Virus record (IMG/VR): IMGVR_UViG_3300033068_001325
Source of the DNA: an uncultured virus (IMG/VR IMGVR_UViG_3300033068_001325)
Taxonomy: Duplodnaviria; Heunggongvirae; Uroviricota; Caudoviricetes
Strand: one strand, 5' to 3'
Length of the DNA stretch: 20,000 nt
Under the pieces are notes generated by a model that made no database searches, was not told the origin of the DNA, and saw only the letters and a program-made list of their open reading frames with translations. This document shows positions 1 through 20,000 of the stretch, piece by piece. Numbering within the stretch: the stretch's first letter is position 1; the number at the start of each line of letters is the position of its first letter. The translations under genes were made by a program, and so were the position numbers.

Positions 1-168
1 CATGTCCAGGCGCTGCTCGATCCGGTGGCAACGAATTCCGAGCATCTTGGAATCGGCAAACCCACCGACCTGCTGCATGCGCGTGATCTCGCGCTGCTGA
101 TCGCGCACAAGCTGCTCGAGCTTCGCAATTCGCTCCTGGTCGGTCGGCGCCTTTTTCTCGTCGCCCAT
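1..168 (-). CDS. Hypothetical protein, 5' part only (runs off window); first gene after the terminator
   Basis: Read manually: ATG at 168 preceded by GAAGGG; open to position 1 (MGDEKKAPTDQERIAKLEQLVRDQQREITRMQQVGG...), coiled-coil-like heptads. Not in ORF track because no stop lies in the window. Confidence 0.65.
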   Translation of the reverse strand, partial: MGDEKKAPTDQERIAKLEQLVRDQQREITRMQQVGGFADSKMLGIRCHRIEQRLDM

Positions 169-186
169 CTGGGTTCCCAGCCCTTC

Positions 187-229
187 AAAAACGCCAACGG
201 GCCCGGGTTTCCCTCGGGCCCGCCTGGCG
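187..229 (-). terminator. Intrinsic (Rho-independent) terminator
   Basis: Minus strand CGCCAGGCGGGCCCGAGG-GAAA-CCCGGGCCCGTTGGCG followed by TTTTT: long GC stem, GAAA tetraloop, U-tract. Confidence 0.8.
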
Positions 230-264
230 GTCCATTGCCTCTTGGCGTAATACCCCCTGCGGGG

Positions 265-297
265 CTCGCACGCGCATTGAGTGTCACGGGTTGTCAA
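265..297 (-). promoter_or_regulatory. Candidate leftward (late?) promoter with perfect -35 and no clear -10
   Basis: TTGACA on minus strand at 297-292, ~60 nt upstream of the terminator; the 17-bp-spaced -10 position (CGCGTG) is non-consensus. Confidence 0.3.
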
Positions 298-310
298 AAT
301 TGCAAGCGGT

Positions 311-355
311 CGGACGGGTACGCGGACGGGTACGCGGACGGGTACGCGCGGGGTA
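311..355. repeat. 12-bp tandem repeat CGGACGGGTACG x3 plus one degenerate copy
   Basis: Exact copies at 311-322, 323-334 and 335-346, then CGCGGGGTA at 347-355. Confidence 0.95.
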
Positions 356-379
356 TGAGGATACGAATACCCAAATAAA

Positions 380-967
380 ATGATGCAAAATCAAATGTTT
401 GATTTTTTATCGGCATTTTGTAAAGAAAAATTTGGAATAAAGGAGGATTTTCCGTTGCCAGCCCCAATTCCTACAAAGACCTGCCCGAAATGCAGCCATG
501 CCAAAAGGATTACCGATTTCTACAAATCCTCCCGAATCGGAGGGGATGGCTATGACAATGTATGCAAGAAGTGCAGGGCCCAATATTCGAAAAACTGGCG
601 CCAAGAAAACGTCCACATCAACTACAACATCACCAAAGATCACCACCAATACATGCTCGAAATTCGTGGCGAGCGGTGCCCAATCTGCGGTGAGAAAGAC
701 GAAGTCCCGCACATCGATCACTGCCATAAAACCGGAAAGGTCCGGGGCTTACTTTGTCAGCGATGCAACATGGCCCTCGGCTTCCTCCGAGACAACCCGC
801 GCGCCTGCCTTCGCGCCGCGGTCTACCTGCAGAGCGCAGGAGAGCCCGGATTCCCTTGCAATTTAGGAACACTCGATAGTCTTGTAATGGAAGCCTTCGC
901 CAATCTCACGCCCCGCCGACGCATGAGAGTGGGGATTCGGTTCAAAGGCCCTGCTGCCGGCCATTAG
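380..967 (+). CDS. Endonuclease VII-type HNH (homing-like) endonuclease with N-terminal Cys-rich zinc module
   Basis: CPICG...HIDHCHKTGKVRGLLCQRCNMALG..RDNP is the EndoVII/HNH signature; N-terminal CPKC...DFY...CKKC. Start could be 380, 383 or 395. Confidence 0.9.
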   Translation: MMQNQMFDFLSAFCKEKFGIKEDFPLPAPIPTKTCPKCSHAKRITDFYKSSRIGGDGYDNVCKKCRAQYSKNWRQENVHINYNITKDHHQYMLEIRGERCPICGEKDEVPHIDHCHKTGKVRGLLCQRCNMALGFLRDNPRACLRAAVYLQSAGEPGFPCNLGTLDSLVMEAFANLTPRRRMRVGIRFKGPAAGH

Positions 968-1428
968 AGCACCGCTGGAGCGTTTCCGCCAGAATCAGGC
1001 AGGGACGCCCCATGGCGGCGCCCGCGCGCATGAGAGGCGTGCTCACGAAGCACCAGCTCGGCCTCGTAATATTGGCCAGTCACCCCCCACAGCACCAAGG
1101 CCAACAGGAACGGGTCGACCCCGTACCGGCGCCAAAAAATCCCCTCGTTACCTGCGCGACCTTCTTCGTCATGGTGCGGCCGACACCCAGGCAATGTCCA
1201 CCGATCATCTGCCGTCTGTCCGCCCCCAGCCGGCTCCTTGCCATGCAGCCGCGAACCATCCCGCAAGTGCATAGGATCGTCAGCCTGGATCTCACGCCCT
1301 TCGACCAAGCAGCAGACGCACGGCAGCGTCTTGATAAACTGCCGATGGCGATCGTTCTTCACGCGCGGCGTCCTCACCGGCTTCAACCGGGATTCCCATC
1401 CGCCCTCGGGCACAATGCGAGCAGCCAT
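964..1428 (-). CDS. DUF968-like / His-Me finger zinc-binding protein (putative nuclease)
   Basis: FIKTLPCVCC...DPMHLR...DDRWTLPGCRPHHDE...FW pattern. Start set at ATG 1428, coupled by TGATG overlap to the upstream small ORF. Confidence 0.75.
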   Translation of the reverse strand: MAARIVPEGGWESRLKPVRTPRVKNDRHRQFIKTLPCVCCLVEGREIQADDPMHLRDGSRLHGKEPAGGGQTADDRWTLPGCRPHHDEEGRAGNEGIFWRRYGVDPFLLALVLWGVTGQYYEAELVLREHASHARGRRHGASLPDSGGNAPAVL

Positions 1429-1544
1429 CACCAACTCCGGCCGCAAGTCGTGCAGCTATGCACTGGCGTTCGCGTGCCGTCGACTTCGACGCGGTCGTAA
1501 AAGACCCAGCGGTGAAACACCAAACACCAAAAATATCGGAACAT
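1428..1544 (-). CDS. Small (38 aa) Cys/His zinc-ribbon-like phage protein
   Basis: Read manually: MFRYFWCLVFHRWVFYDRVEVDGTRTPVHSCTTCGRSW*. C-x3-H...CxxCG; exactly fills the gap between the WYL stop (1547) and the next ATG (TGATG). Confidence 0.7.
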   Translation of the reverse strand: MFRYFWCLVFHRWVFYDRVEVDGTRTPVHSCTTCGRSW

Positions 1545-1546
1545 CT

Positions 1547-1918
1547 TCACCATGACGGCTCCTCGTCTTTGAGAATTGCTTCGATATGAGCAAGAGCGAG
1601 ATCGCCATCGATCAATAATCGCGACGTTCTCAGCTTCTGTAACCGGTTCACCATGCGCGCGTTGCGCTCCATCGATCGCTGCAGCTGCTTGGCGAGCGAG
1701 GCCTCAGCGGTGGCACCCGCCGGCGGATACCAGCCGGGGATGCCGTTCAGCGCAAACGTTCGATGCACATTCTTCGTGATGTCCCAAGCCTCGAGCAGCC
1801 ACTGCGGGTCGGGATGCCATGGCGTTGAACCAAACGAGATGCGCGTCGGCTCGATCGGCCGCAACGCGCGCTCGCCGCGATAGTTGGTGTAATCAATAAC
1901 GACTGCAGTCTCGCTCAT
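1547..1918 (-). CDS. Stand-alone WYL-domain protein
   Basis: IDYTNYRGERALRPIEPTRI...QWLLEAWD...RTFALNGI matches the WYL SH3-like fold; no N-terminal HTH; C-terminal helical tail; ATGA overlap with upstream gene. Confidence 0.85.
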   Translation of the reverse strand: MSETAVVIDYTNYRGERALRPIEPTRISFGSTPWHPDPQWLLEAWDITKNVHRTFALNGIPGWYPPAGATAEASLAKQLQRSMERNARMVNRLQKLRTSRLLIDGDLALAHIEAILKDEEPSW

Positions 1919-2184
1919 GTCAGCCCCTTCCGAAGTTTCTTAGCTTCCTTTGTCAGCCGGCGAAGGTTTTCCTTCCCCTGCTCGGGATGGTCTCGGAATC
2001 TAGTCCAAAGCGCGATCATGTAGTTGGCGAGCGCAACGCGCGATCGCTTCGTCATGCTGCCGGCGTAGCCCGCCGGACGATCGCCGTCCCAGACACACAG
2101 ATTTGTCGTCAAGCCCACCACGCCGCTCCAAAACTCCCACGAGCAGCCCGGCGCCTTTATCGGCATTTTTTTGTGGATGTTCAT
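1915..2184 (-). CDS. Hypothetical protein (89 aa)
   Basis: ATGA overlaps at both ends within the minus-strand operon. Confidence 0.65.
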   Translation of the reverse strand: MNIHKKMPIKAPGCSWEFWSGVVGLTTNLCVWDGDRPAGYAGSMTKRSRVALANYMIALWTRFRDHPEQGKENLRRLTKEAKKLRKGLT

Positions 2185-3014
2185 GTGGGCGCCTTTCCGT
2201 CTCGCTTGAGACCTTCAACGATCAGTTTGATTGCTTCCTTGCGGTCTCGATAAAACACCTGCCGATGCACGCCGATGTCGCGGCACTTCCTCGCGATCGG
2301 TGCACCCCATGCGCGCCACATCGCACCGAGATTGGCAAAGCCAGCAAGGTCAGGATGCTCTTCGCGTAAATAGGTGAGGGTCCACCCAAGCGATTCTTCT
2401 GCACGGCGCATTTCGTCTGCCGACGGAAGCCCGCTCTTGAACCGATGCGCGATCGCGTTGCGTAGCGACTTGTTGCCGGCCTGGTGCACAAGGTCAGACA
2501 TCTGCCTGATAACTTGAGGCATCGCATTTCCAAATTCGCGCGGATATACGCTGCCCGAGGTAGCGCGAAACAGCGTCTTGAATGCCTCGGTCAACCGCTC
2601 CTCGACCAAACCTTCGGTCCACTCGACTCCAGAAATGCGCGCACGCGCTGTGAGCTCTTCCTGTCTCTCACGACGGCGGCGGGATAGAACACCAGGATCC
2701 ACCGGCACCGTCTCGCCGGAAAACGATTCCACTCGATCGGCTTCTTTGCGCAGGAGCTGCATTTTGTCGTCGACATTTCCTACAGGGGAAATCAAGTCGT
2801 CCGGCAATGGAGCCAGAACATCTTCACGATCGATGTCGGCTTGGCCGATCAATCCATCGGGACCAACCTGCAACGGCCAGTCGCGATCCTTGAACCTTTC
2901 CTTCAAGCGGCGTCGATGCTTTCCAAGCTTGCGGTTTTCCCGCTCGTTTTCAAGCCGACGCTCTTTGCGGTTTGCCAAAATCGCAGGATCAGAGGGCTTT
3001 TTTGTATCCACCAT
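2181..3014 (-). CDS. Putative late-gene transcription regulator (DUF6362-like C-terminal HTH region)
   Basis: WTEGLVEERLTEAFKTL...PSADEMRRAEESLGW...IARKCRDIGVHRQVFYRDRKEAIKLIVEGL resembles the alphaproteobacterial phage DUF6362 family; located where lambdoid Q-type genes lie, after replication genes. Confidence 0.65.
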   Translation of the reverse strand: MVDTKKPSDPAILANRKERRLENERENRKLGKHRRRLKERFKDRDWPLQVGPDGLIGQADIDREDVLAPLPDDLISPVGNVDDKMQLLRKEADRVESFSGETVPVDPGVLSRRRRERQEELTARARISGVEWTEGLVEERLTEAFKTLFRATSGSVYPREFGNAMPQVIRQMSDLVHQAGNKSLRNAIAHRFKSGLPSADEMRRAEESLGWTLTYLREEHPDLAGFANLGAMWRAWGAPIARKCRDIGVHRQVFYRDRKEAIKLIVEGLKRDGKAPT

Positions 3015-3032
3015 CAGAAAGCCTGCATCATC

Positions 3033-5537
3033 CTAAAATGGCATCGGGTCTGTCGAGCTCTCGCCCGGTGCAAGAATTGGCTTTGGTGGATCCTTCTTCT
3101 TCGGAACAGGAGGCCATTGCAATCCCTTACCATATACGCGACGGCCGGTCGGCCAAATCCAATGCGTATCAGTGCCGGGCTCTTGCATAATTCCGATGAC
3201 ATTGTAGGGCACCAAACTCTCGTGGAATCTGCGCGTGCGCGCCTTCAAGCGACCGCGATATTTAGCCTCGTCTTCACCCTCTTCCTTCGGCTGACTGAGC
3301 CGATATTGGCGGGCAAGATCGGTCCACTTCACAACCTTCCCAATCGAGTTTGGAATCTGCAGGTGTGCTGGAGGAGGAACGCCGACGGTGTCGATCGCCT
3401 TCAATAGAGCCTGGAATACACCGACGTCATGTCCCTTCAAGTAGAAGCCTTCAGGACGCGGCCGGCCAGCAGCATGCTCATCGATCACTTCGCCAGGAAC
3501 ATGCTGCGCTGGCTCGATCGACACCATTGACGTAATGGGGTCGCCATCTTCGTCCGTTCCGATCTCCACCGGCTCGAGAACAAACTCCCATTGCACACGG
3601 TCATCGCCCTCGCGCTGCTTTTGAATGACGCCACGGCGAACGACTCGACCATTGTCATCACGCTTTTCCGTTTTCGCCTTCGCATCTGTGACAACGCGCT
3701 CGATCAGAATTGCGGTCTCGATATTATTGAAAAACTGCTCATTGCCACGATGCTTTCCTTCAGCATTGGTATGGCCAATGATAATCAGCGGCGCGCCCGT
3801 CAGGTCACGCAATGTCTGATAGTTTTCGAGAATGCGATTGATGTCTTCCGACTTGATTTCGCTCGAGCCTCGCGACGCTGCATTATGCGTGTCGACGACT
3901 ACGGCTCCTAGCGGGAGCTGGAATCCTTGCGACATCTGCACAATTTCGTCAGCAAGCGCCTTGGCATTGTCTTCGCTGGCGAACAGGTTCGGCGGCCGCG
4001 TGACCCAAGCAAATGAATGCAGGTCCGCAGCTGTCATCCCGTAGTGCTGGAGATAGGCGCGCAGCCGGTTTTCAAAACCTGTGGCGCCTTCATAGGTGAG
4101 ATAGACTGATCCGCATGGAATGACCTTCCTGCCGGCAAAAGGCTCACCGCTGTGCATGTGCATCAGCATGTCGAGGCACTCAAATGTTTTGCCTGATCGG
4201 CTTGGCCCCATCAGCAGCGCGTTGTCGTGCATGGGAAGGATTCCCTTGATGCGCCACGGATAGGCGCGCACTGGAGCGCCAAGATCGAATGAAGTCTTTG
4301 CCCCGAATTTCGATTTATAGGGCTCCGGCTTCCATTCCTTCAGTCCGTCTACAATCTCCAGCAATTGCTCCTTGGTGCCGCCAGCGATATCGCGCCAGTC
4401 CTTGACGTCACCCTTCATCGGACACTGCTGCCACACGTCGCGGAAATTGAGCGACTGCACCAGCTCGACGCCAACCGCCTTCAACATCGGAGCCAGCTTG
4501 GCTACGCGCTCGGCACCTGCGCGATCGTTATCCTGGAGAATGATGACGTTACGAGCACCGCGGAAAAACTCGGCGCAGGCCGGCGTGAAATGCTTCGCTC
4601 CGCCGGAGTTGGTTACGGCCAGCAAGCCCCACTCGGTCAGCACGTCGACCTTCGCTTCACCTTCGGGAATGAAGATCGAGCGTTGATCTTCCTTCGGCTC
4701 CTGCAGCTCGTCGATCACGGCATTGGCATTGTAAAGCCAGTGATCGACGTTGCCGAGCTCGGCAAATGTGCGAACCGTGATGTTATTCCACTTCAGCCGC
4801 TCCTCATTCGCCCGCAGCCATGCAGAGCTCCGCGCCGTCTTGATGAATTCAAACGGTTCGTTGCTGTCTCGGTCCAGCACGTCAAGGCCAAGAATCCAGG
4901 TGCCGTCGCCGGCCGGGCGGCGCTGCATGAATGTCTTCCAGATTTTGCCTTCCCGCGTGCGCTTCCACTCACCATCAGGCATGCGCTCCTGCATGCGCAC
5001 GACCTGGTAGAGCAACTGGTTTTCCGGATCGACATAGTTCCACTCGGCTATGACTTCCCGTTTTCCCTGCGCAGCAGGGCGAGCGGAAGCGCCGGCATTC
5101 TCTGCAGCATCTCCCACACTTCCCGCAGCCCGATCTCCTCGAGCTGCTCGCGCACCTTCTGCTCGGCCTGGAGGGGGTCGAGATTCTCGTCCTGCATTGT
5201 CATGTCGACCAGACGAAGCCGCAGACTGTCGAGCTCCGTTTTTGTGGCTCCCCTCCATGAGATCGACGCCGGCGAGCTGCGCAAGCTCTTTGACCGCCGC
5301 CGGGAAGTCGAGGCCTTGATAGATTTGCATGTATTCGAAGACGTCGTGCCCTTTGCCATCGCCGTCCTTTCCGAATTCGCACCAGATTTTCTTGCCGTCG
5401 TTGACCGTGAAGGACTCGTTGCCCTTCTGCACCCACTCGCCCGCACCCTTCTTCACCAACTGAATATACGAGCCGATGACGTCGCTCGGCTTCAAACGAG
5501 TTTTGATTTCTTCGATGTCGCGCGGGTCGAATGACAT
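3033..5537 (-). CDS. Primase-helicase fusion: DnaG-type N-terminal domain + TOPRIM + RepA/AAA_25 (SF4-like) helicase
   Basis: N-term IEEIKTRL...SFTVN...DVFEY...LDFPAAVKELA (DnaG ZBD-like); TOPRIM IPEGEAKVD...IILQDNDRAG...GDVKDW; Walker A GPSRSGKT, Walker B VVVDT, IIGH...RG motif. Confidence 0.9.
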   Translation of the reverse strand: MSFDPRDIEEIKTRLKPSDVIGSYIQLVKKGAGEWVQKGNESFTVNDGKKIWCEFGKDGDGKGHDVFEYMQIYQGLDFPAAVKELAQLAGVDLMEGSHKNGARQSAASSGRHDNAGRESRPPPGRAEGARAARGDRAAGSVGDAAENAGASARPAAQGKREVIAEWNYVDPENQLLYQVVRMQERMPDGEWKRTREGKIWKTFMQRRPAGDGTWILGLDVLDRDSNEPFEFIKTARSSAWLRANEERLKWNNITVRTFAELGNVDHWLYNANAVIDELQEPKEDQRSIFIPEGEAKVDVLTEWGLLAVTNSGGAKHFTPACAEFFRGARNVIILQDNDRAGAERVAKLAPMLKAVGVELVQSLNFRDVWQQCPMKGDVKDWRDIAGGTKEQLLEIVDGLKEWKPEPYKSKFGAKTSFDLGAPVRAYPWRIKGILPMHDNALLMGPSRSGKTFECLDMLMHMHSGEPFAGRKVIPCGSVYLTYEGATGFENRLRAYLQHYGMTAADLHSFAWVTRPPNLFASEDNAKALADEIVQMSQGFQLPLGAVVVDTHNAASRGSSEIKSEDINRILENYQTLRDLTGAPLIIIGHTNAEGKHRGNEQFFNNIETAILIERVVTDAKAKTEKRDDNGRVVRRGVIQKQREGDDRVQWEFVLEPVEIGTDEDGDPITSMVSIEPAQHVPGEVIDEHAAGRPRPEGFYLKGHDVGVFQALLKAIDTVGVPPPAHLQIPNSIGKVVKWTDLARQYRLSQPKEEGEDEAKYRGRLKARTRRFHESLVPYNVIGIMQEPGTDTHWIWPTGRRVYGKGLQWPPVPKKKDPPKPILAPGESSTDPMPF

Positions 5538-5542
5538 TTGCG

Positions 5543-6136
5543 TCAGGACTTCCTATCGAACTTCGTTTTTTCGCGCCCCCATGTCGACCAACCTTCACGC
5601 GACTGACGCGCGAAGATGTCGGCGCGTCGCCAACCAGGAGTCAGCCGCTCGAGCTCGGCATAAAATTCATCCGGCTTGCGTGAATTTTCGCGCGCAAGAC
5701 CCGGCAACTCTGCCTCACCGAAGGTCTCGATCAGGTTCTTCATATCCCGACCACGAAAGCCATGTCCCCTGCGCGCAGTAATGAGATACGGCTCGCAGAC
5801 GGTGCGAACAATATGCCCGGGGCCCCATCGTAGCTTGCCGTTGACGCTGCGCTTTGACCATGCTCCGCCGGTTTTTACTTCAAGGCCGAACACATCCTGA
5901 ATAATGCGCGCCTGCTTTGCGATCAGCGGCCATGTAACCCAGAAGAAGACAACACCGCGCGGCGATAGCAGATCCTCCGGCCGCGTTTGTTCTATTTCCT
6001 GGAGCGTCATGGTGTCGTATTGCGGCGTCTTCTTCCGACCGCTGTCGGCCCACGTCTCCCACGGCCACGGGTAGTCGATCATCACCAGATCGAAGGCACC
6101 AATAGGAAGCGGCCGGAAGAACGAATGCTCAATCAC
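5543..6136 (-). CDS. MT-A70 family adenine methyltransferase (orphan)
   Basis: FDLVMIDYPW, Y.TMTLQEI, VVFFWVT, WSK, G...R...E, SRKPDEFY, DIFARQSREGWSTWG: full MT-A70 motif series. Confidence 0.9.
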   Translation of the reverse strand: MIEHSFFRPLPIGAFDLVMIDYPWPWETWADSGRKKTPQYDTMTLQEIEQTRPEDLLSPRGVVFFWVTWPLIAKQARIIQDVFGLEVKTGGAWSKRSVNGKLRWGPGHIVRTVCEPYLITARRGHGFRGRDMKNLIETFGEAELPGLARENSRKPDEFYAELERLTPGWRRADIFARQSREGWSTWGREKTKFDRKS

Positions 6137-7146
6137 GAGACTTCCTTCATGATGAGACCGAAGCCGGGATAATATTCAATTTTCAGACCGATTTCGGCGA
6201 GCTGCTTGTTCATGGCAAGGCATGCGTGCCGAACCTCATCACGATGCTTTTCCGTATTGGAGCCGATCACTTCTTGAGCCAAGAAGGCCTCGCTGATATG
6301 CCCCTTTCCCATGGCAATTCGCAGTTTGCTCGCAAAAATGTAGTAGCGCGACGTCGGCAACATGACTGACTTGTCGCCATGATTGAACTCCACTCCCTTC
6401 GGAGCAGGAATTGTCGGCTTCGGTGCAACCTTCGGCGCCAGTGGCGCTACCTTTGGAGGAGATATGGCTGGCGCAGGCGAAGATTTTGCAGCACCAGGCA
6501 ACACAAAGTTGATCCCGCTGCGCGCAAGCTTTTCAGCTTTGACAAAATCATAGAGAACAGCTGTCCAGCTATCAGGCATTGCCGCCCAATACTTCACACG
6601 CGCCCAATCGCGAATCTGTGGTCCGGATGCGGCCCCTCCTAAGGCAGCTATCGCCTCAACTGCAATTGCCAAATTGGTAGGAATACTTGCAGGACGCCCC
6701 GCTTTCGATGGAGCTCCTCCTACATTGCGGTTTGCTTTGGACGCTTCAACCGAAATGATACGTGCCGCTTCTTGAACGGTTTCTGCCGAGCTCGACCGCT
6801 CGCTTCCCATCCGGGTTTCCTCGGGCGCTTCCGTGGTCTTCGCGTCTCCGCTCCCACTCGCTACGCCTTCGGCGCCGGCCATAGCCTCGTCCGTCGGCTC
6901 GGCAGAACTCTTGATTGGAGCAGTACCAGGATCGGAGAGTGTGTCTCCGGGCACAAGCCATTCAATCTCGATGCGTTCGGCAGGCCCATAGACCATGTCG
7001 AGAATAGACTCCATGGCGCGCAGCCACTCGAGTCGATCGGCCAACGGCCACACGGCGCCGCGCGCTGGAAGACGTTTGAGCATCTCGACAATAACCGGGT
7101 CCGTCCAACCCGGGACGCCGTCAACGCTTTCGGCTTTGCTTGTCAT
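6133..7146 (-). CDS. Multi-domain putative DNA-binding protein (central wHTH-like and C-terminal OmpR-type wHTH-like domains)
   Basis: Start set at ATG 7146 (MTSKAES); N-terminal LP..GAVWP...R.EWLRA...DMVYG helical module; low-complexity linkers; C-term ISEAFLAQEV...VRHACLAMNKQLAEIGLKIEYYPGFGLIM resembles Trans_reg_C wing. Confidence 0.6.
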   Translation of the reverse strand: MTSKAESVDGVPGWTDPVIVEMLKRLPARGAVWPLADRLEWLRAMESILDMVYGPAERIEIEWLVPGDTLSDPGTAPIKSSAEPTDEAMAGAEGVASGSGDAKTTEAPEETRMGSERSSSAETVQEAARIISVEASKANRNVGGAPSKAGRPASIPTNLAIAVEAIAALGGAASGPQIRDWARVKYWAAMPDSWTAVLYDFVKAEKLARSGINFVLPGAAKSSPAPAISPPKVAPLAPKVAPKPTIPAPKGVEFNHGDKSVMLPTSRYYIFASKLRIAMGKGHISEAFLAQEVIGSNTEKHRDEVRHACLAMNKQLAEIGLKIEYYPGFGLIMKEVS

Positions 7147-7417
7147 CCTTCGCCGCCCTTTCCAGCTCCTGCCGCTCGAGCCACTCGACCAAAGTGCAGA
7201 CATCTCGCATAGCCTGCAGCTCGCGCTGGTGCTCTTCCGCCATTCGTTTTTCCCCGCAATTCGCACCGCTGCAGGGGATAGGTTCGCCGTCTTCGTCGCG
7301 TTGCCCGCATGTCGGTGACAGGCAATTGCGCCGCGCGTAGTCCCGCAAGATGTGAACGCGATACAGCGCCCATGCGTAAATTCGATCGCGGGGGCGCTGC
7401 TCACTCAGGGATGTCAT
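7121..7417 (-). CDS. Hypothetical Cys-containing protein (98 aa)
   Basis: MTSLSEQRPRDRIYAW...CLSPTC...CSGANC...; protein-like, fills the gap between the resolvase and the 7146 start with short overlaps. Confidence 0.6.
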   Translation of the reverse strand: MTSLSEQRPRDRIYAWALYRVHILRDYARRNCLSPTCGQRDEDGEPIPCSGANCGEKRMAEEHQRELQAMRDVCTLVEWLERQELERAAKDDKQSRKR

Positions 7418-8045
7418 CGCTATCGTCAACGAACAGCCTCGCCGCCGCCCTCTCTGTTGCCCTGGTCGGCGCCGTCGGCTCGTCAAACATCTTCGGCGAA
7501 TCGATGCCGCGCTTTCCGCGAGATTTCCCCTCCGTCTCCGCATACCACGCGGCAATCAGGAAGGCCTCGGCACGCTGATGGTCTTTTTTGCGCGCGAGAA
7601 AGGGCGCAATCTGCGGATAGCGGCGAATGGCCAGCTGCCGCGCGGGCTCCTTGCCGGCATCGCCTCCGGGCAAATTGAAATGGCGCTTCCACACGGCCGG
7701 CATGACGACGTGCTGCAGCGGGATTCCGAGACACGCCACTACCGCCTTGATCGCGTACCAGCCGCCGCCGAACTTGAATGTCGACGCCACGCCCATGTCG
7801 CGACGCTCTCCGGTGCGCGGGTCCGGAATCGACGGCATCGCCATCGCACGCTCAAGCACCACAAAATCAGGCTTCAGCGCGTACAGCCGATCGCGCAGCG
7901 CAACGTAGTTGAGCTCTCGGTTTGCCTTCTCGCCCATGGTTGGCAAGTCGAAGATACCGTCAGGGGTGGTGGGGACGGTGCTATCCGGCAGGAAGAGCGC
8001 GCACGCACCCTCAATGCCAGGGTCGATCCCGACAATCCGTCGCAT
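7401..8045 (-). CDS. RuvC-like Holliday junction resolvase (phage/MOC1-type)
   Basis: IVGIDPG catalytic motif, VVLE, FKFG, P..WK..F.L, D..RAEAFLIA. Confidence 0.88.
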   Translation of the reverse strand: MRRIVGIDPGIEGACALFLPDSTVPTTPDGIFDLPTMGEKANRELNYVALRDRLYALKPDFVVLERAMAMPSIPDPRTGERRDMGVASTFKFGGGWYAIKAVVACLGIPLQHVVMPAVWKRHFNLPGGDAGKEPARQLAIRRYPQIAPFLARKKDHQRAEAFLIAAWYAETEGKSRGKRGIDSPKMFDEPTAPTRATERAAARLFVDDSDDIPE

Positions 8046-8060
8046 CTGAAACTCTCGTTG

Positions 8061-8618
8061 CTAGTGCTTGGTGTCGTCAGTTCCGCGACCGATCTGATTG
8101 AGGTTCCCCTCATCTGGCCGGGGCGAAACCCCAGCTTTGTCGGCCAAAGCCCGTACATGCTCTGAAGCACTGGCGCCAGGTTGGCGCAGATGACGCGGCC
8201 GGGGATCTTCTTCACCGTCCTCATCGAGCTCCCGTGGGGGCTCTTCAGTGCCAGCGCCGATTGGACCCGTAGGCAACAACCGACCCTGCAGGTTGGCCAG
8301 CTCGTCGAGCTTGAAATGCTTCCGATAATGATCGAAGTGCGCGAGATACTGCGCCAGCTTTTCTGCTGCGATAGACTCGTTTTTCGCAGACTTCACACCA
8401 TCATGGAGATCCTTCGCCAGCTTGAATGGCTTCGGAAGAAGATGCCCCTTCACCGCCGCTTCGCGCGACTCGCCCAACTCCTTCTTCGCGTCGTCGATCA
8501 CGTCGGATGCAGTGTCGACAGCGCTGTTGAAGGCGCGCACCGTCCCGGCGGACGGCAATCTGATTTCCTTGCCTGTGGGCTCTGCGCCGTCGGCCGTCGT
8601 GGTTTTTTTACCTGCCAT
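8061..8618 (-). CDS. Helical protein, possibly a distant GapR (DUF2312)-like nucleoid-associated protein
   Basis: First gene of the leftward operon, GGGGG SD; helix pattern IDDAKKELGESREAAVKGHLLPKPFKLAKDL...FDHYRKHFKL parallels GapR spacing; acidic/disordered tail. Confidence 0.55.
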   Translation of the reverse strand: MAGKKTTTADGAEPTGKEIRLPSAGTVRAFNSAVDTASDVIDDAKKELGESREAAVKGHLLPKPFKLAKDLHDGVKSAKNESIAAEKLAQYLAHFDHYRKHFKLDELANLQGRLLPTGPIGAGTEEPPRELDEDGEEDPRPRHLRQPGASASEHVRALADKAGVSPRPDEGNLNQIGRGTDDTKH

Positions 8619-8889
8619 GGGAACCCCCGAATTGTGTTGGCGGTCCCCGACCGCGACAATCGGGGACCGCCGTAGCCTGCAAACACCGAGCCTGGACAGA
8701 CGGCGTTGCGGCTAGCTGGAAAATTCAGGAAGGTGTCCAGGCCTTCACCGCGGAATCAGTGCCGACAAGTTGGCTGTCGATTGCCGGTTCGTCAACCGTC
8801 ATCATTTTGAACTGGAAGAAGCGGGTACGAAACTGAGAGGCGGGGACGAAGTCCCGCCCTCTACCTCCACAGACTCGGTGCTGCGCGCG
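8619..8889 (-). ncRNA. Structured 5' leader / candidate cis-regulatory RNA
   Basis: Hairpins at 8836-8862, 8729-8746, 8673-8714 and 8639-8671; G-U pairs in the last two favour the minus strand; loops CCUGGACA and UGUCCAGG are complementary. Confidence 0.5.
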
Positions 8890-8895
8890 AGGCTT

Positions 8896-8924
8896 CGCAT
8901 ACCGGTGAGGGAAAAATTCGTCAA
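8896..8924 (-). promoter_or_regulatory. Leftward sigma70-type promoter
   Basis: TTGACG (8924-8919) - 17 bp - TATGCG (8901-8896) on the minus strand. Confidence 0.6.
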
Positions 8925-8934
8925 TGCGCCGCTT

Positions 8935-8973
8935 GGGTACGCGCAGCGGGTACGCGAGCGCGAGCACGGGTAC
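8935..8973. repeat. GGGTAC(GCG) direct repeats upstream of the leftward promoter
   Basis: GGGTACGCG at 8935-8943 and 8948-8956, GGGTAC at 8968-8973; also CGGGTACG at 8822-8829. Same core as the 311-355 tandem repeat. Confidence 0.75.
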
Positions 8974-9102
8974 ATGATGCGTAAAAAACATTCGTGATTT
9001 CAATCGGTTTGTTTTTTCGTACCGGCGCGTCCAGATTTTTTATCCACCCCCTGTTGGAAACTCGCTCAACCGGGTCTTGGGGCAGCTTGGGAAAAATCAG
9101 GA

Positions 9103-9160
9103 TGGACAACTAACTAAACCCACGGTATAGCTGCTGGCGTTCCAAGCGGAAGGGAAGCCC
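9103..9160 (+). promoter_or_regulatory. Rightward promoter/operator/RBS cassette 1
   Basis: TGGACA (9103-9108) - 17 bp - TATAGC (9126-9131); palindrome CTAAACC-CAC-GGTATAG (9114-9130); GGAAGGGAAGCCC (9148-9160). Confidence 0.8.
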
Positions 9161-9162
9161 GG

Positions 9163-10512
9163 GTGAACGCACAGACACTTCACAACTTCAGCACTCCTGC
9201 GCTTCAGCGCAGCCTGCCCGACGTGGTCGCCGAGTATGATTTGAAGCTTGCCGGGATCGCAGAGGCCGAGAAGGCTTTCGAGCGTGCCGGCGACGCCCTG
9301 AAGATGGCTTGCACGGTCGGGGGCACATTCGGGGACGTCACGATCGACACTGGACGCAACTACACAAGCTCTCTGAAGCTCTGCCTATTACGTTCCGCGT
9401 GGAAGCATATTTATGAGGGCCTTCCAATCGAACGCATTGCTAGCGCGGAAGACAAACGTAAGTGGCAGACGGCTCTCGAGAAGCCTGCTCCCTTCACCCT
9501 TGAGAATATTAGGGCAACTTTCGGGAAGTATATTCTCGATCCGCGCGGCAACATCCTACGCGGACTTGCTGAGGTTTTCTGTCAACTGGATCAGGCATTC
9601 AAGAGCCACGACAAGGTCAAGATTGGCGTGAAGGGCCTACCGAAGCGCATCATTGTCGGCAGTGTTGGAGGTTGGGGTTCATACGGTCGCGACAAGCTGC
9701 GCGATATGTTCAATGCGCTGGCTGCATACCAGGGAAAGCCACTTATCGACCACAAGGAATTTACCGAACTCGATGCGATGCACACCGGCTTCGGACACAA
9801 GTCCGGCGTGGTGACGATACGCGGCATCACCGTGAAGAAGTATCAGAACGGCAATGCGCACGTCATGTTCGACAATCGGTCGCTACGCGACGTCAACAAG
9901 GCGCTTGCCGAATTCTACGGCGACGTGCTGCCCGACACCACTGATGAAAAGCCCGCGAAGCCGAAGGCCTCGACGGCCGTTGCCAAGGATCTGCAGTTTT
10001 ACGCCACGCCGGCAAAACTGGCGCATGACATCATTAGCCATCGCTTCAGCTGCCAGGGCCTAGCCGGCAAGCGCGTTCTCGAGCCGAGCTGCGGAGATGG
10101 TCGCCTGATGGAGGCGCTGAGAGAACATGGAGCCACCAATATCTTCGGCGTCGAGGTTGACGCCGGGCGAGCAGCACAGGCGCGCGCCAAGGGATTCCGG
10201 GTGCTGCTAGGAAACTTCCTCGAAACCGCTTTCGATCACGCCTTCGACGTCATTGCCATGAACCCGCCGTTCTATGGCAAGCATTATGCGAAGCACGTTT
10301 TACACGCATGGTCGCTGCTGGCGCCCGGCGGCACTTTGATTGCCATTCTGCCGGCGACGGCGCGCTACGACCATGGCCTGCTCGACGAATTGGTGAAGAG
10401 CGCTTCGCATCGCTACAGCTGGCCGTGGGACGACTTGCCGGTGGGGTCGTTCAGCGAAAGCGGCACCAACATCAACACCACCGTTCTGACCTTACACAAG
10501 CTGAAAGGGTAG
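9163..10512 (+). CDS. DUF4942-like domain fused to a C-terminal N6-adenine DNA methyltransferase
   Basis: C-term FYATP, VLEPSCGDG (SAM binding), MNPPF (catalytic), LIAILP, FSESGTNINT; N-term PF...NI.ATF...KRII...KKYQNGNAHV.F...VNKALAEFYG resembles DUF4942. Confidence 0.85.
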   Translation: MNAQTLHNFSTPALQRSLPDVVAEYDLKLAGIAEAEKAFERAGDALKMACTVGGTFGDVTIDTGRNYTSSLKLCLLRSAWKHIYEGLPIERIASAEDKRKWQTALEKPAPFTLENIRATFGKYILDPRGNILRGLAEVFCQLDQAFKSHDKVKIGVKGLPKRIIVGSVGGWGSYGRDKLRDMFNALAAYQGKPLIDHKEFTELDAMHTGFGHKSGVVTIRGITVKKYQNGNAHVMFDNRSLRDVNKALAEFYGDVLPDTTDEKPAKPKASTAVAKDLQFYATPAKLAHDIISHRFSCQGLAGKRVLEPSCGDGRLMEALREHGATNIFGVEVDAGRAAQARAKGFRVLLGNFLETAFDHAFDVIAMNPPFYGKHYAKHVLHAWSLLAPGGTLIAILPATARYDHGLLDELVKSASHRYSWPWDDLPVGSFSESGTNINTTVLTLHKLKG

Positions 10513-10516
10513 TCCG

Positions 10517-10750
10517 ATGCCTGCGCTCGTCATCACGCATGATACTGTTACGACCAAAACCATGAGCCTTGATGGAGCTGAAATTTGCGAGCTGCTACGC
10601 CGAGCTGGTCACAGCGTCCCGCTTCATGGGGTTGAAGTAACCGTGAGAGTGCCGGGAGGAGGAGACTGGTCGAATGCCAAGCTGGAAATTGGCGCCGATA
10701 CACTTGTGTCGGTGTCGTGGACAGAAAAGAGCAAAACCCATGGCGCCTGA
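10517..10750 (+). CDS. Hypothetical protein (77 aa)
   Basis: AAGGG SD, 4 nt after the MTase stop, protein-like. Confidence 0.7.
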   Translation: MPALVITHDTVTTKTMSLDGAEICELLRRAGHSVPLHGVEVTVRVPGGGDWSNAKLEIGADTLVSVSWTEKSKTHGA

Positions 10751-10952
10751 CAAAAAAACAACTGATCGCGGCGTCGTCGACAGCATCCGCGTATTGCGTG
10801 AGCGTCGCTACTATGAACGCGGCGCCGGAGCAAAGTTGCCTCCGAAGCCGGATATTGACCAGCTGCGCGCGGCAGTCGCAGCAGTCCCGCCGACGAAGTC
10901 GAAGGCGCAAAAGAAAGCTGCCAAGAAAAGGAAGTCCAATGCCCGACGCTGA
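10740..10952 (+). CDS. Small basic protein with Lys/Ala-rich C-terminal tail (70 aa)
   Basis: ATG 10740 (MAPDKKTTDRG...KSKAQKKAAKKRKSNARR), short overlaps with neighbours. Confidence 0.6.
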   Translation: MAPDKKTTDRGVVDSIRVLRERRYYERGAGAKLPPKPDIDQLRAAVAAVPPTKSKAQKKAAKKRKSNARR

Positions 10953-11142
10953 CAGCACTTACACCCCGGAGCGCATCCGCGACATTTCCGTGCGAATTTA
11001 CAAGATCCTGCTCGGGCCTGGAGAGGCAGAACGCATGATCGAAAAAGACAAGGACGGCGGCAAGAAGCTGCGTGGGCGCGCCGCCATCTACGACAAGCAC
11101 ACCATAGCCTATCTTGAAGTGCTGGGCCTGAAAGACAGCTGA
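10939..11142 (+). CDS. Hypothetical protein (67 aa)
   Basis: AAGGAAG SD then ATG 10939 (MPDADSTYTPERIRDIS...). Confidence 0.7.
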   Translation: MPDADSTYTPERIRDISVRIYKILLGPGEAERMIEKDKDGGKKLRGRAAIYDKHTIAYLEVLGLKDS

Positions 11143-11171
11143 CTAAAAACCCAGGAAAGGAAGCCGCGACC

Positions 11172-12455
11172 ATGAAAGCAGACGTCCCCATGCAATACCG
11201 GCTCATTGAAGTGCGAGCCCACAACGTCAAGGCCCTGAAGGCCGTGGCCATCAAGGTCGACGGCAAGCCGGTCTTCAAGATCAGCGGCCGCAACGGCCAG
11301 GGCAAGAGCTCCGTTCTCGATGCTGTGGCGATGGCGATCGCCGGGCCCGCGGCGTTTCCAGCGCGGCCCATCCGCGCCGGCGAAAGCGAGGCAGAAGTCT
11401 TTCTGGATTTCACCGACCTGAAGCTGACGCGCAAGATTATTGCGAAGGAAGGCGGCGCCGGCGTGACGCACACGCTGAAGCTGGACTTCCGCGATGGTCG
11501 ACGTCCGAAGGAAAAGCAGACGGTGCTCGACGAGCTGCGCGGTTCGCCGATCGCCGACGATCCGCTGGAATTTGCCACCATGAAGCCGAAAGAGCGCCTC
11601 GACCTGGTGAAGAACTTGGTGCCGGACTTCGACTTCGATGACAACGCTGCTCAGCGCCGCGAGCTCTTCGAAGAGCGTACCACCACCGGCCGCTTGCGTG
11701 ACCGTGCCGTCGGCGCTGCAGCCTCCATCATTGTGCCCCCCGACGCGCCGCTGGCGCCGATCGACATATCGGCTACCACCCAGGAGCTGCTCGACGCGCA
11801 GGAATATAACCGTGGTCTCGATCGACAACGACGCACCAGGGAGGAGATGGCCGACTCGATCGAGGGTAAGCGCGACGAGCTCGAGCAGCTTGGCGCCAGA
11901 ATTCGCGAGCTCAACAAGCAGATCGCCGACGAGGAAGCCGCGCTGCACGCGCTGAAGCCGCTCGGCGAGCCGAAGGATACTGCGGCGATCGAGGAACGCC
12001 TGCGCAATGCGCAGTCCCACAATGCCGCGGCCGCCAAGCGCTCCGATCGCCTGAAGGCCGACAGCGAGGCTGCAACGCTGTCAAGTAAATACGAAGAACT
12101 GACAAGCCAAATCGAGGCCCTCGACAAGCAGAAGGTCGACGCGATCGCGTCTGCCAAATTCCCTGTACCGGAACTCGCCATCGGTGACGACGATGTTCTG
12201 CTCGACAATCTGCCATTCGAGCTGGCGTCGACCGCGCGCAAGATTCGTGTATCGACCAGGCTGCTGATGGCCATGAAGCCGGATCTGCGCGTGCTTCTGG
12301 TGCGCGAAGGCTCACTGCTCGACGATGATTCCCGCGAGGCTCTCGAGGCCGATGCCAAAGAGCACGGCTTTGTGGTGCTCATGGAATGCGTCGGCGACGA
12401 TATCGCCGGCGGCGGTGTCGTGATCGAAAATGGGGAGGTTGTCGACAATGGGTGA
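11172..12455 (+). CDS. SMC/SbcC-like coiled-coil ABC-type ATPase
   Basis: N-terminal Walker A GRNGQGKSS, central coiled coil, C-terminal degenerate signature (ASTAR) and Walker B/D-loop (LLVREGSLLD). Confidence 0.85.
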   Translation: MKADVPMQYRLIEVRAHNVKALKAVAIKVDGKPVFKISGRNGQGKSSVLDAVAMAIAGPAAFPARPIRAGESEAEVFLDFTDLKLTRKIIAKEGGAGVTHTLKLDFRDGRRPKEKQTVLDELRGSPIADDPLEFATMKPKERLDLVKNLVPDFDFDDNAAQRRELFEERTTTGRLRDRAVGAAASIIVPPDAPLAPIDISATTQELLDAQEYNRGLDRQRRTREEMADSIEGKRDELEQLGARIRELNKQIADEEAALHALKPLGEPKDTAAIEERLRNAQSHNAAAAKRSDRLKADSEAATLSSKYEELTSQIEALDKQKVDAIASAKFPVPELAIGDDDVLLDNLPFELASTARKIRVSTRLLMAMKPDLRVLLVREGSLLDDDSREALEADAKEHGFVVLMECVGDDIAGGGVVIENGEVVDNG

Positions 12456-12636
12456 CGGTATGGAGCAGGACTGCCATGCACACTTCTCGGGCCCAGCAGA
12501 CCCGGAACGGGTCGCGCTGGTGTCGATCGCCATCAGCCTGAAGCGAATCGCCGACGCGCTTCACTTTCAGGAACGCGGCAAAAACTTCTACGATCTGGTG
12601 AGCGACATCCGCTACAACACGAGGGGGGCGCCATGA
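12448..12636 (+). CDS. Hypothetical protein with SIAISLKRIAD motif
   Basis: GGGGAGG SD before ATG 12448; ATGA overlap with the next gene. Confidence 0.65.
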   Translation: MGDGMEQDCHAHFSGPADPERVALVSIAISLKRIADALHFQERGKNFYDLVSDIRYNTRGAP

Positions 12637-12878
12637 TTCCACACAACAATCCAGCCGCCGGTTTCCGGCTGAAAGAAGAAGATGCCGATTTACTGCTGAA
12701 GCTGACGCCGGCGGAAGCCTCGCTGATTCTCGATCGGCACAAACGCAAGCTGGACTACGGAGCCATCGCCCGGGAAAGATCACTGCCCCTTGGGACCGTC
12801 AAGAGCGGCTTGCACCGGGCTCTGACGAAACTGTTGAAACTGCGCATTGCGGCACAAAATTCGGTGCAGAACCCATGA
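12633..12878 (+). CDS. Stand-alone sigma70 region 4 (ECF-type) HTH protein
   Basis: LLKLTPAEASLI...LDYGAIARERSLPLGTVKSGLHRALTKL matches ECF sigma region 4.2 (..SY.EIA..LG.P.GTVKSRL.RA); no region 2. Confidence 0.8.
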   Translation: MIPHNNPAAGFRLKEEDADLLLKLTPAEASLILDRHKRKLDYGAIARERSLPLGTVKSGLHRALTKLLKLRIAAQNSVQNP

Positions 12879-12891
12879 TTGCACCTTCCGG

Positions 12892-12934
12892 CCTCCTCGC
12901 GACTCTGTTCTATGCGCTTCCTTTCGCGAGGAGG
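12892..12934 (+). promoter_or_regulatory. Anti-Shine-Dalgarno hairpin
   Basis: CCTCCTCGCGA (12892-12902) is the exact reverse complement of TCGCGAGGAGG (12924-12934), which contains the SD of the 12942 gene. Confidence 0.7.
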
Positions 12935-12941
12935 AACGCGG

Positions 12942-13136
12942 ATGTCGGACTCTACTCAAATTCTGGAAAGCTTGATCGACGCGTTGCCCGAAGAGGCAGA
13001 TGCGCGCGCCGAGCTCGTCGCTCTTGGATCGGCAGCTTCCCTTATCATCGGCACCATGCCGGAGGAGGCGCGCGCCGATCTCGTCGAGTGCTTTTGCGAT
13101 ACCTTGCGCAAGGGCGTGCAGGCAGGACTCAACTGA
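12942..13136 (+). CDS. Small acidic helical protein (64 aa)
   Basis: GAGGAGG SD, ATG 12942 (MSDSTQILESLIDALPEE...). Confidence 0.75.
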   Translation: MSDSTQILESLIDALPEEADARAELVALGSAASLIIGTMPEEARADLVECFCDTLRKGVQAGLN

Positions 13137-13264
13137 TGCTGGATTCCGATAGAAAGCGCGCCAGAAGGAATCGCCAGGACGTTGAAGCTTCGCTGCACAT
13201 CTTTGTTGTCGGGTTGCTGCTGGTGGCTGCTTTTTGTTTCTACATGGTGGCCACCAGTGGATGA
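13136..13264 (+). CDS. Small single-pass membrane protein (42 aa)
   Basis: TGATG coupling; basic N-term then hydrophobic LHIFVVGLLLVAAFCFYMVA. Confidence 0.65.
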   Translation: MLDSDRKRARRNRQDVEASLHIFVVGLLLVAAFCFYMVATSG

Positions 13265-13568
13265 TGAGTACACGAAGATTGTGCGCCGCGCTGCGCAGCT
13301 GGGGCTGCAGTCTTTGCTGATGCTTCCCGCGCAGGGAAGAATCGAGGCCGTCTTCATGATGCTGAAGGGCATCATCATGACCGACGTAAAGCCAGAGAAG
13401 AGACTCGACATCTTCAACGAATATGTCGATGGAGCGCGCGACGAAATTGTCAGCGATTTGAACCAAGCAGAGGGAGTGCACGATGGCAGTCGTGACGGAC
13501 GCCGAGATCGGAAAACTGGTGCGCGAAAAAAGGCTGGCAAAAGAAATGGGGCAACCGGAGCTCGCTGA
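13257..13568 (+). CDS. Hypothetical protein
   Basis: GTG 13257 (MDDEYTKIVRRAAQLG...); the C-terminal tail overlaps the XRE gene by 86 nt. Confidence 0.6.
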   Translation: MDDEYTKIVRRAAQLGLQSLLMLPAQGRIEAVFMMLKGIIMTDVKPEKRLDIFNEYVDGARDEIVSDLNQAEGVHDGSRDGRRDRKTGARKKAGKRNGATGAR

Positions 13569-13692
13569 AGCACTCGGGGTTTCTCCCATGATGGTGCAGC
13601 ACTATGAGACCGGCAGGAATCCGCTGACGGTGGTCAAGCTGTCGGTCATCGCCACAAAGCTGCGGTGCAAGATCACGGATCTGATACCGTAA
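13483..13692 (+). CDS. XRE/Cro-CI family helix-turn-helix regulator (69 aa)
   Basis: IGKLVREKRLAKEMGQPELAEALGVSPMMVQHYETGRN...IATKLRC..TDL; GAGGGAG SD. Confidence 0.92.
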   Translation: MAVVTDAEIGKLVREKRLAKEMGQPELAEALGVSPMMVQHYETGRNPLTVVKLSVIATKLRCKITDLIP

Positions 13693-13711
13693 AAACGAAA
13701 GGGAGAACGGC

Positions 13712-13903
13712 ATGGAGATCGGGAAGTATTATTGGGTGCTCGTGCGATCGAGCAAGAAGGATCCTGAATGGCAGCCGGCACGATTCACCGGTGTTGCTGG
13801 CGATGGCGTCGGCATGACGTGGGACTTCATCGGCTTCAACAGCGATGTCGGTCACCACTTCGTCGAAGTGGTCGAGGTCGGGAGGGCGGTCCAGCCGTGG
13901 TGA
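13712..13903 (+). CDS. Hypothetical beta-rich protein (63 aa)
   Basis: AAGGGAG SD; MEIGKYYWV...WQPARF. Confidence 0.75.
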   Translation: MEIGKYYWVLVRSSKKDPEWQPARFTGVAGDGVGMTWDFIGFNSDVGHHFVEVVEVGRAVQPW

Positions 13904-14094
13904 GCAGCGTCGAGCACTACGTCAACATCTTCACCGGAGAATCGACGGAGACTATCCACGAGGCGCTCGACGCACTGCAGGCGATCGAGCCTGTCGACGA
14001 GAAGCACGCCGCGAAGATCATCGCCATCCGCCAGGGTCTGCTGCGCAAACTCGACGAGGCCGCCGGACTGCTCATGCAAGGGAGCCTGTTCTGA
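13900..14094 (+). CDS. Small helical protein ending in QGSLF (possible sliding-clamp-binding motif)
   Basis: GTGA overlap at the start, TGATG at the end; MSSVEHYVNIF...LMQGSLF*. Confidence 0.7.
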   Translation: MSSVEHYVNIFTGESTETIHEALDALQAIEPVDEKHAAKIIAIRQGLLRKLDEAAGLLMQGSLF

Positions 14095-14492
14095 TGGTCG
14101 CCTACGGCTTCAAGAAGCAATTTGTCGACGCTATCCGCTCCGGTCTCGGCAACTACGAGCACATTGACGGAATGATTCCGGCGCCGAAGCGACAGACCAT
14201 CCGCGCGATCGGCAAGCGCCGGCACGCGCGGCCTGATGAGGTACTGCAGCTCTACACCGCGATGCGCACCAAGCAATGCCAGAAAATTGGCGACGCTACA
14301 TGCGTCTATGTGCAGCCGATCGTCATCGACGTCTTGAAGGCCAAACTGAAGTTTTCCAGCTTCGTCACCGACCCCGAGGCTTTTGCGCGCGCCGACGGCT
14401 TTGCCACTGCGGCCGACATGCACGCCTTCTGGCTGAAAGAGCACGGGCTCGGCAAATTCGAAGGCGTCCTAATCAAGTGGAAGCCGCAATGA
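14094..14492 (+). CDS. ASCH (PUA-like) domain protein
   Basis: F...F.DAI.SG...KRQTIR...LQLY..MRTK.C..IG...FARADGF....M..FW...VLIKW; start at ATG 14094 (TGATG). Confidence 0.8.
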   Translation: MVAYGFKKQFVDAIRSGLGNYEHIDGMIPAPKRQTIRAIGKRRHARPDEVLQLYTAMRTKQCQKIGDATCVYVQPIVIDVLKAKLKFSSFVTDPEAFARADGFATAADMHAFWLKEHGLGKFEGVLIKWKPQ

Positions 14493-14498
14493 TGCGGA

Positions 14499-14564
14499 TG
14501 GACAGGTGACTAAACCTAGAGTATAGGCGTCAATCACATAACTGACGTAATGGAAGGGAAGCCC
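14499..14564 (+). promoter_or_regulatory. Rightward promoter/operator/RBS cassette 2
   Basis: TGGACA (14499-14504) - 17 bp - TATAGG (14522-14527); palindrome CTAAACC-TAG-AGTATAG (14510-14526); GTCAATCACA (14529-14538); GGAAGGGAAGCCC (14552-14564). Confidence 0.8.
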
Positions 14565-15599
14565 ATGTCAGAGACTTCGAAGCAGCTGAAGGCTGCGCTC
14601 GCCACCTACTACGCCGCCTACCCCTCATTGCCGGACGGCATCTATATCGGCCTGCCGGCGGAGCGGTACCACGCCGACACGGCGCTCGGCTCCACCGACC
14701 TGCGCAATCTGCTGAAGGGCGCGAATCTCTTCTGGCACAAGTCGGACATGAACCCGAAAAAGCCGAAGGATAAGCTGACGCCATCGAAGATCGTCGGCAA
14801 CGCGACGCACAAGCTGCTGCTCGAGGGCAGCGAGCCATTCAACGCGATCTATGTGCGCGGGCCCTACGGCGAAGACGACGACTACACGTCGGCGGAAAAG
14901 TCGGCGCTGACGAAGGCCGCCAAGGCGAAGCTGAAAGAGGGGCAGGAGCTGCTTTCGCAGAGCGACTACGATTTTATCACCGGCTGCAAAGAGATCCTCG
15001 ATCTCGACCCGAAGCTGAAGGGCTGCCTCGACAACGCGCTGACCGAAGTATCGATCTTCTGGACGCGACCGGATGGCGTGCGCGTCAAGGCGCGGCACGA
15101 CGCGCTGAAGCTGCGCGGCATCGGCGACATCAAGACGATCGCCAACGAGCGCGAGCGCGACCTGCCCCAGGCCTGCCGGCTCGACATCAGCACCTATCGC
15201 TATGACATTCCGGCGCAGCACTACAGCAACGGGCGCCTGCAGATCGGCCGGCTGCTGTCCGAAGGCAACGTGTTCGCCGGCGAGGAGCTCGCGCAGCTCG
15301 ACCACAAGAACAACGCCGATGCGGCGGTGCTCGAATTCCTGAAGAAGGTGGCAGCACAGAAGCAATTCGGTTTCCAGCTGGTGTTTATCCCGAAGAAGGG
15401 CGCACCCGATGCCTGGTCGACCGTGCTCACGCCGGGCAACCCCATCATGGTGGCAGCCGACGGCGACATTGAGCAGGCTGTGGCGATTTTCAAATCCTCG
15501 ATCGAGCAATTCGGCCACGCGAAGCGGTGGATCCCCAACCGCGACGTCGAGGAGCTCGACATCAACGAAATGCCGGTGACGTTCGGACGGAGGGGATGA
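14565..15599 (+). CDS. RecE-like exonuclease VIII (DUF3799, PD-(D/E)xK)
   Basis: GIY.GLP.E.YHAD.ALGST.L, GNATH.LLLE, EVSIFW...VKARHD...DIKT, Y.Y...A.HY; start at ATG 14565 after the SD. Confidence 0.88.
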   Translation: MSETSKQLKAALATYYAAYPSLPDGIYIGLPAERYHADTALGSTDLRNLLKGANLFWHKSDMNPKKPKDKLTPSKIVGNATHKLLLEGSEPFNAIYVRGPYGEDDDYTSAEKSALTKAAKAKLKEGQELLSQSDYDFITGCKEILDLDPKLKGCLDNALTEVSIFWTRPDGVRVKARHDALKLRGIGDIKTIANERERDLPQACRLDISTYRYDIPAQHYSNGRLQIGRLLSEGNVFAGEELAQLDHKNNADAAVLEFLKKVAAQKQFGFQLVFIPKKGAPDAWSTVLTPGNPIMVAADGDIEQAVAIFKSSIEQFGHAKRWIPNRDVEELDINEMPVTFGRRG

Positions 15600-15790
15600 T
15601 GAAGGCCTATCAGAGCAAGACGGAGCCGCTGACGGAGGTTGAGCCGGGCGGCGGCGGCGTGGTCACCTTTGCCTCGTGGGAGCAATTGGAGAATGCCCTG
15701 CGCCGCGCCGGCTCTGTTCGGCCGGGCGAGAGCGTCGATCGATTCGTGGTCGGCGAGCTCGGCATTTCAATCTATGTGGAGCGACACTGA
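15596..15790 (+). CDS. Hypothetical protein (64 aa)
   Basis: GGAGGGG SD; ATGA and TGATG overlaps. Confidence 0.7.
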   Translation: MMKAYQSKTEPLTEVEPGGGGVVTFASWEQLENALRRAGSVRPGESVDRFVVGELGISIYVERH

Positions 15791-16089
15791 TGCCCCCGGT
15801 CCATCCGCCCCTGAAGAACGACGGCCCGGCCTGCCGCGTGTGCGGCTGTACCAAAAACAATGCCTGCGTCGACGATGATATTTTTGGCGAGGCATGTTCC
15901 TGGGTGAAGACCCGCGGCGTCGACGTCGGCCCGCTATGCAGCGCCTGCGCCGGCACGGCTGACGACCTTGCGGAAGCGATCGGGCGCGCCACAGAGCGCC
16001 CGGCGCCGATCGGGACGGCCCTTAAAGTCCTGACGGCGGCCCTCGCCCGATACGAAAAACGCAAAAAAGAGGTTGATGCCGCCCGCTGA
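15790..16089 (+). CDS. Cys-rich zinc-finger phage protein
   Basis: CRVCGCT..NAC...CSWV...LCSAC; start ATG 15790 (TGATG). Confidence 0.75.
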   Translation: MPPVHPPLKNDGPACRVCGCTKNNACVDDDIFGEACSWVKTRGVDVGPLCSACAGTADDLAEAIGRATERPAPIGTALKVLTAALARYEKRKKEVDAAR

Positions 16090-16136
16090 ATACTATACCG
16101 TAGCTTTAGTCAATCACACACCGGGAAGGGAAGCCC
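16073..16136 (+). promoter_or_regulatory. Rightward promoter/operator/RBS cassette 3
   Basis: TTGATG (16073-16078) - 17 bp - TACCGT (16096-16101); palindrome CTATACC-GTA-GCTTTAG (16093-16109); GTCAATCACA (16109-16118); GGAAGGGAAGCCC (16124-16136). Confidence 0.75.
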
Positions 16137-16137
16137 C

Positions 16138-16626
16138 ATGTGGATCTGCCTCAACGACGCCTTTTTCTCTGTTGTCAGCAAGGACTGCAAGCCGGATGAA
16201 GTCATGATCCGGGCGCGCCGCGCCGGCGACCTGGAGAAGGTCTTCAATGACGAAATCCTGCTGTCGTCGGTCAATGGCTTGAGGCCCATCACCGTCACCC
16301 GCTACACCAAGTCCGACTATCTCTACCGGGCGGCCGTGAAGCGCGACCACCTGAAGGCCGCGCTCGCTTTCGAAGTCGACCGAATCGTCTACAGCAACTT
16401 CAAGGCCTCAACCCGCGATTCCAAGCTGCACGCCTGCTACAACCGCATGTGGCATGCGCACGCCGACATGCAGGAGCTGGCGCCATACAGCAATGGGCGC
16501 CCGCGTGCCAATGCGACACAGGCCAGTATTGACACCGGCTCGGATGGGTACGGCCTGTTTGACGCCGAAGGCTTCATGCCGATGCCGGCGAAAAAGACGT
16601 CAAAGAAGCTGACGAAGGGGCGGTGA
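16138..16626 (+). CDS. Conserved phage hypothetical protein
   Basis: MWI.LND.F.SVV...IRAR...DYLYRA...I.YSNFK...Y.RMW pattern, recognised as a recurrent uncharacterised phage family; strong SD. Confidence 0.8.
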   Translation: MWICLNDAFFSVVSKDCKPDEVMIRARRAGDLEKVFNDEILLSSVNGLRPITVTRYTKSDYLYRAAVKRDHLKAALAFEVDRIVYSNFKASTRDSKLHACYNRMWHAHADMQELAPYSNGRPRANATQASIDTGSDGYGLFDAEGFMPMPAKKTSKKLTKGR

Positions 16627-16628
16627 TT

Positions 16629-16811
16629 ATGCGCAAGCCCAAGGTTGGCGATCGCGTGAAATTTCAATCGCTCGACGATTCGATTCCGCCGACATTCGGC
16701 AAGATCACTGTGTTGAGCCCGAACGGCTGGCGCGCTGAAGTCGAATGGAGCGACGGCGAGACCGGCACCTACAACTTCGACGATCCCGCCTCTTGCGTGA
16801 GGCTCATCTGA
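16629..16811 (+). CDS. Small SH3/Tudor-like beta-barrel protein
   Basis: PKVGDRVKF...GKITV...AEVEWSDG; start 16623 (GTG) or 16629 (ATG). Confidence 0.7.
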   Translation: MRKPKVGDRVKFQSLDDSIPPTFGKITVLSPNGWRAEVEWSDGETGTYNFDDPASCVRLI

Positions 16812-16822
16812 AAGGACTGCCA

Positions 16823-18226
16823 ATGGCCGAGACCAACACCCAGGCGCTGACGCCGGCGGCGCAATTCCACGCTTCGTTCACGAAGATGGAGTCGCAGTTT
16901 TCGCTGGCGCTGCCGAAGCACATGCCGGTCGAGCGCTTCATGCGCGTGGTGCTGACGGCGGTCAACAGCAACCCCGATCTGCTCAATGCTGATCGACAGT
17001 CGCTTTTTGAGTCGGCCATGAAGGCCGCGCAGGATGGCCTGCTGCCTGACGGGCGCGAGGGCGCGTTGGTTGTCTACAACACCAAGGTCAGCAAGCGGGG
17101 GGAGTCCGACCGCTGGATCAAGAAGGTACAGTGGATGCCGATGGTCGCCGGCATCATGAAGAAGGCGCGCAACTCGGGTGAGATCGCGCTTATCACGGCC
17201 GGATGCGTCTGGGGCGGCGACAAATTCCGCTACTGGATTGACGACGACGGCGAGCACATTTTCTACGAGCCGGGCGATAAGCAGGACCGCAGCGTCTTTG
17301 TGAAGGCGTTCGCGATGGCAAAGCTGAAGGACGGCACGGTTTACGCGCTGCCCATGTCGCCGGCCGATGTCGACAAGGCGCGCGCTGCCAGCAAGGCCAA
17401 AGACGGTCCGGCTTGGAATATCTGGTACGACCAGATGGCGCAGAAGGCCGCCATCCGTCGGCTCTCCAAGCGCCTGCCGATGTCCTCAGATCTCGACGAC
17501 CTGATCCGGCGCGATGACGAGCTCTATGACTTCGGGAACAATCGAGATCCGGAAACTGTGGCATTTTCCCCGGTAAAAAACCCGCTGCAGGATACCGAAC
17601 CGAAGGCGATCGAGCATGACGCCGGCGAGACTGCTGCAGAAGAGGGCGCCTCCGATCAGGGCTCTCCGCGCGAAATGCGAGCCATGCTCATTATTGAGCA
17701 CGACGGAACTGTAGTAAAATTGCAGGAACCTGTTCCGGAGGTTGGGCAATTCCAGATTGTCGACCGTCGGTTTGAAGGCGAAGACGCCTATTTTGCCCTG
17801 GCGCAAGAATGGCGCCAAATCTGCGTCGAAAACAAGCTTCCGTGCCATTTCGACGACGAAGGGAACCTGACCGCCGCACCGGCAGGCTCTCAGGATCGCG
17901 GCGGAGCGGCGAGGGAGGCCGCCAGTGCGGCGGGGAAGGAGCCGGCCTCACCAGCCCCGGCCAGCTCCAAACCCGATCAGGCGGCCTCCCAAGGCCCGGG
18001 AAACGGCAATTCCAAGGCCAAGGCTCCGGAGAAGCCGTACACCGACGCGGAATCCTACCTGACATGGCTGAAGGACCAGCTCGGCACCGCCAAGACGAAA
18101 GCAGCTGTGACCGACCTGTGGGGGGCCAGCCGGCAGGACCGCGCGGATCTGCTCAACGCCGACCAGATCGAGGCTGCCGCCGACCTGAAGAACGCCGCGG
18201 TCGAGCGCATCAACAAGGAGAAATAG
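16823..18226 (+). CDS. recT: RecT family single-strand annealing protein with long C-terminal extension
   Basis: ALPKHM..ERFMRV.LTAV..NP.L...S...AAQDGL.PDG.E..LV.Y...G..K.ARNSG...W..WYDQMA.K..IRRLSK.LP.S; AAAGGA SD before ATG 16823. Confidence 0.92.
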   Translation: MAETNTQALTPAAQFHASFTKMESQFSLALPKHMPVERFMRVVLTAVNSNPDLLNADRQSLFESAMKAAQDGLLPDGREGALVVYNTKVSKRGESDRWIKKVQWMPMVAGIMKKARNSGEIALITAGCVWGGDKFRYWIDDDGEHIFYEPGDKQDRSVFVKAFAMAKLKDGTVYALPMSPADVDKARAASKAKDGPAWNIWYDQMAQKAAIRRLSKRLPMSSDLDDLIRRDDELYDFGNNRDPETVAFSPVKNPLQDTEPKAIEHDAGETAAEEGASDQGSPREMRAMLIIEHDGTVVKLQEPVPEVGQFQIVDRRFEGEDAYFALAQEWRQICVENKLPCHFDDEGNLTAAPAGSQDRGGAAREAASAAGKEPASPAPASSKPDQAASQGPGNGNSKAKAPEKPYTDAESYLTWLKDQLGTAKTKAAVTDLWGASRQDRADLLNADQIEAAADLKNAAVERINKEK

Positions 18227-18227
18227 C

Positions 18228-18497
18228 GTGACCGTCGAGGGCAGCCTGAAACAGCGAGCCATGCTCTACATGATGGAGCGTCGCCTCACGATCGATGAGG
18301 CAGCCGCTGTCGCAAAGCTGCTCGAGGACGACCCGAAGCTTGGGTATCTGGCCGACAAGTGGAATGAGCCGGCGGCCAAGTTTCACGACGCCGTTTTCGA
18401 ATCGGTTGTGATCGTGCTGCGCGGCAAGGTCATCTCCTGGATGAACAAGTATCGAGAGAACCACAACGCGCGCTGCTTGTGGGTAGGGGAGAGTTGA
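18228..18497 (+). CDS. Hypothetical protein (89 aa)
   Basis: AAGGAG SD, GTG start 1 nt after the recT stop. Confidence 0.7.
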   Translation: MTVEGSLKQRAMLYMMERRLTIDEAAAVAKLLEDDPKLGYLADKWNEPAAKFHDAVFESVVIVLRGKVISWMNKYRENHNARCLWVGES

Positions 18498-18498
18498 G

Positions 18499-18843
18499 AT
18501 GGATCGGAACGAGAGACGGCGGAATCTGGTGAACCACCTGCGCGTTAGCCCGCCAGTAATAATCAATTCTGGTCTGCACTACCACCTGAAGCTCGAGGAG
18601 GACATGGCTGGCTTCATGGTCGATGCGGTCGAAGCTTGGTGGATCATTGAACAGCTGCGCGAGCCGGAAGGCGATAGCATCGAACTGATTTGCGACAATC
18701 CAGACTTTGGTATCCCCGAGGGCATGAACAGCGCCGTCGTCGTCGTTGCCGGCTGGACTGACTACAAGCGAAAGACTTTCAACGGAAGAACTGTGATCGA
18801 GGCGCTTCGAAATGCGTTGACCGCGCGAGGGATGAAGCCCTGA
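18499..18843 (+). CDS. Hypothetical protein (114 aa)
   Basis: GGGGAG SD; TGATG coupling to the helicase. Confidence 0.7.
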   Translation: MDRNERRRNLVNHLRVSPPVIINSGLHYHLKLEEDMAGFMVDAVEAWWIIEQLREPEGDSIELICDNPDFGIPEGMNSAVVVVAGWTDYKRKTFNGRTVIEALRNALTARGMKP

Positions 18844-20000
18844 TGGAATGGTCGCCGCAACAAACTGAAGCGCTCGAGTCCGTCGGCCGCTGGCTGCGCA
18901 ACGAAAACCGAAAGCAGGTGTTTCGCCTGTTCGGATACGCCGGCACCGGCAAGACAACGCTGGCGATCGAGATTGCCAAGATGGCGCGCCGCGGCGGGAG
19001 CTCGGCCGGCCATGAGTCCGGCTATGTCCTATTTGGCAGCTTCACCGGGAAAGCTGCCTTGGTCATGCGCAAAAAAGGCTGCCACGGCGCCATGACGCTG
19101 CACTCCATGATCTACAAGCCGCGTCGGAAGAACCGCGACGATGAGGACGCCGACCGCGACATCCCCATGTGGGAGCTCAACCCCGACAGCCCGCTCGCGG
19201 GCGCCTCCCTGCTGATCGTCGACGAATGCTCGATGGTCGGCGAGGATCTCGGCCGCGACGTGCTGTCCTTCCATGTGCCGGTGCTGGTGCTCGGCGACCC
19301 CGCGCAGCTTCCGCCCGTCGGCGGTGCCGGCTTCTTCACCGAAGGCGTGGCGCCCGACGTCATGCTGACGGAGATCCACCGGCAGGCGGCCGACAATCCG
19401 ATTGTCCGCATTGCCACCGACATCCGGATGGGGAAGCCGCTGCAGCTCGGCAATTACAAGGGCCCCCGCGAGGGCACCGGCGTGGCTGTCATTCGTCGCG
19501 CCGACCTGGCGCTGAAGACGGAGCTCGCCGCCGACCAGATCCTGTGCGGCAAGAACGATACCCGCGTGGCTCTCAATCGCCGCATCCGTGAAACGCTGCG
19601 CGAAATGGGCAGGCTGCCGCACGGAAAGGTGCTTGGCGATCCCCTACCAGTCGTCGGCGATCGCATCATTTGCCTGAAAAACAAACGCGATCGCGGATTG
19701 CTCAACGGAGGAATCTGGAAGGTGAAAGAGCTGCGCGACCGCGACATCATCGCCAAGAAGAAGGGACGCGACGACGTCAGCTACATGGAAGTTTCGTCGG
19801 TCGACGAAGACGACTACATCAACCATGTGATGGTCCCGAACGCCTTCTGGTTTTGGAACGGCAAGGCGAAGGATCTCGAGGAGCGGTGGCCTGCGAAGAT
19901 GCAGCGCAACCACTATCACGAATTCGACTACGCCTACGCCATCACCTGCCACAAGTCGCAGGGATCGCAGTGGGACCGAGTCCTGGTGCACGACGAAAGC
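18843..20000 (+). CDS. RecD2/Dda-like SF1B DNA helicase (3' end runs off window)
   Basis: Read manually from ATG 18843: MEWSPQQ...FGYAGTGKTT (Walker A), FTGKAA, TLHSMIY, IVDECSMV (Walker B), LGDPAQLPPV, LTEIHRQ, YAYAITCHKSQGSQW. Confidence 0.93.
   Translation, partial: MEWSPQQTEALESVGRWLRNENRKQVFRLFGYAGTGKTTLAIEIAKMARRGGSSAGHESGYVLFGSFTGKAALVMRKKGCHGAMTLHSMIYKPRRKNRDDEDADRDIPMWELNPDSPLAGASLLIVDECSMVGEDLGRDVLSFHVPVLVLGDPAQLPPVGGAGFFTEGVAPDVMLTEIHRQAADNPIVRIATDIRMGKPLQLGNYKGPREGTGVAVIRRADLALKTELAADQILCGKNDTRVALNRRIRETLREMGRLPHGKVLGDPLPVVGDRIICLKNKRDRGLLNGGIWKVKELRDRDIIAKKKGRDDVSYMEVSSVDEDDYINHVMVPNAFWFWNGKAKDLEERWPAKMQRNHYHEFDYAYAITCHKSQGSQWDRVLVHDES

Follow-up and report, generated by a model that had tools for sequence, protein, structure and literature searches.

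The primase-helicase gene and its linker

The window, by which we mean the whole stretch of 20,000 nucleotides analysed, carries on its minus strand a gene for an 834-aa primase-helicase (3033..5537), recognised from the list of open reading frames, from Pfam domains, from matches to PHROG primase/helicase families and from 66 homologs; the GC content is 59%. The protein contains a Zn_ribbon_DnaG-like domain at aa 6-93 (Pfam, 9.2e-8, 32.2 bits, cut-off 24.9), a Toprim-like region at about aa 294-364 (Toprim_3, 21.4; Toprim_2, 18.1; both below the Pfam cut-offs) and an AAA_25 (RepA/DnaB-like) domain at aa 418-593 (5.7e-26, 91.8, cut-off 27). This order of Zn-ribbon, Toprim and P-loop helicase is that of a DnaG-type primase fused to a RepA/DnaB-like helicase, as in the T7 gp4 and Twinkle-type fusions, and the closest cultured relative is the 'primase DnaG/twinkle' of Microcystis phage Mae-JY30 (33% identity over 77% of the query). 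The gene differs from T7 gp4 and Twinkle-type fusions in that its Toprim matches are sub-threshold, in that it has no CHC2 site, and in a linker of about 65 aa that is disordered and, as argued below, probably doubly coding. The CHC2 zinc ligands were not found in the N-terminal domain: since aa 1-95 hold a single Cys (C53) and a single His (H64), the Zn-ribbon-like domain is unable to form such a site, and in our alignment (A1) the N-terminal domain has no invariant Cys.

In the primase frame, the linker that joins the Zn-ribbon-like domain to Toprim (about aa 95-160; 5058..5255, minus strand) is a low-complexity stretch of G, R, S, A, P and D residues of variable length, and an alignment of 46 homologs displays indels and little conservation there. 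AF2 predicted no secondary structure for it (pLDDT 58, pTM 0.12). The earlier note on this DNA had quoted the same low-complexity stretch, which is indeed seen in the primase ORF (3033-5537, minus strand), and had likened it to off-frame text; the lack of predicted structure and a primase-frame pN/pS of 1.22 bear out that impression.

Frame-specific selection and the +1-frame peptide

Read in the +1 frame, the linker DNA yields 63 codons (TELDSLRLRL...RRENGKS) ending at a TAG (5048..5050, minus strand). Both this reading and the signals ahead of it, GGAGGGGAG at 5256-5248 followed after eight bases by an ACG at 5239-5237, lie where the earlier note had placed them. Stop to stop, the +1 ORF is longer than 63 codons (listed ORF 5048-5446, 132 aa). 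Its TAG is made by an ATA of the primase frame (5051-5049); none of the other Ile codons counted in that gene (42 in all) is ATA. The 13 distinct sequences that we compared, a small sample of about seven lineages, were that of the window and those of 12 loci on contigs of viral or metagenome origin; primase identities were 52-79%. In eight of these 13 sequences the +1 stop falls on a shared GK(R/K)E(V/I) motif at the onset of the conserved catalytic part. The +1 frame was open and alignable in all 13, where it encodes an amphipathic peptide, and stops in close homologs, a possibility that the earlier note had raised against its own reading, were absent from the core of every sequence. This conserved core comprises 47 codons (KTELDSL...WEMLQ; 5102..5242, minus strand), defined from the 13 sequences, pN/pS and AF2, and covers predicted helices 1-3; within it G39 and L40 are invariant and the hydrophobic positions are retained through conservative changes. 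The +2 frame was interrupted by stops in nine of the nine sequences shown.

One open frame in GC-rich DNA is by itself weak evidence, and in our control 40-codon +1 windows elsewhere in these genes were open in about 18% of cases. Because the +1 frame is conserved in 12 other homologs, the +2 frame carries stops (9/9 shown) and substitutions in the +1 frame are of the coding type, the peptide lies far beyond chance.

The frame-specific dN/dS comparison proposed in the earlier note was run as pN/pS, with Nei-Gojobori counts over 41 gap-free linker codons in 11 sequences (55 pairs). Within the linker the ratio was 0.68 in the +1 frame (bootstrap 0.59-0.75), 1.22 in the primase frame (bootstrap 1.05-1.46) and 0.96 in the +2 frame; none of 1000 bootstraps gave a +1 ratio equal to or above the main-frame ratio, and the +1 ratio was the lower one in five of five independent pairs. 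The three flanking domains displayed the opposite pattern (primase frame: 0.34-0.50; +1 frame: 1.13-1.53). Selection switches from the primase frame to the +1 frame within the linker. Nucleotide variation in the core was highest at +1 codon position 3 (0.59 vs 0.43 and 0.435 at the other positions), and the linker amino-acid sequences were more alike in the +1 frame than in the primase frame (identity: 0.37 vs 0.26; BLOSUM positives: 0.55 vs 0.40). Selection on the peptide core is moderate, the ratio being 0.68 and not 0.2.

A low-depth contig of 132 bases from run X6 differs at 17 listed linker places, nine of which are at +1 codon position 3. Its changed codons comprise three synonymous and nine nonsynonymous in the +1 frame and one and 12, respectively, in the main frame, and its +2 frame gains two stops; this pattern agrees with our main reading, but a single contig is too thin to count. 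As a separate observation, the identical phage is present in three of the four sequencing runs compared.

AF2 gave opposite outcomes for the two frames of the same DNA. In contrast to the structureless primase-frame linker, the +1 peptide was modelled as a three-helix bundle with a pLDDT of 76.5 (about 88 in the core) and a pTM of 0.56 from an input of 13 sequences. Frame-specific purifying selection, this predicted fold and the conservation in relatives together support the suggestion of the earlier note that the alternative frame would be a live coding sequence spanning the linker. A helix-turn-helix reading of the invariant I-G-L turn, made by eye, was dropped, as the predicted third helix is short and acidic and DNA binding found no support. 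The net charge of the peptide core varies, being acidic in the window and basic in three relatives (L003, L009 and L091); since it is not conserved, a DNA-mimic reading was dropped as well.

Database searches placed the peptide within one group of primases. Pfam returned no match for the window peptide and, across the 13 sequences, only single-member matches with E-values of 0.006 or weaker; no PHROG family matched it, Foldseek of the peptide model against PDB and BFVD returned nothing at E <=0.001, and the ESM Atlas gave no usable match. The best Z in the VIA wide search with the peptide model was 5.0, a level common for helical models. By tblastn the peptide had no match in 50,697 phage records. 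A profile search of 1.84 billion protein representatives recovered four stray gene calls only and no free-standing or in-frame fused homolog, and a contig scan with the primase as query added a single distant locus. The homolog search that had been put forward for the 63-aa peptide therefore yielded conserved copies within one primase clade only, and no free-standing homolog.

These results bear on the view that nothing is translated from the +1 frame and that its pattern is a by-product, arising from composition, from selection that acts on the linker of the primase or from some element in the RNA or DNA. GC-rich DNA (59%) does yield long open off-frames, a conserved start is absent and the peptide has no homologs outside the clade, all of which would fit such a by-product. 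It is at odds, however, with a primase frame that looks unconstrained (1.22) next to a constrained +1 frame (0.68) and a neutral (0.96), stop-rich +2 frame, with variation that peaks at +1 position 3, with hydrophobic positions kept through conservative changes, and with a confident AF2 fold obtained from only 13 sequences. RNAalifold found no consensus RNA structure over the region (0 pairs, 11 sequences), and on this ground the RNA-structure explanation was rejected. We consider an untranslated by-product very improbable.

Candidate starts and modes of expression

Upstream of the core, the +1 frame continues without a stop for another 40 codons in 12 of 13 sequences, compared with 18% of control windows; synonymous resampling put the probability of an open frame over this 40-codon stretch at 0.06-0.76 per sequence. 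The proposed overlapping gene of the window would encode 103 aa (5048..5359, minus strand), from a putative start at ATG 5359-5357 to the TAG at 5050-5048, with the three-helix core preceded by a basic S/T/R-rich N-terminal stretch that overlaps the Zn-ribbon-like domain. ATG 5359 is +1 codon 59, and it corresponds to the start of P0070, a 103-aa gene-caller product in a relative. It lies 5 nt behind the SD-like motif GGAAAGGA (5365..5372, minus strand; duplex -5.3 kcal/mol); the real genes of the window have GGAAGGGAAG or AAGGAAG as SD, with scores of -4.3 to -9.3. About 16% of gene positions score -5.3 or better, so GGAAAGGA is weak evidence taken alone.

An upstream ATG 39-42 codons before the core was found in nine of 13 sequences, with SD-like scores of -2.8 to -8.0. 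In L003 and L009 it is made by AAT, a codon used for two of 33 and one of 29 Asn residues, respectively, in those genes. L005 has GTG as its upstream candidate start. In L006 a +1 stop occurs 21 codons before the first Leu of the core and is followed, two codons later, by a TTG behind GGAGGG (-9.8). In L010 and L086 the 50 codons ahead of the core contain no ATG, GTG or TTG, and no positionally conserved start codon for the +1 frame was found across the 13 sequences. Conserved Zn-ribbon residues give rise to both the upstream ATG and the SD-like motif, and the chance expectation for an upstream ATG of the window type is considerable (P(ATG) 0.66-0.89). Over the proposed N-terminal extension the +1-frame ratio was 1.09, with no protein constraint detected. 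Taken singly, each of these candidate start signals is weak. Because 12 of 13 sequences keep the +1 frame open upstream and nine of 13 have an ATG with an SD-like motif there, we favour, on sequence grounds, an internally initiated protein of roughly 103 aa over the ACG start of the earlier note.

That start would yield a 63-aa protein from the ACG at 5239 (5237..5239, minus strand), 8 nt behind GGAGGGGAG, at least in this phage and possibly as a second isoform. In the window the arrangement is attractive: GGAGGGGAG (5248..5256, minus strand) is the strongest SD-like site of the gene (-9.8 kcal/mol, top 0.4% of positions), its spacing to the ACG is ideal, and peptide conservation begins exactly at the ACG position. 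ACG is a very weak start codon in the bacteria studied so far. Of the 12 relatives, six have an aligned ACG and one, L005, has an ATG, which answers for that sequence alone the expectation that relatives would carry ATG at the position of 5239; the remaining five have GAG, AGA, AAC or GCC, two or three positions off ATG. The place aligned to GGAGGGGAG lacks an SD in all 12 relatives (scores -3.8 to +0.1), and the ACG itself is forced by the Asn/Asp-Gly codons of the primase frame. An SD followed by an ACG start thus finds no support as a general mechanism, the motif being specific to the window and five of 12 relatives having another codon, and it would leave the upstream openness of the +1 frame unexplained. 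We regard initiation at the ACG as quite unlikely. The other start put forward in the earlier note, an ATG 12 codons later, would remove the conserved first helix.

The +1 frame could also be entered by a programmed +1 (or -2) ribosomal frameshift after the Zn-ribbon-like domain, giving a product of about 155 aa (the Zn-ribbon with a three-helix tail) beside the full-length enzyme, by a logic like that of dnaX tau/gamma. Such a shift would account for a +1 frame without a positionally conserved start codon, for a peptide that starts immediately past the end of the Zn-ribbon-like domain and for a +1 stop at the linker end in eight of 13 sequences. The window, moreover, has a strong SD-like motif just upstream, and in the window and L005 an AAA_A located three codons ahead of the core would permit perfect +1 re-pairing. 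A tetranucleotide allowing +1 re-pairing is, however, present in just three of 13 sequences, the boundary between domain and peptide shows no further conserved nucleotide motif, and GGAGGGGAG is confined to the window. A shift at that boundary needs no upstream openness, yet the +1 frame is open for 40 codons further in 12 of 13 sequences, and L006, the sole sequence with an upstream +1 stop, has a strong SD and a TTG directly after it. The profile-search matches contained no in-frame fused version. The frameshift product suggested in the earlier note accordingly lacks both a conserved slippery motif and a fused form among the 1.84 billion representatives, and we judge it unlikely. For a -1 frameshift back into the primase frame, an X XXY YYZ heptamer close to where the +1 ORF ends was found in one of 13 sequences (L002, A AAA AAG).

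We therefore return to internal initiation, and think it rather probable that the linker DNA carries a second functional coding sequence of about 103 aa in the +1 frame. In frame 0, ribosomes would produce the 834-aa primase-helicase, whose spacer of about 65 residues would be unconstrained in sequence and merely kept open. In the +1 frame, the same mRNA would yield a second product, most likely through initiation inside the gene at a site upstream of the linker; in the window this would occur at ATG 5359 behind GGAAAGGA and lead to the TAG at 5050-5048. The C-terminal 50 or so residues would form the small three-helix bundle that is the part under selection, and the N-terminal 40 or so would be a basic stretch whose sequence follows from the Zn-ribbon codons that it overlaps. 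Position and obligatory co-expression lead us to guess that the product may assist or regulate the replication module of the phage.

Origin of the peptide and comparison with known overprinted genes

In our tree the bearers of the peptide fall into one clade (98/100), with a degenerate copy that has lost the first helix (L081) nested inside and four outgroups without the peptide. This topology is compatible with a single gain and a single degeneration. Shorter-linker homologs, seen as proteins only, are probably without the peptide, and, with the loss in L081, this means that the peptide may be dispensable in some lineages. Origin was most likely by overprinting in the ancestor of this primase clade, on a linker that was disordered beforehand.

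The earlier note had also entertained a fossil gene. We considered as a fossil a once-separate gene or a once-in-frame helical linker that is now out of frame and decaying. The +1 peptide is more protein-like than the formally read frame and L081 shows that degeneration is possible, both of which speak for a fossil. The purifying selection, however, was measured among clade members and therefore acted after the clade diverged; this ongoing selection contradicts a fossil, as do a core without a +1 stop in 13 of 13 sequences, the absence of free-standing or in-frame homologs from the 1.84 billion representatives, and outgroup primases whose linkers are long and disordered and lack the peptide. 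We give a fossil almost no credence. On the overprinting reading, a folded three-helix protein may have been born de novo on the linker and kept by selection while the primase frame drifted, and its target may be the replication machinery encoded by its own mRNA; we put forward this fuller picture tentatively.

Rz1 within Rz of lambda and B within A of phiX174 are complete out-of-frame genes on the same strand, with their own start on the same mRNA. Their starts are canonical and conserved, and their products and functions (spanin and scaffold, respectively) have been demonstrated, whereas the candidate gene described here has no conserved start. In our literature search, we found no description of an embedded gene in a phage primase like the present one. 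T7 gene 4.1 lies inside gene 4A and is annotated as 'hypothetical protein' (NC_001604, 11635..11757). It resembles our candidate in being a small +1-frame ORF ((11635-11565) mod 3 = 1) in the 5' part of a primase-helicase gene, placed between the Zn-binding domain and the remainder and ending at the 4B start; it differs in having 40 aa and in overlapping the coding region of the Zn-binding domain rather than a long linker. Alignment of T7 4.1 with the peptide by hhalign gave no similarity (probability 0.15%), and a literature search on gene 4.1 found nothing. We know of no evidence that T7 4.1 is expressed.

A further likeness in arrangement is the ALTO/middle T ORF of polyomaviruses, which is overprinted on large T antigen. 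As described by Lauber et al. (2015; PMC4446436), it is a de novo alternative-frame ORF inside the gene for a viral replicative helicase protein and overlaps its N-terminal disordered part between folded domains, with the ancestral frame retained and both frames read. ALTO belongs to a eukaryotic virus and its expression via splicing or alternative initiation is demonstrated, whereas ours is a candidate gene proposed from sequence alone; the ALTO region is largely disordered with short linear motifs, whereas the frame overprinted here is a predicted three-helix bundle. The two have no sequence relation.

Gene callers forbid embedded genes, and such a product would therefore be invisible in every annotation of this phage group. 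If translated, the peptide would be an extra player in the phage replication module and a natural example of constraint divided between frames, one needing length and openness and the other a fold. If the de novo three-helix reading is true, the common view that disorder belongs to the new frame would be inverted, and the linkers of large phage enzymes would be a hiding place for unannotated genes. We suggest a simple screen of large phage proteins for disordered linkers within which selection changes frame.

The primase-helicase gene and its relatives

The replication and recombination genes of the phage form a run on the minus strand of the window, namely a DUF6362-like ORF (2181-3014), a primase-helicase of 834 aa (3033-5537), an MT-A70 DNA methyltransferase (5543-6136), an ORF of 423 aa with no assigned identity and an Ala/Pro-rich, low-complexity middle (6133-7404), and a RuvC-like resolvase (7401-8045). 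The genes upstream of the primase (5543-8045, minus strand) are chained by 4-base start/stop overlaps at 6133-6136 and 7401-7404. Within the primase-helicase, Pfam models placed Zn_ribbon_DnaG at aa 6-93 and AAA_25 at aa 418-593, and Toprim models matched at about aa 294-364 with scores under the cut-off. The N-terminal domain (5253-5537, minus strand; aa 1-95) matched Zn_ribbon_DnaG (CHC2 zinc finger) above the cut-off; since it holds a single Cys (C53) and a single His (H64), canonical zinc binding is impossible, and in three related loci (L003, L007, and L009) the domain lacks even that Cys. The linker between this domain and Toprim (about aa 95-160; 5058-5255, minus strand) is bounded in the primase frame by ...AGVxL at the end of the Zn-ribbon-like domain and by a conserved GK(R/K)EV...W(D/N)Y. 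In the protein alignment A1, it is G/R/S/A/P/D-rich, little conserved, and differs in length by tens of residues.

Protein homologs came from a word-indexed search with primase residues 1-320 (66 matches), 46 of which make up A1 (P0001-P0049 minus P0027, P0029, and P0046, which were length outliers or truncated; weaker matches were also omitted). For DNA of relatives, we scanned IMG/VR (91 relatives reduced to 77 distinct loci, about ten of them close and full-length), metagenomes (19 loci), and genomes (a single distant locus). No close cultured phage was found, the best being Microcystis phage Mae-JY30, which matched 77% of the query at 33% identity. Once contigs present in two collections (L080 = L005, L085 = L002, L087 = L009) and the near-identical L083 and L084 had been removed, the linker was covered by 13 distinct sequences: the window, L079, L001, L082, L005, L002, L010, L086, L006, L003, L009, L091, and L007. 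L008, L012, L015, and L090 are distant primases (28-39% identity). The partial contig L092, which has frame disruptions, entered only alignments A2 and A3; in this short, low-coverage contig (L092:1435-2706) the Zn-ribbon-coding part is broken by stops and frame breaks and the embedded peptide is intact; the breaks reflect either misassembly or a primase copy in decay. The L010 and L086 proteins are identical from about residue 77 on, linker and embedded peptide included, and differ at many positions within the first ~75 residues, which suggests that recombination broke the gene within the Zn-ribbon-like domain.

A conserved peptide in the +1 frame of the linker

When the linker was read in the +1 frame, an alignable amphipathic peptide appeared in 13 of 13 distinct sequences (core at 5102-5242, minus strand, in the window), with the consensus xxxLDxLxLRLIxLxxxxHPxLDxxQAxxxVRxxLExIGLxEVWExL. 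Two residues, G39 and L40, never vary, and changes at hydrophobic positions are conservative. The +2 frame is interrupted by stops in all nine sequences shown. Nei-Gojobori counts (41 gap-free codon columns; 11 sequences, near-duplicates L082 and L086 dropped; 55 pairs) gave a linker pN/pS of 0.68 in the +1 frame, 1.22 in the primase frame, and 0.96-0.97 in the +2 frame; in the three flanking domains the values were 0.34-0.50 for the primase frame and 1.13-1.53 for the +1 frame. On column bootstrap, the linker ranges were 0.59-0.75 (+1) and 1.05-1.46 (primase frame), and the +1 value reached or exceeded that of the primase frame in 0 of 1000 replicates. Five of five phylogenetically separate pairs agreed with this frame-specific selection, nucleotide variability was highest at +1 codon position 3 (0.59 vs. 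0.43 and 0.435), and mean amino-acid identity was 0.37 in the +1 frame vs. 0.26 in the primase frame. Therefore, +1 is the selected frame within the linker. RNAalifold returned no consensus RNA structure over the region (0 pairs).

AlphaFold2, given the 13-sequence +1 alignment, predicted three helices (residues 2-20, 24-37, and 41-48; mean pLDDT 76.5, core ~88; pTM 0.56), and the control, the same DNA from the same 13 sources in the primase frame, yielded no secondary structure (pLDDT 58, pTM 0.12). The earlier note had remarked that the primase linker looks like off-frame text; both its pN/pS and the unstructured control bear this out, and over the linker the primase frame behaves like an off-frame that is only kept open. 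The comparative evidence, conservation and frame-specific selection, also gives good support to the core of the same note's proposal, a live gene-within-gene.

Pfam and PHROGs held no match for the window peptide, Foldseek of the model against PDB and BFVD gave nothing at E <= 0.001, a VIA wide structure search peaked at Z 5.0, a value that carries no information for a helical model, and ESM Atlas offered no usable match. Among 1.84 billion representatives, a profile search gave six matches at E <= 0.001. Judged by their sequences, P0067, P0068, and P0070 are gene-caller products of the embedded frame itself; the N-termini of P0067 and P0070 are Zn-ribbon domain DNA read off-frame, and P0068 reproduces a stretch of the L092 peptide without a difference. 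P0069, too short for context, is probably a product of the same sort. P0071 and P0072, repetitive proteins matching in several short stretches, were regarded as spurious.

Candidate start signals

How the +1 frame would be expressed is the least secure part of the case. The 63-aa ORF of the earlier note was said to start at an ACG behind an SD-like site, and its coordinates proved exact: GGAGGGGAG at 5256-5248, ACG at 5239-5237, and 63 +1 codons to TAG at 5050-5048 (minus strand). GGAGGGGAG (-9.8 kcal/mol) is the strongest SD-like site of the primase gene, within the top 0.4% of positions. The place aligned to it scored -3.8 to +0.1 in the 12 relatives, with the motif absent from all 12, and the codon aligned to the ACG was ACG in six, ATG in one (L005), and GAG, AGA, AAC, or GCC in five. 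The SD plus ACG start finds no support as a general mechanism, and an ACG-started 63-aa isoform is a less likely alternative for the window's phage specifically. GGAGGGGAG sits in a short window-specific insertion (LMEGSH); it may be an additional start signal peculiar to this lineage, a site of pausing, or a chance occurrence. A boundary frameshift is likewise a less likely source of the +1 product. Just three of 13 sequences have, in the 25 codons before the core, a tetranucleotide that allows +1 re-pairing (AAAA in the window's gene and in L005; GGGG in L082), and one of 13 has a -1 heptamer where the +1 ORF ends.

The stop-to-stop frame continues upstream of the ACG (listed ORF 5048-5446). 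The 40 +1 codons preceding the core lack a stop in 12 of 13 sequences; by synonymous resampling of the primase frame, P(open) was 0.06-0.76 per sequence, and control 40-codon windows elsewhere in these genes were open in 18%, vs. 27% simulated. Nine of 13 sequences have an ATG 39-42 codons before the core, and L005 has a GTG, behind SD-like sequences of -2.8 to -8.0 kcal/mol. In the window this candidate start comprises GGAAAGGA, a 5-nt gap, and ATG 5359, and GGAAAGGA is similar to GGAAGGGAAG and AAGGAAG, the SDs found at real genes of the window. The upstream ATG of L003 and L009 arises from an AAT Asn codon that is nearly avoided otherwise (2/33 and 1/29; simulated P(ATG) at the site 0.04-0.05). 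L006, the sole sequence with an upstream +1 stop, has a TTG two codons past it, behind GGAGGG (-9.8). Several results count against this upstream start. A window-type ATG has a chance expectation of P 0.66-0.89, SD-like scores of -5.3 or better occur at 16% of gene positions, and L010 and L086 have no ATG, GTG, or TTG start within 50 codons upstream of the core. The would-be N-terminal extension showed no +1-frame protein constraint (ratio 1.09). At the other end, eight of 13 sequences have their +1 stop at GK(R/K)E(V/I). The stop is supplied either by rare NTA codons or by GTG-A; that of the window derives from the sole ATA among 42 Ile codons counted. Taken as the working mechanism, internal initiation would occur at upstream starts that vary between sequences, giving a product of ~103 aa in the window, of which the conserved ~50-residue bundle would be the functional module.

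Distribution and possible role

Six-frame translations of 99 sequences were searched with a peptide HMM, and matches were restricted to the 13 sequences, L092, and their duplicates, with none in L081 or the four distant primases. Neither a free-standing homolog nor an in-frame fusion was found among the 1.84 billion representatives. In an ML tree of 17 primase-helicases, a single starred clade (98/100) took in all peptide bearers, and L081 was nested inside it; L008 + L090 and L012 + L015 lay outside. Peptide presence needs two changes on this tree, one gain and one degeneration, given a midpoint root only and long outgroup branches. In L081 (L081:3001-5433; 64% identity) the linker is ~25 codons shorter, and the +1 frame remains free of stops, with helix 1 lost; linkers are similarly short in protein-only homologs such as P0033, P0034, P0036, and P0037. 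Outgroup primases likewise have long low-complexity linkers, which fits overprinting on a spacer that, we infer, was already there.

Conservation in the peptide falls chiefly on hydrophobic residues of the core and on helix-breaking motifs (H-P, I-G-L), a pattern that points to a small module for binding and away from an enzyme. Its charge varies between sequences. As the peptide can be made only from the primase-helicase mRNA, we would guess, rather doubtfully, that it acts with the replication module.

Embedded phage genes with proven products include Rz1 and phiX174 B. In the open-access papers searched, no gene embedded in the linker of a phage primase was described. The kind, an out-of-frame embedded viral gene, is already known, and the protein family appears to be new; the arrangement, a predicted folded frame overprinted on a disordered host frame, is unusual. 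Its nearest analogue in logic is polyomavirus ALTO/middle-T, an ORF overprinted on large T antigen, a helicase-containing protein, where the N-terminal region is disordered (PMC4446436). In phage T7, gene 4.1 (NC_001604 11635..11757) is annotated as a +1-frame ORF within the 5' portion of the primase-helicase gene; this uncharacterised ORF ends exactly at the gene 4B start and is without similarity to the window peptide. Whether small +1 ORFs recur at a 4.1-like position in other phage primase-helicase genes may be a question worth raising.

Follow-up and report, generated by a model that had tools for sequence, protein, structure and literature searches.

What is the long, folded stretch of sequence that stands before the replication genes of a phage known only from metagenomes, and how might it bear on the expression of those genes? 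The window analyzed here (the whole stretch of DNA, 20,000 nucleotides) holds such a locus on its minus strand, where a first-pass annotation had described a structured leader of ~270 nt with two mutually complementary loops, had placed it where a cI/cro switch would be expected, and had likened it to the RNA-based immunity of phages P4 and P1. Two questions are easily run together here. Is the fold real and kept by evolution? And if it is, what does it do? To the first, the answer is yes: the leader is confirmed as a real, evolutionarily conserved folded RNA element. To the second, the answer comes in grades, and we give it as such.

The leader and its operon

The first gene of the operon (8061..8618, minus strand) encodes a 185-aa protein with helical residues 24-113 and a disordered tail that carries an RPRHLRQPGAS motif; the protein falls in no Pfam or PHROG family, and a Foldseek search of the PDB and BFVD libraries with its AF2 model (pLDDT 70.5) gives nothing at E<=0.001. 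After it come a RuvC-like resolvase, a 423-aa protein of no named family, an MT-A70 methyltransferase, and an 834-aa primase/helicase, whose relatives in cultured phages are only 26-33% identical. The divergent gene is a DUF4942 DNA methyltransferase, which takes away the expectation of a cI/cro switch at this place, and no protein repressor adjoining the operon is shown in the phage group, a metagenome-only clade of 64-95-kb phages.

Reading 5′ to 3′ on the minus strand, one meets three direct GTACCC boxes (TGTACCC 8974-8968, CGTACCC 8954-8948, and CGTACCC 8941-8935) just 5′ of the -35 hexamer of a promoter-like element, P1 (TTGACG 8924-8919, a 17-nt spacer, and TATGCG 8901-8896, the hexamers first noted). 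An inverted GGTA(C/T)G box overlaps the P1 -10 region. The conserved motif CCTCGCGCGC (8883..8892; family consensus YYTCGCGCGCGGC), which can be recognized by eye at every locus, lies at the predicted P1 start, and hairpin A (8862-8836) follows it and is part of the MFE fold; its 5′ arm is rich in purines and its 3′ arm in pyrimidines, and its loop contains UUCG. On the 3′ side of A are CAGUUUCG and then another CGTACCC box (8829-8823). A second promoter-like element, P2 (TTGACG 8795-8790, a 17-nt spacer, and CAACTT 8772-8767), has the direct repeat TTGACGAA in common with P1. Where the P2 transcript is predicted to begin, local folds give a small hairpin, Z (CACUG[AUUCCG]CGGUG, 8746..8761), which holds a conserved UGAUUCC motif (8758-8752) and has a stem that varies between loci.

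Then come hairpin B, seen in both sequence and folds (GAAGG 8746-8742, loop CCUGGACA 8741-8734, CCUUC 8733-8729), the A/U-rich single-stranded linker CUGAAUUUUCCAGC (8715..8728), and hairpin C (8714-8673), in which a stem of 14 pairs, interrupted by two bulges, closes the 12-nt loop UCUGUCCAGGCU (8700-8689). The linker follows a pattern, (A)AUUC(A)C..A(G/A)UUGC, that is common to relatives by eye and by alignment and continues into the C 5′ arm. Hairpin D (8671-8639) begins a single nucleotide beyond C and stops 10 nt short of the Shine–Dalgarno (SD) sequence; its perfect inverted repeat of 12 nt can be lengthened to 15 pairs, 3 of them involving G-U, and it has no U tract. The SD itself (GGGGG 8628-8624) and the AUG of the first gene (8618-8616) close the leader; counted upstream from the SD, the end of C is at 45 nt, the C-loop arm of the long-range helix (the c arm, below) at 61 nt, and B at 101 nt. 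All four hairpins lie where they had been annotated, and the D stem is as described.

Is this more structure than chance would give? It is: the 296-nt leader folds at -123.1 kcal/mol vs. -106.0 +/- 5.3 for 200 dinucleotide shuffles (z = -3.2), none of which is equally stable. No RNA run contains the stretch, and contigs from four DNA runs are identical to the window across 8560-9010 and therefore offer no usable microvariation.

The comparison set consists of 13 related leaders from metagenomic phage contigs, with first-gene proteins ~30-70% identical. The order of boxes, TTGAC, YYTCGCGCGCGGC, hairpin A, TTGAC, UGAUUC, B, C, D, and SD is found in 11 of the 13, and the GATTC motif is likewise present in 11/13 loci; L170 and L172 have neither UGAUUC nor the GAAGG/CCUUC stem. 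There is one leader per related genome. A stricter pattern scan of IMG/VR returned 30 stretches, 2 of which were new family members; in a looser scan, the matches listed were mostly chance. We set aside L019 and L020, from bacterial MAGs, as spurious 24-26-aa matches inside a long frame resembling an unrelated enzyme gene, and L008, where the first-gene protein is 29% identical and the leader, only ~85 nt, is without these hairpins. Neither the leader region nor the 185-aa protein has a blastn/tblastn match in phage or plasmid collections, and nothing relevant appears among the titles and abstracts of the literature searched, which is not proof that an equivalent has never been described. Does the region code for protein? 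The longest closed sense ORFs in the 420-nt upstream regions are 19-95 aa across loci and none is conserved, so to speak of leader ORFs of 92, 57, and 62 aa as coding would be to speak of frames that relatives do not keep.

The promoters, the transcription starts, and the leader RNA itself are predicted from sequence. A P1-type TTGAY hexamer stands 309-376 nt before the ATG in 13/13 loci, and a P2-type TTGAY ends 32-37 nt upstream of GATTC in all 11 loci that have GATTC; L170 and L172 have TTGACT at a similar P2 place. What the ~270-nt description got right, then, is a structured leader, and what it missed is the promoter-like P2 inside it. Because P2 lies within the leader, the transcript that carries hairpin A may be longer than, or distinct from, the one with B, C, and D. 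The boxes add a further layer. CGTACCC occurs 7 times in the window vs. 0.71 expected, a count that 0/200 shuffles reach; equivalent arrays precede the first TTGAC in relatives (as GTAACC in L006 and L013 and GTCACC in L170 and L172), and GTACCC/GTAACC/GTCACC arrays stand at two promoters per genome. They look like putative operator or activator sites of a DNA-binding protein.

Complementarity between the B and C loops

The heart of the matter is a long-range helix. Its B arm is GGCCUGGACA (8743-8734), and its c arm is UGUCCAGGCU (8698-8689), which directly abuts the 3′ arm of the C stem. That the two loops are complementary had been seen at once, with a length of 8 nt; the length is really 9 nt at 100% (8742-8734 with 8698-8690), or 10 pairs once a terminal G-U is counted. 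For the window by itself, 10/5000 shuffles of the 70 nt upstream of C produce an equally good helix to the C loop. An ungapped helix scan ranks B:C second, behind D, in 8/10 leaders and fifth in L004 and L005.

To carry the comparison across loci, we used an objective procedure in which D is the best hairpin before the SD, C is the best hairpin 5′ of D, and B is the best complement of the C loop within 70 nt 5′ of C. This procedure gives a B:C helix of 6-11 bp in 12/12 loci. The shuffles (of 5000) that match it number 10, 2, 21, 61, 4, 36, 3, 4, 3, 105, 423, and 358, for a Fisher p = 1.2e-16 over all 12 loci and p = 5.4e-13 over the 10 independent helices that are left when two loci sharing the helix of L006 are dropped; a control region 70 nt further upstream makes only 3-7 bp with the C loop. 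The helix is weak in L159 (423/5000) and L170 (358/5000) and not significant in L172, where 1199 or 2514/5000 shuffles match, and in the L170/L172 subclade as such, the complementarity is not significant. In both members of that subclade, the segment best suited to be B falls no further downstream than the predicted P2 start. An earlier shuffle test with RNAfold-defined C loops had given a weak Fisher p = 4e-5, because tiny inner stems shrank the C loops to 4-9 nt (4-6 in 10/12 loci); the objective procedure replaced it.

The helix differs from phage to phage. It reads GGCCUGGACA in the window, AAGCCUUGGCA in L003, GGCUCGUCAC in L006, L009, and L013, GGUUGCGC in L007, AGGUUGGGC in L011, GGUUAGGC in L017, GAUGGGG in L005, and GAUAGG in L004; that is, the flanks of the paired core are conserved, and the core itself differs between relatives. 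In an alignment of six leaders, one that is fitted to the tested structure and in which 3/6 rows share one helix, the B:C covariation score is 0.553 vs. 0.193 shuffled (0/500), 98.3% of cells are paired vs. 80.8% shuffled (0/500), both sides have changed in 5/10 pairs, and slid controls are 8-50% paired. These results support the conclusion that B-loop/C-loop complementarity is maintained by compensatory change. The geometry recurs as well: no nucleotide separates the c arm from the C-stem 3′ arm (gap 0) in 9/12 loci, and the helix occupies the C loop save 1-2 nt in 8/12. In a complete 63.7-kb relative, the B-arm 9-mer has sites only at B and C, with no extra target. A third copy in the window, at 11-3 (minus) within a coding region, we treat as chance because the complete relative has no such copy.

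The stems behave in the same way. Over 10 leaders, in an alignment also fitted to the tested structures, the B and C stems are 93.9% paired vs. 80.6% shuffled, with a score of 0.418 vs. 0.199 (0/500) and double-sided change in 10/16 pairs. Most of this comes from C, with 8/11 pairs altered on both sides and 93% of cells paired; B (2/5 pairs altered on both sides and 95% of cells paired) gives little covariation because it is mostly conserved in sequence. D is the best hairpin before the SD in 12/12 loci with a locus-specific sequence, and an equivalent of A stands at the matching position in 12/12 loci examined, again with a different stem; by eye, the D and A stems differ in every locus. MAFFT with RNAalifold misaligned the arms (6 predicted pairs for the D hairpins and 0 for the B-to-C segments), plain MAFFT alignments of the leaders were not structure-faithful, and neither was used.

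Is it the RNA, rather than the DNA, that folds? On the mRNA-sense strand, G-U pairs make up 21/171 pairs in C and 19/198 in D, and A.C 1x1 mismatches number 1 and 2, so that G-U outnumbers A.C by 40 to 3. The sense D hairpin is stabler than its reverse complement in 9/12 loci. The MFE of the whole leader shows no asymmetry, with sense better than antisense in only 6/12 loci.

What the leader may do

Some familiar answers find little support. In relatives, no conserved U tract follows B, C, or D by eye; the tail of D is AACACAAUUCGGGGG, and tails of relatives are similarly U-poor. B is terminator-like in the window, with a U-rich tail that relatives do not keep, and the 12-nt tails after A hold 1-6 T, which means no canonical U tract and poor intrinsic terminators. 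An attenuator built on an intrinsic terminator, with a G+C-rich hairpin and U tract between promoter and gene, is thus not supported. A tRNA-like or RNase P substrate reading of D (a 12-bp stem, then A(A/C)C) was also tried and dropped, ARAGORN finding nothing in the window. The first-pass annotation had proposed an alternative pairing of GCGGU with GCCGC; this helix is only 5 bp, and its conservation was not found in relatives. L004 and L005 have a different alternative helix of 9 bp between the region before UGAUUC and the C 5′ arm.

Nor did the Rfam comparison bring a known family to light. When 8000-9600 was compared by cmscan with the full set of 4227 Rfam 15 models (E<=10), the only hits were Actino-pnp on D (21.5 bits, gathering 47.7) and mir-7398 on A (20.4, gathering 44), both chance-level hairpins; no riboswitch model matched at E<=10, and the covariance model of the C4 antisense RNA family (P1 C4, P4 CI) was not matched. 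With 13 leaders, covariation, and no Rfam family at its gathering threshold, the picture of an undescribed, conserved structured leader before a replication/recombination operon stands.

Could the fold reach the ribosome-binding site (RBS) directly? In MFE folds, a segment in or beside the B region pairs with the SD region in 7/11 loci. In most loci, shuffled sequences equal the strongest helix that joins the B region to the SD tail (Fisher p = 0.09, not significant), only L004 standing out (19/3000 shuffles), and blocking the B arm in silico did not consistently change SD accessibility. Since the pairing of the pyrimidine stretch beside B with the SD is not above chance and the accessibility inconsistent, the link to translation is a putative one.

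Which mechanism, then, should one prefer? We give about even weight to the reading that 8619-8924 is the untranslated leader of a leftward replication/recombination operon, acting in cis, in which a kissing-loop/pseudoknot contact between B and C sets expression. The leader has tandem promoter-like elements, P1 flanked by GTACCC boxes and P2 ~130 nt downstream, and four hairpins, one (A) behind P1 and three (B, C, and D) behind P2, that keep their positions as their sequences drift; a helix of 6-11 bp, kept by compensatory substitutions, joins the B loop region to nearly the entire C loop. The leader would act as RNA on its own transcript, the B:C contact drawing the P2 leader together into a compact domain that immediately precedes D and the RBS, and this compact fold would set expression of the first gene, and hence of the operon, through translation initiation and/or mRNA processing or stability. 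A 10-bp helix takes two nucleotides of the B stem and 10 of the 12 in the C loop and is, thus, probably incompatible with full B and C stems. The leader therefore likely switches between two states, “separate hairpins” and “B:C paired,” and a protein, a second leader copy, or a longer P1 transcript are candidates for shifting the balance.

Might the control act in trans as well as in cis, in the manner of P4 CI and P1 C4? If so, C, alone or with D, would be excised as a stable small RNA, its loop would pair with B of other leaders to cause premature termination or a translational block, and the variable B and C sequences would be determinants of specificity (heteroimmunity). The layout invites the thought: CI RNA in P4 comes from an untranslated leader and pairs within that leader, as outlined in PMC4825925, the heteroimmunity of P1/P7 c4 rests on loop sequences, as outlined in PMC12197685, and the operon here encodes a primase/helicase too. 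The paired core differs between relatives within conserved flanks, and the nearly filled C loop of 8/12 loci would be simpler to form between two molecules than within one. Against this, the D and A stems are by eye equally variable, so that B:C variability need not mean selection for specificity; the C4 family, like every other Rfam model, is unmatched; B, C, and D have no terminator-like U tract in relatives by eye; and the complete 63.7-kb relative has no further target site. Five relatives that are 90-100% complete include none with a tyrosine integrase (PF00589) and none with a serine recombinase (PF00239), and therefore, lysogeny needing immunity is not evident. One of these five, G004, has direct terminal repeats. 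ParB_N domains occur only within 520-780-aa ORFs, and a plasmid prophage lifestyle may still apply. The immunity reading is not supported, and we consider trans control of this kind unlikely. Somewhat more doubtful still is a variant in which B and C form an RNA–RNA self-recognition module, with leaders or processed C pairing in trans through a phage-specific 8-11-nt code and thereby sensing leader concentration. If it were true, copy number or coinfection by kin would be sensed and the replication operon throttled by leader pairing, and large, apparently nonintegrating phages would have P4/P1-style immunity or plasmid-like copy control from a single sense transcript.

The two promoters suggest another arrangement, in which control comes from a switch between P1 and P2 isoforms or from a small RNA that P1 gives rise to. 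Some P1 transcripts would stop after A, yielding a ~65-nt RNA whose 5′ seed is single-stranded, and others would continue past it; the 5′ segment peculiar to P1 would pair with C and remodel the B/C/D fold of P2 transcripts, so that a GTACCC-box protein controlling P1 would indirectly govern translation of the operon. In the window, AGCACCGAGUCUG, just 5′ of A, complements CAGGCUCGGUGUU (c arm and C 3′ arm) over 13 pairs including G-U, a helix that 4/2000 shuffles match and that also shows in the MFE fold and among the inverted repeats of the window; the conserved GCGCGCGGC(A/G) makes a 10-bp helix with the C 5′ arm in L009 and L006 (50 and 319/2000 shuffles); the Fisher p over 12 loci is 0.008; and A followed by its pyrimidine-rich tail looks like a small-RNA 3′ end. 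Yet the pairing is individually below 0.05 in only 2/12 loci, its partner segment varies between loci, and it joins mostly two GC-rich motifs that are conserved in sequence and therefore show no covariation, and the tails after A, as noted, are poor terminators. We regard this arrangement as quite improbable. Further down the scale is the idea, very improbable in our judgment, that the element works as DNA, its repeats folding in single strands as an origin or priming signal or serving as protein-binding sites. Replication genes do adjoin the element, the folding energy of the whole leader is equal on both strands, and the GTACCC boxes are clear DNA-level signals in the region. The hairpins, however, are flanked by a promoter-like element whose position is conserved and by the first gene's SD, the excess of G-U over A.C in C and D is on the mRNA-sense strand, and helix sequences that vary as their complementarity is kept fit base pairing and not a protein recognition site.

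Likeness to known RNA controls

Phages and plasmids have solved problems of this sort with RNA before. P4 CI, P1 c4, and the repZ pseudoknots of plasmids are each a distinct RNA control of replication genes, and in P4, tandem promoters stand upstream of the immunity region. The CI RNA of P4 is described as processed from an untranslated leader, where it pairs with complementary leader sites and stops expression of replication genes (PMC4825925). The leader here is like that system (CI RNA, seqA, and seqC) in being untranslated, in preceding replication genes that include a primase/helicase, and in holding both complementary elements in one leader upstream of the genes. It differs in having two complementary elements, not three, with no evident downstream terminator, no Rfam C4/CI match, and relatives without sign of lysogeny; CI is processed to a small RNA, whereas this leader is known from its sequence.

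The targets of c4 overlap the RBS of the regulated gene. In P1/P7 c4 (immI), as PMC12197685 describes it, recognition sequences are presented in loops, and their compensatory variation defines specificity between related phages. Loop-borne, putative recognition sequences with compensatory variation are found here too, but B and C are clear of the SD (C by 45 nt and B by 101 nt), and there is no Rfam match.

In the IncI1/IncB plasmids, the distal partner of the leader loop lies beside the rep RBS, a leader peptide and a cis-encoded antisense RNA are involved, and the repZ pseudoknot activates translation until the antisense RNA blocks it. The basic contact, as given in PMC8053102, is one in which a hairpin loop of the repZ (repA) leader pairs with a distant stretch of the same mRNA and controls translation. 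The phage leader would share loop pairing within one RNA before replication genes; it differs in that the partner is the loop of another hairpin, with the c arm 61 nt from the SD and behind D, in that there is no conserved leader ORF, and in that a consensus scan of 8000-9700 finds no promoter-like site on the opposite (plus) strand.

The leader of T4 gene 32 mRNA holds a pseudoknot that is an autoregulatory operator. To our knowledge, few structured leaders of phages have a long-range loop contact that is proven. The 185-aa protein, with no family and no fold match, shows no sign of nucleic acid binding, which sets the locus apart from gene 32; the likeness lies in a conserved tertiary RNA fold that precedes the first gene's RBS in a phage DNA-metabolism unit. 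Absent from Rfam and with clear covariation, the leader is a candidate new RNA family for annotation, and beside P4, P1, the repZ plasmids, and T4, it offers a compact system, testable by synthesis, for learning how uncultivated phages time or limit the expression of their replication genes.

Hairpins, motifs and genes around the leader

A leader of several hairpins precedes the minus-strand operon that starts at 8618, and every feature that the first-pass annotation had listed for it was found on the minus strand: the hexamers of the promoter-like element P1, read from sequence (TTGACG at 8924-8919 and, after 17 nt, TATGCG at 8901-8896), hairpins A (8862-8836), B (8746-8729), C (8714-8673) and D (8671-8639; 12 perfect pairs, or 15 with G-U), and the SD sequence GGGGG at 8628-8624. 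Folding of the 296-nt leader is 3.2 standard deviations more stable than that of its dinucleotide shuffles, 0 of 200 of which equalled it, and ARAGORN found no tRNA or tmRNA.

The window is a portion of a 76-kb metagenomic contig. The operon encodes a 185-aa protein (8061-8618), a RuvC-like resolvase (7401-8045) and, further on, a 423-aa unknown protein, an MT-A70 methyltransferase and an 834-aa primase/helicase; the plus-strand genes pointing away from it encode a DUF4942 methyltransferase, an SbcC-like ATPase, an exonuclease VIII-like protein, RecT and a Dda-like helicase. The leader region had no nucleotide or protein match in phage or plasmid collections, and relatives of the primase/helicase in cultured phages are just 26-33% identical to it. 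No Pfam or PHROG family and no known structure matched the 185-aa protein, which belongs to an unnamed family (74 unnamed homologues in a large protein collection) marked by a helical core and, at the C terminus, the invariant motif R-P-x-x-L-x-Q-P-G-A-S.

Protein-guided and pattern-guided scans, with duplicates and near-duplicates removed (L001/L002, L010, L012, L014/L015, L018, L078, L083, L141, L143, L153, L164, L171 and L173-L177), gave 13 distinct full leaders, the others lying on metagenomic phage contigs: the window, L003, L004, L005, L006, L007, L009, L011, L013, L017, L159, L170 and L172. In L159, L170 and L172 the distant forms of the 185-aa protein retain both the C-terminal motif and synteny with the RuvC-like gene. 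One additional leader, L016, is truncated; its C loop (within 1-127) is UGUCCAGCC, one substitution from that of the window, and the contig stops before the B element. L019 and L020 were spurious matches and were set aside, and L008 (protein 29% identical) has a short leader that lacks the hairpins described here.

The leaders share one order: boxes, a first TTGAY hexamer, a YYTCGCGCGCGGC motif, hairpin A, another box, a second TTGAY, B, an A/U-rich linker, C, D, the SD sequence and the ATG; no conserved ORF was found within them. The opening boxes are three to five direct repeats of GTACCC (GTAACC in L006 and L013, GTCACC in L170 and L172), as if an operator and its putative binding protein co-vary. 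The first TTGAY lies 309-376 nt 5' of the ATG. The 3' end of the second (TTGACG at 8795-8790 in the window) lies 32-37 nt upstream of a conserved GATTC motif in 11 of 11 GATTC-bearing loci, and 17 nt after this hexamer come CAWTNT-like hexamers; the pair looks like a second promoter, P2, whose predicted transcript would start just 5' of UGAUUCC. The single-stranded B-C linker (window 8715-8728) runs into the C 5' arm with the pattern (A)AUUC(A)C..A(G/A)UUGCUGCG, kept even in L170 and L172, possibly as a site where a protein or nuclease binds.

Other repeats deserve mention. CGTACCC occurs seven times in the window (0.71 expected), in two clusters 8.6 kb apart, 316-346 and 8823-8974 (minus), each just 5' of a minus-strand promoter-like site. 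Five related phage genomes (G001-G005) likewise have box clusters at two places, mostly 8-14 kb apart (in G005 about 10.5 kb apart, only on a circular reading of the record). The second box-controlled promoter region (window 160-300, minus) has its own leader, SD and ATG at 167, and 5' of that SD a strong hairpin and U run, GCCAGGCGGGCCCG..CCCGGGCCCGUUGGC UUUUU, resemble an attenuator or a small RNA's 3' end. In the P1-P2 interval of L004, L005, L007, L170 and L172, the 5' motif UCGCGCGCGG reappears some 90-110 nt further on as CCGCGCGCGA, with hairpin A and a CUACAG-like motif in between. A domain of about 100 nt could be closed by the pair; since the sequence is self-complementary, complementarity alone proves nothing.

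A loop-to-loop helix that covaries

The central observation is that this leader of several hairpins is conserved and that a helix joining two of its loops covaries. The complementarity noticed at first between loops B and C proved to comprise 9 Watson-Crick pairs, or 10 counting a terminal G-U, joining a B arm (8743-8734) to a c arm in the C loop (8698-8689). An objective procedure, independent of that proposal, took as D the best hairpin before the SD, as C the best one within 62 nt 5' of D whose loop was 8-24 nt long, and as B the best complement of the C loop within 70 nt 5' of C; it returned a helix in every one of the 12 loci, 6-11 bp long, with the c arm directly abutting the C 3' arm in nine. 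Shuffled 70-nt regions equalled or exceeded the observed score 10, 2, 21, 61, 4, 36, 3, 4, 3, 105, 423 and 358 times per 5000 (Fisher p = 1.2e-16, or 5.4e-13 without the two loci having L006's helix), and control regions 70 nt farther upstream gave only 3-7 bp. In an ungapped-helix scan from GATTC to the ATG, B:C came second, behind D, in all but two of 10 leaders; in those two, L004 and L005, it was fifth. In L172, a later addition, the helix fails to reach significance (1199 or 2514 of 5000 shuffles); because of this, and because L170 and L159 are weak, we restrict the claim to a main clade of ten leaders.

Within that clade the loop complementarity covaries, its sequences varying from locus to locus. 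L007, L011 and L017 display single-position compensation (GGUUGCGC, GGUUGGGC, GGUUAGGC versus GCGCAACC, GCCCAACC, GCCUAACC), and a covariance model with the B:C helix as its sole structure retrieved the window (E = 3e-6), L017 and L011. In a six-row alignment, which was fitted to the tested structure and has three rows with one common helix, 98.3% of cells are paired versus 80.8% when shuffled, five of ten pairs are altered on both sides, and the covariation score is 0.553 versus 0.193 (0/500), with slid controls 8-50% paired.

After one round of iteration, a model of the B and C stems correctly placed 10 leaders (E 5e-23 to 0.022) and missed L003, L159, L170 and L172; in its alignment 93.9% of cells are paired versus 80.6%, the score is 0.418 versus 0.199 (0/500), and 10 of 16 stem pairs change on both sides (C 8/11, B 2/5). 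Hairpins D and A are constant in position, with a different stem sequence in each locus.

How might the leader act?

The full B:C helix draws on the two final G residues of the B stem and leaves only two nucleotides of the 12-nt C loop unused, and A-form geometry in kissing complexes and pseudoknots permits roughly 6-8 pairs with both stems closed. The outer pairs, which covary as well, would need partial melting of the stems or pairing between two molecules. This use of stem and loop, set against the A-form limit, leads us to favour a cis-acting fold that would alternate between separate hairpins and a B:C-paired state, and so might adjust how the first gene is translated or processed.

The alternative of pairing between molecules, action in trans by analogy with P4 and P1 RNAs (mechanisms as outlined in PMC4825925 and PMC12197685), remains. 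The first-pass annotation had set the leader where a cI/cro-type switch would be expected; neither such a switch nor lysogenic immunity is evident, since tyrosine integrase and serine recombinase are absent from all five related genomes, which are 90-100% complete. One of the five has direct terminal repeats, and ParB_N domains in them are confined to long ORFs. In G001-G003 the leader model has a single match per genome that is strong or in the right position (E 1e-22 to 0.03); in G004 and G005 its matches are all weak and lie elsewhere (E 0.5 and 0.13). The B-arm 9-mer, GCCUGGACA, occurs a third time in the window, at 11-3 (minus) in B's orientation, about 52 codons into an ORF of the next operon; chance is the probable explanation, as a complete relative has the 9-mer at B and C only. 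Remodelling of the fold by a 5' segment specific to promoter P1 also remains: just 5' of hairpin A, AGCACCGAGUCUG (8870-8882, minus) is complementary to 8682-8694, the c arm plus the C 3' arm, with 13 pairs including G-U that 4 of 2000 shuffles equalled, although support for it in the other loci is weak (Fisher p = 0.008 over 12 loci). In L006 and L009 a conserved GCGCGCGGC motif matches the C 5' arm instead. And an element acting at the level of DNA remains, to be weighed with the strand evidence: G-U pairs far outnumber A.C 1x1 mismatches in C (21 of 171 pairs vs 1 mismatch, C being misassigned in three loci) and D (19 of 198 vs 2), and in 9 of 12 loci the sense form of D is more stable than its antisense counterpart; whole-leader MFE has no strand bias (6 of 12).

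Two further readings are not supported. For a terminator, no conserved U tract was found after B, C or D. For SD sequestration, a segment in or beside the B region pairs with the SD in MFE folds of 7 of 11 loci; the best B-region:SD helix is no better than shuffles (Fisher p = 0.09), and blocking the B arm in silico gave no consistent shift in SD accessibility.

A candidate new family and its nearest precedent

The suggestion of an undescribed RNA held up: Rfam 15 returned just two chance-level hairpin matches, far under the gathering score, and a literature search of titles and abstracts found no comparable element. We regard the leader as a new RNA family whose general kind, the structured leader with a long-range loop contact, is already known. 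The nearest cis-acting precedent is the plasmid repZ pseudoknot (PMC8053102), in which, unlike here, the pairing partner sits at the RBS and there are also a leader peptide and an antisense gene.
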